Of a stretch of 64,000 nucleotides of DNA, positions 1-64,000 are shown piece after piece. The notes beneath the pieces were generated by a model. It searched no databases, had not been told where the DNA came from, and was given only the letters and a program-made list of their open reading frames with translations. The DNA is taken from assembly GCA_020426515.1 (NCBI GenBank), contig JAGQPW010000007.1, positions 10,908 through 74,907 on the forward strand, in the 5' to 3' direction. Numbering within the stretch: the stretch's first letter is position 1; every line of letters starts with the position of its first letter. The position numbers were made by a program, and so were the translations under genes. The stretch is from Planctomycetaceae bacterium. GTDB taxonomy: Bacteria > Planctomycetota > Planctomycetia > Planctomycetales > Planctomycetaceae.

Positions 1-487
1 CAGAGACGCCCTCGACCTCATTGGAAATGGTTGTCGCCAGTGCCTGCAGATTGTCGTTCGAGCCATCGACCACAATTGAAGCGAGCGGTCCATCTCCAGC
101 ACGGATTTCCAAAGTCCCGTGGGTCAGTCTGGCCTCTGAGGAAGAGAATTCCTGGGACGCAACCTGATGAGCCCGGGCAATGGACTCGACCGAGACGTGA
201 TGAATTCCAGGAGCCGCGGCCGAACCAGCGGTGGCCACCAGCACTGACTCATCGGAACTGGCAACCGAGAGCTGCTTCAGCACGTTGTTTTGTGAACGTG
301 CGAGCGTAGAGATGGTGCCGCGAAAAGCGACGATCGACGCTTCGATGGTTTGAAACGCCGTCTGCTTCTTGAGAATCTCGCTCTTCTGCAACTTCAGGCG
401 ATCGATGCGCTGCTGCTGGATCTTTGTCAGACCCTCAACAATAGACTGCGTATCCAGTCCAGACGCAATTCCATCAATGGTAAGCAT
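1..487 (-). CDS. fliD: Flagellar filament cap protein FliD, N-terminal part (gene runs off window start)
   Basis: Absent from the ORF track because it is truncated by the window edge. Manual reverse translation from ATG 487..485 gives MLTIDGIASGLDTQSIVEGLTKIQQQRIDRLKLQKSEILKKQTAFQTIEASIVAFRG..., open to position 1. This is a FliD-type N-terminal region, directly downstream of fliC. Confidence 0.7.
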   Translation of the reverse strand, partial: MLTIDGIASGLDTQSIVEGLTKIQQQRIDRLKLQKSEILKKQTAFQTIEASIVAFRGTISTLARSQNNVLKQLSVASSDESVLVATAGSAAAPGIHHVSVESIARAHQVASQEFSSSEARLTHGTLEIRAGDGPLASIVVDGSNDNLQALATTISNEVEGVS

Positions 488-535
488 ACTGCCGTCGCCT
501 GGTTATCCGTAACGTACTCTCCCCAAAGTCGAAAT

Positions 536-568
536 CCTCCGCCGGAAACCAAGCGTTTCCGACGGAGG
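536..568 (-). terminator. Stem-loop between fliC and fliD (terminator/attenuator candidate)
   Basis: cctccgccggaaac (536-549), loop caagc, gtttccgacggagg (555-568). This is a 14-bp stem with one G-U/mismatch, 22 nt after the fliC stop. The downstream stretch on the minus-strand RNA is only moderately U-rich. Confidence 0.5.
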
Positions 569-589
569 TTCTTTCGATGAGAAACGCGA

Positions 590-2008
590 CTACCGCAGCA
601 GAGAGAGGATCTGCTGTGGCAGCTGGTTGGCGTTTCCAAGGACCGAAGTACCAGCCTGGACCAGAACCTGATACTTGGTGAAGTTGGTAATTTCAGCAGC
701 GAAGTCAGTATCGCGAATCACGGATTCGGCGTTCACCGTGTTTTCCAGAGTCGCACGCAGGTTGTTGGCTGTTGAAGCCAGCGTGTTCGACTGGAATGCA
801 CCGAGCGTACCACGCTGATTGGTGACGTCGCTGATGGCCGCATCGATCACACCCAGGGCGTCCTGAGCTTTGGTCGCGGAGGTCACATCGATTTCGGACA
901 AGCTTGCGAACTGATTTCCAGCCACTCCAACACCCAGGGCACCCGAGGTTGCCTTGCCGATCGCGACCTTTGCGGTCTGGTTGGCGTTGGCACCGATCTG
1001 GAACACAAGCGAGTTGTCAGTCACGGTCACGTTGCCCTGAGCACCAGTCACGGTTGAAGTGACATCGGAGCCATCGGTTGCCAGCTGCAGTGTCAGCCCC
1101 TTGGCCGTACCTGAGGTCGCGGTGACAAGATTTCCCTGGCCGACGAAGGTTGTTCCACCGATGGTGGCCTGGATATCGACACCCGTATCGGTCAGGGCCG
1201 TTGTTCCAAGCCCGGTGCTGGTGGTCGCAGCTGCCACATTGGACACGACTTCGATTGACGAGCTGGACCCGAAAGCCGAAGTGTACAGGCGAGTGGCACC
1301 ACCCGTTCCGCCGTTGTCAGCAACCACACCGGTCTGTGCCGAGTAGGTGTTGATCTTGGTGATGACTTCGTTCTGAGTCAGGCCGGCGCTCAGGCTGATG
1401 GCCACGCCATTGATCGACACGACTTCGTCAGCAGCCAGTGCACTTCCCTGAACCGCACCAGCTTCGACGTTGGCACGTTCGCCAACCGTGCTCACGCTGA
1501 CAGCGTAAGTCCCGGCGGTTGTGCTCCCGTTGGCCTTCACAAAGGTGACATCGGTATCGCTGGTCAATCCACTGACACCGGCACTTCCATCCAGCAGCTT
1601 CTTGGTACCGAACTGCGTGTTCTGTGAGATACGGTTGATCGTATCCAGAATGTTGTCGATTTCTGCCTGGTTGGAAGCGAGGGCATCATCATCGTTCACA
1701 CCGGCGTTGGCTGAATCGATGGCCAGACTGCGAACCTTCACGAGCAGCGAGTTGATTTCCGTCAGAGCCCCTTCGGCGGTTTGAACCAGCGAAACGGCTT
1801 TGTCGGTATTGTCGATGGCCTGTTCCAGACCAGCGATCTGAGCACGCTGCTTTTCTGAAATCACCAGAGCCGCAGGACCATCCGATCCGCGGTTGACTTT
1901 CAAGCCCGATGACAGGCGTTCGACGGACTGGGCCAGCTTGGAGTTGGCCCGGTTCAAGTTATTCTGCGCGTTCAGCGAAACAACGTTGTTAGCAATGGAC
2001 AGTGCCAT
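590..2008 (-). CDS. fliC: Flagellin
   Basis: The N-terminus MALSIANNVVSLNAQNNLNRANSKLAQSVERLSSGLKVNRGSDGPAAL and C-terminus TNFTKYQVLVQAGTSVLGNANQLPQQILSLLR are the conserved flagellin D0/D1 segments. Confidence 0.95.
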   Translation of the reverse strand: MALSIANNVVSLNAQNNLNRANSKLAQSVERLSSGLKVNRGSDGPAALVISEKQRAQIAGLEQAIDNTDKAVSLVQTAEGALTEINSLLVKVRSLAIDSANAGVNDDDALASNQAEIDNILDTINRISQNTQFGTKKLLDGSAGVSGLTSDTDVTFVKANGSTTAGTYAVSVSTVGERANVEAGAVQGSALAADEVVSINGVAISLSAGLTQNEVITKINTYSAQTGVVADNGGTGGATRLYTSAFGSSSSIEVVSNVAAATTSTGLGTTALTDTGVDIQATIGGTTFVGQGNLVTATSGTAKGLTLQLATDGSDVTSTVTGAQGNVTVTDNSLVFQIGANANQTAKVAIGKATSGALGVGVAGNQFASLSEIDVTSATKAQDALGVIDAAISDVTNQRGTLGAFQSNTLASTANNLRATLENTVNAESVIRDTDFAAEITNFTKYQVLVQAGTSVLGNANQLPQQILSLLR

Positions 2009-2060
2009 GACTCAGCCTTCTTTCTAGTTGTGGGGAATCGGGTCGGGGTTCAGTCGCATG

Positions 2061-2384
2061 TCACATGGACGAACTGGATGACCCACCATGGTCGGGAAGA
2101 AACTCTTGCAGCAGATTGGTAGCTGCTGCATCGGCGGCCAGACGGGTTGAGTACTCTCCCCGGTCGAGCTTGGCTTTGGCCAGTGCCACCACATCGGGTC
2201 GCACGGCATTGTCTTCCCTGACCGACCTGAGCAATCCTGCGAGGACATCCTCTTCCGTTCGCTGAACTCCGCGTGCATCCGGGGAATTCCCAGTACTCAA
2301 CACTCCACTCGAATTGCCCTGCATCGCAGAGGATTTCGGAGCGGAAAGTTGATGCGGTGTCGTGTGGAAATGGTTGATCTGCAT
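2061..2384 (-). CDS. flgM: Anti-sigma-28 factor FlgM-like
   Basis: 107 aa. The C-terminal VRPDVVALAKAKLDRGEYSTRLAADAAATNLL resembles the FlgM sigma-28-binding region. Located immediately upstream of fliC. Confidence 0.65.
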   Translation of the reverse strand: MQINHFHTTPHQLSAPKSSAMQGNSSGVLSTGNSPDARGVQRTEEDVLAGLLRSVREDNAVRPDVVALAKAKLDRGEYSTRLAADAAATNLLQEFLPDHGGSSSSSM

Positions 2385-2565
2385 AACTCAGGTCTTTCTA
2401 ACCAGCACCAAGGCCAAGCAACGTATCGAAGCATTTCCCGAGGACTTGCCCCCTATTCCGCACAATTCGCCGAAATTCACGGCAACAGAATGGGGTAGCT
2501 GAGGCAATTTTGCCGATTTCAATGATTGACAACGTCTTTACGCCGCAAATCCAGGCAGAAACCCC

Positions 2566-4779
2566 TTGTCCTCTCAAGATTCCCCAATCATTGAGCGGCA
2601 ACAGTCCCCGTATCGAAAGCTGATACTGGTGGGACTGGTGAGCCTGTGCGCTGCGGCCACGGGAATGGCATTGTCGCTGTACGGCAGCCAACTGCTGATC
2701 AAAACCACCAAATCACCCCAATCCACCAAGACTGCCAATAAAGGCGGTCCCCTCCCTGCCGCAATTGAGCGTCCCGATTCCATCTCGCCCTTCTCTCTTA
2801 CATTGAGTGGGGAATCGCTGCTGGATGAGCAGTACGAATGGAGTGGAATTTCGATCACTGAACGTGTTCGCCGGGGAGAGGAGTTTCTGCGCAGTCATGA
2901 GCCCCAGCGGGCCGCCGAGGAGTTCGGTCTCGTCCTCGACAGTCCGGCCGACGAAGCCACTCACTCCGGCCGAACCTACTTGATGTACGGTATTGCCCGG
3001 GAACTCCTGGGCGATCTGGATGGCAGCCTGCGGTCTTACCGAGAAGCTTTCCGACGTGCGCAGCATCCCTGGCAGAAAGCCTGCGTCACCTTGCGTCTGG
3101 CGCACGGAATGTCTCAACAGGACGACCAGTGGGCGACTGCCGTCGGAGTGCTGATGAGCAGCATGCTGCGGCAGGGAGCCGCGACCCCCCTGAATGTCTA
3201 CAACGAGTCCATCATTTCATTGTCGTTGTATATGACGGGCAAACAGTCGGACATTCCGGCCACGACACATCTCATCGATGATGCCACGCTGCTGGTTCCT
3301 CCCTGTCCGGTCAACCCGGACGACATCCTGCAACAATGGGATCAGGCTTGGAGCCTTCCCAGCGACGCCATCACGCAGCTGCAACTGGACTCGGTTCGAA
3401 AACTGGGGCCGCAGCCCAACGAGTGGCTGATCAAGGTGAAGTCCCCCACGATGGCCGTTGAGGATCTGCTGTCCGCACTCGCTCAGAAGGGGGAATGGGC
3501 ATTGCGTATCACCGATGCCGGTCGTCACATCCTGAGCGGTCGCTCCATCACCCTGAACACTCGTGAACTGTCCACCGAAGTCTTCCTGGATGCCCTTTTG
3601 TTGCCGCTTGGTGCAGAGTGGCAGTTCGACGGACAGGTCCTGCAGGTGAGCAGCATCGCGGAGACGATCCCCACGGAAAGTCCGCAACCAAAGCAGCCGG
3701 TCGAATGGTCGTATCAGAATCGGGCGGCCAAGTACCTGCGCTTTGGACTCGTCCAGGCACAGGATCATCCCCTGGCCCCCAAGGTCTACACCTACCTGGC
3801 AAGGCTGGAACTGGCCAGTGGGAAGGCGGCGGCCGCCGCAGGCTACATGGAACAGGTGCTCAACCAGTTTCCTTCAAGTCCGGTTGCCGCCACGATGTGG
3901 TTCAATCTGGCCCGCATTCGAATGCAGGAAGGACAACGTCCGCTGGCCCTGCAGGCATTCTTCCATTCCGCAGATCACATGGACGGCGCCCTGACAACCG
4001 GGGCCAGCTATCTGTACGCCGGTCGGCTGTTGATCGAAGAACAGAAGCCAGACAAGGCCATTTCACTTCTTTTCCGCAGCACTACGCTCCTGACCGGCGA
4101 ACCACGTGGGCGCGCAGCGCTGCTGCTGGCAACAGCCTACCTGATGACCGAGGAACTGTCCTCAGCCAATCAGGTCTTGTGGGACAACCAGAAGGACATT
4201 GCCCTGCCACAGCTCGATGATCAGGCCGCTTTTCTCACCGCATTCATTCGGTATCGCAGCAGCCCACCCGCTCGCAAGGAATACATGGCCCGTAACCTGA
4301 TGACGGCGATGACGCACCTCGATCGCGAACGGCTGTTTGGCGAAAGCTGGTTTCTCCTGCAGGCCGAAGCCTGTCATGAACTGGGCATTTCGGAGGAACG
4401 GCAACGAATCATCATGAGTCAGTTGCAGAAGCCGCTTCCGGAAGCTCAACAACTGCAATTGCGGCTGATGCTGGGACACGTCGAACTGAAAGACAAGAAC
4501 GCCGCAACAACCGCAACGGAGGCCGATGCCCTGCTGAGCATTGAACGTGCCCTCCGACTGGAACGGCAGGGCCAGACGGCTTTGGCCATTGCAGAGTGCA
4601 AGCGGTTGCTGGCGGAGGAATCCACTTCCAAAGACAACCGATTAAAGACGCTCGCCATTCTGGGCCGGTGCTACCAGCAACTCGGACAGCACGACAATGC
4701 CATCCTCTGTTTCGTGGGGATGCTTCCCTCCGATGTCGCTTCCATCGGTACAAATCCCGACACACAGGATCAACAATGA
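2566..4779 (+). CDS. Membrane-anchored TPR-repeat protein, function unknown
   Basis: 737-aa ORF with a TTG start. N-terminal TM segment LILVGLVSLCAAATGMALSLYG, followed by long helical repeat-like sequence. The stop overlaps the next start (ATGA at 4776-4779). Confidence 0.6.
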   Translation: MSSQDSPIIERQQSPYRKLILVGLVSLCAAATGMALSLYGSQLLIKTTKSPQSTKTANKGGPLPAAIERPDSISPFSLTLSGESLLDEQYEWSGISITERVRRGEEFLRSHEPQRAAEEFGLVLDSPADEATHSGRTYLMYGIARELLGDLDGSLRSYREAFRRAQHPWQKACVTLRLAHGMSQQDDQWATAVGVLMSSMLRQGAATPLNVYNESIISLSLYMTGKQSDIPATTHLIDDATLLVPPCPVNPDDILQQWDQAWSLPSDAITQLQLDSVRKLGPQPNEWLIKVKSPTMAVEDLLSALAQKGEWALRITDAGRHILSGRSITLNTRELSTEVFLDALLLPLGAEWQFDGQVLQVSSIAETIPTESPQPKQPVEWSYQNRAAKYLRFGLVQAQDHPLAPKVYTYLARLELASGKAAAAAGYMEQVLNQFPSSPVAATMWFNLARIRMQEGQRPLALQAFFHSADHMDGALTTGASYLYAGRLLIEEQKPDKAISLLFRSTTLLTGEPRGRAALLLATAYLMTEELSSANQVLWDNQKDIALPQLDDQAAFLTAFIRYRSSPPARKEYMARNLMTAMTHLDRERLFGESWFLLQAEACHELGISEERQRIIMSQLQKPLPEAQQLQLRLMLGHVELKDKNAATTATEADALLSIERALRLERQGQTALAIAECKRLLAEESTSKDNRLKTLAILGRCYQQLGQHDNAILCFVGMLPSDVASIGTNPDTQDQQ

Positions 4780-5903
4780 GCCGCGAACGATCCTCTCGTG
4801 ACAAACCGACCCGCCGTGAAAAATTCACGTGGCGCAAGTGTCGACATGGCGTTTTCACCCTCGCCGCCATGAGTCTGCTCACACACCTGGCTCGGGGAGC
4901 TGACACTCCGGATCTCAGCGTTCCCGTTCCGCTGTTCCAGCAGGCCGCGATCGAGTCATCTCGTCCATTGCCTTCGGCATCAGCGCAGGTGGACGAATCG
5001 TCCGATCTGCAAATCCTGAAGGAGGCGCGAATCAAAGAGCTGGAACGGCAGATTCGTGAGGTGAAAGACCGGATCTCCCGGCTGCGTTCACAGCGTCAGA
5101 TCGACGAGACGAAAGTCACGCGAGAAGCGACTTCCAATTCCGATTCCCTTCCAACCACTGAGGTGACCCCAGGGAATCTGATGGTCCCCGATCCGATGCC
5201 GGTTCGAGTCACGCCGCCAACCCCGGACCACACGGTTGCTCCAGCCGACGTCAAGGTTGCCCCCAAGCCAGAGACTCCGACTCCTGAGACTTCGACTCCC
5301 GGTCCCGCTCCAAAGCCCACGGTCCAGCAAGGCGAGCCGGCTGTCGTGCAATCCCCACCCGGAATGGCCGACCCCGCTTCCGCTGAACCGAAGTCGACAC
5401 CAGATGCCACACCGACCCCGGATCGGGTTTTGATTCCGCTACGTCCCGGGGCCCCTGCGCCTGCGTTTCCTCCGCGACTGCCAACCACTGTCGGCGGGCC
5501 GGTAATACCGGAACCAGAGAACACCATCCCGACAGAAAGTGCATTGAACGGGCAAGTCGACCGTATGGCGCTGGCAAACAGCTTGTATGCGACTGGTCAG
5601 TTCGAACAATGCCTGCAAACGCTTGATGCCGTTCTGGACTCCAGCCTGACTCCCGATGACAAGTTGTGGAAGGTGTACCTGAGGGCCTCCTGTCATCGCA
5701 GCCTCAACAATACTCAGGAAGCCGTCCGCATTTATCGAACGATCGCCAGCGGACCGGAAACCGCCTGGACTCATGACCTCGCGCTGTGGTGGCTGGATCA
5801 CCTCAGCGAGCGTGACGAACTGATCAAGCAAACCGAACTGCTGCGCACAGTCCTGACGGAATTCAAAAAGGAGACGAAGCAACTTGACCAGCCTCTCAAT
5901 TGA
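4776..5903 (+). CDS. Pro-rich protein with coiled coil and C-terminal TPR-like region, function unknown
   Basis: The internal ATG at 4776 (MSRERSSRDKPTRRE...) overlaps the upstream stop. Contains a hydrophobic segment VFTLAAMSLLTHLA, a PT-rich linker and a TPR-like end. Confidence 0.55.
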   Translation: MSRERSSRDKPTRREKFTWRKCRHGVFTLAAMSLLTHLARGADTPDLSVPVPLFQQAAIESSRPLPSASAQVDESSDLQILKEARIKELERQIREVKDRISRLRSQRQIDETKVTREATSNSDSLPTTEVTPGNLMVPDPMPVRVTPPTPDHTVAPADVKVAPKPETPTPETSTPGPAPKPTVQQGEPAVVQSPPGMADPASAEPKSTPDATPTPDRVLIPLRPGAPAPAFPPRLPTTVGGPVIPEPENTIPTESALNGQVDRMALANSLYATGQFEQCLQTLDAVLDSSLTPDDKLWKVYLRASCHRSLNNTQEAVRIYRTIASGPETAWTHDLALWWLDHLSERDELIKQTELLRTVLTEFKKETKQLDQPLN

Positions 5904-6282
5904 TCCCCTGTCAGATCCAATTCGTGCGCTGCAGCAGTCGACCGAGGCATGCCAGCAGCTGGCTCTGCAGGTTGTACAAGCCTGCGAAACAGAGAGCCCC
6001 GCATTCCTTTCCCCGCTGAATCAACTGCGATCACAGCTCAAGAACCATGAACGGCGGTGGGATGAATGGACGAAATCACGTAGTGAGCACCCCACCACCA
6101 ACATCAGCCCAGAAACTCAAAGCCAGGTCGACCAGCTCATTCATTCGGTGACCCATCTGATGGAAACACTCAAGCAGCTGGAACGGAAACTTGAATCGCG
6201 ACGTGACGCGATCGCGCCGCGCATCGGTCGACTTCGCGAAGAAACACGTGGACGATCGGAATACCTGCGGGTCATGCAGTAA
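5884..6282 (+). CDS. Small helical/coiled-coil protein, function unknown
   Basis: 132-aa ORF with a TTG start, overlapping the upstream gene by 20 nt. Lies directly upstream of the sigma-54 activator gene. Confidence 0.45.
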   Translation: MTSLSIDPLSDPIRALQQSTEACQQLALQVVQACETESPAFLSPLNQLRSQLKNHERRWDEWTKSRSEHPTTNISPETQSQVDQLIHSVTHLMETLKQLERKLESRRDAIAPRIGRLREETRGRSEYLRVMQ

Positions 6283-6365
6283 CCATGGCCTCCGGGTGTG
6301 ACAGACGCCCGACCAGCGACATCAAAGGACATCACGGAGCCGGCGGAATTCGGTGGAACGGAACT

Positions 6366-7316
6366 ATGGAGACACACATCGTCACACGCTCGCCCTGCAT
6401 GCGGCAACTGCTCGATCAGGCCGAGAAGTTTGCTGCATCGGGAGCCACAATTCTGGTAACCGGGGAGAGCGGCACCGGTAAGGAACTGCTGGCACGATTC
6501 ATCCACAAAGCGAGTCCCATGCGGGCGGGTGCCCTGTTGGCGGTCAACTCGGCCGCATTCTCTGAGACTGTCGTGGAAAGCGAACTGTTTGGTCACGAAG
6601 CAGGCGCGTTTACGGGAGCCATCGCCCAGCGCAAAGGCCGGTTCGAACAGGCTGCTGGCGGGTCAATCTTTCTCGATGAATTTGGCGAACTCACCTTGCC
6701 CATGCAGGCCAAGCTGCTCCGAGTTCTGGAAGAAGGCGAGTTTCAACGTGTGGGTGGAAGCACCACCCAGAGGCTGCAAGCTCGCGTCATCGTGGCGACC
6801 AACAAGGATCTGCAGGAAGAAGTTGCTTCGGGACGCTTTCGGGAAGACCTGTTGTATCGAATCAATCCGCTCGAACTGCATGCCCCTCCATTGCGTCAGC
6901 GCATGGACGATCTCCCGCTACTGGTTGAACATTTCCTGGCACAGTTTCAATCTCAGGGAATCGCCACAGCCAAAACCGTCCAGCCTGCGGCCATGAATCG
7001 ACTGCTCGATTATCACTGGCCTGGCAATGTTCGCGAACTGCGCAACGTTCTGCTGCGAGCGGCTGTGCTGGCAGGCGAACAGCCGATTGAGCACGTTCAG
7101 TTCCCGGCGGAACCGCCCCGCATCCTGCCATTTGCTCCTCGCGTTGCACGGGAGCTCGCCGCATTGCCACTGAGTGAGATTGAGCGTCTGACAATCATGG
7201 AACGCCTGGAACATTGCGACGGCAACCAGACACGCGCGGCGGCGACATTGGGAATCACATCGCGAACATTGCGAAACAAGCTGGCTGAGTATCGAAAACT
7301 GTCGGCCACGGGCTGA
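6366..7316 (+). CDS. Sigma-54-dependent transcriptional activator (AAA+ plus Fis-type HTH, no N-terminal regulatory domain)
   Basis: Walker A GESGTGKE, the GAFTGA loop (EAGAFTGA), ELFGHE, and a C-terminal HTH AAATLGITSRTLRNKL. The ATG at 6366 (METHIVTRSP...) is preferred; the longest ORF starts at 6285. Confidence 0.9.
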   Translation: METHIVTRSPCMRQLLDQAEKFAASGATILVTGESGTGKELLARFIHKASPMRAGALLAVNSAAFSETVVESELFGHEAGAFTGAIAQRKGRFEQAAGGSIFLDEFGELTLPMQAKLLRVLEEGEFQRVGGSTTQRLQARVIVATNKDLQEEVASGRFREDLLYRINPLELHAPPLRQRMDDLPLLVEHFLAQFQSQGIATAKTVQPAAMNRLLDYHWPGNVRELRNVLLRAAVLAGEQPIEHVQFPAEPPRILPFAPRVARELAALPLSEIERLTIMERLEHCDGNQTRAAATLGITSRTLRNKLAEYRKLSATG

Positions 7317-7322
7317 TTCGAC

Positions 7323-7359
7323 CGGAAGAATCTTCCGGACCAGTCGGAAGAAATTTCCG
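7323..7359. promoter_or_regulatory. Pair of 15-bp palindromes CGGAAG-N3-YTTCCG (UAS candidate, or tandem terminator hairpins)
   Basis: CGGAAGAATCTTCCG at 7323-7337 and CGGAAGAAATTTCCG at 7345-7359, 22 bp centre to centre. They lie 100-140 bp upstream of the sigma-54 promoter at 7460. The same motif pair recurs at 20259-20294. Confidence 0.45.
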
Positions 7360-7459
7360 CGCCGCCTCACCTGCGCAGCGTGTAGCGTGACTACGCAAAA
7401 TAGGTTATCCGCTGATATTGGCGGCCTGCAGTACGCTCCGAAGGTCGCTGAGATCACAG

Positions 7460-7475
7460 TGGCACATCACTTGCA
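7460..7475 (+). promoter_or_regulatory. Sigma-54 (-24/-12) promoter
   Basis: TGGCACatcacTTGCA, a perfect match to TGGCAC-N5-TTGCA with GG-N10-GC spacing. Located upstream of fliK-flgD-flgE. Confidence 0.7.
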
Positions 7476-7516
7476 CAATGATGCACCTGAGGTTGGTAAC
7501 CGAAGGATTGAAAGCC

Positions 7517-9616
7517 GTGCAAGGATCGCCCGCGCCCATTGATATTCTGCGTACGTTCGTCCCTCAGAAGGACGGACATGGCGCTCCCGTTGCAGGGTGG
7601 GATGACCCAGCTTCGGCATCCATCGCGGGTGGCTTCTCCGGGATTCTCGCGATGCTCGTGAGCCCTCAAACGAACAAGGGCACACCAACAGACCCAACCG
7701 CACCACAGCCAGCCCCTTCAGCATCATCGGATGCAGGTGCTGTTGAGGCCGCAGACGCCGACGAAACCGACACAGCCGAAGTCACCGGACTCTCCCCGAA
7801 TCTGCTGATTCAGGGGACACTGACATTGCCGCCCGAGACGGAATCTGCACTCGTTCTTCCGACGCCACCTTCAGTGCAGCCCGACTCCAATGTACCCACG
7901 GCAGTTGCCGGAACGACCGCGAATGTGAACCCGACGGCACCATCCGTATCGGGCGAGCCTGCCAAGGTGCAGCTGGCGGAAAGCCTGCTGGCCACGTCTG
8001 CAGCCACGCCCGCGAATCAAGCCGAGCAACCATCGCAGAATCAGTCTGCGCAGCCACATCGCGAGTCGCGCCCCGAACAGATTTCCACTCCGGTGCAGGT
8101 CAGCCCGGAGCCATCCTCAGTACCCGTCGAAAGCTCTCCGTCAGAACTGGCTGACAAGCCTGCCTCAACATCAGCAAAGCTCGACACTGCGGTTTCCACA
8201 CAAGAAGTTGAACCGTCCGACGGGAGCGCGTCCAACGCAAGTGGCCTGGTACGCCCTGCAGTCGCCGAGACGACCGTGGAATCACCACTTCCTCCGACTT
8301 CACCTGCCCTGGAGGATGCGCGAAGCGAAATACAATCCCGGCACACCCAACAGCAGGCACCTACTGCGGAACAGGCGTCAACGCTGGTTGTCCCGGCAAC
8401 ACCCAGCGCGGGCCCCGAGCGTGGGACACTGGACGTTGCCGTCGGTAGGACTACGACCTCAGCGGCCCCATCGCCGCAGTCCACAATCCCGATCCAGAAT
8501 GCGGGTGTGAATCGTACCGAGGCCAACAGTCCAACAGTTCCCGAGTCGTCGAAGGCAGAACCAGGAACTCCCGGAACAATTCAAGGGGCGCCTGAAACGC
8601 CAGCGCAGCCCGCGCCTGTAATCGAGAACCAGACTCCGCCTGTTTCAACACCAACCGGATCCGCATCCGATGCCGCTCTGGAGACACCACCCGTTGCGGT
8701 ACCTGGGCCATCATTGGTGACCTCGGTGGAACAACCACCCAGCCGTCCGCGAGTGACTGGTGACTCAGCTGCCAAGGACATCCTCGTCAGCAGCGTCGAG
8801 CCGCAAACTGCGGCAGTACAGGCACCCGTTGCGACGCCGCGTTCGCAGGAACGACAACAACATCCGGAAGATCAGTCTGCATCGCCTCAGCCCGAGACAC
8901 CCGCTCGAGACGCTGCGATGCCGAGGCTGAGCTCCACAGATTCGAAACGGTCGGAGGCAGTCTACCGGCAAGTTGCCCGTGATGCGTCAACAGCACGAAT
9001 CACATCCCCCCCCGCACTGTCGGTGGCGGGAGTGGAATGGAATCCTCCACCAGAAGCTCCACTCAAAGGATCACCGGGATCAACTCACGCTGCCGTCACG
9101 GGAATTGAAGGCGTAAGTGTTGCGCAGACAGGCGCTGCCACCGCTACCTCAGCCAGTATGGGCATGCCGGCCGTCGTGGCTCCAACATCCAGTCTGGTCT
9201 CGACACCTGATTCGTCTCAGATGCGCAGTGACTTCGTCGCTCAGGCGGCCACACTGATTCAGAGTGTCCCAGCAGGTGACGAACAACGTGTCATGATGCG
9301 GCTCGATCCACCGGAACTGGGCCGCGTGCTGATTCGTATCCGCCGCAGCAGCGAGAAACTCAGCGTTCACATTGAATCAGAATCCGCGAGAACACTCTCC
9401 GTGCTCCGCGAACAACATGGACAACTGGTCGACAGTCTCACCAACGGAATGTCCGAATCGGGACAAATCGACCTCAGCTATTCAGACGGACAACAACAAG
9501 GGTGGGAGCAGACCGAAGAGCAATTGCCTCGACTGGTACCGTTCCCAGTGGAATCCGATGCGGGAGGTTCGGGAGAAGTCCCGGCAGCCCGCCAGGAACT
9601 CAACTTCGTCGCCTGA
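7517..9616 (+). CDS. fliK: Flagellar hook-length control protein FliK (long Pro/Ser/Thr/Ala-rich spacer)
   Basis: The C-terminal Flg_hook-like block is MMRLDPPELGRVLIRIRRSSEKLSVHIESESARTLSVLREQHGQLVDSL. The track start 7418 (TTG) and the ATG at 7478 lie on or upstream of the sigma-54 promoter. GTG 7517, preceded by aaggat, is therefore proposed as the start, but it remains uncertain. Confidence 0.75.
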   Translation: MQGSPAPIDILRTFVPQKDGHGAPVAGWDDPASASIAGGFSGILAMLVSPQTNKGTPTDPTAPQPAPSASSDAGAVEAADADETDTAEVTGLSPNLLIQGTLTLPPETESALVLPTPPSVQPDSNVPTAVAGTTANVNPTAPSVSGEPAKVQLAESLLATSAATPANQAEQPSQNQSAQPHRESRPEQISTPVQVSPEPSSVPVESSPSELADKPASTSAKLDTAVSTQEVEPSDGSASNASGLVRPAVAETTVESPLPPTSPALEDARSEIQSRHTQQQAPTAEQASTLVVPATPSAGPERGTLDVAVGRTTTSAAPSPQSTIPIQNAGVNRTEANSPTVPESSKAEPGTPGTIQGAPETPAQPAPVIENQTPPVSTPTGSASDAALETPPVAVPGPSLVTSVEQPPSRPRVTGDSAAKDILVSSVEPQTAAVQAPVATPRSQERQQHPEDQSASPQPETPARDAAMPRLSSTDSKRSEAVYRQVARDASTARITSPPALSVAGVEWNPPPEAPLKGSPGSTHAAVTGIEGVSVAQTGAATATSASMGMPAVVAPTSSLVSTPDSSQMRSDFVAQAATLIQSVPAGDEQRVMMRLDPPELGRVLIRIRRSSEKLSVHIESESARTLSVLREQHGQLVDSLTNGMSESGQIDLSYSDGQQQGWEQTEEQLPRLVPFPVESDAGGSGEVPAARQELNFVA

Positions 9617-9656
9617 CGCAGCCCCATCGAACACAGAATTTCAGAAGGAACCCGAC

Positions 9657-10040
9657 ATGGATGTCACCGGAACGAGCTCTGCCAGCACCATCGACCAACA
9701 GCAGTTCCTGAATCTGCTGGTCACTCAATTGAAACACCAGGATCCGTTGAACCCGATGGATCAGCAGGAGCAGATTGCGCAACTGGCCCAATTCTCGACC
9801 GTGGAAGGTATCGAGAAGTTGAACGCCAGCTTCAGCCAGATGCTGAACATGCAGATGCTCACCAGCAGCAGCAACATGCTGGGAGCGACCGTGGAGTACA
9901 ACAGCGAAGATTCGCTGCTGCCGCTCACAGGAACGGTCGAGCGAATTGCCACAAAGAACGGATCTCTGCAACTCACCATCAACGGGGAACAGGTTCCGAT
10001 CGAGAACGTACTTGCACTCGTGCAACCTTCTGCTGCCTGA
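9657..10040 (+). CDS. flgD: Flagellar hook cap/assembly protein FlgD
   Basis: From ATG 9657: MDVTGTSSASTIDQQQFLNLLVTQLKHQDPLNPMDQQEQIAQLAQFSTVEGIEKL, the FlgD signature. The upstream part of the track ORF overlaps fliK. Confidence 0.9.
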   Translation: MDVTGTSSASTIDQQQFLNLLVTQLKHQDPLNPMDQQEQIAQLAQFSTVEGIEKLNASFSQMLNMQMLTSSSNMLGATVEYNSEDSLLPLTGTVERIATKNGSLQLTINGEQVPIENVLALVQPSAA

Positions 10041-10209
10041 TTCCAGCCTCGCGAACGGTCACTTCAAGTAACCATTGCTCCGCAAGAGCATCATCTTTCT
10101 TACACGGACCTTTAATCCCCAACACGACGCAGTGTGGGGCGTTCACAATCTCCGCTGACAGTGATGTCAGCGGCGGACTGGCGCCTCCCTGGACTGAAAG
10201 GAAGCTCCC

Positions 10210-11835
10210 ATGGCCAATCCTCTGATTACCGGCGTATCCGGACTGTCTGCTCACCAGAAGATGATAGAGGTCATCGGCAATAACATTGCCAACATGAATT
10301 CAACAGCCTTCAAGTCCAGCCGCGTGTTCTTCTCCGACATCTACTATGAAACGGTGAGTTCCGGCACTCCAATACAGGTGGGAACCGGATCCAAAGTCGC
10401 CACAATTTCCGTGGACACCACGAACGGAAACCTGGAAACCACCGGTCGAAAATTCGACTTTGCCATCGATGGCGAAGGCTACTTCGTCGTGGACTCCGAA
10501 GTGGGCCCACTGTACACGCGATCGGGAGTGTTGAGCGTCGACCAGGAGGGATTCCTTGTTGATTCCTCAACGGGATTTCGCGTGCAGCGCTATGGGACCG
10601 TCGGAGAACCCGATGGAGCAAATCCATCGTTCCAGGTCCCCGGATCATCGAACATCGCCGTTCCAATAGGGGCCGCTATTCCGGGCAACAGCACGTCCCT
10701 CGCCACTCTCCGGGGCAATCTCCCTTCTACTACGCGTGCGGCTACACAACAAACGTTAACCACGTCGAACCGCCTGCTCGCGGGAGGCGTGAGTGCAACT
10801 GGGACAACACTGTTGAACAGCCTCGATTTCAATACCTCGCCCTACAACGCGGGGGACACGATTGACATCTCCGGCGTGGATGCCGACGGAACCGTCATCT
10901 CGGGAAGCCTGGCTGTGGATGGAACGACCACAGTGAACGATCTCATTGCGATGCTGAACAGCCTGTATTCCGGGGCAACCGCGGCGCTGAACATCGACGG
11001 AGAACTGACGCTGACCGCAAACGAGACGGGGACTTCGTCACTGAACGTAGCACTCAGTGACAACCCCGCCAACGTCGGCGGATCGGACTTCGCCGGAAAC
11101 CCCATGACCACCACCACGCTGGGCCGAGCGGGTGAATTGATTCGCGGAGGAATCGAAGTCTTCGACGCTCGTGGAGACGGCCATCTTGTGGGGCTTGCCT
11201 TTGAAATGCAGCCCGACGGGACCTGGAACATGACGGCCTCCCTGGATAGTGCCGAAGGTGACCTGCTCATTGGCGATGTGAACGGAATCAGCTTTAATTC
11301 CGATGGCAGTTACGCTGGCATCGCCGGTGGAGGATCTGCGATCCTGAGCATCCGCTTCGCCGGGCAGACTGATCCACAGCTGATTGATCTCGCTTTCGGC
11401 GATACCGGATCACTTAGTGGCCTGCGTTCAATAGGGGGTGAGCCGTCATTATCTGCAGAGCAGGACGGCTTCGCTTCCGGAACTTTGGCCTCGGTAAACA
11501 TCAGCGGCAATGGTGTCATCACCGGACTGGGAACCAATGGCCGTCAAATTCCGCTCGCGCAAATTGCCATTGCCTCGTTCCGCAACCCGTCCGGTCTCGA
11601 AAATGTCGGTAACGGCATGGCGCGGGCCACTCTGGCCAGTGGTGACGTGGAGATCGGTACGGGCGAATCTGGTGGCCGCGGGTCAATCCGCAGCGGACAA
11701 CTGGAGCAATCCAACGTCGATCTGGCTGCGGAGTTCACACGGCTGATAATCGCTCAGCGTGGTTTTTCCGCCAATGCCCGATCGATCAGCGTCGCCGACG
11801 AGATGTTGCAGGAGCTGACTCAGCTGCTGCGGTAG
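10210..11835 (+). CDS. flgE: Flagellar hook protein FlgE
   Basis: N-terminus ITGVSGLSAHQKMIEVIGNNIANMNSTAFK and C-terminus LEQSNVDLAAEFTRLIIAQRGFSANARSISVADEMLQELTQLLR. Confidence 0.95.
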   Translation: MANPLITGVSGLSAHQKMIEVIGNNIANMNSTAFKSSRVFFSDIYYETVSSGTPIQVGTGSKVATISVDTTNGNLETTGRKFDFAIDGEGYFVVDSEVGPLYTRSGVLSVDQEGFLVDSSTGFRVQRYGTVGEPDGANPSFQVPGSSNIAVPIGAAIPGNSTSLATLRGNLPSTTRAATQQTLTTSNRLLAGGVSATGTTLLNSLDFNTSPYNAGDTIDISGVDADGTVISGSLAVDGTTTVNDLIAMLNSLYSGATAALNIDGELTLTANETGTSSLNVALSDNPANVGGSDFAGNPMTTTTLGRAGELIRGGIEVFDARGDGHLVGLAFEMQPDGTWNMTASLDSAEGDLLIGDVNGISFNSDGSYAGIAGGGSAILSIRFAGQTDPQLIDLAFGDTGSLSGLRSIGGEPSLSAEQDGFASGTLASVNISGNGVITGLGTNGRQIPLAQIAIASFRNPSGLENVGNGMARATLASGDVEIGTGESGGRGSIRSGQLEQSNVDLAAEFTRLIIAQRGFSANARSISVADEMLQELTQLLR

Positions 11836-12508
11836 TCTCAACGCTGACGGGATAAACCGACTGCACCACCGATGCGGCCACTTCGTGAGCCACCGCATTC
11901 AGGAATGTGCGCGGACTGGTTCGGGTCAATGCGCGAGCTTCTTCAATGGCCGGGATGACCGGCCGTCGAAGTTTTGCATTCCCTTCGCGGCTGGGCTCAA
12001 TCGGCTGGAAGTCTCCACTCGATTCCCAGGCCCCGGAGATCGACGACTGGACAAGACCGGTCGCCGGATTGATCAGATGGAACGTGGCCCGCAACCGCAT
12101 CGGCTGGTACGGATAGAACTCATGGACCTCGATATTGACGACAACATCGGGGCCGGCAGGCATTGCTCCCGCAGCCACCGCAGACTCCATGATCGCCGGA
12201 GCGTTTACCAGCGCGCTTCCATCGTTCGGGACAACCTTGAATCGTCCCGTATTGATCAATGCTGCAGCCAGGTCGCTGCACAGGAGATCTTCACAGCCTT
12301 GAGAATCGTTAAGCTGCGTACTGACCGACATTGTGCCGGTAGGAATTACGCCAACATGCGGTTGAACCACCACCTTGAGCGGATCGTAAACAACCGGCGG
12401 TGCCATGGCGGTCCCCGCCTCTGGTGCGCACTCGACCGTTCGACATCCGGTGCCAGCGGCGATCAACAGGACCGGAATCCATGGCGACAGTCGGGAGAAA
12501 CGACTCAT
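11786..12508 (-). CDS. Lipoprotein, function unknown
   Basis: The ATG at 12508 (MSRFSRLSPWIPVLLIAAGTGC, lipobox) overlaps the upstream stop (ATGA). Contains AALINTGRFKVV. The 3' end overlaps the flgE 3' end by 50 nt (convergent). Confidence 0.55.
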   Translation of the reverse strand: MSRFSRLSPWIPVLLIAAGTGCRTVECAPEAGTAMAPPVVYDPLKVVVQPHVGVIPTGTMSVSTQLNDSQGCEDLLCSDLAAALINTGRFKVVPNDGSALVNAPAIMESAVAAGAMPAGPDVVVNIEVHEFYPYQPMRLRATFHLINPATGLVQSSISGAWESSGDFQPIEPSREGNAKLRRPVIPAIEEARALTRTSPRTFLNAVAHEVAASVVQSVYPVSVETTAAAESAPATSRRRR

Positions 12509-13290
12509 CGATTCACCTCCGACGAATCCTGTTCGGCTTCTGCCGTCAAGACGGTTCGTAGTGAATTCGACAGACTCTCCAGCGCTTTCAAATCCTCGAG
12601 TTGCTGACGTTTGAAGTCGGCCTGCATTTGAGCGATGGTGCCTTTGCACTCCATGACCTCGTGCTGCAGCCGCACAGTTTCCTGCGAGGACTTCATCAGC
12701 AGAGTCCGCAGTTCTTCGGTTTGCGCCATACTCTCTTTCAACTGGTTTTCCAGCCGCCCAATTCGCGAATTCAGTCGCGTCTCGATGTCCTCCGCCTGCT
12801 GAGACAGCGACTGCTGCCGCCGGTCGCATTCAGCGCAGTTCGCTTCTGCAGTCTGCGATCGTGTTTGCTGTGCTGGCGGAAGCAGGTTCGGTTCTGCCGC
12901 ACGAGGTGCATTTCCGCCGGGCGAATCAGCATGCGGTCGACACGACGGAAGACATCCGTCATCCGATGGCAAAGCCACCCAGGGAGATGAGGAGCCTTTC
13001 GCCTGGGAAGGCGCGGGGGCTTCATAAGCGACGGTTGTGGCCGCAGCCGATGCTCCCTCGGAACCGGCCACCGGCGGAGCTGCCGGAAAGTTGAGCGAAC
13101 TGACATCGCGATCTCGCGTGATCACACATCCGGTCGTCGAGAAGCACAATGCCAACAGGCTGCACAAAGCCATTGTCCGTGGACCGAAAGCCCCCAGGCA
13201 GCTGCGCATACGCCACCCGTGACTGGTGAAAGTCAGAATCGATTGTCGAGTTGTGGGCAGGTGTCTCATGGCGTTATTACTTTGCTTCAA
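12505..13290 (-). CDS. Lipoprotein with C-terminal coiled coil, function unknown
   Basis: Signal and lipobox LLALCFSTTGC. The C-terminal region is heptad-rich (RLENQLKESMAQTEELRTLLMKSSQETVRLQHEV). The true start is probably an internal Met at 13209 or 13173. Confidence 0.5.
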   Translation of the reverse strand: MKQSNNAMRHLPTTRQSILTFTSHGWRMRSCLGAFGPRTMALCSLLALCFSTTGCVITRDRDVSSLNFPAAPPVAGSEGASAAATTVAYEAPAPSQAKGSSSPWVALPSDDGCLPSCRPHADSPGGNAPRAAEPNLLPPAQQTRSQTAEANCAECDRRQQSLSQQAEDIETRLNSRIGRLENQLKESMAQTEELRTLLMKSSQETVRLQHEVMECKGTIAQMQADFKRQQLEDLKALESLSNSLRTVLTAEAEQDSSEVNR

Positions 13291-13299
13291 CTTCGCAGC

Positions 13300-13584
13300 T
13301 CAATGACCCCCGTCAGGTGCATAGTCGCATTCGGCGACGATGACTCGTCCACAGGCACACGTCACCTTCAGCCCGGCAACGCGATCTCCATCTCGTTCAA
13401 GTTCAACATGTGCAGACGCCGGGCACTGTTCGTCAGAAATGAAAACAGGCTGCCGCGACATGACGACGTGCGCAGCGGGAATCACCCGACTGCCGTATCG
13501 AGCAGTTTTCGTGGCCGATCCTGCTCGTTCAGCGAAACCGTGCATCATCAATTGTGAACCAAGTGTTGTTGCCATCGTACTCAC
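13300..13584 (-). CDS. Small Cys-containing protein translationally coupled to fliA, function unknown
   Basis: 94-aa ORF. Its GTG start overlaps the fliA stop (GTGA at 13581-13584). Motifs: QCPASAHVELE and TCACGRVIVAECDY. Confidence 0.45.
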   Translation of the reverse strand: MSTMATTLGSQLMMHGFAERAGSATKTARYGSRVIPAAHVVMSRQPVFISDEQCPASAHVELERDGDRVAGLKVTCACGRVIVAECDYAPDGGH

Positions 13585-14279
13585 GCTGTTGCTGCGGACA
13601 TGATGCGTTTGAGTTGCAAGTGCGCCTGGGCGAGCAGACGGGAGACTCGAGACTCTGAGAGGCCAAGGACCTCGCCAATCTCGCGCAATCTCAGGTTGTC
13701 GGTGTAGTACATGGAAACAATGATGCGTTGCCGTTCCGGCAGCCTCATCATCGCTTCCGCCAATCGTTCGCGGTTGTCTTCGAACTCGGCCTGGTCCATT
13801 TGATCGACCGGGCTGGCTGCAACGGCGAACTCATCATGCCATTCGTCGGGCCGCACCACTTTTGTCGACACGAGGCATTCTTCGATGGCCTCGATCGACG
13901 TTCCCAACGCGTGTGCCAGTTCCTCGACGGTGGGGTACACGACACAACGACTGGTGTACTCGCGAATGCGGGTCCACAACTCCATGACCTGCTGGGGCAA
14001 AGGACAGTTGCGACGCATTTCGTCGAGCACCGCACCACGAATTCGCTGATACGCAAAGGCGCGGAAGTCGCTTCCACGGGCACCATCAAATCGCGACGCC
14101 GCTTCGACGAGGCCCAGCAGACCGGCACCTTCCAGATTGTCGCGATCCACATGCCCCGGCGCATCCACCAGCAAACGGCCAAGCACATGACGCACGAGAT
14201 CCAAATGGTCGACGACCAGTTGGTCACGCGTGGTCTGACTCGACCGTTGGTGATAGATTTTTTCTGCCGCTGCGTTCAT
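13581..14279 (-). CDS. fliA: Flagellar sigma factor sigma-28 (FliA/WhiG family)
   Basis: Region 2 LVVDHLDLVRHVLGRL...FRAFAYQRIRGAVLDEMR and region 4 LRLREIGEVLGLSESRVSRLLAQAHLQLKR. Confidence 0.9.
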   Translation of the reverse strand: MNAAAEKIYHQRSSQTTRDQLVVDHLDLVRHVLGRLLVDAPGHVDRDNLEGAGLLGLVEAASRFDGARGSDFRAFAYQRIRGAVLDEMRRNCPLPQQVMELWTRIREYTSRCVVYPTVEELAHALGTSIEAIEECLVSTKVVRPDEWHDEFAVAASPVDQMDQAEFEDNRERLAEAMMRLPERQRIIVSMYYTDNLRLREIGEVLGLSESRVSRLLAQAHLQLKRIMSAATA

Positions 14280-14350
14280 GACGCTATTCCCTTAGCGAAT
14301 TCTCAACTGCCTTCGACTCTTCCTGCGAAGGCGCTTCGTGCGTGCCTTAG

Positions 14351-14623
14351 TCAGTCGTCATCAAGCTCCTTCAACTGGTGTTGCAAGACGGCCCCCAGAC
14401 CTCGAAACGCCACGCCTATCACCACACTGGAAAGTGTCGCGCGGTAGACAATGACGTCCGGTCTCTGTCCGACGTACACACCCATCAGCACGCAGATGCA
14501 TGCGGTCAGGAGTGCAAAGGTCAGGCTCCAGGTACTGGGATTGATTTCGGTATTCATACGTGTCGTGCGAACCATCCTGGCTGCGACGGATACTGTGTGG
14601 AATGTTGGCTTGAGTCCGGTCAC
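14351..14623 (-). CDS. Small membrane protein, function unknown
   Basis: Two hydrophobic segments (WSLTFALLTACICVLMGVYV and LSSVVIGVAFRGLGAVL). Lies between flhA and fliA. The start is uncertain. Confidence 0.35.
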   Translation of the reverse strand: MTGLKPTFHTVSVAARMVRTTRMNTEINPSTWSLTFALLTACICVLMGVYVGQRPDVIVYRATLSSVVIGVAFRGLGAVLQHQLKELDDD

Positions 14624-14628
14624 TCATG

Positions 14629-16740
14629 TCATGCTGCTGCCTTGGCTGTCCGTGCCGTTGATTCCTGCGATGAAGCCTCTCCGGATGAAGCCCCAAACAC
14701 TTCTTCAACGCCGATCAGTCCGATAGGGTCAATCGACAAATCGGCGGGAACTTCCTGATAGGCAATAATGCCCAGGCCACGAAGATCGCGTGACAGGAGA
14801 TTACGCAACGGCCGTCGCAGTGAACGGTCAGCCAGCAAGGCCAGCTTTCCATCGTGCGACCCCGATTGCCAGTGTTCGGTCACGCGACGCACCAGCGTTT
14901 GCAGTGGACCTGGTGCCAAAGCCAGATGTCCTTCGCGAACAACCTCTCGCAGCTTCCCTTCCAACCGTGGATCGAGGGCCAGAACCCGCAGTGTTCCTTT
15001 TTGAATCTGATACCCATCGCAGACCAGTCGACCGAGTTCCTGCCGCACGGCATCAGTCAGGTCGTCAGGATTCTTGGCAAACTGAGCCTGATTGCTGATC
15101 GCTTCCAGGACCAGAGCCAGATCGGCCAGCGGAATGCCGTCTTGCGCCAGTTGCCGCAGGACTTGATGCAGGACTGCTGTGCGAATCGATTCGGATCGCA
15201 CTTCGTCCACAATGGACGGTGCAAATTCCTTAACGTGATCGAGCATCTCCTTGACGGTCTCGCGAGTGATGAGCTCGTGTCCGTGTTCCTTGAGAATCTC
15301 GCCCAGGTGCGTAATCAGCACGCTGGCCGCATCGACAACCGTCAGTCCATGGGCTTCGGCCTGTGCTGTCAGCTCGGAGGAAATCCAGCGGGCTTTGAGC
15401 TGGAACGCCGGATCGAGGGTGTCTTCACCCGGCAGATTGATGGCCGGTGAATCGCTGAGAATCATCAGGTGCTGATTTGCACGCAGTTCTCCGCGAGCGA
15501 CTTCTCGCCCCGCGATCAGAATGCGGTACGCGTCCAATGGCAGGTCGAGATTGCTGCGAACCCGGATTTCCGGAATCCACAGTCCGCGCTGACGCGACAG
15601 ATCCTTGCGGAGCAGTGTGATGCGATGGGCAAACGTCTTCCCCTGCTGCGACGTGATCAGGCCAATCAGTTTGGCTCCAACTTCGATGGCTGCACGGTCG
15701 GCCAGCAGGAAGTCGCCCAGTGAATTGGTCGGCGGAGAGTCAGCTGGAGTCGCTCTGGTCGTCTGTGTCTCTTCGCCTTCAATTTTTGGCTTGCTGCGGG
15801 ACTGGTACAACGTCCATCCCAGTCCGGCACTCAGGCAGGCAAATGGAATGCTGGGCATACCGGGCACCAATGCCGCCCCCCCCAGTACCATGACTCCCAG
15901 CCACAACGGTTCGCGATTGCGAAACAGTTGCGTTCCAATTTCGCTGCCCAGACTCGATTCCGAGTTGGACTTGGTCACGAGAATACCGGACGCAGTGGCG
16001 ATGAACAGCGCCGGAATCTGAGAGACCAGACCATCGCCAACAGCCAGCACGCAGAAGGTGCGAGCGGCGTCAGCGGCGGAGAGTCCATTCATGATCCCAA
16101 CGGTGATTCCGCCGAGCAGGTTGATCGCTGTAATAATCAAACCGGCAATGGCATCACCGCGGACGAACTTACTTGCCCCGTCCATTGCTCCGTAGAATTC
16201 GGTTTCCAGTCCCAGCTGCTGTCGGCGCTGCCGAGCGGCTTCATCGTTGATGGCTCCGGAATTCAGTTCCGCATCAATGGCCATCTGCTTACCGGGCAAC
16301 GCATCCAATGTGAATCGGGCGGCCACTTCGGAAACGCGCCCGGCTCCTTTGGTAATCACGATGAACTGGATGATCACGAGGATCAGGAAAATCACCAACC
16401 CCACCAGCAGGTTTCCGCCGACCACCATTTCCCCGAAAGCGGAGACCAGCTTTCCGGCCTCGGCCGACAGGAGAATGCCACGTGTTGTCGCGACGTTCAG
16501 TGAGATGCGGTACAGCGTGAGCATCAGCAGCAGCGACGGGAAAACCGACAGGTCCAGCGCCCGCTTGGCGCCCAGCGTCACCAGCAGCAACAGCACGGCA
16601 ATGCTGATGTTGACCGAAATGAACAGGTCAAGCAGCAGCGGCGGCAGTGGAAAAACGATGATCCCCAGCACTGCAAGAAAGCAGACCGACAGGGCGACAT
16701 CGCCATGCTTCAGCAACAGTCTGTTTGGGAAGGAGTTCAT
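14629..16740 (-). CDS. flhA: Flagellar export apparatus protein FlhA
   Basis: 703 aa with the typical FlhA N-terminal TM region (FPLPPLLLDLFISVNISIAVLLLLV, FPSLLLMLTLYRISLNVATTR) and a cytoplasmic C-domain. Confidence 0.95.
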   Translation of the reverse strand: MNSFPNRLLLKHGDVALSVCFLAVLGIIVFPLPPLLLDLFISVNISIAVLLLLVTLGAKRALDLSVFPSLLLMLTLYRISLNVATTRGILLSAEAGKLVSAFGEMVVGGNLLVGLVIFLILVIIQFIVITKGAGRVSEVAARFTLDALPGKQMAIDAELNSGAINDEAARQRRQQLGLETEFYGAMDGASKFVRGDAIAGLIITAINLLGGITVGIMNGLSAADAARTFCVLAVGDGLVSQIPALFIATASGILVTKSNSESSLGSEIGTQLFRNREPLWLGVMVLGGAALVPGMPSIPFACLSAGLGWTLYQSRSKPKIEGEETQTTRATPADSPPTNSLGDFLLADRAAIEVGAKLIGLITSQQGKTFAHRITLLRKDLSRQRGLWIPEIRVRSNLDLPLDAYRILIAGREVARGELRANQHLMILSDSPAINLPGEDTLDPAFQLKARWISSELTAQAEAHGLTVVDAASVLITHLGEILKEHGHELITRETVKEMLDHVKEFAPSIVDEVRSESIRTAVLHQVLRQLAQDGIPLADLALVLEAISNQAQFAKNPDDLTDAVRQELGRLVCDGYQIQKGTLRVLALDPRLEGKLREVVREGHLALAPGPLQTLVRRVTEHWQSGSHDGKLALLADRSLRRPLRNLLSRDLRGLGIIAYQEVPADLSIDPIGLIGVEEVFGASSGEASSQESTARTAKAAA

Positions 16741-16818
16741 CGGTTCAGAGTTCGTCAGGTCAGTGTGTCGTCAAAATGTGTCCGAGTGGGTCGCCCACGA
16801 CGTCTTTCGCGGCTGCCG

Positions 16819-17511
16819 CTAACCGGGGATCTTGTCAAAGCTCAGGCACAAGGCTTTGGCCAGTAAGTGCCAGCCGTCAATCATTACGAACAGCAGAATC
16901 TTGCACGGCGTGGAAATGACCACGGGTGGCATCATCATCATTCCCAGAGCCATCAGGATCATGGAGACGACAAGGTCGATCACGATGAAGGGGAGATACA
17001 GGCAGAACCCCATCATGAACGCGGTCTTCAGCTCGCTGATGATGAACGCCGGAATCAGAATGTGCATGGGCGTTGCTTCTGGACTTTCCAGCAGCTCATG
17101 TTCGGCAATGTTCAGGAACAGCAGCAGGTCTTCCTGCCGAGTATGTCGGAGCATGAACTTGCGTTCGGCATTCGCGCTCCGCTGCAGTGCTTCGATCGTG
17201 GATATCTGGCCCAGCATGTAAGGACGGACCGCTTCGGATTCGATCTCCTGGAACGTCGGCGCCATGACAAACAGGGTCATGAACAACGACAGCCCCAGCA
17301 GGACCTGATTGGGTGGAATTTCGTTGGTCGACAAGGCGCGACGGACAAACGAGAACACAATGACGATGCGAGTGAACGCCGTCATCGTGACGAATGCCGC
17401 CGAGAGCAGCGCCATGGACCCCAGGAACAGCGCAATCTTCAACTGCGGAGAGAGGTCCTGAAAAGGACCGCTTTCCAGCAGTTCGAGTGATGCTGAAGCT
17501 TCGATAAGCAT
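16819..17511 (-). CDS. fliP: Flagellar export apparatus protein FliP
   Basis: LLGLSLFMTLFVMAPT, FIISELKTAFMMGFCLYLPFIVIDLVVSMILMALGMMMMPP. Confidence 0.95.
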   Translation of the reverse strand: MLIEASASLELLESGPFQDLSPQLKIALFLGSMALLSAAFVTMTAFTRIVIVFSFVRRALSTNEIPPNQVLLGLSLFMTLFVMAPTFQEIESEAVRPYMLGQISTIEALQRSANAERKFMLRHTRQEDLLLFLNIAEHELLESPEATPMHILIPAFIISELKTAFMMGFCLYLPFIVIDLVVSMILMALGMMMMPPVVISTPCKILLFVMIDGWHLLAKALCLSFDKIPG

Positions 17512-17590
17512 CGCTGTTCGACCTAATTATTGAACTGGGAAACCTGGTAACTGCAACTCAACTTGTATTCTTGCCGGGCTGACTCTCTGA

Positions 17591-18280
17591 TCAGCCCGCG
17601 AGGACGTCTCGGTCTGGACCTTCTGCCAGATCCGACCAGGCACTGACAGGCTGCAACGACTTGATGCCTTGCCGATCCAGTGCAATCAGATACCGCTGAT
17701 CATCTGCTTCCACGAGGAGAAGTTGGGCATCAGGTCGCAACTGGATTTGCGCCAGCTTCTTGAGCCGACCGTTCGTCGCCAGCCCCTGCAGATCGGGAAG
17801 TCGGTACTTCAAAATAAACAATCCGGCAATGGCCAGCAGCACCACCATTCCCGTCCAGAAAGCGAGTGTTTCGAATTCAGCAAAGATGTCCTCGGGGACG
17901 TCGGGAACGGTCGCGGACTCACTCTTGTGTCGCGGAGTACCAAACAGAGAAAACGTGTCTTCGGGCGCGGCGGTGGCTGACGGCTCGCCATCTTCGACTG
18001 GAGATTCTGCAGCAGCAGGAGTGACCAGCAACTGAGGCGGGGCAGCTTTGGAGAGAGTTCCTTCCTCCGCGACTGACTGAGCCTCGCAGAGGATGATGCT
18101 GTGACCGACCTGCAACACTTCGTTGAATGCGGCGTCCTGAGGTTCAGAGAAAGAGACGGGCAAAGGGCTCCAATCCGCCTGTTGCGACCACGGTGCCTCC
18201 TCGGCCGGCAGCGCATGCGCGAACAGTCCTCCCGTGAGGAGGACGCTGGCGATCAGGAGTTGTTTGCAGGAAGTCTGCAT
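17591..18280 (-). CDS. fliO: FliO-like flagellar export protein
   Basis: ATG at 18280 (MQTSCKQLLIASVLLTGGLFAHA). Single TM FWTGMVVLLAIAGLFIL followed by LLLVEADDQRYLIALDRQGIKSL. Position between fliN and fliP. Confidence 0.6.
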   Translation of the reverse strand: MQTSCKQLLIASVLLTGGLFAHALPAEEAPWSQQADWSPLPVSFSEPQDAAFNEVLQVGHSIILCEAQSVAEEGTLSKAAPPQLLVTPAAAESPVEDGEPSATAAPEDTFSLFGTPRHKSESATVPDVPEDIFAEFETLAFWTGMVVLLAIAGLFILKYRLPDLQGLATNGRLKKLAQIQLRPDAQLLLVEADDQRYLIALDRQGIKSLQPVSAWSDLAEGPDRDVLAG

Positions 18281-18284
18281 CGTG

Positions 18285-18668
18285 TTATTTCTGCACACGG
18301 GCTGCCGCTCCGTTGCCGGGCGCGCCAGTTGGGGAAACGGGTGCCACATCTTCGATTTCGGTAATTCGAATTCCGTAGCGGTCTTGAATGACCACGACTT
18401 CGCCACCGGCAATGCGCACTCCTTGAGCAACAATGTCGAGCGGATCACTGACAGTACGGTCGAGTTCCAGAACGGAGCCCTGCCCCAGTTCCATCAGCTC
18501 GCCCAGAGTCATCTGCAGCCGCCCTAACTCGGCCGTGATTCGCACCTTCACGTCGTAGAAACGAGAGAGCGGAACCGAGGAGACGACCTTGCCCGAGTTT
18601 TGTGCCTGGGGAAACTCGGCAGGGCTGACCACTGTGGTATCGTTGGAATCTGTTTGCATGGCTTTCAC
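18285..18668 (-). CDS. fliN: Flagellar motor switch protein FliN
   Basis: SpoA domain: VKVRITAELGRLQMTLGELMELGQGSVLELDRTVSDPLDIVAQGVRIAGGEVVVIQDRYGIRITEI. Confidence 0.9.
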   Translation of the reverse strand: MKAMQTDSNDTTVVSPAEFPQAQNSGKVVSSVPLSRFYDVKVRITAELGRLQMTLGELMELGQGSVLELDRTVSDPLDIVAQGVRIAGGEVVVIQDRYGIRITEIEDVAPVSPTGAPGNGAAARVQK

Positions 18669-18703
18669 GAACTTTCATTCATTCACGGGACCGACCACTG
18701 TGA

Positions 18704-19573
18704 TCAGGAGCCGATGGACTCTCGGATTTCAAAGGCCTGTCGCGGACCGACTCGAACCGGCATGCCGATCCATTTGGGAACCCCTTCCAGACTCGCGACC
18801 AGTGGACGGTGGATGGACTGATCCAGAACGATGACATCGCCCAATGTCAGCGCGAGTGCCTTTGACATGGGGAGTTCGATGCTGCCCAACTCGAACAGCA
18901 CTTCCATCGGAATCCGATGGGACAGCGACTCCAGCACGCGTCGCTCGGCGCGGTGTCCTGTCTCATCTTCGCCGGGCGTCTCTTCGAGCAGGTCATCGAT
19001 TTCCTTGCGTGGAAGTACCCAGACTGCAACCTGGTTCCCAAACCGAAATCGCACGTCGATTTGAACCAGGTAGTATTCAGCAGTGGGAGACAGAATGCGG
19101 GTCCGTTCAGGACGCAACATGCATTCCATATAACGGCAGGGAATTGAATGGGTGCCCGGCACCGATTCCCCAATGGCAAACGCCAGACGGTCGAACAGGA
19201 CCTCCAGCATGGAGGACTCAATGGCCGTCAGTTCACGGGGTTCAGGCCAGTCGTTTCCAGGCAAATCCAGCAGTGCCGCCAAGAGTGCCTGAGTCTGCAG
19301 TGCCGTCAGAACCACGATGCTGGGGATCCGATCACGACCAAGTTTCAGATGCACGCCCATGGCTCCGGGCGTCATCGCGGCAGAAACTTCCTTGTAGCTG
19401 ACAGGAGTCACATCAAGCAGCGCGACCTGAACAGGCTGCGTCAGAATCTGATTCCACTGTTCCTGGACGAGCGTGGCACTGGCACTGCACCATTCCTGCA
19501 ACGCCTCCCAGAGCGCATCGGCTGGCCGACGCGGCAGATGAAAGTTCAGCGGTTCGAGTGGTGCGTTTTCCAT
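18704..19573 (-). CDS. fliM: Flagellar motor switch protein FliM (short form)
   Basis: C-terminal SpoA-like VLFELGSIELPMSKALALTLGDVIVLDQSIHRPLVASLEGVPKWIGMPV. Position fliL-fliM-fliN. Confidence 0.8.
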   Translation of the reverse strand: MENAPLEPLNFHLPRRPADALWEALQEWCSASATLVQEQWNQILTQPVQVALLDVTPVSYKEVSAAMTPGAMGVHLKLGRDRIPSIVVLTALQTQALLAALLDLPGNDWPEPRELTAIESSMLEVLFDRLAFAIGESVPGTHSIPCRYMECMLRPERTRILSPTAEYYLVQIDVRFRFGNQVAVWVLPRKEIDDLLEETPGEDETGHRAERRVLESLSHRIPMEVLFELGSIELPMSKALALTLGDVIVLDQSIHRPLVASLEGVPKWIGMPVRVGPRQAFEIRESIGS

Positions 19574-19575
19574 GA

Positions 19576-20076
19576 CTATTGGACGTTGAATTCCTCAAAC
19601 AGCACGTCGTAAACGAGGTCTCGCCCATCGGGGCACAACACTTCGTTGAAGTGATCCCGCATCTCCCGACGCAGCATGTTCTGGCCCGAACGACCTCGGA
19701 TGTCGTCTACCGACTTGTCAGATACAAGGCTCAGCAACCAGTTCTTCATCAGCGGCCCTTCCGTCAGCAGTTTCGTCTCCAGTTCCGTCTTGTGCGGCTT
19801 GGAGACCAGCAGGCTGATTCGCAGCCGGAGATACCGGTTCATCCGGCCTTCGGACAAATTGGAGACGATCTCCCCAAACGGGATCACGACCGTTTCCTTT
19901 GAGGCCGGCACTTCTTCAGGCGCTTCTTCGACCGCCGTTTGAGCGGTCATGTTCATATACAAAGGAACAGCCGCACCGGCGGCTCCCGCAATCAATGGCA
20001 GCAATGCCATCAGGAGAGTGGATGCCAGGGATGACTTGGGAGCCTCTGTGGGCGGAGATGTGGTGGCTGTTGACAT
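19576..20076 (-). CDS. fliL: Flagellar basal-body-associated protein FliL
   Basis: From ATG 20076: a TM segment then IPFGEIVSNLSEGRMNRYLRLRISLLVS...MLRREMRDHFNEVL, the FliL family pattern. Confidence 0.85.
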   Translation of the reverse strand: MSTATTSPPTEAPKSSLASTLLMALLPLIAGAAGAAVPLYMNMTAQTAVEEAPEEVPASKETVVIPFGEIVSNLSEGRMNRYLRLRISLLVSKPHKTELETKLLTEGPLMKNWLLSLVSDKSVDDIRGRSGQNMLRREMRDHFNEVLCPDGRDLVYDVLFEEFNVQ

Positions 20077-20258
20077 GGTCCGAAGCCTCTGGAAGTAGGT
20101 ACCACCGTCCATATCGGCTTCCGATTAGGTAAACTTTGCGGATTGGCGCAACTTTGCGGCCTCCTCGCACTATGCAAGCCCCGCCTATCGCATGTCACCA
20201 CCCTGCCTTGCGTTGTTTCCTCCCCGCTTGCGTCATTTCCCGCACCTTCAATCAGGGG

Positions 20259-20294
20259 CGGAAGGTCTTTCCGGGTCAGCGGAAAACTTTTCCC
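20259..20294. promoter_or_regulatory. Second pair of CGGAAR-N3-TTTCCS palindromes (UAS candidate) in the fliL/flgF divergent region
   Basis: CGGAAGGTCTTTCCG at 20259-20273 and CGGAAAACTTTTCCC at 20280-20294, 21 bp apart. They lie 125-160 bp upstream of the sigma-54 promoter at 20418. Confidence 0.45.
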
Positions 20295-20417
20295 AATCTG
20301 CCTGACCCGAGCGACGAGTCGCGAAACGCCCGCCGAGATTGCCGATTGCGCAGATTCGCCGGAAAACGCTGAACACAACAATTCTGGCGGTCGATTCTGT
20401 TACAGGGGTCGCAGCGA

Positions 20418-20433
20418 TGGTATGGCGATTGCA
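20418..20433 (+). promoter_or_regulatory. Sigma-54 (-24/-12) promoter for flgF operon
   Basis: TGGtatggcgaTTGCAt with correct GG-N10-GC spacing, 49 nt upstream of the flgF ATG. Confidence 0.6.
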
Positions 20434-20481
20434 TACGGCAAGTGACAACCACGCAACCGGTGAAACAAGGGGGGGAATCTC

Positions 20482-21207
20482 ATGTTGCCGGGAATCTACA
20501 GCGCCGCGAACAGCATGGATGCTGCGCAACGGCAACACGAAATCGTTTCACGGAATCTGGCCTATGGCGAGATGCCGGGGTTTCGTCGTTTGATTCCTTA
20601 TGCGCCCAACAATCCGGAGGGAGGTGCCGGGGGTGCTTCCAACGGATTTTCGGGTCCCAAGAACACGGAGGAAGCGATTGACTTCACTCCAGGACCGATG
20701 CAGCAAACGGGGGAACCACTGGACTTTGCCATCAACGGCAAGGGGCTGTTCACGATCGAAGGCCCCGATGGTCCACTGTATACACGCAATGGCGTGTTTC
20801 AATTGAACCATGAAGGAACCCTGGTCACCTCCGAAGGCCTTCCCGTGCTGGGTGAGGGAGGCCCCATTCAGTTTCCTCCGAATGCCGATCTGCGAACGTT
20901 GCAGGTAGGACGGGACGGACAATTGAGCATCGGCAAGAATGAAATCGGTCGACTGCAGGTCATCTCCGTCGAGGATGAGCAGAAATTCAAGATGGTCGGC
21001 ACCACTTTGATGTCGCTCGAAGAAGACGTCGAAGTTCAGCCGGCAACGGGCGATGTGATCCACAAGGCCCACGAAGGTTCGAACGTCCATCCGGTACACG
21101 AACTGGTGACGATGATCGCCACCATGCGGCAACACGAAGCGGCCCAGCGGGCGATGAATTCCATCAGCAAGGCCATCGAACAACACACCAATTTGACTGG
21201 AGGTTAG
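20482..21207 (+). CDS. flgF: Flagellar basal-body rod protein FlgF
   Basis: MLPGIYSAANSMDAAQRQHEIVSRNLAYGEMPGFRR; C-terminus EGSNVHPVHELVTMIATMRQHEAAQRAM. Confidence 0.85.
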   Translation: MLPGIYSAANSMDAAQRQHEIVSRNLAYGEMPGFRRLIPYAPNNPEGGAGGASNGFSGPKNTEEAIDFTPGPMQQTGEPLDFAINGKGLFTIEGPDGPLYTRNGVFQLNHEGTLVTSEGLPVLGEGGPIQFPPNADLRTLQVGRDGQLSIGKNEIGRLQVISVEDEQKFKMVGTTLMSLEEDVEVQPATGDVIHKAHEGSNVHPVHELVTMIATMRQHEAAQRAMNSISKAIEQHTNLTGG

Positions 21208-21209
21208 GA

Positions 21210-22007
21210 ATGCTGCGTGCTTTGTACACAAGTGCCTCAGGAATGAAGGCACAGGAAATGTCGATCGACAACACGGCCAACAATCTGGCCAACGTGAACA
21301 CGACGGGTTTCAAGCGAAGTTCCTTGAACTTTGCTGACCTGCTGTACTCCACGCTGGAACAGCCGGGGACGAGTGTCTCCGCTGCCCAGACTACGCCGTC
21401 GGGGTTGCAGATTGGTAACGGCGTGCGCGCTGTGTCGACGACCAAGAGCTTCATGCCAGGAACCCTGGAACAGACCGGCAACTCGCTGGACATCGCCATT
21501 GAAGGGGATGGGTTCCTCAAGGTGCAGATGCCAAACGGTCAGTACCGTTACACCCGTGCCGGCTCGATGCGGATTGACCAGTCGGGACAGGTTGTCACGG
21601 CCGATGGTTACCCGCTGGAACCGGCCATCACGGTCCCCGATGGTGTGGCACTGTCACAAATGAAGATCGGGACTGACGGAACTGTTACAGGGATCCTCTC
21701 GGGCAGTCCGGAATCTGTCTCGACCATTGGCCAGATGCAGATTTTCCGTTTTCTGAATCCGGCAGGGCTGTCGAGCGAAGGGGGCAACCTGTACGCCGCC
21801 ACAGCTGCTTCGGGTTCGGAAGTCGCGGGAACGGCCGGCAACAACGGGTTGGGGATCATCCGCCAGGGATTCCTGGAAGGCTCCAACGTGCAAGTGGTCA
21901 CAGAACTCATTTCCCTGATCGCCGCCCAGCGAGCCTATGAGATCAACTCTCGAGCCATTCGAGCGGGCGATGAGATGCTCTCCACTGCCAGCGATGTCGT
22001 TCGCTGA
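21210..22007 (+). CDS. flgG: Flagellar distal rod protein FlgG
   Basis: MLRALYTSASGMKAQEMSIDNTANNLANVNTTGFKRS; C-terminus LEGSNVQVVTELISLIAAQRAYEINSRAI. Confidence 0.95.
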   Translation: MLRALYTSASGMKAQEMSIDNTANNLANVNTTGFKRSSLNFADLLYSTLEQPGTSVSAAQTTPSGLQIGNGVRAVSTTKSFMPGTLEQTGNSLDIAIEGDGFLKVQMPNGQYRYTRAGSMRIDQSGQVVTADGYPLEPAITVPDGVALSQMKIGTDGTVTGILSGSPESVSTIGQMQIFRFLNPAGLSSEGGNLYAATAASGSEVAGTAGNNGLGIIRQGFLEGSNVQVVTELISLIAAQRAYEINSRAIRAGDEMLSTASDVVR

Positions 22008-22048
22008 TCGTCCTGGGCCTGTGTTGCGTTAAGAACAAGGATTGTTCC

Positions 22049-23134
22049 ATGGATATTCCCCGCACATTGCGGATCAACATCTGCCTGGCAGCAGCCCTGC
22101 TGGCCGCCAGCGGCGGTGTGGCCATGGCTCAACAGTCAGGCGCCTCGGTCGCGGTGGAAGTGCGACTGAAGCCCACGGCGATGATCGAGTCATCCAACGT
22201 GGTTCTCCGCGACATTGCCGACATCCGCTGCGCTGATCCACAGTTGGTCAGCGCTCTGGGTGAACTCGACCTCGAACAACTCGGCGATGACGAAGCCACC
22301 TGCGAAATCGATGCTGCGCTGGTGCAGCTTCGACTCAGGCTGGCAGGTGTGAATATCCGGTCCATGACGCTGACGGGAGCCGAGAAGGTGATCGTGGCGA
22401 GGCGACAGCTCCCCGCCGTGAGTGATGCCGCTTTTGCCGCTCAGCTGCGTTTGCAGATTGCCGACCAGTATGCCGTCGATCCAGCCGACCTGCAGGTGAC
22501 AATGCTGACATCGTTGCAGGATGCCTGGAAAGACCAGAACGACACTGCCGCCAGTTGCGACGCACTGCTACCCGAAGCGCTGCCGCTGGGCCGTCGATCT
22601 GTCCTCGTGCGCTGCCTCTCCGCTGGCCAGCTGATGACCACACGGCAGGTGACGCTGGATATCAAACTGGAGCAGAATGCCCTCGTGGCTCAGGCAGATC
22701 TGCCAGCGGGGCACTCCCTGACTGCCGAGGATATCGCTGTTGAACGTCGGATGTTGAGCACGCTGGTCGACGTGAACCATGTCGAAGAGGCTGTTTCACG
22801 ACAGCTGGTGCGGCATGTGCGGCGTGGTGCGGTTCTGGGCGAATTCGACTTTGCACGGCGACCAATTCAGGACTCCATGCTGGTGAAATCCCGCGACACG
22901 GTCCGCGTCTCGGCCGTGAAGGGCTCTTTAAAAGTGGTTCTGCAGGTAGCGGAAGCGACTCAGTCGGGAAAACTCGGGGACCGCATCCTGCTGAAGAATA
23001 TTGACTCTCAGCGAATCATTTCAGGCATCGTTGTCGGCCCCGGAGAAGTGGAGATTGACCTGGGACCGGCGACGGTCACACGCCCAACTCCAACACAGAT
23101 TTCCTCGCGTCCCGGTTCCGGAACGCTGCGATAA
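22049..23134 (+). CDS. flgA: Flagellar P-ring assembly chaperone FlgA
   Basis: Signal peptide, SAF-like regions, and a C-terminal VKSRDTVRVSAVKGSLKVVLQVAEATQSGKLGDRILLKNIDSQRIISGIVVGPGEVEI. Confidence 0.8.
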   Translation: MDIPRTLRINICLAAALLAASGGVAMAQQSGASVAVEVRLKPTAMIESSNVVLRDIADIRCADPQLVSALGELDLEQLGDDEATCEIDAALVQLRLRLAGVNIRSMTLTGAEKVIVARRQLPAVSDAAFAAQLRLQIADQYAVDPADLQVTMLTSLQDAWKDQNDTAASCDALLPEALPLGRRSVLVRCLSAGQLMTTRQVTLDIKLEQNALVAQADLPAGHSLTAEDIAVERRMLSTLVDVNHVEEAVSRQLVRHVRRGAVLGEFDFARRPIQDSMLVKSRDTVRVSAVKGSLKVVLQVAEATQSGKLGDRILLKNIDSQRIISGIVVGPGEVEIDLGPATVTRPTPTQISSRPGSGTLR

Positions 23135-23138
23135 TTCC

Positions 23139-23816
23139 ATGCTCGATCAGGTGACAAACGTGTCTCGAATGACTTTTCCCAAATGCCGACCGTCCATGAC
23201 AACCACGCTGGCGGCCTGTTCGCTGGCCGCCTGGTTGCTGCTTGTGTCCTCGGGCTCTGGTGAATCGCTCTGGCAGAAGCGGTCAGAAGATCACGCGTTT
23301 TTGTTTTACGATGCCAAGGCCCGCAAGCCCGGCGACCTGCTGACGATTCTCGTATCGCAGGACACGGCCCTGGACCGCAAAGAAGACCGCGGTATGTCCA
23401 AGTCGACCAAGGCGAATGGCCTGTTCGATTTTGGCGCCAGTGCCAGCGGCGGATTCGCAGCCCAGGCCGCTGATGCCGCGATGAATCTGACGAACAGTTC
23501 TGATCGCCAGTTCGAAGGGGCCGAATCGTACCGCAGCGAACAGGCGTTGAATGACCGCGTGACCGTCACGGTGATTGATGTGCTGCCCAATGGCAACCTC
23601 GTCGTCTCGGGCCGTCGCCGCGTTCGTGTTTCCGGAGAGGAGCAGGACATGTTGTTAACCGGTGTCATTCGTGCCGTTGACATTGGCCCGGACAACTCCA
23701 TTTCGTCGCGACAGGTCGCGGAACTGGAAATCACCTACGCCACCGCCGGGGCAAGCCAGCGATTCACTCGCCAAGGCTGGCTGGGTCGAGGCGTCAATGC
23801 CGTCTGGCCGTTCTGA
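23139..23816 (+). CDS. flgH: Flagellar L-ring protein FlgH
   Basis: From ATG 23139: SLWQKRSEDHAFLFYDAKARKPGDLLTILVSQDT...VTVTVIDVLPNGNLVVSGRRRVRVSGEEQDMLLTGVIRAVDI. Confidence 0.9.
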   Translation: MLDQVTNVSRMTFPKCRPSMTTTLAACSLAAWLLLVSSGSGESLWQKRSEDHAFLFYDAKARKPGDLLTILVSQDTALDRKEDRGMSKSTKANGLFDFGASASGGFAAQAADAAMNLTNSSDRQFEGAESYRSEQALNDRVTVTVIDVLPNGNLVVSGRRRVRVSGEEQDMLLTGVIRAVDIGPDNSISSRQVAELEITYATAGASQRFTRQGWLGRGVNAVWPF

Positions 23817-23880
23817 CCCTGGTCTGCGTTTGCCCGCCACAAGAGTCACCAGACATACCGATCCATTGGAGTTCATCCCT

Positions 23881-25032
23881 GTGACATTCTTCCGAACCTC
23901 TCACACTCTGACCTGCGCCGTCCGCTGCAGCCTGATTGGCGCACTGCTGCTGGCCTGGCTGCCGATGTGGGTCCAGTCGGCGGAGGTCCGCATCAAGGAC
24001 ATCACCCGCATTGAAGGCATTCGAACCAATCAGCTGGTCGGCCTGGGGCTGGTGACAGGACTTCAGGGAACCGGCAGCAAGAGCCCCGTCACGCGGAAGT
24101 TCGCGCTGAACTTCATGCAGCGGTTCGGTATGCGTATTGATCCCGTTGTGCAGGCCAACCTGGAAAACGACACCCGCCAGAAGACGAACAACCTGTCCGT
24201 CGTCACCGTGACCGCCGACCTGCCTTCATTTGCGAGGCCCGGTTCCAACATCGATGTACTCGTTTCTACGTTTGACGATGCCACCAACCTGCAGGGGGGG
24301 CAGCTGATTATGACGCCGCTGTTTGGTGCCGATGGCGAAGTATATGCCGTCGCGAGTGGCCCCATTTCGATTGGGGGATTCAGCTTTTCCGGCGAAGCGG
24401 CCAAGGTCCAGAAGAATCACCCCACCACGGGACGGATTCCCAACGGAGCCATCGTCGAACTCGAAACCTGCACCGACGTAAGTCCCAACGGGCGCATGCG
24501 ACTGCTGCTGAATCAGCCCGACTACGAGACCGCCCGCAGAATTGCGATGGCAATCAATACCGCTCTCCCCAATTCCGCTCGCGCCCTCGACGAAGGGACG
24601 GTGGAGGTTTCCACACTCAGCATCAAGATGTCGATCTCAGAGTTCATTGGCCAGGTGGGGCAACTGCTTGTTACCCCGGACTATCCGGCCACGGTGGTCA
24701 TCAACGAGCGAACCGGCACTGTCATCGTGGGCTCCCAAGTGCGGTTGTCCAACGTGCTGATCACGCACTCCAACCTGACGGTCTCCACTACCGAATCGCC
24801 ACAGGTCAGCCAGCCGAACCCGTTCGCCAAGGGTGAGACCACCACCGTGCCCCGAACGGAGATCGAAGTCTTTGAAGAAAACCGCCCCGTCACCGAAGTG
24901 CCGGAAACGGTCACGGTGGGAGACCTGGCGACAGCGCTCAACTCGTTGGGTGTTACGCCCCGAGACCTGAGCGCGATTTTCCAACAGTTGAAAGAAGCCG
25001 GGGCGCTGCACGCCACACTCGAATTCAAGTAA
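23881..25032 (+). CDS. flgI: Flagellar P-ring protein FlgI
   Basis: GTG 23881 is preceded by tggag. Signal peptide, then VRIKDITRIEGIRTNQLVGLGLVTGLQGTGSKSP and LATALNSLGVTPRDLSAIFQQLKEAGALHATLEF. Confidence 0.9.
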   Translation: MTFFRTSHTLTCAVRCSLIGALLLAWLPMWVQSAEVRIKDITRIEGIRTNQLVGLGLVTGLQGTGSKSPVTRKFALNFMQRFGMRIDPVVQANLENDTRQKTNNLSVVTVTADLPSFARPGSNIDVLVSTFDDATNLQGGQLIMTPLFGADGEVYAVASGPISIGGFSFSGEAAKVQKNHPTTGRIPNGAIVELETCTDVSPNGRMRLLLNQPDYETARRIAMAINTALPNSARALDEGTVEVSTLSIKMSISEFIGQVGQLLVTPDYPATVVINERTGTVIVGSQVRLSNVLITHSNLTVSTTESPQVSQPNPFAKGETTTVPRTEIEVFEENRPVTEVPETVTVGDLATALNSLGVTPRDLSAIFQQLKEAGALHATLEFK

Positions 25033-25057
25033 TGCGTCTCTGGAAGGGAAGCCCGTC

Positions 25058-25354
25058 ATGATCAACAACATCGGAACAACGACGCCGACCGCAGTTCAGC
25101 CGCAGCTGAACGCCCAGCGTATGAACTCCAAAGACGCTGCATCCGAATTTGAAGCCCTGATGATTGCTCAAATCGTGAAGCAAATGCGTTCCTCCGACAG
25201 CGAGTTCGGTATGTTTGCCGGCGACTCGTCGGACTCCTATGGCAGCATTTTCGACATGCAGATGAGTCGCTTCATTACCGATCAAGGTGGCTTTGGTCTG
25301 GCCGACTCTCTGCGTGGACACATTGAGAAATTGACGGATACCTCGGGGGTCTGA
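25058..25354 (+). CDS. flgJ: Rod-binding protein (FlgJ N-terminal domain only, no glycosidase domain)
   Basis: 98 aa: ASEFEALMIAQIVKQMRSSDSEFGMFAGDSSDSYGSIFDMQMSRFITDQGGFGLADSL. Confidence 0.75.
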   Translation: MINNIGTTTPTAVQPQLNAQRMNSKDAASEFEALMIAQIVKQMRSSDSEFGMFAGDSSDSYGSIFDMQMSRFITDQGGFGLADSLRGHIEKLTDTSGV

Positions 25355-25355
25355 C

Positions 25356-25892
25356 ATGAAACCAGGCATACTGCCGATGCAGCCAACCGACCCGCGCGTC
25401 ATGGCCTTGCTACCGACAGAGTCACACAACGCGTTTCTGGCGCAGCTGGAAATGCTGCTGTCTCTTGCTGCGCACTGTGGACAACAAGAGCACGACAACG
25501 ACACAACACGAACCGAGCCAGACCGGTTGTTGCAGCAGTTCCAGTCACTCCAGGAGCAAGCCCGGGGAATCAGTGCCCCGGCGACCATCACTCCGGCGTC
25601 GCGTATGGAACTTCGCGAGGCTCTTGCGAGACCTGAATTCGCGGACTACCGACGTCAGCTGCGCCAGCAGGTCCTGGCGGCCATCGAAACCAATGGCCTG
25701 TACCTGGATCAATTGACCCTCTGGACGCGGCTGCTGCGAACTGCGTCGACAGTCGACCCTCGAACACGTCGATATGACGCCACGGGTGGCCTGGTGACGA
25801 CTGGTGCATTCATGACTTCCCGATCCACCACACAGGAGCCATCGGGACAACATGTGGAGAGGCATCATGATTTGTCCAGACACACTGAGTGA
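25356..25892 (+). CDS. Hypothetical protein, possibly FlgN-like chaperone
   Basis: 178 aa, helical and Gln/Leu-rich, directly upstream of flgK-flgL. The assignment rests on position only. Confidence 0.35.
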   Translation: MKPGILPMQPTDPRVMALLPTESHNAFLAQLEMLLSLAAHCGQQEHDNDTTRTEPDRLLQQFQSLQEQARGISAPATITPASRMELREALARPEFADYRRQLRQQVLAAIETNGLYLDQLTLWTRLLRTASTVDPRTRRYDATGGLVTTGAFMTSRSTTQEPSGQHVERHHDLSRHTE

Positions 25893-25967
25893 TCACCCCG
25901 GCACCACATCGATCCGCAAGAGTGAACACATCGCCGGGGCACGGCGGAAGACCGCGCGAGGTGCGCC

Positions 25968-27935
25968 ATGCTGAATCTGAATACAGCACTCTCCGCACTG
26001 CAGGCTCAGCAGCGCGCCATTCAGACAACGTCCAACAACATCGCCAACGCGACCTCCGAAGGGTATGTCCGCGAAACCACGGTGCTGTCTGAACGCAAGC
26101 CGCTGCAGTTGGCTGGCCAGTGGTACGGCAGCGGCGTCGAAGTCTCCTCTGTGCAGCGAATGATTGACCAGGGTGTCAACATCTCGCTTTCGCAGCAGAC
26201 ATCGCTGGGAGCCTCTGCGCAGGCCCAACTGGATATCGTCTCCCGCATTGAGTCGCTGCTGCAACCCGGCACTGGTTCTCTGGGAACGCTGGCGACGGAA
26301 CTGTTCAACGCGGCCAGTGAACTGGCTCAGCGTCCCACAGAGTCTGCGCTGGCCGATCAGTTTGTCTCCCTTGCGCAGGCATTTAGCGAGGAACTCAACC
26401 AGACATTCGACGGCCTTGCGCAACTCCAGTACGAACTCGCGACAGGTGTGTCTCAGTCGGTTGATTCGATCAACAGCACGACGCAGAAGCTCTCAGAGCT
26501 CAATGCCACCATCAAAATGAGTTCGACCTCCGGTTCTGTTCCCAATGCTCTGCTCAGTCAGCGTGAACTGCTGTTGAGTGAACTCGCGAAACAGGTGGAT
26601 GTTGACGGCAATGCACTGCTGTCGACCGACAGGCCCATTATCGCGGGCGGCGGAGGCGTGCTGGTCGGGCAATTGTCGACCACTTTAGGTGTGGAGACGG
26701 CCAGTGACGGAACCGTGCAAGTGGTCTCTCAATTTGGCAATGTGGTCCCTCGCAGTGGGCAGCTCGCCGGCCTGCTGACGGCGCAAAACCAGATCGCCTC
26801 GTATCGGGACCAGCTTCAAAGCTGGGCCAGTGAACTGGTGGGACTATTTGATCAGGTTCAGGCCACTGGCTTAGGCGGCCTGGGCCCGCAAGGCTCATTG
26901 ACATCCGAGCGAACAGTCACGGATGTCGACGCCCCACTGTCCAGCGCTGGCCTGGATTTTCCAATTCAGAATGGACAGCTCAGCCTGTCCGTGACGGATG
27001 TCGCCACTGGCGAACGTACAGTGCATCAGATCCTCGTCGACCCGGAAACAGACAGCCTGCGGGATCTCGCCACACAGCTTGATGCCGTGCCTGGCGTGCG
27101 CGCCATGGTCAATTCGCAAACGGGCAAGCTCAGCATTGTTTCGGATACCGGCTTCCTGATCGATTTCGCCAATCGCCTGCCGACGGTTCCCAATCTGGAT
27201 ATCTACACCGGAACCAGCATTCCAGATTTGCAGGGACAGTACACGGGAACCGAGAACCAGACCTGGCGGGCCGAAGTCATCGGCGGCGGCACCATCGGGC
27301 GCGATGCGTCCGTCGTGGTGCAGTTCACCAATGCGGCCACCGGAGATGTCATTTCAACAGTCAATCTCGGGGACACCTACGGTGTCAATTCGCCGATTCA
27401 AATTGCAAACGGCGTGTCGATCACATTCCCTCCGGGGAATCTCGTCGCAGGGGATGAGTTCTCGTTTGATGTCGTCGCCAATTCCGACACCTCGGGAGCC
27501 CTCACGGCACTGGGACTGGGCACCTTGTTCGCCGGGAGCCCCGGCCAGGGGCTGCAGGTCCGGTCCGACATCCTCAACGACTCCCGGAGACTTCAACTGG
27601 GCCTCTCCGGGACAACCGGGGACGGCACGGGATTTGCGAGGCTCGCCACCCTGAAGTCTGCTGATGGCACGCAGATTCTCAAATCGCGCATTGATGCAAC
27701 CATTGACCAGCTGGTCACGCAGACTGGAATTGATGTCCAGCGTCTCCAGATACGTCGAGAAGCCATTGGGCTACAGGAACAGGACCTGCAGTCGAGAAAA
27801 GACAGCGTCTCGGGAGTCGACCCCAATGAAGAGATGTTGAAGCTGCTCGAATACCAGCGCGGTTTCCAGGCGGCCTCGCGGCTGGTCACCACAATCAACG
27901 ACGCGTTCGACCAGCTGTTCCTGATTCTTCGCTAG
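25968..27935 (+). CDS. flgK: Flagellar hook-associated protein 1 FlgK
   Basis: MLNLNTALSALQAQQRAIQTTSNNIANATSEGYVRE; C-terminus EEMLKLLEYQRGFQAASRLVTTINDAFDQL. Confidence 0.9.
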   Translation: MLNLNTALSALQAQQRAIQTTSNNIANATSEGYVRETTVLSERKPLQLAGQWYGSGVEVSSVQRMIDQGVNISLSQQTSLGASAQAQLDIVSRIESLLQPGTGSLGTLATELFNAASELAQRPTESALADQFVSLAQAFSEELNQTFDGLAQLQYELATGVSQSVDSINSTTQKLSELNATIKMSSTSGSVPNALLSQRELLLSELAKQVDVDGNALLSTDRPIIAGGGGVLVGQLSTTLGVETASDGTVQVVSQFGNVVPRSGQLAGLLTAQNQIASYRDQLQSWASELVGLFDQVQATGLGGLGPQGSLTSERTVTDVDAPLSSAGLDFPIQNGQLSLSVTDVATGERTVHQILVDPETDSLRDLATQLDAVPGVRAMVNSQTGKLSIVSDTGFLIDFANRLPTVPNLDIYTGTSIPDLQGQYTGTENQTWRAEVIGGGTIGRDASVVVQFTNAATGDVISTVNLGDTYGVNSPIQIANGVSITFPPGNLVAGDEFSFDVVANSDTSGALTALGLGTLFAGSPGQGLQVRSDILNDSRRLQLGLSGTTGDGTGFARLATLKSADGTQILKSRIDATIDQLVTQTGIDVQRLQIRREAIGLQEQDLQSRKDSVSGVDPNEEMLKLLEYQRGFQAASRLVTTINDAFDQLFLILR

Positions 27936-27977
27936 TCGTTCATCCACCGGAAACACATTGACTGATCGCGGCTGACC

Positions 27978-29381
27978 ATGTACCGAACAACACCTCATCA
28001 GCAGTTGACTGCCTCGTTGCGATACACGCAGCAGCAGACCGCCCGGCTGCAGAATCTTCAGCTGCAGGTCTCGACCGGCATTAAGATCCATCGTCCATCG
28101 GACGACCCGGTCGCACAGCAACAGATCCTGCAGATCACACGAGCACAATCGGCGGCAACTTCCGAACTCAGCACGCTGCAGGGCATTGAATCAAACGCCA
28201 ACTCTGCACACACCGCCATCCGCGATGCCCAGCAGATTGTCGTGCAGGTTCGCAATCTGACACTGCAGGCCCGGCAGACCACCGATTCCGCCGAGCGGCA
28301 GACACTGGCCACGCAGGTGGACGGACTGTTGAGTCGACTGGTCGATATTGGCAACACCCGGACTGACCAGGGTTACATCTTTGGTGGCATGCAGGCCGAT
28401 CAGCCTCCGTTCCAACTGCTGGATTCGGGAAAGGTGCAGTATCAGGGGGGAACTCAGTCGCTGAATGGACTGGCCGCAGTACTCCCCACCGGCGCTTCGC
28501 TGTTCATGTTCGACCAGTCACCCACGCTAACCATTTCGTCGAACGGCACCGGTGCGCAAGTGGGAACGGGGATTTCCGTGGGCAGCGGCCGCAACGTGCT
28601 GGAAGTCACACACACCGCAACAACATTCACCGGAGCATCCGGTATTGCCGCTGGCAGCAGTTCCGTCGCTGAAGATACGGTGATCGGAGCGCACCAGCTG
28701 ACGATTGTGGACACCAGTGGCAATGGCACTGCCGGCACCATTTCACTCAATGGCGGCGAGCCCATTTCGTTTACTTCAGCTGATACCAATCTGCAGGTCA
28801 CTGGAGCGAACGGAGAGATCGTCTATGTGGACACGAGCAATATCACAGCCGGGTTCAACGGCACGATTGATCTCAACGGTGAAGGAACTCTCTCGCTCGA
28901 TGGCGGGCCGGCAACGCCGATCACTTTCGAATCCAATCAACAGCTGATCGATGCCAGCGGCAAGACGGTGCGCTATCTCGACACGACTGGTCTGGTAAGC
29001 GCGGGACAGGAAACGCTCGACCCGTCGGGAGGCACGGACCTGTTCACATCGCTGCAACTCCTGAAGGACGATCTGCTGGCCGATATTCCCGGCAGCGAGC
29101 GCGACACGCGTCTCAAGAACCGGTTGCTGGAATTCGAGGGGCTCAACGAACACATTCTGAGCAAGCTGGGCCAGCAATCGGCCGGCCTGGAACGCCTGCA
29201 GACACAGCAGACCCGTCTGGAAGATCTGCAACTGTCCCTGGCGGAACGACTGGGAGAGGTTCAAAACACCGATCTCACCGAGTCCGTGCTGCGACTGCAG
29301 GAAGCCCAATTGCAGGCCCAGTTCACGCTGTCCACGACAGCCAGCCTGCTGAGTCTGTCCATTCTCGACTACCTTGGCTAA
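27978..29381 (+). CDS. flgL: Flagellar hook-associated protein 3 FlgL
   Basis: LQNLQLQVSTGIKIHRPSDDPVAQQQIL; a flagellin-like C-terminus ESVLRLQEAQLQAQFTLSTTASLLSLSILDYL. Confidence 0.85.
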   Translation: MYRTTPHQQLTASLRYTQQQTARLQNLQLQVSTGIKIHRPSDDPVAQQQILQITRAQSAATSELSTLQGIESNANSAHTAIRDAQQIVVQVRNLTLQARQTTDSAERQTLATQVDGLLSRLVDIGNTRTDQGYIFGGMQADQPPFQLLDSGKVQYQGGTQSLNGLAAVLPTGASLFMFDQSPTLTISSNGTGAQVGTGISVGSGRNVLEVTHTATTFTGASGIAAGSSSVAEDTVIGAHQLTIVDTSGNGTAGTISLNGGEPISFTSADTNLQVTGANGEIVYVDTSNITAGFNGTIDLNGEGTLSLDGGPATPITFESNQQLIDASGKTVRYLDTTGLVSAGQETLDPSGGTDLFTSLQLLKDDLLADIPGSERDTRLKNRLLEFEGLNEHILSKLGQQSAGLERLQTQQTRLEDLQLSLAERLGEVQNTDLTESVLRLQEAQLQAQFTLSTTASLLSLSILDYLG

Positions 29382-29396
29382 GCGAAGTACTGCATC

Positions 29397-29732
29397 ATGC
29401 GTTACCGACTCGATGGCCCCTCCGGAGTTCCCCGTCCGTATTTCGTGGACAAAGTCGACGTCGACGATGTCCGAGAACTGCAGCGGATGCTGGCCGACCG
29501 GGGCATGAACTTCCAGATTCTGGCGGAGCGAATGGACGTCCATCCAGGCGTGGCAACCCACTTCCTGCGGCGAATCAACTCCGTCGGCTTCGGATCAGGC
29601 CGAAAAATCACATCATTGCGCCACGCCCTGGTGCTCATGGGGACAGCGGCCATTGATCGCGAACTGGATGCTCTGGCAAAACAACTGGAAGCCGAATCCG
29701 CCTCTTCCATGGCCCGAACAGCCGACCGATGA
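29397..29732 (+). CDS. Small protein resembling the N-terminal half of an HDOD domain
   Basis: 111 aa. HPGVATHFLRRINSVGFGSGRKITSLRHALVLMGTAAI parallels ELLRQVNSSLYGLRSKVTCVSKAIGMLGI in the HDOD-kinase at 30643-32544. Starts 15 nt after flgL. Confidence 0.5.
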   Translation: MRYRLDGPSGVPRPYFVDKVDVDDVRELQRMLADRGMNFQILAERMDVHPGVATHFLRRINSVGFGSGRKITSLRHALVLMGTAAIDRELDALAKQLEAESASSMARTADR

Positions 29733-29942
29733 ACGGTTTAGATTCGAACACGCGAACAGCACGTGATTTCCCGCAACAGACGGGGACATTCCGTAAACGG
29801 TGTAGCAATGCCTGAAAACTCCTGTTGCTGAAAATCGCCCGTCCGGGCTATACGTCCTCTCACAATCAGGGAGGATTGCCTGGACTGCACAGGGAGTGCC
29901 CTCAGGCCATCCGAGGTTGACGCTGTTTCTCGGAGAGTTGAC

Positions 29943-30602
29943 GTGACCACAGCCACCGAACGGAAGCGGATTGTTGTCTGTTGCGAAACCCCCCTCGACT
30001 GCCAGTCGCTGGCCTGGGGGCTGGAGTGCTTTTTGACGGAATGCGACATCAGTCATGCTGACTCCGCCGAAGAACTCCTGCGCCAATTGCGGCTGGACGA
30101 TCCCCAGCTCATTGTGCTTGATGAGCAAATGGCCCTGAAGGCTTCGCGGTCGTTGAGTGACCATGTCTCGGTACGGATGTCCGAATGTCGCCTCGCCGTC
30201 ATCTACGACGGATTGACACAGCGGCAGCTCGACTACGTGCTGCAGAACCGCGTCAGCGCCCTGCTTCGCCGGGACTGTTCACTCGCTGAATTCACGAAGT
30301 CGATCGAAGCAGCCTTGAATGGCGAATCACTGATTCCCGGCGAAGTCGCCCATCGCGTTCACGTCGGTCCACGGGGCTATCTGGAAGTCGCACAGGACCT
30401 GGGAGCCCACCTGACCGATCGCCAGCTGGACGTGCTGATTCGCATCGCCAAAGGCCTGTCGGTGAAACAGGTCGCGCAAGAATTACGAATCTCGACGAAA
30501 TCCGTCGAAAGCCACAAGTACCGGCTGATGAAGTCGCTGGAGATTGATGATCGCGTCGACCTGTGCCGCTGGGCCATTCGCGAGGGGCTGATTCGCGCCT
30601 AA
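29943..30602 (+). CDS. LuxR/NarL-family regulator with degenerate (pseudo-)receiver domain
   Basis: C-terminal HTH LTDRQLDVLIRIAKGLSVKQVAQELRISTKSVESHKYRLMKSL. The N-terminal receiver-like fold has Cys-Cys (IVVCCE) where the acidic pair normally sits. GTG start. Confidence 0.8.
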   Translation: MTTATERKRIVVCCETPLDCQSLAWGLECFLTECDISHADSAEELLRQLRLDDPQLIVLDEQMALKASRSLSDHVSVRMSECRLAVIYDGLTQRQLDYVLQNRVSALLRRDCSLAEFTKSIEAALNGESLIPGEVAHRVHVGPRGYLEVAQDLGAHLTDRQLDVLIRIAKGLSVKQVAQELRISTKSVESHKYRLMKSLEIDDRVDLCRWAIREGLIRA

Positions 30603-30642
30603 CCCCGGAGTCCCGACCGTTCATCGCGGAGCCTCTGCGGGA

Positions 30643-32544
30643 TCAGCCGGTCACAATCGTCTTGTCGACCAGTTCACCTGTCGGCTGCTGAGCACTGGCG
30701 ACCGGTGGTGCAACTTCAGCCTGCTTCCACCAGGCATTCGCCTGCTCCACATTCCATGGCGTTCGCAGGACACACGATTCCAAAGCGATGCCGATGTGAC
30801 CCGCCGAGGCTGGACGCCGCAGCGGGTCCTTCTCCAGGCACGACATGATCAACTGACACAACTCAGGTGAGACCGTGTCCCCCACAATGTCCTGCAGCGG
30901 AACCGGCGGACTTTCAATGTGCTGCTTGATGACTTCCAGCACCGTATGCCCATTGAATACCGGTCGACCCGCCAGCAGGTGATAGGCCGTGGCTCCCAGG
31001 GAATACAGGTCGCTGCGAGTATCGATCTGCGGCTGACTGAGGGCCGCTTCCGGAGACATGTACAAGGGTGTTCCGACAATGCTGCTGTGCTCGGCATCGT
31101 CCGGAGGCAGATGACCTTCCGTCACCTTCACCAGACCAAAATCGAGTACCGTGGCATGATCTCCGGCCCCCCACATATGGGAAACCATGATGTTATCGGG
31201 TTTGATATCGCGGTGAATCAATCCCGAAGCGTGAGCTTCGGCCAGTGAACTGCACACCTGCTGCAACAGTTTGGCAACGCGACCATCCGGCAGCGGACCA
31301 CTCATCTTGACCAGCGAATCCAGGGTGTAGCCGTCAATAAACTCCATGGCGTAGTAGAACAGATCGTCGGGTGTCATTCCGAAGTCGAACACCGAGATCG
31401 TGTGCGGGCTACGCAGCGTACTGGTGATCTGAACTTCCTGCTCAAAGCTCGCGATCGACTTTGCGGTCATGCGGTCAAGTCGCAAAATCTTGACGGCGGA
31501 TGGCCGTCGCATGTTGATGTGACGGGCCTTGTAGATTGCTCCCATGGAACTCTCGGCGAGCTGTTCCTGCAACACGTAGTTGCCGAACTGCCGCCCCGGC
31601 GCCACCTGATGGGATTGCCGCACTTCGATCTGATCGAGCATGGCCTCCTGAATTCGGACCGACAACGGAGTTGAGTTCTTCAGTGACGGAGAGAGATTCT
31701 GTACTTCCTTGTCGACTTTGCTTGCGATCTCCAGCAATCGAAACTCGGGCATCAGTCGCTGGAAGTCGACCAGGCGGGTCACGCCATCCGGAACCTGCTT
31801 CAGCGGATCCATCAGTAGTGACGTAATCGCACATGCCATCGCCAGATTGGGTTCCGCTGATGACATCAACAGATTCTCTGGCGATTCATGATGGTCAAGC
31901 ACGGCCAGCACGGTCTGCCGGTCAAATCCCCACTCCAGCAACGTTCGCGCTGCCAGTTCGGCGTGGGTCCAACCAAAACGCTCCCGTTCAAACTCAACCA
32001 GTCCTCCCTCATAGGGACAATCGAGATACTCCTGGTAGTCCGCCTCATGCTGAATGAGCAACGTGGGCAGCAGGACATCCTGCAGCATGGCGGCGGTGTA
32101 CGCTTCAGCCGCAGGCAGTCGCAGCAGAGAAGCAATCGTGCGTGAAAAGATGGCGCGCTCAATCGAATCCCGGCGAAAGACCTGAGCCCGCAACAGCGAC
32201 GATTCCACTTTCATCAGGGACTTGGTCAGAGCGCTCGTCAATACGATGGACGCACTGTATGCAATGCCCAGCATGCCAATCGCTTTGGACACGCAGGTCA
32301 CCTTGGAACGCAGACCATACAGACTGGAGTTCACCTGTCGCAGCAGTTCTGCGGTGATGCCCGGCTCCTGCCGTGCCGCTTCGCCGAGTTCCGTCAGGCT
32401 GACCATCGGTCGACGGCACAATTGCGTGAACTCAATGACCGAACGGCTCGGGAGGGGAATCAGGACATCCCCCTTCCACGAAATCCGTCGCAATGATTCC
32501 AGTCGTGCGTCCACGGGATTTACTGGCTCTTGGGAGGTAATCAT
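30643..32544 (-). CDS. HDOD domain - Ser/Thr protein kinase fusion
   Basis: N-terminal HDOD (EAARQEPGITAELLRQVNSSLYGLRSKVTCVSKAIGMLGI). C-terminal Hanks kinase (GAIYKARH...AVKIL, HRDIKPDNIMV, DFGLVK, GTPLYMSPE). Confidence 0.85.
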   Translation of the reverse strand: MITSQEPVNPVDARLESLRRISWKGDVLIPLPSRSVIEFTQLCRRPMVSLTELGEAARQEPGITAELLRQVNSSLYGLRSKVTCVSKAIGMLGIAYSASIVLTSALTKSLMKVESSLLRAQVFRRDSIERAIFSRTIASLLRLPAAEAYTAAMLQDVLLPTLLIQHEADYQEYLDCPYEGGLVEFERERFGWTHAELAARTLLEWGFDRQTVLAVLDHHESPENLLMSSAEPNLAMACAITSLLMDPLKQVPDGVTRLVDFQRLMPEFRLLEIASKVDKEVQNLSPSLKNSTPLSVRIQEAMLDQIEVRQSHQVAPGRQFGNYVLQEQLAESSMGAIYKARHINMRRPSAVKILRLDRMTAKSIASFEQEVQITSTLRSPHTISVFDFGMTPDDLFYYAMEFIDGYTLDSLVKMSGPLPDGRVAKLLQQVCSSLAEAHASGLIHRDIKPDNIMVSHMWGAGDHATVLDFGLVKVTEGHLPPDDAEHSSIVGTPLYMSPEAALSQPQIDTRSDLYSLGATAYHLLAGRPVFNGHTVLEVIKQHIESPPVPLQDIVGDTVSPELCQLIMSCLEKDPLRRPASAGHIGIALESCVLRTPWNVEQANAWWKQAEVAPPVASAQQPTGELVDKTIVTG

Positions 32545-33047
32545 GACAGATCCCCCCCTTTGTTTTCCGGATTTACAAACATGTCAATCTCCTGACTCAC
32601 CTGGGGGACCCGGGAGAAGTTACTGCATGAACAAGTGGCCACCGCCCAATGGCGATCTTCCCAGCAGCGCTCTGCCAGAGGACTCAGAGGGCGCAACCGG
32701 TCGACGAGGAGCGGCAAGGCTGTGGGCCAATCGAGTCCGGCGACAAAGGGCATTGTGAAGCACCACTGAAAACGGTTATGGGCTGATGTTCCTAAAAGAA
32801 AACATGCGCACGGCAGACAGGTCGGCTGCAGGATGCGAAAACGCACGGATTTTCCGCCATCACCGTTCCGGCGCTCACTTTTTGCGACATCAGCAGGTTG
32901 TCGCCAATAGCGCCGATTCTCCAATCCCAACGATTATGTCAGTGAAATCACGCAAAATGTGCGTGAAAGCACTGAAGCAAGGGGTTCTCTTGCGCGGGGA
33001 CGAGGTTCGACTGCGGAAGCTGTAACGATTATGCCGATTACTCCACC

Positions 33048-33401
33048 ATGCTGACCATTCACCCACAACTTGGCTCCCTGTTGCGTGCGGCAAACTACTC
33101 GTCGCTGCGCCATCAGGTACTCAGCCGCAACCTCGCGAACGTCAACACGCCGAACTATCAGCGTGAAGATGTGGAGATGGCTGAGCCGTCGCCGGCCTCC
33201 AGCGCAGGCCCGCAGGATCTGAGTACGTCGGGGCTGCGAATCGTGAAGGTGGACTCACCATCGATGCGTTCAGACGGCAACAACGTCGACATCGACGCGG
33301 AAATTGGGGCGATCCAGCAGAATGCGATGGCCTATCAGACCGTGACTCAACTGATGTCGAGCCACCTGGACTCGATGCGCCGCGCGATCCGGGGATCCTA
33401 A
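33048..33401 (+). CDS. flgB: Flagellar proximal rod protein FlgB
   Basis: LRHQVLSRNLANVNTPNYQREDVE...GNNVDIDAEIGAIQQNAMAYQTV. Confidence 0.9.
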   Translation: MLTIHPQLGSLLRAANYSSLRHQVLSRNLANVNTPNYQREDVEMAEPSPASSAGPQDLSTSGLRIVKVDSPSMRSDGNNVDIDAEIGAIQQNAMAYQTVTQLMSSHLDSMRRAIRGS

Positions 33402-33416
33402 AGGGGGGATTGAGTC

Positions 33417-33860
33417 ATGAATGTCTCAGGAATGTTTTCGACCACAGGCATCTCAGCCTCGGGGCTGGCTGCCGAGAAAATGCGGATGGAAATCGCCGCA
33501 AACAATATTGCCAATGCCCACAACACGATGACCGAAACTGGCGGTCCTTTCCGACGCCAGCAGGTGGTGTTTTCGGACGCCATGAACGGCGCCAGCGTGT
33601 CGGCCAACACAGGCTCTGAAGCCGTGATCAAGGGCGTTCAGGTGATGCAGATCACCTCCGACAACTCCGAGCTGCCAGAAATTTACGATCCCGGCCATCC
33701 ACACGCCGACAAGCGTGGTTTCGTGCGCATGCCCAATGTGGCGATTCCCGTTGAAATGGTGGACCTGATGACTGCCAGCCGTGCCTATGAGTCAAATCTC
33801 AAGGCACTTCAGACTTACCGCCAGATGGTGGAACAGTCGTTGTCCTTACTGCGAGGTTAA
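33417..33860 (+). CDS. flgC: Flagellar proximal rod protein FlgC
   Basis: ISASGLAAEKMRMEIAANNIANAHNT...VAIPVEMVDLMTASRAYESNLKALQ. Confidence 0.95.
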   Translation: MNVSGMFSTTGISASGLAAEKMRMEIAANNIANAHNTMTETGGPFRRQQVVFSDAMNGASVSANTGSEAVIKGVQVMQITSDNSELPEIYDPGHPHADKRGFVRMPNVAIPVEMVDLMTASRAYESNLKALQTYRQMVEQSLSLLRG

Positions 33861-34177
33861 TGGCCATGCAAATCCCGTTCGAATCCGTAGCTGGCCTGCG
33901 ATCGGACCCGAGCGCATTCCAGTTGCCGAAAGCCTCGGCAACGGAGCAGACGGGAAGCGTGCCGTTCAGCCAGGTGTTCCGAGACGCCATCGGCAATGTG
34001 AATGAGTCGCAGAACCTGGCGACACAGACCGTTGACCGCATGCTGGCCGGCGAAAATGTTGGCATCCAGGAAGTCTCGCTGCAAATCGCACAAGCTGATC
34101 TGTCCTTCCGCTTCCTGATGGAGGTACGTGACCGCGCCATCACCGCCTATCAGGAGGTCATGCGAACACAAATGTAG
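33860..34177 (+). CDS. fliE: Flagellar hook-basal body protein FliE
   Basis: FSQVFRDAIGNVNESQNLATQTVDRMLAGENVGIQEVSLQIAQADLSFRFLMEVRDRAITAYQEVMRTQM. Confidence 0.85.
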   Translation: MAMQIPFESVAGLRSDPSAFQLPKASATEQTGSVPFSQVFRDAIGNVNESQNLATQTVDRMLAGENVGIQEVSLQIAQADLSFRFLMEVRDRAITAYQEVMRTQM

Positions 34178-34201
34178 CGGACAACCCCGTCCGCCTGCTG
34201 A

Positions 34202-35749
34202 TTGCTCACGTCCCTATGGAATATCGTCGTGTCCACTCCTCAGATCAACAAGCTGCTTTCCATTTGGAACGGCTGGTCGTTTAACGAGAAATTGCAGTTC
34301 GGCACCGCCGCAATGGTGTGCGTGCTGGCGATTGGTGGCGTCGTGTACTGGTCCAGCCAACCCGACTACGTGCTGTTGGCAGACCGACTGGGACCCGTTG
34401 TGGCTCATGAAGCCGTCAGTGCACTCGAAGCCCAGAATATCAGCTACAAACTCAGCTTTTCGGGAACGTCAATCTCTGTTCCCAAGTCGGATATTGCCCG
34501 CGGTCGAATTGCGCTGCGCGACGTTCTCCCCACCGAGGGGGCCGTTGATGAAGGTGGAGGGATGAGCGATTTCTGGGCCGACCCTGCGTCGATCGAAGCC
34601 CGCAAGAATCGTGAACTGGAAACACGGCTGGCCCGTTCGATTGGCCAGTTTCGCTCCGTTCGAAGTGCCACTGTTCACATTACCCGGCCCAAAGCGAGCC
34701 CCTTTGTGCGCGGGGCCACCCCCACGAAAGCCAGCGTTGTCCTGGAGCTTCAAAGCGGAGGCGTTGAACAGTCTCTGGATGTCCGAGCCGTGGTTGCTCT
34801 CGTGGCCCACAGCGTCGAAGAGCTGGAACCAGAAAACGTGACGATCGTTGACACCAACGGTCAGCTCCTGTCGGCCGAAGGAAGCATCGAGGCCAATGTC
34901 GGCAGCCAGATTGAGTTCCGGAATCGTCTGGAAAGCGGGCTGGCCGCCAAGGCTCAGGGAATGCTCACGTCACTGCTGGGGCCAAACAAAGCCATGGTCC
35001 GCGTGACCGCTGACCTCGACTTCACCGAGACCGAGCGGAACCAGGTTACGTTTGACCCCGACATGAAGGTGAAGTCCTCCGAGACCATTCGCACGGAACA
35101 GTCGACGAACTCCTCCGGCGGCGCTTCCGGGGCAGCGGGAAGCGGGTCAAACATTGGTCGCGCACTTGCGGCCTCGACTGGCAATGGAATCAGTAAGTCG
35201 GAAGACATCGACACGAAATATGAAAACGCCAAGACCGTGGATGTCATTCGTGAAGCACCCGGAAAGATCAAACGGCTGACCGTCGCCGCTGTGGTCGAGC
35301 TTCCGGAGGCCGATGGCTCGGGAGCCGCACCAGCCATCACTCAGGCACAGATTGAAGGCATTATCAAGCAGGCCGTTGGATTTGATGATGCCCGTAAAGA
35401 CAAGATCGAAGTGCTGACCGGAAAACTCCAGTCCTATGCTGATGTGTTGCCAGCTCCCACGATGATGGACCAGCTGTTGCAGGCGGAACCCTTGATTCGT
35501 GCCGCGTCACTGGGCATGGCCTCGCTGTTCGCCCTGCTGCTGGGATTGATCCTGGTCCGACGCCTGAAGCCCGTGGTGATTGCATCCGGTCCAGAAACCG
35601 AACAGGTGGTCGGCCTGCAGTCCAAGCTGGAACGTCTGCAAACCGAGATTCGCAATGACCCCGAACGTGTTGCCGAGCTGATGGCCGAATGGCTGGATGA
35701 ACGTGGCGAGCAATACGGCGGAGATACTGCGAACTCGAGAGCTGCGTGA
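34202..35749 (+). CDS. fliF: Flagellar MS-ring protein FliF
   Basis: 515 aa with N- and C-terminal TM segments. Contains GPVVAHEAVSALEAQNISYKL and RLARSIGQFRSVRSATVHITRPK. TTG start is uncertain. Confidence 0.9.
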   Translation: MLTSLWNIVVSTPQINKLLSIWNGWSFNEKLQFGTAAMVCVLAIGGVVYWSSQPDYVLLADRLGPVVAHEAVSALEAQNISYKLSFSGTSISVPKSDIARGRIALRDVLPTEGAVDEGGGMSDFWADPASIEARKNRELETRLARSIGQFRSVRSATVHITRPKASPFVRGATPTKASVVLELQSGGVEQSLDVRAVVALVAHSVEELEPENVTIVDTNGQLLSAEGSIEANVGSQIEFRNRLESGLAAKAQGMLTSLLGPNKAMVRVTADLDFTETERNQVTFDPDMKVKSSETIRTEQSTNSSGGASGAAGSGSNIGRALAASTGNGISKSEDIDTKYENAKTVDVIREAPGKIKRLTVAAVVELPEADGSGAAPAITQAQIEGIIKQAVGFDDARKDKIEVLTGKLQSYADVLPAPTMMDQLLQAEPLIRAASLGMASLFALLLGLILVRRLKPVVIASGPETEQVVGLQSKLERLQTEIRNDPERVAELMAEWLDERGEQYGGDTANSRAA

Positions 35750-35760
35750 AGGAGATCCAC

Positions 35761-36708
35761 ATGACCCCCCCTGTCAGTCGATTGGATCGCGCCGCAGTTC
35801 TCCTGGGACAACTGGAAAGCCAGACCCGGGATGTTCTGATGCAGAGGTTGAATCCCGAGTTGGCCAAGGAACTCTCCAGCCGCATCGCCCAGTTGAGTAC
35901 GGCGGAACCGTCGTTCAAACAGCGACGCCTTGCTGTCGATGAGTTTGAACAGCTGCTCCGGGTCTTCAAGAAGTACCAGCGGCCCAAACTGAAACTCCAT
36001 CAACCAGACAGTACGGAAGAAGAGCCGGCAGCCGCACCGTACGAGCCAACTGGTAACGCACTCAAGGACCTGGAGCACATCAATATCTACCAGGTCTCTG
36101 CTGCATTTGAGCAGGAGCATCCACGGTCAGTCGCACTGTTGATGAAACATCTCACACCGCAGCGCAATGCCGAAATCCTGGCACTGCTCTCCGATACACA
36201 GCGGACCGCAGTCGTACGGGAAATCAGCCTCGACCCGGATGCCACGTCACTGGTCATGCAGCAAATGGCCAAAGGAGCTGTGACCCGCGCACTGACATTC
36301 CCGGCACGCCAGACCAACAAGACCACATCGGTGGAACGACTGACACAAATGTTGCGCATGACTGACAAGCCGGGCCGCAAGCAAATCCTGCGTGCGGTCG
36401 CCGACCAGGATGCGGAACTGGCCGAACAGGTGCAGCGGGCTCTCTACCAGTTCGAAGATCTGGCGAAACTGTCCGATCCGGAAATGCAGCTTGTGCTGGG
36501 CAAAATTGACAGCGGCACGCTTTCAATGGCCATGTTCCAATGCAGCAACGAGGTGCGCGATCGCATCTTTAACAACCTGTCTAAACGGGCACGGGGAACG
36601 CTGCAGGAAGAGCTGGAATTCCAGCGTCATGTGCCCGCAAGCCAGGTCAAAGCGGCACGTGATGTCATTGCCGACGCACTCGCGGAAGTCGATCAGGAGG
36701 CAGAATGA
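35761..36708 (+). CDS. fliG: Flagellar motor switch protein FliG
   Basis: ATG 35761 has a strong gaaggaga RBS. Contains LDRAAVLLGQLES, AFEQEHPRSVALLMKHL, FEDLAKLSDPEMQLVLGKID and MSKRARGTLQEELE-like LSKRARGTLQEELEF. Confidence 0.9.
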   Translation: MTPPVSRLDRAAVLLGQLESQTRDVLMQRLNPELAKELSSRIAQLSTAEPSFKQRRLAVDEFEQLLRVFKKYQRPKLKLHQPDSTEEEPAAAPYEPTGNALKDLEHINIYQVSAAFEQEHPRSVALLMKHLTPQRNAEILALLSDTQRTAVVREISLDPDATSLVMQQMAKGAVTRALTFPARQTNKTTSVERLTQMLRMTDKPGRKQILRAVADQDAELAEQVQRALYQFEDLAKLSDPEMQLVLGKIDSGTLSMAMFQCSNEVRDRIFNNLSKRARGTLQEELEFQRHVPASQVKAARDVIADALAEVDQEAE

Positions 36709-37370
36709 ACAAGCCTGAAATGATCAACATCACGCTTCCCCGAGATGTCGCCAACGTTCGGTTCACGGGGGGCACCGCCACCGTGACCAATCACGAACGG
36801 CAGCGCCCACTGAATGAATCCGATCCGGAACTGGTCGCGCGTCGGCAGGTGGAGCAACAGGCCCGGCAGGCAGAGTTGCTGGAAGAAGTTCGTGACGCCC
36901 TGCTGGAACTTGAGCGGCGGCGGCAGAATTCGCTGTCGGAACTGCAGGAACTGGCAGTCGAGCTGGCAGCCACCGCTGCAGCCGAACTCACCTGTCAACT
37001 GGTGGACCGGGAACAGTACGCAATCGACGAACTTGTACGGCGAATTCTGGATCAGCTTTCACTGAACTCACCGACGGTACTGAGTGTGCATCCGCAGGAT
37101 GTTCCAAAATTGAAAGCCCTGCTGGACGAGCGAAGCGCCGAACGTGGCGACGCTCTCATTGACATCAAGGCTGATACGAACGTGGCTCCGGGGAACTGCC
37201 GACTCGCTGCCGACAACGGTCGTCTGGCCATCTCGGACCTGGCCCGACGACTGGGTGAGATCCGCCAAGGCTGGCTGGAGGAATTGAAACATGCTCAGAC
37301 TGAACGTCGACAAACTCAAGGCCAGGACCAGGGGCTGCAGCGTTTTCCAGACCGCCGGGATACTGCGTAG
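36705..37370 (+). CDS. fliH: Flagellar assembly protein FliH
   Basis: 221 aa with a charged coiled-coil N-terminus, positioned between fliG and fliI. C-terminus ADTNVAPGNCRLAADNGRLAISD. Confidence 0.7.
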   Translation: MNKPEMINITLPRDVANVRFTGGTATVTNHERQRPLNESDPELVARRQVEQQARQAELLEEVRDALLELERRRQNSLSELQELAVELAATAAAELTCQLVDREQYAIDELVRRILDQLSLNSPTVLSVHPQDVPKLKALLDERSAERGDALIDIKADTNVAPGNCRLAADNGRLAISDLARRLGEIRQGWLEELKHAQTERRQTQGQDQGLQRFPDRRDTA

Positions 37371-38622
37371 CGTAGGAGAAACTTTGATGGTTTCCGGGAC
37401 GGCGACTGTCGGCGAGATTTGCATGATTGGCGACGGTCGAACGGACAGTGTTTCGGGCGAAGTGATCGCCGCGTCGGATCGTGAGGCACGCGTGATGCTG
37501 TTTCACGACGCTGTCGGTTTGCGCCCCGGTCAGGATGTCTACTTTACGGGCCAGCGCCTCTCAGTTCCCGCTGGAAAACAACTGCTGGGACGAGTTCTCG
37601 ATGGTCTGGGAAATCCGATTGATGGTGGTCCGCCTCTGGGTCGTCCCCATATCAACCTGGACTCCGCCGACATCCCCTCTCCCATGGAGCGGCAACGAAT
37701 TGTCAAACCTCTGGTCACTGGCCAGCGCGTCATTGATGGCCTGTTGACGTTGGGCAAAGGCCAGCGAGTTGGCCTGTTCGCAGGGAGCGGCGTCGGCAAA
37801 AGCACTCTGATGGGTGAAGTCGTTAAACACGCCCAGGTGAACTGCAACGTTATTGCATTGATTGGCGAACGAGGACGCGAAGTGCTCCCGTTTGTTCAGG
37901 ATGCACTGGGAGAACTGGGACGTCAGCGTTCTGTCGTCATCGTGGCCACTGCAGAAGAGCCCGCATTGATGCGGATTCAGGCGGCAAGAACAGCGGTTCG
38001 CATCGCCGAATCGTTCCGCGCCGAAGGTGAGGATGTGATGTTCTTTCTGGACAGCATCACCCGTCTGGCACACGCCCAACGAGAGATTGGACTGAGTCGC
38101 GGCGAACCCGCTGGAACACGAGGCTATCCCCCTTCGGTCTTTCGCGTGATGGCCCAAACCCTGGAGCGTTTGGGCACCGCCGGTCGCGGATCCATTACCG
38201 GGCTGATCACGGTCCTGGTCGATGGCGATGATCTTGCCGAGCCCATTTCCGATGCGGCCCGCTCCATTCTGGATGGGCACATCGTGCTGAGTCGCAAGCT
38301 CGCGGAACGTGGAATCTTTCCCGCCGTGGACGTCCTGGGCAGTGTCAGCCGGTTGTTCCGCGAAATCACCAGCACCGAACAGCAGCGGCAGGTCACGTTC
38401 GTTCGTCAGATAATGGACACGTACCGCCAGATGGAAGAGCTGATCCGGATGGGGCTGTACCAAAAGGGAAGTTCCGCCGAGATCGATCAGGCTCTGCAAT
38501 TGATGCCCGAAGTCCAGAGCTTTTGCATGCAGGGCATTGGGGAATCCTCAACATTGGATGAAACGCTCGCTCGCTTGCGTCGCGTCGCCGCCCAGTCTGA
38601 ACGAGAAAGGCGGGTCTCATGA
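37291..38622 (+). CDS. fliI: Flagellum-specific ATPase FliI
   Basis: Walker A GSGVGKSTLMG, Walker B MFFLDSITR. ATG 37291 follows a ggagga RBS. Overlaps fliH by 80 nt. Confidence 0.95.
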   Translation: MLRLNVDKLKARTRGCSVFQTAGILRSVGETLMVSGTATVGEICMIGDGRTDSVSGEVIAASDREARVMLFHDAVGLRPGQDVYFTGQRLSVPAGKQLLGRVLDGLGNPIDGGPPLGRPHINLDSADIPSPMERQRIVKPLVTGQRVIDGLLTLGKGQRVGLFAGSGVGKSTLMGEVVKHAQVNCNVIALIGERGREVLPFVQDALGELGRQRSVVIVATAEEPALMRIQAARTAVRIAESFRAEGEDVMFFLDSITRLAHAQREIGLSRGEPAGTRGYPPSVFRVMAQTLERLGTAGRGSITGLITVLVDGDDLAEPISDAARSILDGHIVLSRKLAERGIFPAVDVLGSVSRLFREITSTEQQRQVTFVRQIMDTYRQMEELIRMGLYQKGSSAEIDQALQLMPEVQSFCMQGIGESSTLDETLARLRRVAAQSERERRVS

Positions 38623-39083
38623 AGAAGTTTCGATCACGCTGGGAACTGCTGCAACGCCTCTCCGCACAGCGCCGAAAGCTCGCGGAGCTGGATGTGCTGC
38701 GAGCCCGTACGGCTTTGTCCGAGACCTCGGGCAAGGAGCTGGCGATTCAACAGGAGTTGCAGGCCAATGCTCACGTGTTTGCCAACCTGACTGCCGAACC
38801 GGTTTCTGCTCATTACCTCGTCGCCTGCCGACTGGTCACGGAACAGTGCACGGAACAACTGGCTGCGCTGCACACGGAGCGTGAGTCGCGACAGCAGGAA
38901 CTGCACAAACTGCTCACCGCGTGGCGTCAACGCAGTGTGGAAGTTGACCAGACCGACCAACTGACACAGCGGGAGCGACAAGTTTACGACGCGGAGCAAC
39001 TGGCCTCTGAGCAAATTGAAGTTGATGAACACTCAATGGCGCTGCACCGCAATCGGAAACCCCGGAGCGAGGAGATGTCATGA
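38619..39083 (+). CDS. fliJ: Flagellar export chaperone FliJ
   Basis: 154-aa coiled-coil protein with start/stop overlaps on both sides (fliI and the next gene). Confidence 0.65.
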   Translation: MKKFRSRWELLQRLSAQRRKLAELDVLRARTALSETSGKELAIQQELQANAHVFANLTAEPVSAHYLVACRLVTEQCTEQLAALHTERESRQQELHKLLTAWRQRSVEVDQTDQLTQRERQVYDAEQLASEQIEVDEHSMALHRNRKPRSEEMS

Positions 39084-39844
39084 AGAAACTCATCCTCACA
39101 ATGGTGATGTCGATGCTGACCTTCGGGTTGGCTTTTGCCGCTTCATGGTACCTGCATCCACCACAGGAGGTTGCCGACGGTCCGGATCAACAGGCCGTGA
39201 CCGCGGCAGCGGATACAGCTTCAGGACCGACAGCAGCTGTCGGAAAACCTGTCAATCCGGGTGATGGCACGCTTCCCGCCGCCGTTCGCCCCCGGGCCGC
39301 GAGTGTCGAGGAACTGGTCCGGCTGGGCCTGTCGCTCAAGGCACGGGAGGAAGAAGTTCACAAGATGGAGGAAGGACTCCAGAAGCGTCAGATTCAGCAA
39401 CAGCTGGCCCTGGCCGATCTGACATCGGAACGGCGCTCACTGGACGGATTTCGGACAGAAGCACGTGATGCACTGGGTGAAGCGCAGCGAGTGCTGGAGC
39501 AGTTGACCGTTATGCACCAGCAACTGGTGAATGAACGAGAGCAACTGGTCAAAGAACGCTCAATGCCAGCAGAAGAGGGCGCCCCCAACACGAGCGCTGA
39601 TCAGATTCAGAAAACCAAGCGGCTCTCGCAATGGATACAGGCCATGGAGCCCGACAAAGCCGCCGGACTGCTCAAGCAGATGGCCAACGATGGAGATGTG
39701 ACGGGAGCCGCTGAAATCCTGTCTCACTTCGAAGAGCGCGAAGCCGCCAAGCTGCTTTCGGCGATCGACGATCCCACGCTGGTCAACGATCTGGTCTCCC
39801 AGTTTCGCGACCTCAAGAGCAGCACCAAGACACCCCCCAAATAG
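39080..39844 (+). CDS. Membrane-anchored MgtE_N-like flagellar protein (FlbB/MotE-like)
   Basis: N-terminal TM, a coiled coil, and C-terminal MEPDKAAGLLKQMANDGDVTGAAEILSHFEEREAAKLLSAI. Confidence 0.55.
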   Translation: MKKLILTMVMSMLTFGLAFAASWYLHPPQEVADGPDQQAVTAAADTASGPTAAVGKPVNPGDGTLPAAVRPRAASVEELVRLGLSLKAREEEVHKMEEGLQKRQIQQQLALADLTSERRSLDGFRTEARDALGEAQRVLEQLTVMHQQLVNEREQLVKERSMPAEEGAPNTSADQIQKTKRLSQWIQAMEPDKAAGLLKQMANDGDVTGAAEILSHFEEREAAKLLSAIDDPTLVNDLVSQFRDLKSSTKTPPK

Positions 39845-39893
39845 TCTCGACACGATGTTTCGCGACGAGATCGACCAGGACAGGTAGGCAGCT

Positions 39894-40163
39894 ATGGAAA
39901 TGCACGAAGTATTGAGTGTGGGGCGTGAGGTCCTGCTGACAGCCGTTCTGCTTTCGGCACCGGCGATTGGCATCAGTTTGCTGGTGGGCGTGATGATCAG
40001 CGTGTTCCAGGCCGCGACCAGCATTCAGGAACAAACACTGTCGTTCGCCCCCCGCATCGTCGCGGTCGCCTTGACCCTGGTGTTGACTTTGCCGTGGTCG
40101 CTGCGGCTGTTGTCGGCTTTCACCCTTCGAATGTTCGGACGCTTGCTGGAGGTCGCCACATGA
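39894..40163 (+). CDS. fliQ: Flagellar export apparatus protein FliQ
   Basis: 89 aa: LLSAPAIGISLLVGVMISVFQAATSIQEQTLSFAPRIVAVAL. Confidence 0.9.
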   Translation: MEMHEVLSVGREVLLTAVLLSAPAIGISLLVGVMISVFQAATSIQEQTLSFAPRIVAVALTLVLTLPWSLRLLSAFTLRMFGRLLEVAT

Positions 40164-40912
40164 CAGCCGTCGACCTTTCCTACGCCACGCTGATTTTCCT
40201 GCGTACGTCCAGTTTCGCAGCGCTGCTGCCGCCAGTTGCGGGCCGTTCGATTCCGATTCCGGTCAAGATCGGCATTGCGGCTGGCCTGTCTCTGTGTTTC
40301 TGGAATCGCGTCCCCATGACCCCCGGCATTGGGGATTCACTGCTGAATGGGCCGTGGTTCACGATGTGCGCGTTGTTCGAAGTGTTCCTGGGGCTGGGCC
40401 TGGCCTGGCTGGCCGGGAGCCTGGTGAGCATTGCGGGAACGGTCGGTGGCATGATCGCGGATGAAATTGGCCTGAACGTTTCTGGTGTGACCAGTTTTGT
40501 CGATACCGGGGCCAGTACCAGCGTGTCGCAGCTGCTGGAAGCGTTGATGAGCATGCTGCTGTTTGCACTGAACTTTCACCACGTCTTTATTCTGATGCTG
40601 TTGTACTCCTTTTTCTGGTTCCCGGCAGGACAACTCGCCAGTGCCGGGTCTGCCGTTGCAGTCATCGACTGGTATGCATTGCTGGGGACGGCACCCATTG
40701 CGATGGCGCTGCCACTGACGGCCATTTCCCTCGGGGGATTGGTGCTGATCAGCGTCATCATGAAACAGGCACCCCAATTCAACTTGCTGTCGTTCGGAAT
40801 GCCGTTGCGTTTGATGCTGGGCATGTTTGCCCTGTTCCTGTTCCTGCCAACCCTGCTGACTCGCTTCGCGGCCTTCGCGCAGCACTTTGAACACAATCTT
40901 GTCCTTCCATAA
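40160..40912 (+). CDS. fliR: Flagellar export apparatus protein FliR
   Basis: ATG 40160 overlaps the fliQ stop (ATGA). Polytopic membrane protein: LIFLRTSSFAALLPPVAGRSIPIPVKIGIAAGL. Confidence 0.9.
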   Translation: MTAVDLSYATLIFLRTSSFAALLPPVAGRSIPIPVKIGIAAGLSLCFWNRVPMTPGIGDSLLNGPWFTMCALFEVFLGLGLAWLAGSLVSIAGTVGGMIADEIGLNVSGVTSFVDTGASTSVSQLLEALMSMLLFALNFHHVFILMLLYSFFWFPAGQLASAGSAVAVIDWYALLGTAPIAMALPLTAISLGGLVLISVIMKQAPQFNLLSFGMPLRLMLGMFALFLFLPTLLTRFAAFAQHFEHNLVLP

Positions 40913-40936
40913 CCAACCGGAAACTCCGCCCGATTC

Positions 40937-42004
40937 ATGAGCGAGTTCAATGAGAACAGAACAGAAGATCCAACACCGAAGCGTCGTGAAGACGCCCGGC
41001 GGGAGGGTCGCGTTGTGTTCAGTGGAGAGCTCTCGGCGGGTGTCGTACTGCTTTGTCTGGCGATAGCGCTCCCCTATCTGCAGTCTCTGTGGGTTGGCCA
41101 GTTTGGCAATATGGTGCTGGAATCGCATCACCTTTCTGCTGAGGTAAACTGGTCGATTCCGCAACTCTCCATGATGTTCCGCTGGGCACTCGTCCAGATG
41201 TTGATGATCGCTGGCCCTGCCGCGCTGGGAGTCTGGCTGGTATCGCTCGGCAGTGCTCAGGCACAAATCGGCGGCATCTCCACCACCGAGTTGACACTGA
41301 ACTGGGAGCGGCTCTGGTCACCCGGAAATCTGTCGCGACTGGTCTCGACGGAAGCATTTGTTACCGCCGGACAAGCCCTGTTGAAGGTGTCGTGCGCACT
41401 CGTCATCGGCATTGTGGCCATGCGGCAGTATATGCCCGCTCTCGGAGGTGCCACGGCCGCCGCACATTCCACGCCTGCACAGGACATGCAGTTCGTGAAT
41501 CAGCTCGTCCTCCAGTTGGCGATTGCTGCCCTCTGCTGGGGAGCCCTCGATTATGGCCTGAAGTGGTGGCGACACGAAAACAAGCTGCGGATGACCAAAC
41601 AGGAATTGAAGCAGGAACACAAGGACGAATCGGGAGACCCGCAAATCAAGGGACGCCGTCGGCAGATGCATCGCGATGCATTGACCCGCAAGTCGCTGAA
41701 GTCGGTTCCCGAAGCATCCGTGGTCCTGAGAAACCCGACGCACTTTGCAGTTGCATTGAAGTATGAGCGTGGCGGCAATGGAGCTCCCATTGTGGTTGCC
41801 AAGGGCAAAGGGGCCATGGCACTGCGAATTGTGGCCATTGCTGAAGAACACAACGTCCCGGTGCTGGAACGCAAACCACTGGCTCGGGCTTTGTATTTCA
41901 TGGCCGATATCGGCAAAGAGATTCCACCCGAGTTGTATCACGCCGTCGCCCAGGTGTTGGCATACGTGTTTCGGATGGGTCAGTCGCGACGCTTATTGAA
42001 ATAG
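40937..42004 (+). CDS. flhB: Flagellar export apparatus switch protein FlhB
   Basis: EDPTPKRREDARREGRV, QELKQEHKDESGDPQIKGRRRQ, and the NPTH autocleavage site in LRNPTHFAVAL. Confidence 0.95.
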   Translation: MSEFNENRTEDPTPKRREDARREGRVVFSGELSAGVVLLCLAIALPYLQSLWVGQFGNMVLESHHLSAEVNWSIPQLSMMFRWALVQMLMIAGPAALGVWLVSLGSAQAQIGGISTTELTLNWERLWSPGNLSRLVSTEAFVTAGQALLKVSCALVIGIVAMRQYMPALGGATAAAHSTPAQDMQFVNQLVLQLAIAALCWGALDYGLKWWRHENKLRMTKQELKQEHKDESGDPQIKGRRRQMHRDALTRKSLKSVPEASVVLRNPTHFAVALKYERGGNGAPIVVAKGKGAMALRIVAIAEEHNVPVLERKPLARALYFMADIGKEIPPELYHAVAQVLAYVFRMGQSRRLLK

Positions 42005-42044
42005 TCCGGTCCGCCCGGACATCAATTGATAAAAGGATTTCGTC

Positions 42045-42830
42045 ATGGACATCGCCACAATCATCGGCCTGCTCGCAGGCAGCGGACTCATCCTCGGGTC
42101 GATCCTGATGGGTGGGGGCGGTATAGGCCCTTTCATCGACATCCCTTCGGCGATGATTACCGTCGGAGGCGCGTTCTCTGCACTGCTGATCAACTTTCCG
42201 ATGTCGAACCTGCTGCAACTGGTGGGTGTCGTGCGCAAGTGCTTCACCACCACGGTCCCCAGCTCGGAACAGGTGATCGCAATGTTTTCGCGGTTCGCCT
42301 CGGTCGCCCGCCGCGATGGGCTGCTGGCATTGGAAAATGAAATGGACGATGTCACGGACGACTTCCTGCGGCGCGGCCTCGAACTCGTGATTGGCGGCGG
42401 CAGCAAAGAAGAAATCAGCACGGTGCTGGAAATTGAAATGGACTACATCCAGCAGCGTCACACCACCGGAAAAAAGATCCTCGATGGTCTCGCTGCGGCG
42501 GCACCCGCCTTCGGAATGATTGGAACGTTGATCGGTCTGGTGCAAATGCTGCGCACCCTGGACGACCCGAGCCAGATTGGGGGGGGGATGGCGATTGCCT
42601 TGTTGACCACGCTGTACGGCGCTGTCGTCGCCAACCTGTTCTGCCTGCCATTGGCCGGCAAGCTGGAAAGCCGGAACCAGGAGGAAATGATGGTCAAGGA
42701 CCTGATGAAAACCGGGTTGTGCCTGTTGATTGACGGGCAGGCGCCTTCCGTGCTGCAGGAGCGACTGGCGGCGTTCCTTTCCGCTTCCCGACGCAACGCG
42801 ACTTCGACCGCCACTGAAACTGCCGCCTGA
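42045..42830 (+). CDS. motA: Flagellar stator protein MotA/PomA
   Basis: MDIATIIGLLAGSGLILGSILMGGG...AAPAFGMIGTLIGLVQML...ALLTTLYGAVVANLFCLPLAGKL. Confidence 0.9.
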   Translation: MDIATIIGLLAGSGLILGSILMGGGGIGPFIDIPSAMITVGGAFSALLINFPMSNLLQLVGVVRKCFTTTVPSSEQVIAMFSRFASVARRDGLLALENEMDDVTDDFLRRGLELVIGGGSKEEISTVLEIEMDYIQQRHTTGKKILDGLAAAAPAFGMIGTLIGLVQMLRTLDDPSQIGGGMAIALLTTLYGAVVANLFCLPLAGKLESRNQEEMMVKDLMKTGLCLLIDGQAPSVLQERLAAFLSASRRNATSTATETAA

Positions 42831-42843
42831 TCAGGACTGAACC

Positions 42844-43515
42844 ATGGCCCGAGAGCCCGAAAAGAGCACCGCCGGTGAAGTCCCTGCATGGTTTATGACC
42901 TACAGCGACGTCATCACACTGTTGATGACGTTCTTCATCCTCCTGCTGACATTTGCGACCAGCGAGCCGGAAAAATTTGAGCGGATGCAGGTTTCGATGT
43001 TCGGTGGAGGCGGCAGTCAGGGTTTCGCCAGAAAGATGGAAGACGCCATGGACCGCGAGTCCATTGTGGCCCGCTTTCGACCGCGAACCAGCCGGCTCAC
43101 GTCACGTGGCTCCGAGTCCGAACCGGAGATGCAGGACGCTGATGTGAAAGCAATGAAGGACGGTTTGAAATCGCTGGACGAGCGATCGGATCTGGCTCAG
43201 CTGTCTCGCATCAGTTTTGAGATTGTGATTCCGAAATGGCTGACGCCCGAACCGGGACTCACCGCACTGGGGCGGCAGCAACTGCGTGACCTGGTTCGGC
43301 AGATGAAGGCACTGCCGCTCGAGCTGACGTTGGCAGCAAATAATACCGACGAACTGGAACTGGCCCTGCAGATTGCCCAGACCTTGACCACCGAGGGCAA
43401 GATCTCACTGGGGCGAATCAGCATTGCTGTTGCCGACGATGTCCCGCCAGGCAAGCTGCGTCTCACACTGGTACGCGAAGAGCAGGCGACCAGGTCCGTT
43501 CGACTGGAAGAGTGA
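42844..43515 (+). CDS. MotB-like stator protein 1 (no recognisable OmpA-type C-terminal motif by eye)
   Basis: N-terminal VPAWFMTYSDVITLLMTFFILLL, the MotB TM/plug signature with the conserved Asp. Confidence 0.65.
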   Translation: MAREPEKSTAGEVPAWFMTYSDVITLLMTFFILLLTFATSEPEKFERMQVSMFGGGGSQGFARKMEDAMDRESIVARFRPRTSRLTSRGSESEPEMQDADVKAMKDGLKSLDERSDLAQLSRISFEIVIPKWLTPEPGLTALGRQQLRDLVRQMKALPLELTLAANNTDELELALQIAQTLTTEGKISLGRISIAVADDVPPGKLRLTLVREEQATRSVRLEE

Positions 43516-43554
43516 GCGCAGTCGCTGACTTGGGACTTTCTCTGGGAGGTTGAA

Positions 43555-44295
43555 ATGGCCAAACGCAAAAAGATCGAACCGTCGGGAGCCAACAACGGCT
43601 ACCTGATTTCGTTTGGCGACACGATGACCGCGTTGCTGGCATTTTTCATTGTGCTCAACTCGCTTGCGACCGAACAGACGGGTGCCAAACTACACGACGG
43701 AACCGGGTCGTTCGTGCAGGCCGGCAAATCGCACGGGATGCCGGGCATGTTTTCCTCGGGGCAATCGAGATTCCCCATGTCGATGCAGGAGTCCAGCCCC
43801 ATCTACGCGGTCGGAGATGACTCGACGGAAGCCAAAGCGACCGGAAGCGGACCAGATGACGATGCAGACACCATCTGGGTGCGTGATCGCACGATGGAAG
43901 AATACGACCGCTTTCTTCTCGCCATGGAACGAATCAGCAAGGCGTCTCCAGATCAGGAAATCAAGGGGGAGGTTGCCTTCGATCGGATGAAGGCACTGCC
44001 ATCGCCGGAGGAGCCGCTCGACGAAGCGATGCGCGAACAACTGATGCAGATCCTTCCGCTGCTGCTGACCGGTCGATACGAGCTGGACGTCGTCGTCTGG
44101 GCGACCACTCCCTCGGATTCGGCCTGGCGACGAGCTGCCGGACAAGCGCAGGAGATTCGGACCCGGGTGCTGGAATTCATGCAGTTGCAGGGCGAAGACG
44201 CCGCCCGCGTCCGCAGTTGCGCCCGGCCCTGGTTCTCCTCCACCATCAAGCGCCCCAGCATGTCGCTCCAGGTACGCATGATCGCTGGCGAATAG
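43555..44295 (+). CDS. MotB-like stator protein 2
   Basis: N-terminal NNGYLISFGDTMTALLAFFIVLNSL. The C-terminal region is weakly OmpA-like (WRRAAGQAQEIRTRVLEFMQLQG). Confidence 0.65.
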   Translation: MAKRKKIEPSGANNGYLISFGDTMTALLAFFIVLNSLATEQTGAKLHDGTGSFVQAGKSHGMPGMFSSGQSRFPMSMQESSPIYAVGDDSTEAKATGSGPDDDADTIWVRDRTMEEYDRFLLAMERISKASPDQEIKGEVAFDRMKALPSPEEPLDEAMREQLMQILPLLLTGRYELDVVVWATTPSDSAWRRAAGQAQEIRTRVLEFMQLQGEDAARVRSCARPWFSSTIKRPSMSLQVRMIAGE

Positions 44296-44411
44296 GGTCT
44301 GCGACCCGACCGCCCGTCGACTCCACATCGACAGGCGTGCACGATCAACATGGCAAATCACAGAACCGTTGGGTAACTTCCAGCGGTCCTGTTTCTGTTC
44401 CGGGAGATATC

Positions 44412-46589
44412 ATGCATCGGCAATTCAAGGCGGTGTCTGCGGCTGTTGTATTGGCCTGTGGTCTTTCCTGGAGTCTTCCGCTTTCCGCTGCGAATCCACC
44501 CATGACGAAACGCGTTGATCAGGTCGATGACTTTCACGGTACCTCTGTCGCCGATCCGTACCGCTGGCTGGAAGACGATGTTCGCGTGAATCCCGAGGTC
44601 GCTGCCTGGGTGGAAGCGCAGAACAGGCACACGTTCGCATTCCTGGAGCAGATCCCGGAGCGAAAAACGATTGCCGCGAGGCTGACCAAGCTGTGGGACT
44701 TCGAAAAGTTCGGCACGCCCTTCAAAGCCGGGGGACGTTACTATTTTTACAAGAACAATGGGCTGCAGAATCAGTACGTGCTGTATCGGCAGGACTCCCT
44801 GGATGCCCCGCCGCAGGTGCTGATCGATCCGAACACCTGGTCGGACGATGGCACGGTGGCACTGGCCGGAACCGTCTTCAGCGATGATGGCCGATACGTC
44901 ACTTATGGTGTGCAGGAAGCAGGGTCCGACTGGCGGATCTGGAAGGTGCTGGAAATTGAAACGGGCAAGGTGCTCGACGATGAACTTCGCTGGATCAAGT
45001 TCAACAGCCCCGACTGGACGCCCGATGGCAACGGCTTCTTTTATGCCCGCTTTCCGGAACCGGTCGAAGGGGCCGAGTTCCAGAATCTGAACGTCAATCA
45101 GAAGGTGTACTATCACCGCCTCGGCCAGCCTCAAAGCGACGATGTGCTGGTGTTCCATCGCCCGGATGAGCCCGAGTGGGGATACAGCTGCAGCGTTTCT
45201 GAAGATGGGCGTTATCTGATCATCACGATCCACCTCGGCACGGATGATCGTTACCGCGTGTACGTGAAGGATCTCAGCGAGCCATACGGCATGCCGGTTC
45301 CCGTGGTCGACAACTTTCATCAGGAGTACAGCTTTGTCGGCAACGATGGTCCGGTGTTGTTCTTCAAGACCGACCTGGAGGCCCCGCTCAAGCGGGTGAT
45401 TGCTGTCGATCTGCGCGAAGTTCGAAATATGCCCGTTGATCCGGAGTCACCGCCGCCGCATCGTGAGATCATCCCCGAACAGGACACCACGATGTCCGAT
45501 GTCGCGCTCGTCGGGAACGCGTTCATCGTCGATGCTCTGCGCGATGCCCGCAGTCAAATCTCGCTGTTCGACCTGCGCGGAAAGAAGGTGCGGGATGTCG
45601 AATTGCCGGGAATTGGATCTGCCAGCGGCTTTGGCGGAAAACGGACGGATACCGAAACCTTCTACTCGTTTTCCAGCTTCGCCACACCACCAAGCAACTA
45701 CCGGTACGACATCCTGACTGGCGAAAGCACACTGCTGCAACGGGCCGAAGTCGATTGCGATCCCGAAGCGTACGAGGTCAAGCAGGTCTTCTACGAGAGC
45801 AACGACGGGACCAAAGTGCCAATGTTTCTTGCCCACAAAAAGGGTCTCAAACTTGATGGCTCCAACCCCACCCTGCTCTACGGCTACGGCGGATTCAACA
45901 TCGCCCTCACACCCGGGTTTTCCATCAGTCGTCTGGCGTGGATGGAAATGGGAGGGGTCTTCGTGATGGCCAACCTGCGTGGCGGTGGCGAATACGGGGA
46001 ACGCTGGCACAAGGCGGGAACCAAGCTCAACAAGCAAAACGTATTTGACGACTTCATCGCCGCGGCTGAGTGGCTGATCGCCGAGAAGTACACGCAGCCC
46101 TCCAAGCTCGCCATTCAGGGCGGCAGCAACGGGGGACTGCTGGTCGGTGCCTGCATGACGCAGCGCCCCGAACTGTTTGGCGCCTGTCTTCCCGCTGTCG
46201 GTGTGATGGACATGCTGCGGTTCCATCGCTTCACTGCGGGCCGCTACTGGGTCGATGACTATGGCTCGGCCGACAACGCTGATGAATTCGCCGCTCTGTT
46301 CGCCTACTCCCCCTACCACAATGCGAAGTCGGGTACCTGCTATCCCCCGACATTGATCACCACCGCCGACACCGATGACCGTGTCGTTCCTGGTCACAGT
46401 TTCAAGTTCGCTGCTGCGATTCAGGAGGCTCAAGGCTGCGACAACCCGATCCTGATCCGGATTGAAACCAAGGCCGGACACGGAGCGGGCAAGCCAACCA
46501 GCAAGATCATCGAAGAGTTGACCGACCAATGGGCCTTTCTGGTGAAGACCCTGGGCGTGACGTTGCCAAAGGGGTTTGGTGAGCAGTAG
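44412..46589 (+). CDS. Prolyl oligopeptidase (S9A family), secreted
   Basis: ATG 44412 with a signal peptide. Contains DPYRWLEDD, YGYGGFNI, the catalytic Ser in GGSNGGLLVG, and ADTDDRVVPGHSFKF. Confidence 0.9.
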   Translation: MHRQFKAVSAAVVLACGLSWSLPLSAANPPMTKRVDQVDDFHGTSVADPYRWLEDDVRVNPEVAAWVEAQNRHTFAFLEQIPERKTIAARLTKLWDFEKFGTPFKAGGRYYFYKNNGLQNQYVLYRQDSLDAPPQVLIDPNTWSDDGTVALAGTVFSDDGRYVTYGVQEAGSDWRIWKVLEIETGKVLDDELRWIKFNSPDWTPDGNGFFYARFPEPVEGAEFQNLNVNQKVYYHRLGQPQSDDVLVFHRPDEPEWGYSCSVSEDGRYLIITIHLGTDDRYRVYVKDLSEPYGMPVPVVDNFHQEYSFVGNDGPVLFFKTDLEAPLKRVIAVDLREVRNMPVDPESPPPHREIIPEQDTTMSDVALVGNAFIVDALRDARSQISLFDLRGKKVRDVELPGIGSASGFGGKRTDTETFYSFSSFATPPSNYRYDILTGESTLLQRAEVDCDPEAYEVKQVFYESNDGTKVPMFLAHKKGLKLDGSNPTLLYGYGGFNIALTPGFSISRLAWMEMGGVFVMANLRGGGEYGERWHKAGTKLNKQNVFDDFIAAAEWLIAEKYTQPSKLAIQGGSNGGLLVGACMTQRPELFGACLPAVGVMDMLRFHRFTAGRYWVDDYGSADNADEFAALFAYSPYHNAKSGTCYPPTLITTADTDDRVVPGHSFKFAAAIQEAQGCDNPILIRIETKAGHGAGKPTSKIIEELTDQWAFLVKTLGVTLPKGFGEQ

Positions 46590-46920
46590 CGGTCTCTTTA
46601 CGACGATTTACCCCCGCCAAAGGCGATCGTGCGCCGTCCATTCCCTGCTCTACATCTCGCAAAGGTGATGCGCGGAAGTCTGGTTACGTTGACACCGTGG
46701 TCATTTGAGCGGCTGTCGCGGCTTGAAATTCCGTACAACCGATACCGATTGCGGAGTTTGGGCAAAGCGTCACATGCAGCCCTCTTGATGCTTCCCGTAG
46801 CATGCCGATATACTCGATAGACATTCTCACCTGAATTTTGTGCCGACTCCTCCCACCTTGTCGGCAACCTCCAGTCCCACCGGCGCCATGTCGGTCCCAC
46901 CAGATGACTGAGGACGCACC

Positions 46921-48483
46921 ATGCTTGCGTATCGATGGACACCCTGTGTGTCACGACTGTTTCGCACTGGAACCGGCGCTGCAATCACGCTGTTGATCGT
47001 CGTACTTACTGCGGGGATTGCGTCGCAGGTCTTTGCAAAGCCGGACTTCTCGGCCGTCCCCGCGGATGGATTTGCGTTTGTTGAGGAACGCCCCTTCGAA
47101 GTCCTGATCAGCCAGAGTGGACCTCTGGACAGCTCGAAGAACGTGAAGCTCATCAATCAGTGCGAGTGGACCACATACGTCATCAGCATGGTTCCCCAAG
47201 GGACGTGGGTTGAGGCTGGGGACGTGATTATGGAGTTGGACTCAACCGATCTGCGTGAGCTGGCCCAGAAGCGCGAAGTGCTGCTGGTACAGGCGGATGC
47301 CGCCCTGAAAGACGCCGAAGAAGATCTGCACATACAGGAGCTGACCAACGAAAGCCGTCTGGCCGATGCAGAACTTCAGGCTCGACTGGCCGCGCTGCAA
47401 CTGGATGGTTACCGCAAAGCGCAGCTGCCGCAACAGTTACATGAACTCAACAGCGCGGTGGCACTGGCGGAAGAAGAACTCTCCCGCAGTGAGAAGAAGC
47501 TGCAGTTTGTGACCAATATGGTTTCGCTCGGATATCGCACGAACAGTGATCGTGAAGCCGAACGGCTGGCGGTCATGAAAGCTCGGCAGAGTCTGACACT
47601 GGCGCAGGACCGACTGCAGGTATTGCGGGATTTCACCTCGGTTCGAACACTTGCCCAGTACGAAGCTCTGGCCGTCGAAACACAGCGAGAGCTGGAACGC
47701 GTGCAACTGGCCGGTAGTGCGGCGTTGCTCAGCCGCAAGGTGAGACTGGAAAGCCGCCGTCGCACGTACGAAATTCATAAGGCCTATCTACAGAGGCTGC
47801 GGCGGAACATTGCTGCCTGCACCATTCGCGCCCCGCGAGCCGGAGAAGTTGTGCTCGGTACGGAATCGTCCAGCACGAGAACTCCACTCAGTGAAGGGAG
47901 CCGGACCCGCTACCTGCAAACCTTGGCCTCGATTCCCGACCGGGAACGCATGCAGGTCAATCTGCGGATCCATGAATCGCGCATCCGCCTCCTGGAAGAA
48001 GGACAGTCAGCAGATATTCGGGTGGATGCCCTGAGTGACCGCACCTTTCAGGGACGCATTGCTTCAGTTTCCACAGTGCCTGTGAGTGGCCAGTTCCCCA
48101 ACTATGACCTGCGCGAATATCGGGTCGTCGTCGAACTGACGGGCGATCAACAGGAACTCAAGCAACTGGCCCCTGGGATGACGGCCCATGTTGCCGTCCA
48201 TACCGCCCGGAAATCTCAAGCCGTTCTCACTCCGCTTTCCTCGGTCGTTCAAATCGCCGGCAAGAACTACGCGTTTGTCCGAGACCAGACCGATGTGCGG
48301 CTGCAGGATGTCACCGTCGGACTCTCCAACGATCAGTCCATTGAAGTGCTGGGCGGACTGCAGGCTGGCGACGAAGTGGTGGCTCGACCACGTGTCACGT
48401 GCGCAGAACGACTGCTTCAGCTGGAGCAAACCATGCTCGCGGAGAATGAAAACCTCGCCTGGGCAGGGGAATTCTCGCTGTAA
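46921..48483 (+). CDS. HlyD-family periplasmic adaptor (membrane fusion protein)
   Basis: N-terminal TM, a long coiled-coil hairpin, and beta-barrel-like segments (APRAGEVVLG, VPVSGQFPNYDLREYRVVVEL). Confidence 0.75.
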   Translation: MLAYRWTPCVSRLFRTGTGAAITLLIVVLTAGIASQVFAKPDFSAVPADGFAFVEERPFEVLISQSGPLDSSKNVKLINQCEWTTYVISMVPQGTWVEAGDVIMELDSTDLRELAQKREVLLVQADAALKDAEEDLHIQELTNESRLADAELQARLAALQLDGYRKAQLPQQLHELNSAVALAEEELSRSEKKLQFVTNMVSLGYRTNSDREAERLAVMKARQSLTLAQDRLQVLRDFTSVRTLAQYEALAVETQRELERVQLAGSAALLSRKVRLESRRRTYEIHKAYLQRLRRNIAACTIRAPRAGEVVLGTESSSTRTPLSEGSRTRYLQTLASIPDRERMQVNLRIHESRIRLLEEGQSADIRVDALSDRTFQGRIASVSTVPVSGQFPNYDLREYRVVVELTGDQQELKQLAPGMTAHVAVHTARKSQAVLTPLSSVVQIAGKNYAFVRDQTDVRLQDVTVGLSNDQSIEVLGGLQAGDEVVARPRVTCAERLLQLEQTMLAENENLAWAGEFSL

Positions 48484-48761
48484 GGCTGTGGAAGCGAGTC
48501 TGTTCCCAAGACAGAAAACCGCCCTAAGTCTTTATTTGTCAATTCGTTGCACACCAATCCCCTGCATGGAGCGGATAACCTTCCGACCATTGCAATCCGC
48601 AAAGTTTGCGCCGAGCCCCTAATCAGCTAAACTGTTCGCAGTGGCAGATCTTTGCTGAGATGATCAAAGATGTGATGCTCAGCTGAGGAAGCGCCCTCTA
48701 CTATTGAGTGGAACGACTCGGGCTTGCCCTCGACATTCAGGACTGACTAAGGATTGCAACA

Positions 48762-49178
48762 ATGAAGACTCTACTGACAACTGCCCTGCTCGCCTCGCTC
48801 GTCGCAACTGCATCGGCTCGTGAGCCTGGTTTGGCTCCTGCTCCACTGGCATTGCTGCAGGCTCCGACTCCCGCATACAGCCCGGTTCCAGCGGCCCCGA
48901 CGCATCCCGTGCCAGTTGCACAGCCAATCTCGCTGTTTGATTGCGTGAAAGTTCGCGGTGCACACCGCATTCACCCCTGTGCCGTTCCCACAATCGTGAG
49001 CGTTCAGGATCCTTGCAACGAATGCTGCTGCGTGAACGTCGAAGTCTGCCTGCCACCATGCGACTCCTTCGATGTCCGTTGCAACCGTGCTGGCAACCGC
49101 GTGACATACGACTTTGGCAAGTACGGAGCAACGCTCGTTTCCCACCGTGGTCTGGTGACTGTCATCTATCGCAACTAG
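48762..49178 (+). CDS. Secreted Cys-rich small protein, function unknown
   Basis: Signal peptide MKTLLTTALLASLVATASA, a Pro-rich linker, then DPCNECCCVNVEVCLPPC. Confidence 0.55.
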   Translation: MKTLLTTALLASLVATASAREPGLAPAPLALLQAPTPAYSPVPAAPTHPVPVAQPISLFDCVKVRGAHRIHPCAVPTIVSVQDPCNECCCVNVEVCLPPCDSFDVRCNRAGNRVTYDFGKYGATLVSHRGLVTVIYRN

Positions 49179-49201
49179 TCGATGGACTGCGTCTGATTCA
49201 C

Positions 49202-49243
49202 AAAAAAAGGGTCCGGAGATCAAGTTGTCTCCGGGCCCTTTTT
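49202..49243. terminator. Bidirectional rho-independent terminator
   Basis: aaaaaaa-GGGTCCGGAGA-tcaagttg-TCTCCGGGCCC-ttttt, between convergent genes. 11-bp stem with one G-U, flanked by an A-tract and a T-tract. Confidence 0.75.
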
Positions 49244-49274
49244 CCATGGCCTGATCGCATCAGCGCGAATCGCG

Positions 49275-50318
49275 TTAGCCGATCGTGGTCCCCAGTTTGG
49301 TCGCCAGTTCGGTCAGCTGACGCCACGTTTCATCGGGAATGGCAACGCCCGTCTTCTCGCGTTCCTGACGGCGACGACGTTCCATTTCACCGGGCAGCAG
49401 GACTTCGGAAACTCCCGGCTGAGTACGCGTTCCCTTGAGCGAGGCAATGTACGTTTCCATCCACTGATCGTACTCTGCGCGAGGCGTGAACTGTTCAATG
49501 TTCAACAGATGCAGCCAAACCCCATTGGCTCCGCGAGGCAGGTCGGTCCGACACAAGCCGCTTCCCGACAGCAACCCGCAGAAGATGTCCAGCATCACGG
49601 AAAGACCAAACCCCTTGTGTCCCATCATGGGTCCACCGAGTGGCAGAATGGCCCCATATGGTTTGTTGTAATAGTCTGCCGGGTTCGTCGACGGATTTCC
49701 GTGGCCATCAATGATGAGGCCTTCCGGAATTGATTCCCCTTTCTGGAAGGCAACTCGAAGTTTGCCTTCGGCCGTGGCACTGGTGGTCATATCGAGCACG
49801 ATGGCTCCTTGCGATGAGGGAGCAGCCATGCTGATGGGGTTTGTCCCCAGTCGCCGATCGATTCCCCCAAACGGAGCCACGCCGCCCGGACCTGGGGCAT
49901 TCACAGCCATCAAGGCATTGAATCCCTGCAGTGCCGCAGCCTCGGTGTACGCCCCCAGCCGACCCACGTGATTGCAGTTCCGCATGAAGATGGTTGCGGT
50001 TCCCTGCTCGCGAGCCTTTTCGATGGCCAGATTCAATCCTGCGCCGGCAATCACCTGACCGAAGTTGAACTGGCCATCCAGAACGGCAAATCCGGGAGCG
50101 TCGACGACTTTCTCCACCGATTGTCCCGGACGGACGAATCCGTCTTCGACCATCTGCAGGTACTGCACCAGACGCATCACGCCATGGCTGTCGTGCCCCA
50201 CCATGTTGGCATCGGCCAGGTGGAGTGCAACGGGATCGATCTCGGATTCTGGAATTCCGGCCGCCGACAACAACTGTCGACCGATCTCAATCAATTGGGC
50301 TTCGGAGAACGTGGGCAT
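49275..50318 (-). CDS. Ldh_2 family (malate/L-lactate-type) NAD(P)H-dependent dehydrogenase
   Basis: LHLADANMVGHDSHGVMRLVQY, MRNCNHVGRLGAYTE, GTNPISMAAP, KGFGLSVMLDIF. Confidence 0.8.
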   Translation of the reverse strand: MPTFSEAQLIEIGRQLLSAAGIPESEIDPVALHLADANMVGHDSHGVMRLVQYLQMVEDGFVRPGQSVEKVVDAPGFAVLDGQFNFGQVIAGAGLNLAIEKAREQGTATIFMRNCNHVGRLGAYTEAAALQGFNALMAVNAPGPGGVAPFGGIDRRLGTNPISMAAPSSQGAIVLDMTTSATAEGKLRVAFQKGESIPEGLIIDGHGNPSTNPADYYNKPYGAILPLGGPMMGHKGFGLSVMLDIFCGLLSGSGLCRTDLPRGANGVWLHLLNIEQFTPRAEYDQWMETYIASLKGTRTQPGVSEVLLPGEMERRRRQEREKTGVAIPDETWRQLTELATKLGTTIG

Positions 50319-50428
50319 CTCAAGGTCTTCGTGCGAAAGTCAGGATATTGAAAGAGCAGTAGCATGATTCGCATCATAGTGACTGCAGACCCAACCCGAC
50401 CATCAACGCGCTGTGGACGCCACTGCAG

Positions 50429-51442
50429 TCAGCACGGACTGTACGCCTTCAACGCACATCCCGCCGCTCCGATGAAGCCTGCGTCGCTGGCGAGTCGTGC
50501 ATAGTCGATGCGGGTCCGTTCGGCGGGAATGGGAAACGTTCGCTTCCGAACTTCGTGCCGCACCGTCTCGATGAACTTCCGTCCGATCGGCGTTTCGTAC
50601 TGTCCAAACGTCATGGCCCCACCGATCAACACCATCTCTGGATTGATCGTGTGGATGATGTTGACGGTCCCGATGGCGAGATACTGCCCTGTTTCCAGAA
50701 CCAGACGTTCGGCCAGTGCGTCTCCCTGAATTGCACAGTCAGCAATCAGCACCGGAGTCAGTTCCTCCCCCTGCTCCAGTTTGTCGCGAATCGAGGACCT
50801 CGCCCCCGCATTCAGCGCCGCCTCGCAGCGACGAACGAGCGCTTTCGCCCCGGCATAGAGTTCCAGCGAGCCATGAATGCCGTGTTCCGATGTCGGCCCC
50901 CCTTCCATCTGAATGATGATGTGCCCGCACTCGCCCGCGTGGGAGTGCGCTCCGGTGACGATTTCCCCATTCACAATGATGCCGCCACCAATTCCGGTTC
51001 CCAACGTCCAGAACATCAGACTGCGGGCATCATGCGCGGCACCCAGCCAGTATTCTCCATAAGCTGCTGCATTGGCATCATTTTGCAGGATGGCCGGCTT
51101 GCGAAATCTCTCCGAGACCAGGTCGCGAATGGCCAGATTTTCCCATCCCGGAAGATTGAAGGGATGGAATATGACTCCGGCGGGGATGTCCATGGTACCG
51201 GGAGCGGCCACACCAATCGCCCGAATGGCCCGCCAGCCTACGCCGCTCTGTTCAACAACCTGATCGAGCGTCTCATACAGGCCCTGTAGCCCTTCCTCAC
51301 GTCCCTTGTGCAGGACCGAAGGGACTCGCAGTTTCGCGACAGTCCGCCCTTCGTCGGAAACGACACCCGTTTTGGTGCTCGTCCCGCCAATGTCGACCCC
51401 CAGATAGTATGACGCCACAACCACTCCCGTCTTTCTTTGCAT
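50429..51442 (-). CDS. ROK-family sugar kinase (glucokinase-like)
   Basis: ATG 51442. Contains YYLGVDIGGTSTKTGVV, NDANAAAYGE, TLGTGIGGGII and GHSHAGECGH-like AHSHAGECGHI. Confidence 0.85.
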   Translation of the reverse strand: MQRKTGVVVASYYLGVDIGGTSTKTGVVSDEGRTVAKLRVPSVLHKGREEGLQGLYETLDQVVEQSGVGWRAIRAIGVAAPGTMDIPAGVIFHPFNLPGWENLAIRDLVSERFRKPAILQNDANAAAYGEYWLGAAHDARSLMFWTLGTGIGGGIIVNGEIVTGAHSHAGECGHIIIQMEGGPTSEHGIHGSLELYAGAKALVRRCEAALNAGARSSIRDKLEQGEELTPVLIADCAIQGDALAERLVLETGQYLAIGTVNIIHTINPEMVLIGGAMTFGQYETPIGRKFIETVRHEVRKRTFPIPAERTRIDYARLASDAGFIGAAGCALKAYSPC

Positions 51443-51554
51443 GCCTCGCGGTCCTGTCCGCCAGAGGCCTGAAACATTATAAAGGGAACACCTGAGCGGA
51501 GACGACAAACTCCGCCTGATTGGTCCTGTTTCCCCAGTCAAAACCCCGTACTTT

Positions 51555-51861
51555 TGTGGACAACCTGTTGATGAACTGGGTCCGATCCGTGCAGAACGAA
51601 CCTCATCCCGATGGCCGCTCGAATCGGGTGTGCGTAACCCTTGGTTTTACTGACCATCCCTGCACGGCATGTCCACAGAGTATCATGGTGTTTTGAACAC
51701 GATCAGGCGGCCTCTGAATGGCAATAACTTGCGATTTCACCTACACTTCGGATTCAGATTGTGCCGACTCTCCACAATTTTCGGCTCGTCTGTTTCCACT
51801 ACTCCTTTCTCTTTAAGTGTCTGGACCTTCCGGTCTTTCAAATGACCGGAGATGTGGACAA
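51555..51861. promoter_or_regulatory. Cluster of four DnaA-box-like 9-mers upstream of dnaN
   Basis: TGTGGACAA at 51555-51563 and 51853-51861. TGTGGACAT on the reverse strand at 51669-51677. TGTGGAGAG on the reverse strand at 51768-51776. Consensus is TGTGGATAA. Confidence 0.4.
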
Positions 51862-51890
51862 AGCGAACTACACAGCGGAACGGAATTGTC

Positions 51891-53015
51891 ATGAAACTGA
51901 CTGTCTCACGGAGTGAATTGGCCGGTGCGTTTCAAATCGTCGGAGGAGCAGTTCCGTCACGTACCCCCAAGGACATTCTCAAGAACGTTAAACTTGTCGT
52001 CGACAACGGCACGGCCACGCTGATGGGGACCGACCAGGAAGTTGGCATCCGGTATCAGCTGCCTGAGGTTCAGACGGATTCCGTAGGTGAAGTCCTGCTG
52101 CCACCGCAACGGGTCGTGGCTATTCTGCGTGAAGTTCAGGACGACATGATCCACCTGGAAGTCACCGAAGAAACATTGTGGATTCGTTCGGGACAGAGCG
52201 AGTTCCGGCTGTCAGTCGAAGATCCGGCTGAGTTTGCCAATGTGCCGGACTTTCAGGAGGAAAGCTACTACATCATGCAGGGGCGGGCTCTGAAGCAGGG
52301 AATTCAGCGCACGCTGTTCGCTACGGACCCGGAGAGCACACGCTATGCCCTGGGAGGTGTGCTGCTGGAACTCGATCAGGAAGACATCACACTGGCCGCT
52401 ACGGACTCTCGACGGCTGGCCGTGTACAAATCCTCCTGCAAGGCACAGGGAGCCGCCAGCGAAGAGGTAGGCGTTCCGGTCATTCCCTCCAAGGCGATGC
52501 AGCTGATCGACCGCAGCATCCATGATGACGATCAGGAAGTGCATCTGGCCATTCATCAGAACGATGTGCTCATCCGCAGTGGTCTGTCCACCATCTATGC
52601 TCGCCTCGTGGAAGGACGTTTCCCTCGCTACCAGGACGTTATGCCTTCGCACTTCGGGATCACGATTGATCTTGTCGTGGGACCATTTCATTCGGCAGTG
52701 CGGCAGGCCATGATTGTGACCAACGATGGCAGTCACGGAGTCGACTTCCAGTTTGCAGATGGCACGCTCACCCTGACCAGTAGCGGGGCAGATGTCGGGT
52801 CCTCCAAGATTCAGATGCCGATCGGCTACGACGGAGAAGAGTTCACGGTCACGTTTGACCCCAAGTATGTGGCCGACTTCCTGAAGGTTCTCGATCCAGC
52901 CTCACCGGTCAGCCTGAACCTGGTGGATCCGAACTCAGCGGCTGTGTTTAAGTCGGGGGACAACTACACGTACGTGGTGATGCCGTTGTCCAATGAGGAT
53001 CGCGGCGGCCAGTAA
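51891..53015 (+). CDS. dnaN: DNA polymerase III beta sliding clamp
   Basis: From ATG 51891: MKLTVSRSELAGAFQIVGGAVPSRTPKDILKNVKL...ATDSRRLAV...YVVMPL. The track start 51852 overlaps a DnaA-box-like site. Confidence 0.95.
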   Translation: MKLTVSRSELAGAFQIVGGAVPSRTPKDILKNVKLVVDNGTATLMGTDQEVGIRYQLPEVQTDSVGEVLLPPQRVVAILREVQDDMIHLEVTEETLWIRSGQSEFRLSVEDPAEFANVPDFQEESYYIMQGRALKQGIQRTLFATDPESTRYALGGVLLELDQEDITLAATDSRRLAVYKSSCKAQGAASEEVGVPVIPSKAMQLIDRSIHDDDQEVHLAIHQNDVLIRSGLSTIYARLVEGRFPRYQDVMPSHFGITIDLVVGPFHSAVRQAMIVTNDGSHGVDFQFADGTLTLTSSGADVGSSKIQMPIGYDGEEFTVTFDPKYVADFLKVLDPASPVSLNLVDPNSAAVFKSGDNYTYVVMPLSNEDRGGQ

Positions 53016-53125
53016 GGATGCCAGGAGAACTGATGGGTTTGGAGTCATGTTGTGCGAGGGAGCGAACTTTGAAGGAGCGACCATTTCGAGGTCATGGAGC
53101 ATCATCTCCCGGTCGAGCCGGGCGG

Positions 53126-53440
53126 ATGCATGCGACTCCCGATCCCGTCAACCTGGCAGATGTTCTCTCGGAACTTTTTGCTCGTCGGGGATACGGTCGG
53201 GTTCAAGGCGATCGACAGCTCAAAGAGGCCTGGACTGCCGTGGCCGGAGAACTCATCTCCGCCAAAACCCGTGTTCAGGGACTACGCAACGGCGTTCTTC
53301 AGGTGGGGGTTTCCAGTTCTGGACTTCTCAGCCAGCTGGTTTCGTTTCAAAGGGTGGAGTTGCTGGAAAAACTTCAAACAGAACATCCCGAACTGAAGAT
53401 CCGCGATTTGAAATTTCGCCTGCAGGGAAGAATGCGATGA
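53126..53440 (+). CDS. DUF721 (DciA-like) protein in the recF position
   Basis: LADVLSELFARRGYGRVQGDRQLKEAWTAVAGELISAKTRVQGLRNGVLQVGVSSSGLLSQLVSFQRVELLEKL fits the DUF721 pattern. ATG 53126 is preferred; the longest ORF starts at 53018. Confidence 0.65.
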   Translation: MHATPDPVNLADVLSELFARRGYGRVQGDRQLKEAWTAVAGELISAKTRVQGLRNGVLQVGVSSSGLLSQLVSFQRVELLEKLQTEHPELKIRDLKFRLQGRMR

Positions 53441-53476
53441 GAGGTGCTCAAGACGGTCCCGATTGCGGGTGAATGA

Positions 53477-56140
<2,664 letters not shown>

Positions 56141-56155
56141 CCACCACGTGTGGTG

Positions 56156-56237
56156 TCAGACATAATTCCTGTCACTTCAGACACAATACCTGTCACACTC
56201 AGACACAATTGTTGTCACGGCCGTCCGACAATTCCTG
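56156..56237. repeat. 3.5 tandem copies of a 20-bp unit TCAGACAyAATwsyTGTCAC (period 21-22 bp)
   Basis: Full copies at 56156-56175, 56177-56196 and 56199-56218, with a degenerate copy at 56224-56237. Each unit carries the inverted half-sites GACA/TGTC. The array lies between convergent gyrB and the E1-like gene. Confidence 0.8.
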
Positions 56238-56309
56238 AATTGCAACTCTTCCGGAAGACGTTTGAATGAAGTCTTGTGGATGAAGAAACCCGGTCATTCA
56301 AAGCAAAAG

Positions 56310-57701
56310 TTAATAGGTGAATCCTGGATTGAAACCATTCAATGGGTTGGTTGCCGATACCACTGACCGACTGCTTGGGTCGCGTAGAGTCATGTCGATC
56401 ACTTCTGCCCTAGCCCCCCCATTTAGGAATCGCAGAACTTCCGCGATTACGAGTGAGGCGGCCGCTGTGCCAACAAACGGCGCGCCCACAGACCGCGTGG
56501 CGAGTTGAACCAAGCCGCAGTCATCCATTCCCTTAGCCGACAAATCCTGGTACGCAGCTCCATTCGGTCCTCGGGAGCGATGTACCTCAACATCACTCCA
56601 TTTCCGGCGTGCCGTGGTCGTTGCAGGGAAGGTGTGAACGCGCAGGGCAAGGTATTCCGTCGGACCTGACCCTAAGCCGGATTCGACAATCCAGTCAAAG
56701 CCAGCGTCTTCGTATGCGGCCCGCGCTTGGGGATTATCCACACCTCCAAGTGCCAATCGAGGTTCCTGCTCGGTAACCTTCATTCCCCCGGGGAATGGGC
56801 GCTCGATGACTCTTGCGTTGAAACCGCGCGCTTCTGCCCACTCCGCCATCGTCCTGGTTTTGAGGCGACCAATAAGCTCGCCGCTGGTGAGAAGTGAGGT
56901 ACTGTCGTTGGACTCGGCAAGCCGATCGAAATCCTGCAAGTAGAGCATCACCTTCGAAGGGTCTGCGTAGGGTAACAAGCCGAGCACCCATAGATAGGCT
57001 TGCCCAAGATGGCCGAGCCCAATCAGCCAAAGGTTCGCTGGGAAAACGATGTCGAGCGGACCGGCAGGTGCATTTTCCCAATCAATCGACTCTGGACTCC
57101 AGAGTGAAAGGCCGACGCGCCGCCGACCGGCCATCGGGTTGCCGCGCAAGTTTTGAAAGACCTCCGAGAGGGCAATCGCCGAAGCGAGAATTGCTGCTGG
57201 AGTGATTGCCCTTTGTGAGGGTAGCGAGTGTGAATCGGCTTGCGGCACAACGCCGCCGCGCCAATCGCTGAAGATGACATTCAGGCAAATTTGGTGCTCG
57301 TTCGATGTGCGATTCACACTGCCCAGAATCAGCGTAGGCATCGTCCCGGCGACTTCGTTAATCGCGTGCCCACCGAGGGCGGCTACGGCTCCAGCAAGGG
57401 TTCGTTGGCCGGGAACCGGAACTAGCAGCGGAGTGTCGAGACTCCCTTCGATGTAGACGCCACCGAGTAGTGCACGTCGCGCAACATTGACGAGAGTGAG
57501 CAGAGCAGCCTGATGGGCAGGAGACTTCTGAACCTCTGGGCCGACACGAACACCGATACGATACGTGCGAAACAGATAGTACCCGTCGGCAACGGTTGCG
57601 ACTTCGCCGCTATCAATCGCGATTTTCACAACGCGACTGAGTGTATCGGCGCTCGTCTGGCTGCTGTCAAAACTCGTAAAGGGCATTACTTCGGAAATCA
57701 T
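56310..57701 (-). CDS. bilD: E1-like (ThiF/MoeB-family) ubiquitin-like-activating enzyme, BilD-like
   Basis: Rossmann LWLIGLGHLGQAYL (GxGxxG) in the C-terminal half, preceded by an N-terminal second lobe. ATG 57701 overlaps the JAB stop (ATGA). The track ORF start 57761 is a TTG inside the JAB gene. Confidence 0.8.
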   Translation of the reverse strand: MISEVMPFTSFDSSQTSADTLSRVVKIAIDSGEVATVADGYYLFRTYRIGVRVGPEVQKSPAHQAALLTLVNVARRALLGGVYIEGSLDTPLLVPVPGQRTLAGAVAALGGHAINEVAGTMPTLILGSVNRTSNEHQICLNVIFSDWRGGVVPQADSHSLPSQRAITPAAILASAIALSEVFQNLRGNPMAGRRRVGLSLWSPESIDWENAPAGPLDIVFPANLWLIGLGHLGQAYLWVLGLLPYADPSKVMLYLQDFDRLAESNDSTSLLTSGELIGRLKTRTMAEWAEARGFNARVIERPFPGGMKVTEQEPRLALGGVDNPQARAAYEDAGFDWIVESGLGSGPTEYLALRVHTFPATTTARRKWSDVEVHRSRGPNGAAYQDLSAKGMDDCGLVQLATRSVGAPFVGTAAASLVIAEVLRFLNGGARAEVIDMTLRDPSSRSVVSATNPLNGFNPGFTY

Positions 57702-58183
57702 ATTAAACCCCAACTGACTTTGAGGACGGAGCGGGCTTGCCAACCGCTGAGGTTGGTCCAACGATGGTCACCTTCGTAGTGAAACACGCCGAGCCGGTGA
57801 CGCCAGATCCATCCAAACGCATAGTTCGGAACGATGATCGCAAGATGTCCGGCGCGAGCAATCATGGGGTTTGTTCGGTCCACCTCGCTTTGGAATGCCC
57901 CGGCAGGGTGCGTGTGTATGTCGGCGATGACGGTTAGCTTTTCTGCGCGGCAGATCTCCCAAAGGCGGGTAAACGAGTCGCCCTGCAGAATGCAGACGCC
58001 GATCGAATATGCTTGCGGGTCAAGCTCATCATAGAACACGCAACGATGCGCTTGCCGTTTATCGCCTTTGACAGTTCCAAGAATGAAGCACCCGGATTCG
58101 TGCCGACCGTGGCTCCTGAATTGAAGCTCCGTCATGCAGCGAAGCCAAAGACTTCGCTGGAATCGAATCAGCGGCTTAGCCAC
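57698..58183 (-). CDS. bilC: JAB/MPN (JAMM) metallopeptidase, BilC-like deconjugating/processing enzyme
   Basis: HESGCFILG (Glu) followed by [16 protein letters not shown] (HxH...SxxD JAMM motif). The GTG start overlaps the E2 stop by 8 nt. Confidence 0.85.
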
Positions 58184-58649
58184 CTCGCACTCCTTTGTAG
58201 TCGCTTGAATTGAGTAAGGAATGAAGTTCGTCCAAGTAGAGGACTACACCTCGGCTTGGCGACCACTGAAGGGCGGGGTATTCATTTCGCCAGTTGTCGT
58301 GCCCCACCGCAGCGATTCGATCGCAAGGCAGGTAGAGGCATGTTCCATCTTTCCACTCGGGTCTGAAGACCGCTGGAATCCGAGACGCTCCACCGGGCCA
58401 TCGATTGAAGGGAAGCGGCTGGTCTGCTTCGTGATCCCACGGCCGAGCCGTGGGAGCCTCTTGCGAATAGCCGCTGCAATCGAAGCGAAACCAGTATTCA
58501 TTTGGAGCCCCGTCGCGAGCTGCCGCTGCGACGGCAATCTGCACGATAGGCCAGGCGATTGAACCCAGCTTCCAACGATTCAGGTGAACCCCGAGTTGGA
58601 AAGCACCCGCCGCGACGTGGTCGCGGAAGGCACGCTCATCGGGACGCAT
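58176..58649 (-). CDS. bilB: E2-like ubiquitin-like-conjugating enzyme, BilB-like
   Basis: From ATG 58649: [20 protein letters not shown]...[20 protein letters not shown]...FNRWPGG...[20 protein letters not shown], with candidate catalytic Cys residues. The assignment comes from its position between the Ubl and JAB genes plus an E2-like size and pattern. The upstream part of the track ORF overlaps the Ubl gene and is rejected. Confidence 0.65.
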
Positions 58650-58668
58650 GTTGTTTGTGTCCAAGTGA

Positions 58669-59163
58669 CTAGCCCTCGACGCGTTTGATGGGCACCAGGT
58701 TGAAACAGAGCGAGCAGCATCCGCACACCAGGGTTCCGATTTGCGTGTCCGGCTCCGGGCGGTCGTCGGAGCCGCAGATTTGGAGCACGTGCTCGGTAGC
58801 ATCGACGGGCGACATGCCAATCGCATGCACAAAGCGTTTCTTCACATGGTCGACCGTGTTTGCAGTGGGAAACTGCATGACCTCGGTTAACTCGTTGAAG
58901 TGCAGCGTGACTTCGACTTTGCGGCAGCGGTGAACGTGCACTCGGTGCTTGTCGCAAATGCCTTGTTTGCTCAGCGCGACATCGGGCTTGAGCGGGGTTT
59001 CGTCATCGGAACCGAAGACATGTGCATCCGCGCGATGCTTCTCGGGGAACCCGAGTTTCACAGCGGCTTCCAACACGTCAGCGACCGAGGCTTCGCTGTC
59101 GAGTTGGATGAGTTCCACTCCGCGACTGCCTTCGAACTGCAGGAATAATTGAATTTTCGACAT
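58669..59163 (-). CDS. bilA: Tandem beta-grasp ubiquitin-like protein ending in Gly, BilA-like
   Basis: 164 aa in two halves of about 80 aa with similar alternating patterns ([12 protein letters not shown]... and [14 protein letters not shown]...). The C-terminus ...LVPIKRVEG is followed immediately by the stop codon. First gene of the four-gene cluster. Confidence 0.7.
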
Positions 59164-59346
59164 TGGCCTTGTTCCTCTCTCGTTACTGGTTGAAGCTTGT
59201 CGGCCATCATTGGCCTCACACTTTCTTCAACCGGCGAGAAGGCCCAATCGGAAATGTCAGCCGCGAACATTTTTGATGCGGGGAGAGACTTGCAAGCGCA
59301 GCACCGCCGCCGAGCGACGGAACTGGTACTGACAAGAACTTGCTGC

Positions 59347-62300
59347 CTAGCGAGTAGGGCCTTGGGCCGGGCAGATAAAGAAGTATGGACAGGACGGACA
59401 GCGTTGGCTTAGCCTCGGGTCGAAGCGTCCGTTACCGGCTGCGGCAATGGCGCTTTCGCAAGCCTTCAACTTGTCCCCCGCCTTTTTCGATTTGTCGGTT
59501 GCAGCTCGACGTTCACCGTCGAGCAGAGACACATGCTCGAAGTGGACTTCTTCGTTGGGATGGTCGGAGCGAATGGCAACCTGCAGGAGAATGTATCGCG
59601 GTTTGTCCTCTTCGGATTTAGCCAGTCGCCCAGCCTTCAACCTACGGATGACGATTCCATTCGGAGTTCGTTCAATCTGATCTGCGCGACAACTGATGAC
59701 CGCGCCGTTTCCGGGGGCGACAACTTGCCGTGCCGCGGGCAAGTTCTCCCCGCTCATCACCCCGTGCGCCGCCTCGATCATGGCCTTCGCCATGCGGCGG
59801 TAAAGGGGCTCGAAAGGATGATCGCCTGGGCCGAATTTCTCCCAGTCCTCCTCGAAGCGGGCGATTAGACCGTCCCGTCGTTCGTCTGCCGATGCGGTCT
59901 CGCGTAGCCAAGCCATGCTCGCATGCAGTGCTGATTGGAACTTGAGAAACGGCGAGGCGGCGTCTGCTCCGCCAAGTTCTAGGGCGTGATCGTAGTAGAA
60001 TCGGCGAGGGCAATCGATATAGGTCTCGATTTCCCTTGCTGTCCACCGGTCGTTCGCCATTCGCCCGACGAGCAAGGGAAAAGTCGGCTCGGGAATGCCG
60101 TCAGCGGTCCACCTAGGCGATACGTCTATGCGGTGTGGCAAATGGGAAGAAACTGTTTCGAGAAACCGCGAGGGCCTCGTATTTCGCATGCCATTTGTCT
60201 GCGCTCGCGAAAGGTGCAAACCGTCTCTGGCACGGGACGCTCCAACGAAGAACAGGCTGTCCTCTTCTGCATCTCTGGTCATCAACACGTCGGAACTAAT
60301 CAGTCCAGGTGGAAGCGGACACGGCTCGTATCTGTTGGGGGCCGGAAACTGTGTGCCAGTCAGAGCAAGGATATGAACGATGGGAAACTCTAACCCCTTG
60401 CTCGAATGCACTGTCATCAACCGAACCGCATCAATGTCGCTGACCGCGGCGGGCAACTGACGAAGCTGCTTCTCTTCGTCGAGGATTTCGAGACGACGGA
60501 CGTGTGCCAGAAAAGCGCGCTTCGGATCGTCTTTCTTCGACGGCTTGAACGCGAAGGCGAACTGTAGCAATTGGTAGATGGCAAGCCGCCGCTGCTGGCC
60601 TGGAACGGTGTCATCTGCCATGAAGGGTTGCAGGTAGCCGCTTCGCCTCAAAAGATACGAAATAAGAAAACGATGCGGCGACAGAGGCCATTCTGCATCT
60701 TGGACGTCGGCGACAAGCCTGGCCAGGCCTTTACGTCCCCGTTGGCTGATACCCGGCACGTTTGCAAAGTCTCGAAGCGTCTTGAGCATCGTCTCTTGCT
60801 GCTCCCGTCGCCTTTGGAACAACGCGCCGATGTCTTCAGCAGGCACGTCATACATTGGCAGCTGCGCGACACGGAAAAGCCCAACTCCCTTGGGCTCAGC
60901 GACGAGAGACAAGAGTGAGAGTAGGTCGCGGATCTCGGGGCGCTCGAAAAAGTCCCCGAAGTACAGACAGGGCACGCAAGCATCTTCAAGTTGCTTTGCC
61001 AGCCGTGAAAGGATCGTGTGCGATCGAGCGAGAATGGCGTGGTCGGCGAATTTTGAACCGGCCTCCACTCTTGCCAGAATTTCCTTGGCGATGCCGTGCG
61101 CTTCGGCTTCACGAGTCGTGGCCACGTCGTACTGAACGGTACCGTGATTCGCTCCGCGATTTGCAGTCAGCGCTCCTGTGGTGGCGCTCGCACCAGCCGC
61201 CATCCCTCGGCCAAACGATTCGAACAGCTTCACGATTCGTCCGCCTGAGCGATAGTTGACAGAGAGGTCTGTCGTCTTTGCTCCAGGAAACTCATGCGAG
61301 AACCGAGCCATATTGAGAGGCGATGCACCTCGGAAGCGATAAATCGATTGTCGGACATCTCCGACAACCCACGGTCCGCGACCTGGGGTGCAAAGTTCCT
61401 TGAGCAGCAAGGCGCTGGCGCGATTCATGTCTTGATATTCATCGACAAGAACGTGACGCTTGTCATTGCGGACAGCCTCTCGCACCTCGGGGTTATCGCG
61501 GAGCAGTTTGATTGGCAGGGCGACGAGATCGCCGAAGTCGACGACGCCCCGTTCCCTCAACGCTGCTTCGTAGATGGCGTAGATTCGGGCGACTTCTATC
61601 GCTCGATCCGCCGCCTTCTGTGAATCTTGGTCGGTAGATTCTTCTGCCATCGCCCTGGCAGCATTCATGTAGTCGTCAGGTGAGGCGAGTTCATCTTTTG
61701 CCCGACCGATAGCCCCGAGTATCGAGCGCAGTTTCAGCATCGGCTCGTGCAGATCGAGGTAGTGACTCAGTTCCAGACTTGGAAGCAAGTCTTCCAACAG
61801 CATCAATGAATCGGTGCGATCGAGAAGCTTTGGTTCAGATTCAAAACCCAGCAAGTGACCATGCTTTCGCAAAAGTTCCAGTCCGAAAGCATGAAACGTT
61901 CCGGACCAAATCGCAGTGGCCTTTTCTCCGACTTCTGATCGAATCCGACTCGCCAGATCTTGTGCAGACAGATTGGAGTAGGTAAGTGCCAGAATCGAAC
62001 AGGGTGCTTCGCCTCTACTGATTAGGTGGGCGATTCGTCCGACTAGAGTTCTTGTCTTTCCGGTTCCGGGACCTGCTCTGACCTGTCGTGGTTCATCCGT
62101 AGCGGTGATTGCCTCTAGCTGGCTTGCGTCAGGTTCGGTTTCACGGCGTGGTTCAGATTGCGTATTACCTTCGGCTGGCAGTAACAGAGCGTCGGCCAGT
62201 TGCTGCATGACAAGATCGACCGGGATGCCGATCTCGCTAGCGATGGCATCGGATTCGGGTATGCCGCTGGAACAACGTTGTCGGAGCTTGTTTCGAGGGA

Positions 62301-62721
62301 GGAGAAACTCTCTAGCGAACAGGTTGGCTTGGGCTTCTGCACGTTCCTTCGGACTGTACGAGTCCTGATCTCCGACGGAGGACATCTCTGGTTCTGAAGG
62401 AACCAGGAGATCCAAGTCCGCATTGGCGCAGGCCGCTCCGGCCTCATCGAGCCAGTGGTGTGCGAACTCATGCGCAATGTGGAAATGCGCAAGTGGTAAC
62501 GGAGTGGCATTCGAGTAGTAGATTCTCTGACGTTCTCGATCGTACGCAGCCTCCGCTCCATCCAGAAGTGTGTCATCTGGAGGCCGACTGACGAACCTTA
62601 TTCCTGTTGCCGCTTGTGCGGCAGCCAGAAGGGCACTTGCCGTAATGAGTGCGTCTGCGCCGTTGTCAAACTCGCTATGACGTTGTTTCGCCAAACGTCG
62701 AACTTCCTTCCACGCGCTCAT
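59347..62721 (-). CDS. Three-domain fusion: ImmA/IrrE-type Zn-peptidase + UvrD/Rep SF1 helicase + Cas4/AddB-like Fe-S nuclease domain
   Basis: Peptidase: HIAHEFAHHW (HExxH) plus ERAEAQANLFAREFLLP. Helicase: AGPGTGKT, VDEYQDMN, GDVRQSIYRFRGA, VNYRS, MTVHSSKGLEFP, FFVGASRAR. C-terminus: YIDCPRRFYY ... CPSCPYFFIC (C...CxxCx5C). Confidence 0.85.
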   Translation of the reverse strand: MSAWKEVRRLAKQRHSEFDNGADALITASALLAAAQAATGIRFVSRPPDDTLLDGAEAAYDRERQRIYYSNATPLPLAHFHIAHEFAHHWLDEAGAACANADLDLLVPSEPEMSSVGDQDSYSPKERAEAQANLFAREFLLPRNKLRQRCSSGIPESDAIASEIGIPVDLVMQQLADALLLPAEGNTQSEPRRETEPDASQLEAITATDEPRQVRAGPGTGKTRTLVGRIAHLISRGEAPCSILALTYSNLSAQDLASRIRSEVGEKATAIWSGTFHAFGLELLRKHGHLLGFESEPKLLDRTDSLMLLEDLLPSLELSHYLDLHEPMLKLRSILGAIGRAKDELASPDDYMNAARAMAEESTDQDSQKAADRAIEVARIYAIYEAALRERGVVDFGDLVALPIKLLRDNPEVREAVRNDKRHVLVDEYQDMNRASALLLKELCTPGRGPWVVGDVRQSIYRFRGASPLNMARFSHEFPGAKTTDLSVNYRSGGRIVKLFESFGRGMAAGASATTGALTANRGANHGTVQYDVATTREAEAHGIAKEILARVEAGSKFADHAILARSHTILSRLAKQLEDACVPCLYFGDFFERPEIRDLLSLLSLVAEPKGVGLFRVAQLPMYDVPAEDIGALFQRRREQQETMLKTLRDFANVPGISQRGRKGLARLVADVQDAEWPLSPHRFLISYLLRRSGYLQPFMADDTVPGQQRRLAIYQLLQFAFAFKPSKKDDPKRAFLAHVRRLEILDEEKQLRQLPAAVSDIDAVRLMTVHSSKGLEFPIVHILALTGTQFPAPNRYEPCPLPPGLISSDVLMTRDAEEDSLFFVGASRARDGLHLSRAQTNGMRNTRPSRFLETVSSHLPHRIDVSPRWTADGIPEPTFPLLVGRMANDRWTAREIETYIDCPRRFYYDHALELGGADAASPFLKFQSALHASMAWLRETASADERRDGLIARFEEDWEKFGPGDHPFEPLYRRMAKAMIEAAHGVMSGENLPAARQVVAPGNGAVISCRADQIERTPNGIVIRRLKAGRLAKSEEDKPRYILLQVAIRSDHPNEEVHFEHVSLLDGERRAATDKSKKAGDKLKACESAIAAAGNGRFDPRLSQRCPSCPYFFICPAQGPTR

Positions 62722-62731
62722 CTTGGTGCTC

Positions 62732-63355
62732 CTAGTGAGAAGTCTCGCTTGTGACGATTCGTCTCCATTCTTCCTTTATCGGAGTCGAAAGCTCTGACGT
62801 TGTGACTGCGTCGAGGAACGACTCCTGTCGCAGTACCGGCTTTCCCTTCGCCTTGTAGCTCGACAATGGAATTGGATCTCCCATCAATACTCGCGAAACA
62901 TCCTCGACGGCAAATTGCAGTGCCGCAGCAATTCCCTCAATACATCGCTGAGGAATGCTCGCAAAAACAATCAAGTGGCGATCAAGCTTTGCCAATAGCG
63001 TGTCATCGAGTTTGCATTGATCCATCAACGTCTGCTCGGAACATCCCGAGGCGCGGATCATCTTGTGGAGGCGAGATTCGGTCGTAGCTCGCAGTTCGGT
63101 AGTCGGAGCGGTCTGATGGTGAATCAAGTTCAAAGCATGGCTGACCATTTTGCTCGCGACACGATCTTCATCAATTACAGGACGTTCGCCACGCTCTTTC
63201 TGTTCGGCCCACGTCGCAAAAAAGCTCGTAAGCTGATCCCGATGCTCGGGGTAGAGCTCGCACCAACGAAGTAGCGCGTCGTATTGGGGTTCCGGTTCCT
63301 GGAGCATGATTTCATCCAGGATGTCTTCAAATGTCACTTGGTCCTTCCTGTTCAT
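62732..63355 (-). CDS. Hypothetical protein with a possible central HTH, partner of the ImmA-like fusion
   Basis: ATG 63355 overlaps the upstream stop (ATGA). Its stop lies 10 nt before the fusion-gene ATG, with AGGAG in between. The segment IRASGCSEQTLMDQCKLDDTLLAKLDR looks HTH-like by eye. Confidence 0.5.
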   Translation of the reverse strand: MNRKDQVTFEDILDEIMLQEPEPQYDALLRWCELYPEHRDQLTSFFATWAEQKERGERPVIDEDRVASKMVSHALNLIHHQTAPTTELRATTESRLHKMIRASGCSEQTLMDQCKLDDTLLAKLDRHLIVFASIPQRCIEGIAAALQFAVEDVSRVLMGDPIPLSSYKAKGKPVLRQESFLDAVTTSELSTPIKEEWRRIVTSETSH

Positions 63356-64000
63356 ATTGATTCTCCCAGTGCAGTACGCATTTGCATCATCGCCCCTTTG
63401 AGCCAATTCTGGATCTGTCGCGGAGACTTCTTAAAATGCGTGCTGAGAGTTGGTTTTGCGATTTCTGTACTTGAGATTTGCCATCCTTGGAGATGATGTA
63501 AAATGACCGCCTCGCGATGAAGTGGATTCGAAATAGCGGCAAGTGCTTTTCGAACCTGTTCGGGCCGAAGACGTTGTGCTTCGGCGAGCAGTGCTATCTC
63601 GCCAGGGTCTGGTTTCCCGTCCGAGTGGGAGGCAATGACTCCATCGTTGTCCTCGCCAATATCCTTGGCCTGAATTCTCGACTCGCTGCATTCGTGCTTC
63701 AATCGTTCTTTGAGTTTCGAGCGTTTGTTGATCGCACGCCGCTCAATCGCTCTGCGAAAGACGATTTCCAGAATCTCGCTTTGCCGACTCGGCGTGCTTG
63801 TGAAGATGAGCAGATTGACCTCTTCGGCAATCTCAATCGCAAATTCTTCGGCGATGTTGGGCGGGAAACCAGATGCGAAATCTCTTGCAATCTGAGCGAT
63901 GCGTTTTCCCAAGCACTCAATCAGCCTCCCGATGTTTTTCTGGTCGTTGCAACGCCAAAGCCATCGAATGAGGTAAACCAGAGTCTCACTCTTCAACGCG
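63352..64000 (-). CDS. Sigma-70-family (ECF-like) protein, probably N-terminally truncated by window end
   Basis: Region-4-like LHREAVILHHLQGWQISSTEIAKPTLSTHFKKSPRQIQNWLKGAMMQMRTAL and region-2-like FAIEIAEEVNLLIF...ILEIVFRRAIERRAINKR. The reading frame is open to the window edge. Confidence 0.5.
   Translation of the reverse strand, partial: ALKSETLVYLIRWLWRCNDQKNIGRLIECLGKRIAQIARDFASGFPPNIAEEFAIEIAEEVNLLIFTSTPSRQSEILEIVFRRAIERRAINKRSKLKERLKHECSESRIQAKDIGEDNDGVIASHSDGKPDPGEIALLAEAQRLRPEQVRKALAAISNPLHREAVILHHLQGWQISSTEIAKPTLSTHFKKSPRQIQNWLKGAMMQMRTALGESI

Follow-up and report, generated by a model that had tools for sequence, protein, structure and literature searches.

Type I BilABCD antiphage operon of a planctomycete and the upstream gene trio that is probably its transcriptional switch

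The window analyzed here, a stretch of 64,000 nucleotides, contains at positions 56310-59163 a Type I BilABCD system of antiphage defense with all four genes intact. Judged from gene neighborhoods, bilABCD forms the cargo part of a cassette of seven genes led by a trio of genes for a sigma factor, an HTH protein and a helicase fusion, and this trio is probably, by analogy, a CapH/CapP-like, DNA-sensing transcriptional switch for the operon. A Type I Bil operon with the trio as its transcriptional switch is, when both parts are taken jointly, the best explanation of the locus and one that we consider likely. The first-pass annotation had described the four genes as a complete operon and all four are indeed intact, but the unit was understated, as three conserved upstream genes share the cassette. 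On their own, the four genes are an ordinary further member of a known defense family (more than 2300 BilD homologues were found, several of them in Planctomycetota) and, being a planctomycete example of a family with a published mechanism, they are useful for annotation and no surprise. It is regulation that gives the locus its broader interest, since all studies of Type I Bil function relied on an artificial promoter for a system that could mis-tag host proteins.

The four open reading frames are co-directional on the minus strand, as had been claimed, and comprise (coordinates including the stop codon) bilA at 58669-59163, encoding 164 aa that end in KRVEG, bilB at 58176-58649, encoding the E2 of 157 aa (previously given as about 158), bilC at 57698-58183, with a GTG start and 161 aa, and bilD at 56310-57701, encoding 463 aa. 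Reading the sequence directly, we recovered the junctions as first described, namely a 19-nt gap from bilA to bilB, an 8-nt overlap between bilB and bilC (GTGGCTAA) and a 4-nt ATGA overlap between bilC and bilD. The operon had been placed next to gyrB, which it does adjoin; more precisely, gyrB occupies 53585-56140 on the plus strand, convergent with bilD, and is preceded by dnaN and dciA (Pfam). The 20-nt repeats beside gyrB showed no recurrence in 98 related loci or elsewhere in the window. The impression of a planctomycete-like host proved right, with a 100%-identical neighboring protein belonging to a Planctomycetaceae MAG, and the nearest BilD relatives are found in a Pirellulales MAG (89%) and in Anatilimnocola (81%).

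The Bil interpretation was borne out by the PADLOC HMMs for BilA to BilD, which match all four proteins end to end (E = 4.4e-47 for BilA, 4.7e-61 for BilB, 9.6e-60 for BilC and 1.2e-160 for BilD, the last spanning profile positions 3-449 of 453), so that the four frames are not chance ones. Gene order and translational coupling back the same identity. While the PADLOC models matched as had been anticipated, the Pfam families that had been expected as well (ThiF, Prok-JAB, Prok-E2 and Multiubiquitin) mostly gave no match. BilC hits Prok-JAB under the gathering score, BilB is assigned to DUF7665 (E = 2.5e-61), and neither the local Pfam copy nor NCBIfam contains a model for BilA or BilD; homologues of these two carry the newer models PF27055 and PF27312. 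In sequence searches of the PDB, only BilC found a relative (8tyx_B, a Type II BilC, E = 3.5e-6), and none was obtained for BilA, BilB and BilD, as the Type II proteins with solved structures lie too far away; the two types form separate sequence clades. The system had also been attributed to the computational prediction of Iyer, Burroughs and Aravind. Their classes 6C and 6E do correspond to Type II Bil and Bub, respectively (Chambers et al.; Ye et al.), but neither of these studies assigns one of the classes to Type I Bil.

The AF2 model of BilA (pLDDT 92.8) contains the two beta-grasp domains that had been expected, and its best Foldseek matches are linear di-ubiquitin, the OASL tandem Ubl, ISG15 and FAT10 (E from 7e-10 to 1e-8). 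The halves had been called similar, which is true of the predicted fold but not detectable in the sequence, where the best local alignment of one half against the other scored 25 over 16 residues and no repeat was detected. Gly164 (58672-58674) immediately precedes the stop codon, in line with the first reading, and 95% or more of the 57 homologues compared keep this terminal glycine. The cysteine segment noticed in BilB reads LYLPC(109)D; among 66 homologues Cys109 (58323-58325) is at least 95% conserved and His117 is invariant. C109 corresponds to C113 of the Collimonas Type I protein, and C109/H117 to C138/H151 of the Type II protein of E. aridi. The JAMM motif of BilC is present as H90-T-H92...S99...D102 together with E29, and all five residues are invariant in 73 homologues. 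In BilD, the ThiF-like GLGHLG lies at residues 228-233, and this nucleotide loop (G228-G233), D257, D322 and the catalytic Cys395 (56517-56519) are invariant (16 and 84 homologues). At 463 aa and with its HMM match running over the full length, BilD would be compatible with the E1 architecture of one inactive and one active adenylation domain plus a mobile Cys domain.

The planctomycete operon shares its gene order with the Type I BilABCD (bacterial ISG15-like) system of Collimonas sp. OK412 (Millman 2022; Hor 2024). In both, a Ubl of ~164 aa folds as tandem beta-grasp domains and closes with Gly, the E2 is a protein of its own with a catalytic Cys, and a JAMM peptidase and an E1 of ~460 aa complete the set. 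Mutating G163, C113, D115, C385 or G219 abolishes defense in the Collimonas system (Millman 2022; Hor 2024), and counterparts of these residues are present in the planctomycete Bil. The host, in contrast, belongs here to the Planctomycetota, whereas the tested systems are those of Alpha- and Betaproteobacteria. The homologous Collimonas system suggests a mechanism in which BilD adenylates Gly164 of BilA and then holds BilA as a thioester on Cys395, from which Cys109 of BilB would receive it. BilB would join BilA to lysines of a phage tail-tip protein, leaving the progeny virions tail-less or non-infective, and the JAMM peptidase BilC would remove off-target conjugates. Phage protection through attachment of the Ubl to a tail-tip protein is known only for the Collimonas Bil, in E. 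coli (Hor 2024), and a tail-fiber target in the planctomycete host would be an extrapolation from coliphages.

A different ubiquitin-related system, be it Type II Bil (6C/CEHH), Bub (6E), CBASS Cap2/Cap3 or a ThiF/MoaD-type sulfur-carrier pathway, is extremely improbable. All of these candidates share a ThiF-like E1 and a beta-grasp protein, and relatives are annotated as "thiamine biosynthesis protein ThiF"; however, the Type I models of PADLOC fit from end to end, the Type II proteins of the PDB escape sequence detection except for the weak BilC match, and separate E1 and E2 proteins are found, with the E2 cysteine and the JAMM peptidase present. The Type II BilABCD of Ensifer aridi (6C/CEHH; PDB 8tyx/8tyy), which conjugates to lysines (Chambers et al. 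2024), shares the gene order and the four enzyme classes. In Type II, however, the Ubl is as a rule a single beta-grasp domain, and BilC must cut off the residues that follow its Gly, whereas the planctomycete BilA has two such domains and ends in Gly with no extension past it. As for Bub, its cargo consists of a multiubiquitin, an E2-E1 fusion and a DUF6527 protease, with oxyester chemistry, none of which is found in the window. Searches of the seven cassette proteins with Pfam and PADLOC returned no Bub or CBASS hallmark (DUF6527, E2-E1, peptidase-E1 or E1-E2 fusions, CD-NTase), and the distinction from CBASS Cap2/Cap3 made at the outset, with E1 and E2 separate and no cyclase domain, holds for all seven.

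Upstream of bilA lies the trio. A gene at 63352-64000 on the minus strand encodes a putative ECF-type sigma factor, divergent in sequence, and is cut by the window end, since an ENA contig with a 100%-identical neighboring gene encodes a protein of 271 aa (the full gene is found on contig L095:605-1420), of which the window holds residues 58-271. Reading this gene as a 214-aa ORF from a TTG at 63996 was rejected, as that TTG is an internal Leu codon. Neither the window fragment nor the full 271-aa protein is significant against Pfam when searched singly. Among its homologues, Sigma70_r4_2 matches 15 of 23 (best 4e-15), and the family profile aligns with E. coli RpoE over RpoE residues 15-182 (hhalign probability 96%, E = 4e-9). 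Against the PDB, ECF sigma factors make up the first ~12 matches of the family, with E values as low as 3e-7, and non-sigma chains (p300/CBP) start only at E ~2e-3. At the family level, these profiles argue for sigma-2 and sigma-4 homology to ECF sigma factors.

The following gene (62732-63355, minus strand) starts with an ATG at 63355 that overlaps the stop codon of the sigma gene (ATGA), a case of translational coupling, and encodes a predicted XRE-type HTH protein of 207 aa, 100% identical to a database protein called at the same start (P0220). It is laid out as an N-terminal 3-helix domain, a disordered linker (57-92), the HTH (96-157) and C-terminal helices (AF2 pLDDT 79). In Foldseek the HTH domain pairs weakly with C.BclI, SinR, DdrO and ClgR (E = 0.07-0.9), and HTH_31 matches 6 of 20 homologues. 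The family counts 637 representatives at E <= 1e-10 and has no Pfam model. Profile and fold searches gave no likeness of the N-terminus to known anti-sigma domains in sequence or in fold, so its reading as such a domain is unsupported.

The third gene (59347-62721, minus strand) encodes an 1124-aa fusion in which Pfam recognizes Peptidase_M78 (E = 5e-11), UvrD-helicase (7e-63), UvrD_C (2e-28) and PDDEXK_1 (1e-12). The M78/IrrE-like peptidase motif is HEFAH at residues 84-88, and the UvrD-type SF1 helicase motifs are GPGTGKT (217-223) and DEYQD (427-431). The Cas4-like PD-(D/E)XK domain retains four cysteines but is degenerate, with RRLK (1026-1029) in place of the expected (D/E)xK. In 35 homologues, H84, E85, H88, Walker A, motif II, C904, C1108, C1111 and C1117 are kept, whereas the catalytic positions of the nuclease, as aligned for this divergent domain, are not conserved. 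Given the invariant peptidase and helicase motifs and the loss of the nuclease catalytic site, a sensor would be a better fit for this protein than an effector.

In the window, all seven cassette genes are co-directional. Of 34 metagenome loci with at least 4 kb of flank, 28 carry the trio immediately ahead of Type I Bil and in the same orientation, with BilD identity falling to 45%; in two more it is upstream but interrupted, and it is missing from four to six. It was also found in an Acidobacteriota MAG and on plasmids of Rhizobium, Xanthomonas and Roseovarius, and the same trio precedes the Type II Bub operons (6E.2; Ye et al. 2024) of Leptolyngbya, Klebsiella and Acinetobacter. In the roughly one dozen plasmid loci inspected, the cargo behind the trio is always a Ubl-conjugation system, either Type I Bil or Type II Bub. 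Two variants break up the arrangement. In a Type I Bil locus of Paraburkholderia, a stand-alone HTH and ImmA/IrrE pair occupies the trio position and the promoter-like motif described below is absent, and in one locus of Cupriavidus the sigma-like gene, the HTH-like gene and the motif are present but the helicase is not.

This motif is bipartite, with the conserved form TTTCCGGT-N14-16-TTGA, and precedes the sigma gene as well as the cargo. In the window, the copy ahead of the operon reads TTTCCGATTGGGCCTTCTCGCCGGTTGA (59227-59254, minus strand), starts 91 nt upstream of the bilA ATG and is the sole match in 64 kb, where 0.08 were expected. The strict pattern was found in close relatives only, and a looser pattern was judged against shuffles and the reverse strand. 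Of 42 dereplicated helicase-to-cargo spacers, 36 contain the first block (7 on average and at most 18 in shuffles) and 21 the whole bipartite motif (0.6 on average in shuffles and 0 on the reverse strand), and of the 33 loci scanned upstream of the sigma gene, 27 show a first-block match. In their -10-like halves, the sigma and cargo motifs resemble each other more closely within a locus (0.60) than between loci (0.43), a covariation that none of 5000 permutations reached. A related motif, TTACCG...CGATTGA/CGATTAA, is found on the Type II Bub plasmids (Klebsiella, Acinetobacter, Leptolyngbya). The presence of the motif at both the sigma gene and the target operon, co-varying locus by locus, suggests a shared promoter, although it could be an operator instead. 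Sigma-70 promoter and terminator scans of 56100-59400 performed no better than shuffles.

The arrangement resembles known regulatory systems in several respects. A putative XRE-type HTH, recognized from weak profile matches and the modeled fold, and an M78 (HExxH) peptidase adjoin an immune operon here as they do in CapH+CapP, and such pairing is also seen in DdrO/IrrE and ImmR/ImmA, all of them DNA-damage-responsive regulators (Lau et al. 2022). CapP is an ssDNA-activated M78 peptidase that cleaves the HTH repressor CapH, and the pair regulates Type II Bil, Bub and CBASS; CapH/CapP adjoin 15% of Type II Bil and 31% of Bub. The M78 peptidase of the trio departs from that IrrE-like layout of peptidase, linker and GAF domain in having no GAF domain and in being fused to a UvrD helicase and an Fe-S nuclease-like domain. 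In addition, the HTH protein has extra N- and C-terminal domains, the regulator genes are co-directional with the cargo and not divergent with a shared promoter region, and the ECF-like sigma factor and the paired promoter-like motifs are integral. With ECF sigma/anti-sigma pairs (e.g., RpoE/RseA) the trio shares the sigma homology, the coupled next gene and a motif at both sigma gene and target; here, however, an N-terminal extension of 70 residues sets the sigma factor apart, its partner carries an HTH and no recognizable anti-sigma domain, and the presumed protease is cytoplasmic and helicase-coupled. No description of a sigma/HTH/M78-UvrD trio was found in the literature searched, where the nearest published statement is a sigma70-family sigma factor beside capH/capP in 24 CBASS loci, and the Bub paper might count such loci as CapH+CapP.

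By analogy with these systems, the helicase fusion would bind ssDNA or DNA ends arising from phage replication or DNA damage, and this engagement would switch on its M78 peptidase. The HTH protein, which in its uncut state would keep the sigma factor or the promoters silent, would then be cut, probably within the disordered linker, and the released sigma factor would drive its own promoter and that of bilABCD, resulting in a burst of Bil expression. The HTH protein may be an anti-sigma factor, a repressor or both. It is unlikely that the four-gene Bil is autonomous and that the trio is a separate helicase-based defense or repair system co-traveling in defense islands. The helicase does match GajB-type and other UvrD defense HMMs, and some Type I Bil loci have no trio. 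The published Collimonas work, in which the native upstream genes are undescribed, expressed the four genes from pBAD (Millman 2022; Hor 2024), and their sufficiency for defense in E. coli makes the trio dispensable for the conjugation chemistry. Against autonomy stand the position, strand and spacing of the trio beside the cargo, which are fixed across phyla, the match and covariation between the cargo motif and that of the sigma gene, the unconserved nuclease site, and the exchange of the trio slot for a CapH/CapP-like pair. We consider it distinctly improbable that the helicase fusion is a partner in conjugation instead of a switch, either as an E3-like recruiter of substrates or as a conjugation target on phage DNA. 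The exclusive association of the trio with Ubl-conjugation cargo in the plasmid loci and the lack of an E3 in Bil would fit, yet the sigma factor, the HTH protein and the paired promoters would be left unexplained, the Collimonas system recognizes its target with no trio, and Cupriavidus dispenses with the helicase.

Among the switches of immune operons, CapW/BrxR, CapH+CapP and CapK+CapS are the known families. The trio as a fourth one, serving Type I Bil and Type II Bub, both Ubl immune operons, is a tentative proposal to which we give somewhat less than an even chance. Under it, a translocating helicase, and not a passive ssDNA-binding domain, would gate the protease and thereby free a dedicated, autoregulated ECF-like sigma factor; if true, protease-controlled gene switches would gain, in the helicase-coupled M78 peptidase, a novel input device. 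Since the same module precedes Bub, the helicase-protease activator could reveal a signal common to both Ubl systems. The conserved trio and the paired promoter-like motifs make the switch a concrete and cheaply testable hypothesis.

Just downstream of the motif, a leader stem-loop is predicted at 59193-59223 on the minus strand, with the core GGCCA-ATGA-TGGCC (RNAfold -11.5 kcal/mol, z = -2.7). In 25 of 38 loci, a hairpin of different sequence is predicted at the same place with z < -1.5.

The four minus-strand open reading frames at 56310-59163 lie where the first-pass annotation had placed them, and reading of the reverse strand confirmed its three junctions: a gap of 19 nt from the TAG of bilA to the ATG of bilB, the overlap GTGGCTAA between bilB and bilC, and an ATGA overlap between bilC and bilD. 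With the most plausible starts, BilA, BilB, BilC and BilD have 164, 157, 161 and 463 aa. The reading of these genes as a Bil operon for a ubiquitin-like protein (Ubl), an E2, a JAMM peptidase (JAB) and an E1 was borne out by PADLOC, in which each protein matched one model over essentially the whole profile (E = 4.4e-47, 4.7e-61, 9.6e-60 and 1.2e-160 for BilA to BilD). In Pfam, BilB corresponds to DUF7665 (2.5e-61) and BilC weakly matches Prok-JAB, with a score below the gathering score, while BilA and BilD matched no model in the Pfam copy searched; on homologues, the newer models PF27312 (BilD) and PF27055 (BilA) were found. None of the four proteins had a match in NCBIfam.

The AF2 model of BilA (alignment with 66 homologues, pLDDT 92.8) consists of two beta-alpha-beta units, with linear di-ubiquitin, the OASL tandem Ubl, ISG15 and FAT10 as best PDB matches. 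The two similar halves described earlier are thus found in the predicted fold and not in the sequence, where comparison of one half with the other gave no detectable similarity. For residue conservation, between 57 and 84 translated homologues of each protein were compared, and the conserved positions are the terminal Gly of BilA, C109 and H117 of BilB, E29, H90, H92, S99 and D102 of BilC, and G228-G233, D257, D322 and C395 of BilD. These correspond to the Collimonas positions G163, C113, D115, C385 and G219, mutation of any of which abolishes defence by the Collimonas Bil system. BilA ends in ...KRVEG directly before the stop codon, with nothing after the Gly, whereas Type II Ubls carry residues past it, and sequence searches barely pick up the crystallised Type II proteins (BilC as the sole match, E = 3.5e-6). 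The operon falls under Type I as named by Chambers et al., and this identity of the four genes is hardly open to doubt. By homology, BilD would adenylate Gly164 of BilA and then hold it as a thioester at C395, from which BilA would be passed on to C109 of BilB; BilB would link it to lysines of a phage tail-tip protein, yielding tail-less or blocked virions, and BilC would take off misplaced Ubl. BilB also ends in Gly-Gly (...GVRGG, 58176-58190, minus strand), which is probably a coincidence since these residues vary among homologues.

BilD has at least 2362 relatives, the nearest genomes being a Pirellulales MAG (89%), Anatilimnocola sp. NA78 (81%) and an Acidobacteriota MAG (69%). The planctomycete-like host proposed from the sequence is in keeping with a gene neighbouring the bil operon, whose product has a 100%-identical counterpart in a Planctomycetaceae MAG. 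Type I Bil has been published and its mechanism established; therefore, the four genes alone are a routine addition to a characterised family. The Anatilimnocola sp. NA78 locus (NZ_CP187419.1, 8830-11389) has bilB, bilC and bilD at 81-91% identity, but of bilA it retains just the part for the C-terminal beta-grasp domain (residues 98-164, 97% identical); the genes found upstream of bilA in the window are absent there, a 1752-aa opposite-strand gene abuts the remnant, and this bilA has either decayed or encodes a single-domain form of the Ubl. On the Roseovarius pelagicus plasmid (9338-9895), the deposited 185-aa ORF lies on the wrong strand over bilA, and the plus strand reads ATGACCCAAATTGACATTTTTTATCAAGGC..., a BilA-like start.

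Upstream (5') of bilA, on the strand of the bil operon, the window holds three further genes, here called the trio: a gene for a 1124-aa helicase fusion (59347-62721), combining an M78/IrrE-type peptidase, a UvrD-type helicase and a Cas4-like PD-(D/E)XK domain, a gene for a 207-aa HTH protein (62732-63355), and a sigma-like gene running from 63352 to the window end (64000). For the last, a 214-aa ORF from a TTG at 63996 was considered and rejected, as an ENA contig with an identical 207-aa gene (L095) carries the full gene (605-1420) of 271 aa; the window thus encodes residues 58-271, the first 57 being cut off by its end. The three proteins were searched by tblastn against 83 loci fetched via BilD. 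Of these, 34 extend 4 kb or more upstream; 28 of the 34 have the trio directly 5' of bilA and in its orientation, and 2 more have it with an interruption. BilD identity in these trio-bearing loci goes down to ~45%. All seven genes (the trio and bilABCD, referred to as the cassette) are present in the Acidobacteriota MAG and on plasmids of Rhizobium leguminosarum, Xanthomonas euvesicatoria and R. pelagicus, where the first trio gene is variously annotated as LuxR-family or sigma-factor-like. The trio also precedes other cargo, namely Type II Bub operons (Multi_ubiq, DUF6791/ThiF and DUF6527) on plasmids of Leptolyngbya boryana, Klebsiella pneumoniae and Acinetobacter lwoffii, and in Pseudomonas koreensis the cargo is replaced by an IS66-family insertion sequence. 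In a Paraburkholderia Type I Bil locus, the slot of the trio holds a stand-alone HTH gene and an ImmA/IrrE peptidase gene, a pair of the CapH/CapP type. A functional link between the trio and its cargo is, in our assessment, very likely.

The window's own sigma-like sequence is too divergent to match Pfam alone, so the assignment draws on its family. Sigma70_r4_2 is matched by 15 of 23 members (best E 4e-15), the family profile aligns with residues 15-182 of E. coli RpoE at 96% probability, and about the first dozen PDB matches are ECF sigma factors, with E values down to 3e-7; non-sigma chains (p300/CBP) come up only from E ~2e-3. Because of these matches, the family is assigned to divergent ECF-type sigma factors, with an N-terminal extension of ~70 residues. 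The family of the 207-aa HTH protein counts 637 representatives (E <=1e-10) and lacks a Pfam model; 6/20 members weakly match HTH_31. In the AF2 model of the protein (pLDDT 79), three confidently placed helices at the N-terminus are followed by a linker of low confidence (residues 57-92), an HTH of the XRE type (residues 96-157) and two C-terminal helices. Foldseek groups this HTH weakly with C.BclI, SinR, DdrO and ClgR; similarity of the protein to anti-sigma domains was looked for and none was found. In the helicase fusion, the peptidase reads HEFAH and the helicase GPGTGKT and DEYQD. Across 35 homologues, the peptidase HExxH, Walker A, motif II and the four Fe-S cluster cysteines (C904, C1108, C1111 and C1117) are invariant. 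The (D/E)xK position of the nuclease is not kept, reading RRLK, RRLRTG, RRIQTG or RCIFTG, and residues 1025-1031 of the window protein (59629-59649, minus strand) are IRRLKAG where Cas4/AddB-type nucleases have (I/V)xDYK(T/S)G and homologues of the fusion show variants such as RLRTG, RIQTGH and CIFTGH. The nuclease domain is therefore probably inactive, and a dead nuclease would suit a sensor that engages DNA better than an effector that degrades it.

The helicase gene and bilA are separated by a spacer of 183 nt, which carries TTTCCGATTGGGCCTTCTCGCCGGTTGA at 59227-59254, a promoter-like bipartite motif with a TTTCCGRT-type first block and a -10-like TTGA half. The pattern TTTCCGRT-N12-18-KTTGA is matched here and nowhere else in the 64 kb of the window (0.08 expected), and in alignments of close relatives the motif block is conserved while the rest of the spacer diverges. 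In a dereplicated set of 42 trio-to-cargo spacers, which includes those of Bub loci, the first block T(T/A)(T/A)CCG(G/A/C)(T/C) occurs in 36 loci (shuffles: mean 7, maximum 18; reverse strand: 8) and the bipartite form in 21 (shuffles: mean 0.6, maximum 4; reverse strand: 0). A first-block match also precedes the full-length sigma gene in 27/33 loci scanned, mostly at 25-80 nt and up to ~110 nt from it; for the window's gene this site falls outside the window, and its lineage is represented by L095, with GATTTCCGGTTCGCGAATGCCACCGGTCGTAG (motif at 566-600 of that contig). The -10-like halves vary between clades and agree within a locus (CTATTGA, GTCTTGA, GGTTGTAG and CGATTTAC), with a mean identity of 0.60 within loci versus 0.43 between loci, a value reached by 0 of 5000 permutations. 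Such paired, co-evolving and strand-specific bipartite sites, with one ahead of the sigma gene and the other ahead of the cargo, have the look of an autoregulated alternative-sigma regulon. The motif was not found in the CapH/CapP-type Paraburkholderia spacer. On a Cupriavidus sp. EM10 plasmid (L085; 4641-6052, ~7460), a Type I Bil has two upstream genes and no helicase fusion, one of the two being detectably related to the 207-aa protein, and the motif (TTTTCCGGT...GATTTCC) lies 85 nt before bilA. A different, opposite-strand gene occupies the place of the helicase fusion there, and the sensor part of the module therefore appears exchangeable. Right after the window's motif a stem-loop is predicted (59193-59223, minus strand), and a hairpin 3' of the motif has z < -1.5 in 25/38 loci. 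As these are unrelated in sequence and have the hairpin at the same place, this suggests a conserved stem-loop in the leader, at the 5' end of the cargo mRNA.

A switch can be proposed in which the helicase fusion would sense DNA ends or single-stranded DNA, its M78 domain would cut the HTH protein, and the sigma factor set free would transcribe its own gene and bilABCD. CapH/CapP offers a precedent: its M78 peptidase, activated by single-stranded DNA, cleaves an HTH repressor, and the pair is found with 15% of the Type II Bil operons, with 31% of the Bub operons and, in 24 CBASS loci, alongside a sigma factor of the sigma70 family. That the trio is linked to its cargo by controlling its transcription via the sigma factor is the reading we favour with reasonable confidence; cleavage of the HTH protein by the protease is a tentative step, slightly more doubtful than probable. 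The named regulators of Bil and Bub are CapW/BrxR, CapH with CapP, and CapK with CapS. The Bil and Bub papers, taken without their supplementary tables, make no mention of the helicase-fused peptidase or the trio, and targeted literature searches found no description of the trio. It is provisionally regarded as undescribed, because the supplementary tables may count such loci as CapH+CapP.

The cassette is, from its sequence context, mobile. In the window it sits after dnaN-dciA-gyrB (51852-56140; dnaN and dciA identified by Pfam), with gyrB (53585-56140, plus strand) convergent with bilD. In the Pirellulales MAG (11814-13866), the same seven genes, at 88-97% protein identity, lie away from gyrB and adjoin an IS110-family transposase and a tyrosine recombinase, and the Klebsiella Bub version adjoins Tn7-like tnsD and tnsC-like genes. 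Between the stop codons of gyrB (56140) and bilD (56310), three 20-nt direct repeats (TCAGACATAATTCCTGTCAC, TCAGACACAATACCTGTCAC and TCAGACACAATTGTTGTCAC; 56156-56218, plus strand) are spaced by 21-22 nt; the window has no further copy of them (0.05 expected), and 98 related loci contain none. These repeats may be protein-binding sites marking the edge of an inserted island, a transposon or recombinase end being one candidate.

Follow-up and report, generated by a model that had tools for sequence, protein, structure and literature searches.

Seven contiguous genes lie co-directionally on the minus strand of the window, the whole 64-kb stretch of DNA that was analysed, and an ORF check gave their order as g1-g2-g3-bilABCD (Table 1). 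The ubiquitin-like (Ubl), E2-like, JAB and E1-like genes stand in bilA-B-C-D order, and the identification of a Bil operon in the initial annotation was upheld by strong PADLOC matches for all four products (E 4e-47 to 1e-160). The stop codon of bilC and the start codon of bilD share an ATGA (57701–57698), indicating translational coupling within the bil genes also. Upstream of these, a reading of the sequence confirmed that the g1 stop and g2 start overlap as ATGA (63355–63352), that 10 nt separate g2 from g3, the start of which is at 62721, and that a gap of 183 nt (59164–59346) lies between the g3 stop at 59347 and the ATG of the Ubl gene at 59163. The AGGAG motif that had been assigned to the 10-nt gap is present but is not wholly inside it, as it occupies 62733–62729 and overlaps the g2 stop codon. 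Gene g1 had been read as a whole gene; its frame is, however, still open at base 64000, the end of the window. Full-length g1 homologues have 250–272 aa, so about 55 N-terminal codons are missing and these, along with the g1 promoter, fall outside the window. An Aquincola homologue of g1 carries the PGAP label 'sigma factor-like HTH DNA-binding protein'.

Table 1. Genes, domains and predicted promoter of the seven-gene locus (window coordinates).
Feature	Position	Strand	Description	Profile matches
g1	63352..64000	(-)	apparent divergent ECF-type sigma-70 factor; C-terminal 215 codons only in window	
g2	62732..63355	(-)	207-aa partner protein; N-terminal four-helix domain and XRE-type HTH	
g3	59347..62721	(-)	1124-aa fusion: M78 peptidase, UvrD-type SF1 helicase and Fe-S PD-(D/E)XK-like domain	
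g3 Peptidase_M78 domain	62209..62559	(-)	ImmA/IrrE/CapP-like, aa 55-171	PF06114 E 5.2e-11
g3 helicase core	60211..62127	(-)	UvrD/PcrA-type, aa 199-837	PF00580 E 7e-63; PF13361 E 2e-28
g3 C-terminal nuclease fold	59368..60048	(-)	AdnAB/AddB-like, 4-Cys cluster	PF12705 (PDDEXK_1) E 1.2e-12
bilA promoter	59227..59254	(-)	predicted, cassette-specific; conserved bipartite motif	
bilA	58669..59163	(-)	ubiquitin-like protein	PADLOC BilA E 4.4e-47, full length
bilB	58176..58649	(-)	E2-like protein; likely ATG 58649	PADLOC BilB E 6e-61; Pfam DUF7665 E 7e-61
bilC	57698..58183	(-)	JAB deubiquitinase-like protein	PADLOC BilC E 1e-59
bilD	56310..57701	(-)	E1-like protein; likely ATG 57701	PADLOC BilD E 1.4e-160

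The description of the g1 product as sigma-70-like was supported by its predicted fold and by its homologues, though not by any profile match of the window copy itself. No Pfam or PADLOC profile matched window g1 at E<=0.1, and neither it nor P0001, a relative with 100% identity to it, matched the TIGR02937 or Sigma70 profiles. Significant, full-length TIGR02937 matches were obtained in 10 of 18 g1 homologues, all under the curated cut-off (the best was P0020, with E 1.4e-9 and 37.8 bits against a cut-off of 42.9; P0004 gave E 6.7e-6), and weak Sigma70_r4_2 matches were found in 5 of the 18. For g1 and its homologues there was thus no above-cut-off match to the curated sigma profiles (Pfam Sigma70_r2/r4 and NCBIfam TIGR02937). 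The AF2 model of g1 (pLDDT 81.5) has two helical domains, with residues 127–162 forming a disordered linker between them, and in a Foldseek search against the PDB each of the top 50 matches was either a sigma-factor chain or an RNA polymerase complex containing sigma, mostly of the ECF type, among them SigH, SigL, sigmaE, AlgU, CnrH, SigW and SigK (approximately 180–215 aligned columns). The E-values of these matches are marginal (3.5e-3 and weaker) and the TM-scores low because the two domains orient freely. Model and matches together give g1 the sigma2 plus sigma4 two-domain architecture with a flexible linker. On the basis of this predicted fold and the sub-threshold TIGR02937 matches of the homologues, g1 appears to be a divergent ECF-type sigma-70 factor.

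The HTH-like segment noted earlier in g2 was corroborated as an XRE-type fold by Foldseek, with sequence profiles matching only weakly. In the AF2 model (pLDDT 79.5) an N-terminal four-helix domain is followed by the XRE-type HTH at approximately aa 96–157, a conserved linker (PIPLxSYKAKGKP) and C-terminal helices. Structural matches included C.BclI, SinR, C.AhdI, DdrO, ClgR and Cro, with target-normalised TM-scores of 0.6–0.74 over approximately 60 residues. Window g2 had no Pfam or PADLOC profile match at E<=0.1, its profile match to the XRE regulator 3vk0 was weak (E 0.067), and no Pfam domain was found in the g2 family, for which a search returned 52 matches. The N-terminal domain bears a faint likeness to the anti-sigma domain DUF4880 in 4 of 29 members (E 0.02–0.1). 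We regard g2 as a candidate anti-sigma factor or repressor, and as a candidate protease substrate.

The third product had been read as a protease fused to a helicase-nuclease. The fusion stands, Pfam identifying M78, UvrD, UvrD_C and PDDEXK_1 domains, but the catalytic acid of the nuclease is an Arg. The HExxH (HEFAH at aa 84–88) and downstream Glu motif EAQANLFAREFLLP that characterise M78 metallopeptidases are kept in 14 loci, where EAQANxFARE(L/F)LLP is also conserved. Invariant in g3 of the 14 loci are the HExxH, the Walker A motif GPGTGKT, DEYQD and four Cys; the Fe-S signature CPR...CPxCxxxFxCP and the SF1 helicase motifs are likewise invariant. No GAF-like domain was found by Pfam after the peptidase, the M78 domain ending at approximately aa 171 and UvrD starting at aa 199. 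In having a UvrD-like SF1 motor followed by a RecB/AddB-type four-Cys domain, g3 resembles AdnAB, AddAB and RecBCD, and AdnAB of M. smegmatis is the closest solved relative of its C-terminal domain. It differs from these enzymes in being a single polypeptide with one motor, an N-terminal M78 peptidase and an Arg in place of the (D/E)xK acid; on alignment with M. smegmatis AdnAB, IVIRRLKAG of g3 pairs with VVVDLKTGK. This Arg is invariant in the 14 loci and in a distant branch, which also lacks the (D/E)xK Lys, while the Asp of motif II is retained. The catalytic PD-(D/E)XK triad is therefore incomplete in the C-terminal part of g3 in all loci examined and, because the catalytic acid is always replaced, the nuclease fold is probably inactive. 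With a dead nuclease, g3 is a still better fit for a sensor than the helicase-nuclease of the earlier reading.

It could be argued instead that g3 is mainly a second defence effector, unwinding or blocking phage DNA beside Bil, in which case the protease would target a phage or Bil protein rather than g2, and g1 and g2 would only set expression. UvrD-type helicases do act as effectors or co-effectors in several defence systems, g3 is the best conserved of the front-end proteins (55–96% identity vs. 31–88% for g1) with its helicase motifs intact, and PADLOC returned GajB-type and DRT-associated helicase matches. The latter are generic UvrD matches, however, and as no member of the family retains the catalytic motif of the nuclease, g3 has no obvious means of destroying DNA. 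An M78 domain beside an XRE-HTH gene is, moreover, the signature of protease/repressor switches, and there is no GajA-like partner. We consider an effector role improbable. Assignment of the locus to Gabija (GajA/GajB) was rejected, as g3 gave only the generic GajB matches and PADLOC found no GajA among the seven genes.

Comparison with related genomes gave approximately 23 distinct loci with g1-g2-g3-bilABCD in that order in Planctomycetota, Acidobacteriota and Proteobacteria, including plasmid pRLN3 of Rhizobium leguminosarum Norway and a locus of Tautonia sociabilis GM2012 (the full set is the window, L001, L002, L003, L005–L008, L011, L013–L017, L019, L021, L024, L031, L040, L042, L048, L053 and L055). 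The genes flanking the cassette differ and are unrelated between loci; the similarity between L008 and the window (91.9% identity over 7.7 kb) ends approximately 20 nt past bilD. Wherever a locus with a relative of g1 or g2 was recovered together with sufficient flanking DNA, the order g1-g2-g3 is kept. The module is co-directional in all of the loci, and P0235 (E 3e-28), the g1 relative of greatest divergence among those looked up, likewise lies in the cassette. The co-occurrence of g1, g2 and g3 with each other and with bil, which the initial annotation had proposed to check, is thus found in three phyla.

The annotation had also offered the alternative of two independent neighbouring systems in one defence island, for which the shared promoter motif described below would be a coincidence, or else an operator or recombination site with no connection to g1. 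Defence genes do cluster, g1-g3 do not form part of Bil in PADLOC, and four loci without bil (L033, L036/L046, L044 and L056) keep an intact g1-g3. In two of these four, however, remnants of bilA or bilD are present, and the alternative is rejected because the same strict order is shared by so many loci across three phyla with unrelated flanks. The seven-gene cassette is inherited as a whole. The behaviour of the motif, whose two copies co-vary in each locus and whose distance from the g1 start codon is fixed, also argues against independence, which we hold to be very improbable indeed.

A promoter for the bil genes had been proposed in 59164–59346. No sigma-70-type promoter was found in this 183-nt gap. 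A cassette-specific promoter is predicted there from a conserved bipartite motif of fixed spacing, TTTCCGGTT-N12-CGGTTGA, which is unlike sigma-70 promoters and precedes both g1 and bilA in every intact related locus. The bilA copy in the window has a -35-like element, TTTCCGATT, at 59254–59246 and a -10-like element, CCGGTTGA, at 59234–59227, with transcription predicted to start near 59220. No other position in the 64-kb window matches TTCCG-N15-SGGTTG exactly. Of 18 related loci scanned for this pattern, two had no match. In the other 16 every match lay on the coding strand and preceded either g1 or bilA, and in one of these loci the copy before g1 is followed by a second in tandem. The spacing is fixed in 24 distinct aligned instances. 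In 12 of 12 close loci the g1 start codon follows CGGTTGA by only 7–9 nt, implying that the g1 mRNA would be leaderless. In the divergent loci L019, L021, L024, L048/51/53 and L056 the g1 and bilA copies change together, and this covariation within loci is significant in a permutation test (p<=5e-5), although base composition may contribute part of the similarity. A dedicated -35/-10-like element before its own gene and its target genes is a feature of the sigma family that the placement of the motif reproduces, and we infer that g1 recognises it. The GTT-containing -10 element recalls promoters of the SigH/SigR type.

In principle, the motif could serve as an operator and not as a promoter. 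A rival reading of the module is that g2 is a CapH-like DNA-binding repressor acting on both promoters, with g1 as the unsequestered sigma factor that these unusual promoters need, and that M78 cleavage of g2 brings about de-repression. The XRE HTH fold of g2 is like that of CapH, DdrO, SinR and the C proteins, the HTH partner is a DNA-binding repressor in all characterised M78/HTH pairs, and an inverted repeat, TTTCCG-N3-7-CGGAAA, overlaps the -35 element of the g1 promoter in several loci (e.g., L001, L008, L014 and L015). However, most bilA promoters and roughly half of the g1 promoters lack this repeat. The extra conserved four-helix domain at the N-terminus of g2 and the classic anti-sigma position of its gene, translationally coupled to the sigma gene, also speak against simple repression, which we judge to be rather unlikely.

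Our preferred reading, to which we would give a probability of about 0.55, is that g1-g2-g3 form a dedicated, self-contained transcriptional switch of the seven-gene Bil cassette, in which CapH/CapP-like, DNA-triggered proteolysis frees a cassette-encoded sigma factor. In such a switch g1 would steer RNA polymerase to the two motif promoters, that upstream of g1 giving positive feedback on g1-g2-g3 and the other driving bilABCD. In the resting cell g2 would hold the system off, either by sequestering g1 as an anti-sigma factor or by binding the promoters, its ratio to g1 being fixed through translational coupling. Meanwhile g3 would patrol DNA with its helicase and dead-nuclease module, which would stand in for the GAF-like sensor domain of CapP/IrrE, and on meeting free DNA ends or single strands exposed by unwinding, whether of phage origin or produced by damage, its M78 domain would cleave g2, so that g1 would be freed and Bil expressed. 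Inhibition of g1 by g2, cleavage of g2 by the M78 domain and the role of DNA as trigger are purely inferred.

CapH and CapP regulate CBASS, Bil, Bub and other defence operons, and the M78 protein CapP, when bound to ssDNA, cuts CapH, an HTH repressor (Lau et al., 2022, bioRxiv 10.1101/2022.04.27.489752; Chambers et al., 2023, bioRxiv 10.1101/2023.09.26.559546, for the operons regulated; Lau et al., 2022, for cleavage). The pair accompanies 15% of Bil operons and is divergent from bil in all but one case (Chambers et al., 2023), and in 24 CBASS systems a sigma-70-family factor adjoins capH and capP (Lau et al., 2022). This last variant is the closest known system to g1-g3. In both, genes for an M78 metallopeptidase and an XRE-type HTH protein adjoin each other directly upstream of a defence operon. 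Bil is a known client of CapH/CapP, a sigma factor has been seen with the pair, and ssDNA is the known trigger of CapP. Unlike CapP, the g3 peptidase lacks a GAF-like domain, and its fusion partner is an approximately 930-aa UvrD helicase plus degenerate Fe-S nuclease fold; unlike CapH, g2 has its extra N-terminal domain and coupling to the sigma gene. The module is also co-directional with bil rather than divergent, and the regulated promoters of the cassette are not sigma-70-like and number two per cassette. None of these features is described by Lau et al. (2022) or Chambers et al. (2023). Other DNA-damage-responsive regulators encoded beside Bil and Bub operons are CapW, a WYL repressor, and CapK/CapS, a GHKL kinase and STAS-wHTH (PMC13373217). 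Unlike g1-g3, to which they are unrelated, these proteins de-repress a host-type promoter and supply no sigma factor.

In the ImmR/ImmA pair of ICEBs1 and the DdrO/IrrE pair of Deinococcus, an M78 protease responds to DNA damage by cleaving the XRE repressor encoded beside it. The fold matches of g2 include DdrO, but these pairs are not known to have either a sigma factor or a helicase fusion, and they control mobile-element or DNA-repair genes, not a defence operon. A precedent for a private ECF sigma factor over defence is DdvS of Myxococcus xanthus, which with its anti-sigma DdvA controls a type III-B CRISPR-Cas system. ECF sigma/anti-sigma pairs share with g1 and g2 a small two-domain sigma factor co-translated with its partner and autoregulation from a dedicated -35/-10 promoter. 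In contrast to them, g1 has a conserved N-terminal extension of approximately 55 aa and falls below ECF profile cut-offs, while g2 is cytoplasmic with an HTH, and the proposed release is through a cytoplasmic helicase-fused M78 protease instead of membrane proteolysis or conformational change.

A bolder form of the preferred reading, which we put forward tentatively as plausible but clearly less probable than the switch itself, is a host-independent 'sense-and-transcribe' device. Here a UvrD-type translocase whose AddB-like end-binding domain is disabled would track foreign or broken DNA and switch on the fused M78 protease mechanically or allosterically, and the hybrid anti-sigma/HTH protein would be destroyed, freeing a private sigma factor to read the two cassette promoters, one of them giving a leaderless mRNA. 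If true, no defence system before it would have been shown to combine its own sigma factor with a motor-driven DNA sensor, and the Bil operon would be kept silent yet inducible across Planctomycetes, Acidobacteria and Rhizobia.

ORF reading of the window placed seven co-directional genes in one contiguous block on the minus strand (56310-64000), as the initial annotation had described. Three genes, here called g1, g2 and g3, are followed by bilABCD, which encode the ubiquitin-like, E2-like, JAB deubiquitinase-like and E1-like proteins of the Bil anti-phage operon. These last four genes form a canonical Bil operon (PADLOC E-values of 4e-47 for BilA, 6e-61 for BilB, 1e-59 for BilC and 1e-160 for BilD). 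The stop codon of g1 overlaps the start codon of g2 in an ATGA (63355-63352), and the coupling goes on within bil, where a second ATGA (57701-57698) holds the bilC stop and the bilD start. The g1/g2 overlap, the 10-nt gap ahead of the g3 start codon (ATG at 62721) and the 183-nt gap ahead of bilA were all found as first described; the AGGAG assigned to the 10-nt gap is present, but sits at 62733-62729, where it overlaps the stop codon of g2. Similarly, g1 is indeed located upstream of g2 but is cut by the window end, its full-length homologues being 250-272 aa. Downstream of bilD lie the convergent genes gyrB and dnaN. Rfam and tRNA scans of the window returned no match.

Coordinates of the cassette, its flanking genes, its predicted bilA promoter and the domains of g3
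Feature	Position	Strand or orientation	Detail
g1	63352 to window end	minus	frame open to base 64000
g2	62732-63355	minus	207 aa
g3	59347-62721	minus	1124 aa
g3-bilA gap	59164-59346	minus	183 nt
-35-like box	59254-59246	minus	predicted bilA promoter
-10-like box	59234-59227	minus	predicted bilA promoter
gyrB	53585-56140	convergent to cassette	abuts cassette in window
dnaN	51852-53015	convergent to cassette	downstream side of bilD
Peptidase_M78	g3 aa 55-171		Pfam E 5e-11
UvrD + UvrD_C	g3 aa 199-837		Pfam E 7e-63
PDDEXK_1	g3 aa 892-1118		Pfam E 1e-12

Every g1, g2 or g3 relative whose context was looked up lies in the arrangement g1-g2-g3-bilABCD. A g2-family scan of one genome per species returned 11 loci, carried by Pirellulales, Isosphaeraceae (Tautonia, Isosphaera), Acidobacteriota (Bryobacterales, Acidoferrum), Sphingomonas and an Alcaligenaceae bin, and tblastn found all seven genes, in order, at each of these that was of sufficient length. 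An exhaustive HMMER search with a g1 profile gave 935 clusters (50% identity) at E<=1e-3, 524 at <=1e-10 and 125 at <=1e-30; even P0235 (E 3e-28), a homologue near the bottom of the 150 matches listed, sits in a cassette. The database names of the family proteins are "hypothetical" or "UvrD-helicase domain-containing". The co-occurrence check proposed in the initial annotation thus found g1-g2-g3 with bil, in order, in three phyla and between unlike flanks, and the alternative that the two gene groups are unrelated neighbours was rejected on this conserved synteny.

The flanks of the cassette differ at every locus. The nearest relative of the window copy, in a Pirellulales MAG (L008, 9356-17063), is 91.9% identical to window positions 56290-64000 over 7.7 kb; this identity ends approximately 20 nt past the bilD stop and the flanks are unrelated, so the cassette behaves as a mobile unit whose downstream edge is sharp. 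A complete cassette is present on the conjugative plasmid pRLN3 of Rhizobium leguminosarum strain Norway, where g1 occupies 21222-20428 of NZ_CP025015; Tautonia sociabilis GM2012 is a further carrier, and a g2 relative was matched on a Sinorhizobium medicae plasmid. Across all close loci, identity to the window is 31-88% for g1, 34-92% for g2 and 55-96% for the g3 helicase core. The two fastest-evolving proteins are g1 and g2, whose rates are similar, which fits a co-evolving regulator pair; the g3 helicase core evolves slowest and the Bil proteins lie between. As regards neighbouring genes, AbiEii and DUF6088 (AbiEi-like) toxin-antitoxin genes recur, being immediately upstream of g1, in divergent orientation, in two unrelated loci (L005, 7358-8985; L007, 7271-9008) and near g1 in a third (L001, 2963-3721). 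In an Acidobacteriota MAG (L003, JAKOVX010000009, 1300-5290), a second ubiquitin-like operon of the Bub type (Multi_ubiq, Prok-E2_E, ThiF, TCAD9, BubE), adjoined by a HEPN_Swt1/DUF499 gene, occurs approximately 5 kb upstream of the seven-gene cassette, so that two Ubl-conjugation systems share one island.

A metagenome scan that took distant members as seeds gave 33 loci, with g2 and g3 after g1 wherever there was room and bilABCD next in most. Intact g1-g3 without bil was found in four lineages (L033, L036/L046, L044 and L056, an Aquincola plasmid), which raises the alternative that g1-g3 can serve other cargo. In L044 (5020-5815), the promoter motif is followed by a remnant of the bilD C-terminus and then a truncated DUF499 gene, while L056 (13033-13362) retains a truncated bilA as a 109-aa fragment. 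Because of these remnants, at least L044 and L056 are decayed Bil cassettes. No recognisable defence gene or cargo was found downstream of g3 in L033 (6350-10104; a LysE exporter and a LuxR regulator) or in L036 (14850-18300; unknown ORFs and a YbjN-family ORF), and alternative cargo was rejected.

The first gene product had been described as sigma-like. Its AlphaFold2 model (pLDDT 81.5) has two helical domains with a disordered linker between them, and a Foldseek search of the PDB gave, as its best 50 matches, only chains of sigma factors or RNA polymerase complexes that contain one, mostly of the ECF type (Mycobacterium tuberculosis SigH and SigL, Escherichia coli sigmaE, AlgU, CnrH, SigW, SigK), with probabilities of up to 1.0 and marginal E-values (3.5e-3 and weaker). 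The NCBIfam model TIGR02937 (sigma70-ECF) matches over the whole profile in 10 of 18 g1 homologues, among them P0020 (E 1.4e-9; 37.8 bits against a cut-off of 42.9) and P0004 (80% identical to the window copy; E 6.7e-6), and PGAP names the Aquincola homologue a "sigma factor-like helix-turn-helix DNA-binding protein". Fold and homologue matches therefore bear out the sigma-like description, but the window copy itself matches no sigma profile, nor any Pfam, PADLOC or NCBIfam model, and a profile of the 18 homologues gave only chance matches, and no solved sigma factor, against PDB sequences. From the predicted fold and these matches we conclude that g1 is a putative divergent ECF-type sigma factor that bears a conserved ~55-aa extension at its N-terminus; it is placed in the sigma-70 family by fold and promoter logic and not by curated score cut-offs.

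The HTH-like character claimed for g2 stands by predicted fold but not by domain searches, which gave no Pfam or PADLOC match. The model (pLDDT 79.5) comprises a central five-helix unit flanked by four helices on the N-terminal side and two on the C-terminal side. The central unit resembles XRE-type HTH structures (C.BclI, SinR, C.AhdI, ClgR, Cro and DdrO; target-normalised TM-scores 0.6-0.74), and the sequence profile weakly matches the XRE regulator 3vk0. DdrO is the substrate of the M78 protease IrrE. The N-terminal domain gave only faint matches to DUF4880, the FecR anti-sigma N-terminal domain.

g3 combines in one polypeptide an M78 peptidase, an intact helicase and an end-binding fold that is catalytically degenerate. 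Invariant across 14 loci are HExxH, the M78 motif EAQANxFARE(L/F)LLP, Walker A, DEYQD and four Cys. A PDB sequence-profile search with the M78 domain gave chance matches only, and a word-indexed search returned mostly gene fragments. For the C-terminal domain, the best alignment is with the AdnAB nuclease domain of mycobacteria, in which VVVDLKTGK corresponds to IVIRRLKAG of g3; the Asp aligned with the g3 Arg is the residue changed to Ala in nuclease-dead AdnAB crystal constructs. This Arg is invariant in g3 and the Lys is also lost in the distant branch. The domain has thus kept the Fe-S fold and lost the catalytic acid, and it is therefore probably a DNA-binding module rather than a nuclease. 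Accordingly, the helicase part of the earlier term "helicase-nuclease" holds, its motifs being intact, but the nuclease part probably does not, with Arg at the catalytic position in all loci compared. Membership of Gabija was ruled out, as PADLOC found no GajA. In some loci g3 or g1 is split into ORFs or lacks its N-terminus (L019, 3270-6680 and 1800-2610; L008, 9190-9400), and these may be assembly frameshift errors rather than true pseudogenes.

Alignment of the non-coding DNA identified one fixed-spacing motif both upstream of g1 and in the g3-bilA gap of every close locus, with the consensus gatTTCCGGtt-N12-CcGGTTGAaga (24 distinct instances). The pattern TTCCG-N15-SGGTTG has a single exact match in the 64-kb window (59228-59253, coding strand); in 16 of 18 loci it occurs upstream of g1 and bilA only, always on the coding strand, and in the other two it has no match. 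L014 has the pattern twice, in tandem, upstream of g1. An in-frame ATG or GTG of g1 begins 7-9 nt after CGGTTGA in 12 of 12 close loci, L008 included, so the g1 message is predicted to be leaderless or nearly so, and such constant spacing favours a promoter over an operator. Where loci are divergent, the two copies vary in step within each locus (L019, TTTCCGRT-N17-CGATTATGAATA; L021, TTACCGACTTTG-N11-CGGATTG; L024, ...TATTGATGT; L048, L051 and L053, ...GCGATTAT; L056, TTCCGATTTCC-N10-GCGACTTA). Pairs from the same locus are more alike than pairs across loci (permutation p<=5e-5), to which shared base composition contributes. Divergence in one box is independent of that in the other, as would be expected of elements read by sigma4 and sigma2; a direct-repeat operator (CCGGTT x2) was ruled out on the same independent divergence of the halves in distant loci. 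The initial annotation had proposed a promoter in the g3-bilA gap: a promoter-like motif shared with the g1 upstream region is present, and a scan of 56-64 kb for sigma-70 promoters and intrinsic terminators found neither kind of site there. With hosts in three phyla and a motif unlike TTGACA/TATAAT, it would most simply need the cassette's own sigma factor.

Several further features surround these sites. Many instances of both promoters have a run of 5-8 A or T some 10-20 nt ahead of the -35-like box (e.g. window 59271-59275; L006, 9845-9855; L017, ~9130). It looks like an UP element, and in some g3-bilA gaps could instead be a terminator tail. The gap of L005 has a convincing terminator, a strong hairpin followed by GTTTTCTT; the window stem-loop after g3 has no U-tract (z = -1.0) and is not supported as one. 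About half of the g1 promoters (L001, ~9915-9935, ATTTCCG-GTT-CGGAAAT; L008, ~9150-9170; L014; L015) contain an inverted repeat, TTTCCG-N3-7-CGGAAA, that overlaps the -35 box. Most bilA promoters lack this repeat, which could serve the g2 HTH as an operator on the regulator operon alone. A short hairpin, with arms differing between loci, follows the predicted bilA transcription start in most loci (window 59201-59220; L002, L005, L011, L014, L016; distant L019, L024, L031, L040, L048, L053). The arms found in the distant branch resemble AGGAG and CUCCU (SD/anti-SD look-alikes) and enclose a conserved loop, AUAAAACGCCG, and a second hairpin, GCC-N4-5-GGC, lies just before the real SD. These 5' UTR hairpins suggest possible translational control; that of the window is not significant (z = -0.29), and z per locus ranges from -3.2 to +0.5.

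M78 peptidases encoded beside XRE repressors (ImmA/ImmR, IrrE/DdrO, CapP/CapH) cleave the repressor after DNA damage, and an ECF sigma factor usually regulates its own expression and is co-translated with its inhibitor. The cassette is a mobile seven-gene unit in which a gene for a sigma-fold protein and one for an HTH protein are translationally coupled, with two copies of a private promoter-like motif. In the mechanism we propose, g2 would hold the system off by binding g1 as an anti-sigma factor, by binding DNA as a repressor, or by both. The helicase module of g3, replacing the GAF-like sensor of CapP/IrrE, would report DNA ends or ssDNA; the activated M78 domain would cut g2, for which the conserved linker PIPLxSYKAKGKP and the 79-92 linker are candidate sites, and g1 would then drive its own operon and bilABCD. 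We put the probability of this switch as a whole at 0.55. The interpretation is supported as far as sequence analysis goes, its biochemical steps being predictions.

Among known regulators, CapP is switched on directly by ssDNA, and a single sentence mentions 24 CBASS systems that have a gene for a sigma-70-family factor beside capH and capP (Lau et al. 2022, bioRxiv 10.1101/2022.04.27.489752). This is the nearest precedent, and as far as could be found it has no follow-up in the literature. CapH/CapP accompanies 15% of Bil operons, almost always divergently (Chambers et al. 2023, bioRxiv 10.1101/2023.09.26.559546), and Bil operons also carry CapW or CapK/CapS (PMC13373217). g2/g3 resembles CapH/CapP as a putative DNA-responsive switch, whereas the cassette differs in its swapped sensor domain, added sigma factor, co-directional layout and private promoters; strict CapH/CapP membership of g2/g3 fails on the GAF domain and on orientation. 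All three known Bil regulators de-repress ordinary host promoters after DNA damage. Our literature search found no description of an M78-UvrD fusion, of a sigma factor plus helicase in defence, of a dedicated promoter pair or of a seven-gene form of Bil.

How defence operons are silenced and then switched on is an active question. The g1 family is large (524 clusters at E<=1e-10) yet unannotated, and with the cassette on plasmids of culturable Rhizobium and Sinorhizobium (the latter by its g2 match) the model is directly testable. For annotation, many Bil systems are seven-gene rather than four-gene units, and a simple DNA pattern marks them. If the model is true, these systems would follow a different logic, with a private sigma factor and its own promoter pair, which would explain how one cassette works across phyla, and with a helicase motor in place of the protease's sensor domain.

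What the first reader, a model, noticed from the sequence alone, without database searches (positions are those of the whole stretch)
59347..62721. 1124-aa ImmA/IrrE peptidase + UvrD helicase + Cas4-like Fe-S nuclease fusion: candidate undescribed defence or sensor protein
**Seen in sequence.** One ORF contains three modules:
- An M78-type metallopeptidase signature: HEFAHH, then ERAEAQANLFAREFLLP.
- All the SF1 UvrD motifs: AGPGTGKT, VDEYQD, GDVRQSIYRFRGA, VNYRS, HSSKGLEFP, VGASRAR.
- A C-terminal module with the Cys pattern C...CxxCx5C (CPRRFYY ... CPSCPYFFIC), typical of Cas4/AddB iron-sulfur nuclease domains.

The expected (D/E)xK position reads RRLK by my by-eye alignment, so nuclease activity may be lost.

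**Established knowledge.** ImmA/IrrE-type proteases normally cleave a partner HTH repressor after DNA damage. Examples are ImmR/ImmA, DdrO/IrrE and the CapH/CapP regulators of CBASS. UvrD-like helicases occur in defence systems such as Gabija GajB.

**Inference.** Fusing the protease to a DNA-end or ssDNA-processing helicase would couple sensing of foreign or damaged DNA directly to proteolytic signalling. I do not know of a described system with this architecture.
Basis: partly seen in the sequence, partly recalled or inferred. Interest (0 to 1): 0.8.

Follow-up and report, generated by a model that had tools for sequence, protein, structure and literature searches.

The report
DNA-sensing protease-helicase switch for Bil defence
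The 1124-residue protease-helicase fusion is real and conserved, and it most likely acts as the DNA-sensing switch of an undescribed three-gene regulatory unit that turns on the neighbouring ubiquitin-like (Bil) anti-phage operon.

Summary
The ORF 59347-62721 (-) is real. Profile searches confirm all three domains: a CapP-like M78 peptidase, a UvrD/PcrA-type SF1 helicase, and a RecB/Cas4-type domain with four invariant cysteines. In this last domain the catalytic acid of the DxK motif is Arg in 30 of 34 relatives, so it is probably a dead nuclease.

The fusion is not an assembly artefact. More than 120 full-length homologues occur across at least eight phyla.

It is the third gene of a conserved same-strand cassette:
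- g1, an ECF-like sigma factor;
- g2, a 207-aa protein with an XRE-type HTH fold, the canonical M78 substrate type;
- the fusion itself;
- a complete Type I BilABCD operon.

Related modules instead precede Type II Bub operons, an exonuclease or a WGR-PARP gene.

A bipartite promoter-like motif (TTTCCGG-N16-17-CGGTTGA) lies before both g1 and the cargo genes, and it co-varies within genomes.

Best reading (inferred): DNA sensing by the helicase/Fe-S module activates the peptidase. The peptidase cleaves g2 and frees the sigma factor to transcribe the cargo. This is a new variant of CapH/CapP-type regulators. I found no description of it in the searchable literature.

The parts
63352..64000 (-). 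g1: ECF-like sigma factor gene, cut off by the window end. It is about 271 aa in relatives. The NCBI product is KDA90_02750.
   Evidence: The ORF reads through to the window edge, and the N-terminal 55 aa are present in relatives. Sigma70_r4_2 is found in 7 of 24 members, and Sigma70_r2 and r4 in distant members. The AF2 model of the close homologue P0181 (pLDDT 81.6) matches only sigma factors in the PDB, mostly ECF types.
62732..63355 (-). g2: 207-aa partner protein with an N-terminal helical domain, a central XRE-type HTH fold and a conserved C-terminal tail. It is the proposed peptidase substrate and sigma antagonist or repressor.
   Evidence: Its start overlaps the g1 stop (ATGA), and it ends 10 nt before the fusion ATG. 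It is 100% identical to KDA90_02745. The AF2 model (pLDDT 79) has a central five-helix domain that matches C.BclI, SinR, C.AhdI, ClgR and DdrO, with TM-score (target-normalised) 0.6-0.74. It has no Pfam, NCBIfam or PADLOC family. The family has 1331 representatives at 50% clustering.
59347..62721 (-). Fusion protein of 1124 aa: M78 peptidase, SF1 UvrD-type helicase and an Fe-S RecB/Cas4-like domain.
62209..62559 (-). M78 (CapP/ImmA/IrrE-like) peptidase domain, residues 55-171. The HExxH motif is encoded at 62458-62472.
   Evidence: Pfam PF06114, E = 5e-11. PADLOC capP, E = 4.9e-11. H84, H88 and E129 are invariant and E85 is present in 33 of 34.
60124..62127 (-). SF1A helicase core, residues 199-866, with all motifs conserved.
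   Evidence: Pfam UvrD-helicase, UvrD_C and UvrD_C_2. The closest solved structures are PcrA, UvrD and Rep. Scores are far below the NCBIfam equivalog cut-offs. Motif conservation is shown.
59368..60048 (-). RecB/AddB/Cas4-type domain, residues 892-1118. It keeps four invariant Cys (904, 1108, 1111, 1117) and Asp1014, but has Arg1027 at the catalytic-acid position. It is a probable Fe-S pseudo-nuclease.
   Evidence: Pfam PDDEXK_1, E = 1e-12. Alignment to AdnA. Column counts.
59226..59254 (-). Promoter-like bipartite motif TTTCCGATTGGGCCTTCTCGCCGGTTGAA, lying between the fusion stop codon and bilA.
   Evidence: The motif is present in this intergenic position in 27 of 30 non-redundant Bil-linked loci (0.026 expected by chance). 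A variant lies just upstream of g1 in 19 of 29. The TTCCG[GA] core is present in 38 of 42 independently sampled module-linked loci and in 0 of 3 module-less Bil loci. No sigma-70 consensus promoter or intrinsic terminator is found here.
58669..59163 (-). bilA, encoding the ubiquitin-like protein (164 aa, ending in Gly).
   Evidence: PADLOC BilA, E = 4e-47. C-terminus read.
58176..58649 (-). bilB, encoding the E2-like enzyme. The true start is probably at 58649, giving 157 aa.
   Evidence: PADLOC BilB, E = 6e-61, and Pfam DUF7665/BilB-like, E = 7e-61. Start position.
57698..58183 (-). bilC, encoding the JAB deubiquitinase-like peptidase.
   Evidence: PADLOC BilC, E = 1e-59.
56310..57701 (-). 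bilD, encoding the E1-like enzyme (463 aa from the ATG that overlaps the bilC stop).
   Evidence: PADLOC BilD, E = 1e-160. Start position.

Best explanation
The fusion protein is the sensor-protease of a three-gene regulatory module made of g1 (sigma factor), g2 (XRE-fold partner) and the fusion itself. The module switches on the adjacent defence operon, here Type I BilABCD.

**Shown by computation.**
- The three genes form a tightly coupled operon that is conserved across phyla.
- g1 has an ECF-sigma fold.
- g2 has the HTH fold typical of M78 substrates.
- The peptidase and helicase sites are conserved, while the nuclease catalytic acid is missing.
- A bipartite promoter-like motif precedes both g1 and the cargo operon and co-varies within genomes.
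- The cargo differs between clades.

**Inferred.**
1. The UvrD motor and the Fe-S pseudo-nuclease engage DNA ends or single-stranded DNA produced by phage replication or DNA damage.
2. This engagement activates the N-terminal M78 peptidase.
3. The peptidase cleaves g2, which until then holds g1 inactive (anti-sigma role) or occupies the promoters (repressor role).
4. Free g1 directs RNA polymerase to its own promoter, whose g1 transcript is probably leaderless, and to the cargo promoter. Expression of the Bil machinery rises.
For: **Conserved cassette.** The order g1-g2-fusion-BilABCD is found in Rhizobium, Tautonia and Bryobacterales. It is found in every genome locus but one where the fusion is at least 40% identical and enough downstream DNA is held: 34 loci, two of them duplicates, with L028 the exception.

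**Independent sample.** In a survey anchored on BilD, 40 of 50 metagenome loci with enough upstream DNA have the fusion directly upstream. Two more carry disrupted copies.

**Coupling.** The g1 stop and g2 start overlap (ATGA), and g2 ends 10 nt before the fusion start.

**g1 is sigma-like.**

**g2 has an XRE HTH fold**, with DdrO among the matches.

**Peptidase.** The domain is CapP-like with an invariant active site.

**Nuclease.** The catalytic acid is replaced family-wide. This argues for sensing rather than degrading DNA.

**Promoter motif.** It is strongly enriched at the two expected places and co-varies between them. Examples are L002, L021, L084, L090 and L034. It is absent upstream of bilA in module-less loci.

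**Portable cargo.** The downstream genes are Type I Bil, Type II Bub, a 3'-5' exonuclease or WGR-PARP.

**Precedent.** CapP is an ssDNA-activated M78 peptidase that cleaves the HTH repressor CapH. In 24 CBASS systems capH and capP lie next to a sigma-70-family sigma factor (Lau et al., 10.1101/2022.04.27.489752).
Against: - No experiment bears on this. Cleavage of g2, a g1-g2 interaction, sigma activity and DNA-dependent activation are all inferred.
- g2 matches no HTH or anti-sigma sequence family. The fold matches have weak E-values (0.07-0.5) because the domain is short.
- The window's own g1 and g2 match no Pfam family. The sigma assignment for g1 rests on relatives and on a predicted structure.
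- The motif could be an operator rather than a promoter.
- Most cargo is a ubiquitin-like conjugation system. This could mean a direct biochemical partnership rather than transcriptional control.
- A published Bil system works in E. coli with the four bil genes alone (Hor et al. preprint), so the module is not needed for the core reaction.
Confidence: 0.6

Rival explanations
1. The fusion is a direct biochemical partner of the ubiquitin-like conjugation machinery rather than a transcriptional regulator. For example, it could recruit Bil or Bub enzymes to phage DNA or DNA-protein complexes, select targets, or process the Ubl or its conjugates with the M78 peptidase.
For: The great majority of modules sit next to Ubl conjugation operons, either Type I Bil or Type II Bub. 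The Bub preprints read here say Type II Bub operons typically lack a JAB peptidase.
Against: Some clades carry non-Ubl cargo (exonuclease, WGR-PARP) or no adjacent cargo at all. The module always includes a sigma-like protein and an HTH-fold protein, and it has its own promoter motif. Bil already encodes its own peptidase, BilC.
Confidence: 0.15
2. The fusion is a stand-alone anti-phage effector: a helicase-nuclease of the AddAB, AdnAB, Gabija GajB or Nhi type that attacks phage DNA, with the peptidase as an accessory domain.
For: The top PADLOC matches are GajB and other defence helicases. The UvrD plus RecB-nuclease architecture resembles AddA and AdnA/B. The gene lies in defence-island and plasmid contexts.
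Against: The catalytic acid of the nuclease is Arg in 30 of 34 relatives and never acidic. There is no GajA partner. The GajB matches are generic helicase-core matches. The gene is never found alone; it comes with g2 in most loci and usually g1 as well.
Confidence: 0.1
3. The fusion is a housekeeping DNA-repair helicase, a UvrD/PcrA or AdnAB paralogue, that merely lies near dnaN-gyrB and Bil by chance.
For: The helicase core is closest to PcrA, UvrD and Rep. In this window the gene lies 3.2 kb from gyrB.
Against: Scores are far below the NCBIfam equivalog cut-offs, for example 305 bits against 911 for PcrA. The linkage to g1, g2 and Bil or Bub holds across phyla and on plasmids, irrespective of chromosomal position. 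Distribution is patchy, and Tautonia sociabilis has two copies.
Confidence: 0.03

Closest known systems
CapH/CapP regulators of CBASS and other defence operons. These are relatives of ImmR/ImmA and DdrO/IrrE.
   Same: An M78 zinc peptidase is encoded next to an HTH-fold partner and upstream of a defence operon. The best PADLOC match of the N-terminal domain is capP. CapP is activated by single-stranded DNA and cleaves CapH to induce the cargo. Some capH and capP pairs come with a sigma-70-family sigma factor.
   Different: CapP's GAF sensor domain is replaced by a complete SF1 helicase plus an Fe-S pseudo-nuclease, about 950 extra residues. The partner g2 has no recognisable CapH or HTH_3 sequence signature and carries its HTH in the middle. 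The module is co-directional with its cargo and carries its own sigma factor and promoter motif, whereas the capH/capP pairs described upstream of Type II Bil are divergently oriented and share the cargo promoter region.
AddAB / AdnAB / RecBCD helicase-nucleases, and Cas4
   Same: A UvrD-type motor is followed by a RecB-family domain whose four Cys are spaced as in AddB, AdnA/B and Cas4. This region aligns to AdnA.
   Different: It is a single polypeptide with an added N-terminal peptidase. The catalytic Asp of the DxK motif is Arg family-wide, so DNA cutting is unlikely. No partner subunit is encoded.
ECF sigma / anti-sigma modules controlled by regulated proteolysis (e.g. SigE-RseA, SigW-RsiW)
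   Same: A small sigma factor with sigma-2 and sigma-4 domains is co-transcribed with a partner, and the same bipartite motif precedes its own gene and its target operon.
   Different: The presumed protease is cytoplasmic, DNA-linked and helicase-fused rather than a membrane site-1 or site-2 protease. The partner has an XRE HTH fold rather than a known anti-sigma domain. The -35 and -10 sequences differ from classical ECF consensus sequences (from my own knowledge).
Type I BilABCD anti-phage system
   Same: The four downstream genes match the BilA-D models strongly and keep the canonical order.
   Different: The Bil preprints read here describe four-gene operons. Of other regulators, they report CapH/CapP for Type II Bil only, and CapK/CapS for five Bil operons of unstated type. 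None mentions the three upstream genes found here.

Membership tests
M78 (ImmA/IrrE/CapP) metallopeptidases | HExxH zinc site plus a downstream Glu ligand within the Peptidase_M78 fold | tested here: met
   PF06114, E = 5e-11, above the gathering score. capP model, E = 4.9e-11. H84, H88 and E129 are invariant in 34 relatives and E85 is present in 33.
CapH/CapP regulatory pair | CapP C-terminal GAF domain that binds ssDNA | tested here: not met
   The capP profile matches only positions 44-132 of 242. The rest of the protein is UvrD helicase plus PDDEXK_1.
CapH/CapP regulatory pair | Adjacent XRE-family HTH partner that is the cleavage substrate | tested here: inconclusive
   The g2 model has an XRE-type fold but no Pfam or PADLOC HTH or capH match. 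Cleavage cannot be tested here.
CapH/CapP regulatory pair | DNA-stimulated proteolysis that induces the downstream operon | not testable with these tools
   This needs in vitro cleavage and reporter assays.
UvrD/PcrA/Rep orthologues | SF1A motifs, and a score above the NCBIfam equivalog cut-off | tested here: not met
   The motifs are present. However, PcrA scores 305 against a cut-off of 911, Rep 265 against 951, and UvrD 253 against 1144. It is an SF1A helicase but not an orthologue of these enzymes.
RecB-family PD-(D/E)xK nucleases with an Fe-S cluster (AddB, AdnA/B, Cas4) | Four cluster-binding cysteines (C...CxxCx5C) | tested here: met
   C904, C1108 and C1111 are invariant and C1117 is present in 33 of 34. 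PF12705, E = 1e-12.
RecB-family PD-(D/E)xK nucleases with an Fe-S cluster (AddB, AdnA/B, Cas4) | Catalytic D ... (D/E)xK triad | tested here: not met
   D1014 is kept, but the (D/E) position is R1027: Arg in 30, Gln in 2 and His in 2 of 34. The position was fixed by alignment to AdnA 'VVVDLK'.
Gabija (GajA/GajB) | GajB helicase paired with a GajA OLD-family nuclease | tested here: not met
   The GajB models match the helicase core only. No neighbour matches GajA.
ECF-type sigma factor (g1) | Sigma-2 and sigma-4 domains | tested here: met
   Foldseek matches are to ECF sigma factors over about 200 columns. Sigma70_r2 and r4_2 are found in relatives. The window copy itself gives no Pfam hit and is truncated by the window end.
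ECF-type sigma factor (g1) | Autoregulated cognate promoter shared with target genes | tested here: met
   The bipartite motif lies upstream of g1 and of the cargo. It is enriched roughly 1000-fold over background and co-varies within genomes. Promoter activity itself is not tested.
Type I Bil system (neighbouring genes) | BilA, BilB, BilC and BilD in that order | tested here: met
   PADLOC E-values range from 4e-47 to 1e-160.

The most novel reading that the evidence does not exclude
A translocating SF1 helicase with a disabled Fe-S nuclease acts as a DNA-end or ssDNA detector. It directly gates a fused M78 protease, which destroys an XRE-fold antagonist and releases a dedicated ECF-like sigma factor.

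This would be a new cytoplasmic route of sigma-factor activation. It would also be the native on-switch for bacterial ubiquitin-like defence systems (many Type I Bil and plasmid-borne Type II Bub operons), present in many phyla and on large plasmids of Acinetobacter, Klebsiella, Agrobacterium and Rhizobium.
Probability: 0.45. Interest if true: 0.8.

Novelty: new variant of a known kind. Interest (0 to 1): 0.7.

Why it matters
Bil and Bub are the bacterial counterparts of ubiquitin and ISG15 conjugation. How they are switched on in their native hosts is largely unknown.

If this reading is right, a large share of Type I Bil operons and many plasmid-borne Type II Bub operons come with their own sensor and sigma factor. 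In my BilD-anchored sample, which is biased towards relatives of this Bil clade, 40-42 of 50 informative loci carried the module. That gives a directly testable induction pathway and a defined promoter.

It would also be the first M78 regulatory protease I can find whose sensor is an ATP-driven DNA motor. It would extend the repertoire of DNA-damage-responsive regulators of defence operons (CapW/BrxR, CapH/CapP, CapK/CapS) with a sigma-based type.

Finally, g2 defines an unannotated protein family of more than 1300 clusters at 50% identity.

Tried and rejected
**Assembly artefact: rejected.** More than 120 full-length homologues exist.

**Active nuclease: rejected.** This follows from the alignment to AdnA and the column counts.

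**GajB membership: rejected.** The matches cover the generic helicase core only, and no GajA is present.

**Phage origin: no support.** Phage records hold only helicase-core matches.

**Searches that found nothing.**
- Direct PDB sequence search with the M78 domain gave nothing meaningful.
- The sigma-70 promoter and terminator scan of the fusion-bilA spacer found nothing.
- Folding the window's bilA leader gave z = -0.8, which is not significant on its own.
- PADLOC, Pfam and NCBIfam gave no family for g1 or g2 of the window.

**Literature.** No mention of the fusion or the three-gene module was found in:
- the Bil and Bub preprints and the CapK/CapS paper;
- Iyer et al. 2006;
- keyword searches.

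The supplementary tables of the Bub preprint are not held. I therefore could not check whether its authors counted this fusion among their 'CapH+CapP' cases.

**Limits.**
- Contexts of distant g2 relatives were on contigs too short to be informative, although an M78 N-terminus follows g2 in one of them, L172.
- Complex prediction for g1-g2 or g2-peptidase was not possible within the structure-prediction cap.


Full report
**1.

Pfam confirms the domains:
- Peptidase_M78, residues 55-171, E = 5e-11;
- UvrD-helicase, residues 199-479, E = 7e-63;
- UvrD_C and UvrD_C_2;
- PDDEXK_1, residues 892-1118, E = 1e-12.

The helicase core is closest to PcrA, UvrD and Rep structures. It scores far below the NCBIfam equivalog cut-offs, so it is not an orthologue of those repair helicases. 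On its own, the N-terminal domain matches the PADLOC capP model best, E = 4.9e-11.

The ORF is not a frameshift artefact. More than 120 proteins of 1110-1130 aa carry the same domains. They come from Planctomycetota, Acidobacteriota, Alpha-, Beta- and Gammaproteobacteria, Chloroflexota, Gemmatimonadota, Actinomycetota, Armatimonadota and Cyanobacteria.

**2. Which sites are alive**

I aligned 34 diverse relatives.
- The peptidase site is essentially invariant: H84, H88 and E129-x2-A-N are invariant and E85 is present in 33 of 34.
- All SF1 helicase motifs are conserved.
- In the C-terminal domain the four cysteines (904, 1108, 1111, 1117) are invariant apart from one Asn at 1117, and Asp1014 is present in 33 of 34.

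A phmmer alignment to mycobacterial AdnA places the query segment 'IVIRRLKAG' on AdnA 'LVVVDLKTG'. Arg1027 therefore occupies the catalytic Asp position. That column is Arg in 30 relatives, Gln in 2 and His in 2, and it is never acidic.

The domain looks like an Fe-S-bearing pseudo-nuclease.

**3. The neighbourhood changes the picture**

The four genes directly downstream on the same strand are a complete Type I Bil system:
- BilA, 58669-59163;
- BilB, 58176-58649;
- BilC, 57698-58183;
- BilD, 56310-57701.

PADLOC E-values run from 4e-47 to 1e-160.

Two tightly coupled genes lie upstream.
- g2 (62732-63355, 207 aa) has a start that overlaps the g1 stop, and it ends 10 nt before the fusion ATG.
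- g1 (63352 to beyond 64000) runs off the window.

**4. The cassette is conserved**

- Rhizobium leguminosarum, Tautonia sociabilis and a Bryobacterales MAG all show g1-g2-fusion-BilABCD.
- Among loci from a scan of one genome per species, every locus but one (L028) with a fusion at least 40% identical and enough downstream DNA has BilABCD downstream and g1 and g2 upstream. That is 34 loci, two of them duplicates.
- In the reverse test I collected loci through BilD. Of 50 metagenome loci with enough upstream DNA, 40 have the fusion directly upstream, 2 have disrupted copies, 2 keep g1 (one of them also g2) without the fusion, and the remaining 6 show no fusion, 3 of which have at least 1.3 kb of upstream DNA and clearly lack the module.
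- This sample is biased towards relatives of the query BilD clade. It is not a census of all Bil systems.

**5. The module is portable**

More distant fusion homologues (34-38% identity) have the same three domains, and g1-like and g2-like genes lie upstream of them.
- On plasmids of Acinetobacter, Klebsiella, Agrobacterium (pTi) and Leptolyngbya they precede Type II Bub operons: multiubiquitin, ThiF-type E2-E1 and DUF6527.
- In Pseudomonas koreensis an IS66 element separates the module from bubA.
- In Pyrinomonadaceae the cargo is a small ORF plus a 3'-5' exonuclease.
- In one Chloroflexia MAG the cargo is a WGR-PARP protein.
- In other Chloroflexia the next gene is greA behind a sigma-70-like promoter, so there is no obvious cargo.

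The surrounding genes are typical of defence islands and mobile elements: BrxR/WYL, AbiEii, zeta toxin, a methylase, a Cas3-like helicase, Tn7 genes and a prophage.

**6. What g1 and g2 are**

g1 relatives hit Sigma70_r4_2 and, in distant members, Sigma70_r2. Annotators call them sigma-24 or sigma-factor-like. An AF2 model of a close full-length homologue (pLDDT 81.6) matches only sigma factors in the PDB, mainly ECF types including SigE, AlgU, SigW, SigK and CnrH.

g2 has no family in Pfam, NCBIfam or PADLOC. Its AF2 model (pLDDT 79) shows:
- an N-terminal helical domain;
- a disordered linker;
- a five-helix domain matching XRE-type HTH proteins (C.BclI, SinR, C.AhdI, ClgR and DdrO, the substrate of IrrE) with TM 0.6-0.74;
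- a conserved tail.

The g2 family has 1331 representatives at 50% clustering.

**7. A cognate promoter-like motif**

The spacer between the fusion and the cargo carries TTTCCGG, then 16-17 nt, then CGGTTGA. Clade variants of the second element are TCTTGA, CGATTA, CGATCA and CTATTT.

In the window the motif lies at 59254-59226, 63 nt before the bilA ATG.

Using a loose pattern:
- 27 of 30 non-redundant Bil loci have it there, against 0.026 expected per locus;
- 19 of 29 have it just upstream of g1.

The g1 ATG follows the second element by 8-9 nt. This suggests a leaderless transcript.

The second element co-varies between the two sites within a genome, for example in L002, L021, L084, L090 and L034. 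This fits a sigma factor and its promoters evolving together.

In the independent BilD-anchored set the core TTCCG[GA] lies within -160 to -20 of bilA in 38 of 42 module-linked loci, against 0.086 expected. It is absent in the 3 loci that clearly lack the module. No sigma-70 consensus promoter or intrinsic terminator is present in the window's spacer.

**8. Mechanism**

*Shown:* the anatomy, linkage, site conservation and motif described above.

*Inferred:* the helicase and Fe-S pseudo-nuclease engage DNA ends or single-stranded DNA. This activates the fused M78 peptidase. The peptidase cleaves g2, and g1 then transcribes its own operon and the cargo.

The precedent is CapH/CapP. CapP is an M78 peptidase with a GAF domain. 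It is activated by ssDNA and cleaves the repressor CapH, and 24 CBASS systems have capH and capP beside a sigma-70-family sigma factor (Lau et al.).

I cannot tell whether g2 acts as an anti-sigma factor or as a promoter-bound repressor.

The rivals are weighed in the structured fields: a direct partner of Ubl conjugation, a stand-alone helicase-nuclease effector, and a housekeeping repair helicase. The dead nuclease, the constant sigma/HTH partners, the motif and the non-Ubl cargo argue against them.

**9. Novelty**

The Bil and Bub preprints and the CapK/CapS paper that I could read describe three kinds of regulator: CapH/CapP, CapW/BrxR and CapK/CapS. None mentions a helicase or a sigma factor with Bil or Bub. 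Keyword searches and Iyer et al. 2006 gave nothing either.

The library lacks most subscription papers, and the Bub supplementary tables are not held. Prior mention therefore cannot be excluded.

I classify this as a new variant of a known kind, the M78/HTH DNA-damage-responsive regulators of defence operons. It has two new features: a motor-helicase sensor and a sigma-factor output.

Noticed in passing
window 51852-56140: Reading the translations by eye, the genes are dnaN (51852-53015), a small DUF721-like ORF (53018-53440) and gyrB (53585-56140). The seven-gene cassette therefore sits beside the replication-origin gene cluster, with bilD convergent on gyrB.
   Followed up: no
L005 8690-8780 (Pirellulales MAG, 94% identical cassette): The g1 gene of the closest relative carries a 1-nt insertion relative to the window. 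This splits the ORF and is probably an assembly error. The window copy is intact over that stretch.
   Followed up: yes
L008 and L009 (Tautonia sociabilis GM2012, two contigs): One genome carries two diverged copies of the whole g1-g2-fusion-BilABCD cassette.
   Followed up: no
window 59188-59225, and the equivalent place in 28 loci: A short GC-rich hairpin (here GGCC-AAUGAU-GGCC) starts within a few nucleotides of the predicted bilA transcript start in every locus examined. Its sequence differs between loci. In Alphaproteobacteria an outer stem pairs with the ribosome-binding site. Folding energies are not significant on their own (mean z = -0.8).
   Followed up: partly
L001 1083-6165 and L090 1-4316: A BrxR/WYL regulator plus SbcC/SbcD-like genes lie immediately upstream of the module in both Rhizobium leguminosarum and Roseovarius pelagicus plasmids. 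Roseovarius also has a WGR-domain gene there. This may be a second linked system.
   Followed up: no
L034 13629-14915: In one Chloroflexia MAG the gene after the module encodes a WGR-PARP protein. The same motif variant (TTTCCA...CTCCTATTT) lies before it and before g1.
   Followed up: partly
L153 7077-9020: This Bil locus keeps g1, g2 and the TTCCGG element, but the fusion gene is absent and g2 abuts bilA. It could be a natural 'sensor-less' variant.
   Followed up: partly
L086 10063-16980 (Pseudomonas koreensis plasmid p2): An IS66-family insertion separates the module and its promoter motif from the bubA homologue about 6.5 kb downstream.
   Followed up: partly
window 58669-58674: BilA ends ...KRVEG directly before the stop codon. 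No C-terminal residues would need trimming to expose the Gly, unlike the Ensifer Type II BilA described by Chambers et al.
   Followed up: no
L052, L059, L062, L063, downstream of the fusion: In several Chloroflexia the module is followed by greA behind a near-consensus sigma-70 promoter (TTGCAA-N17-TATAAC). The module there may control genes elsewhere in the genome.
   Followed up: no
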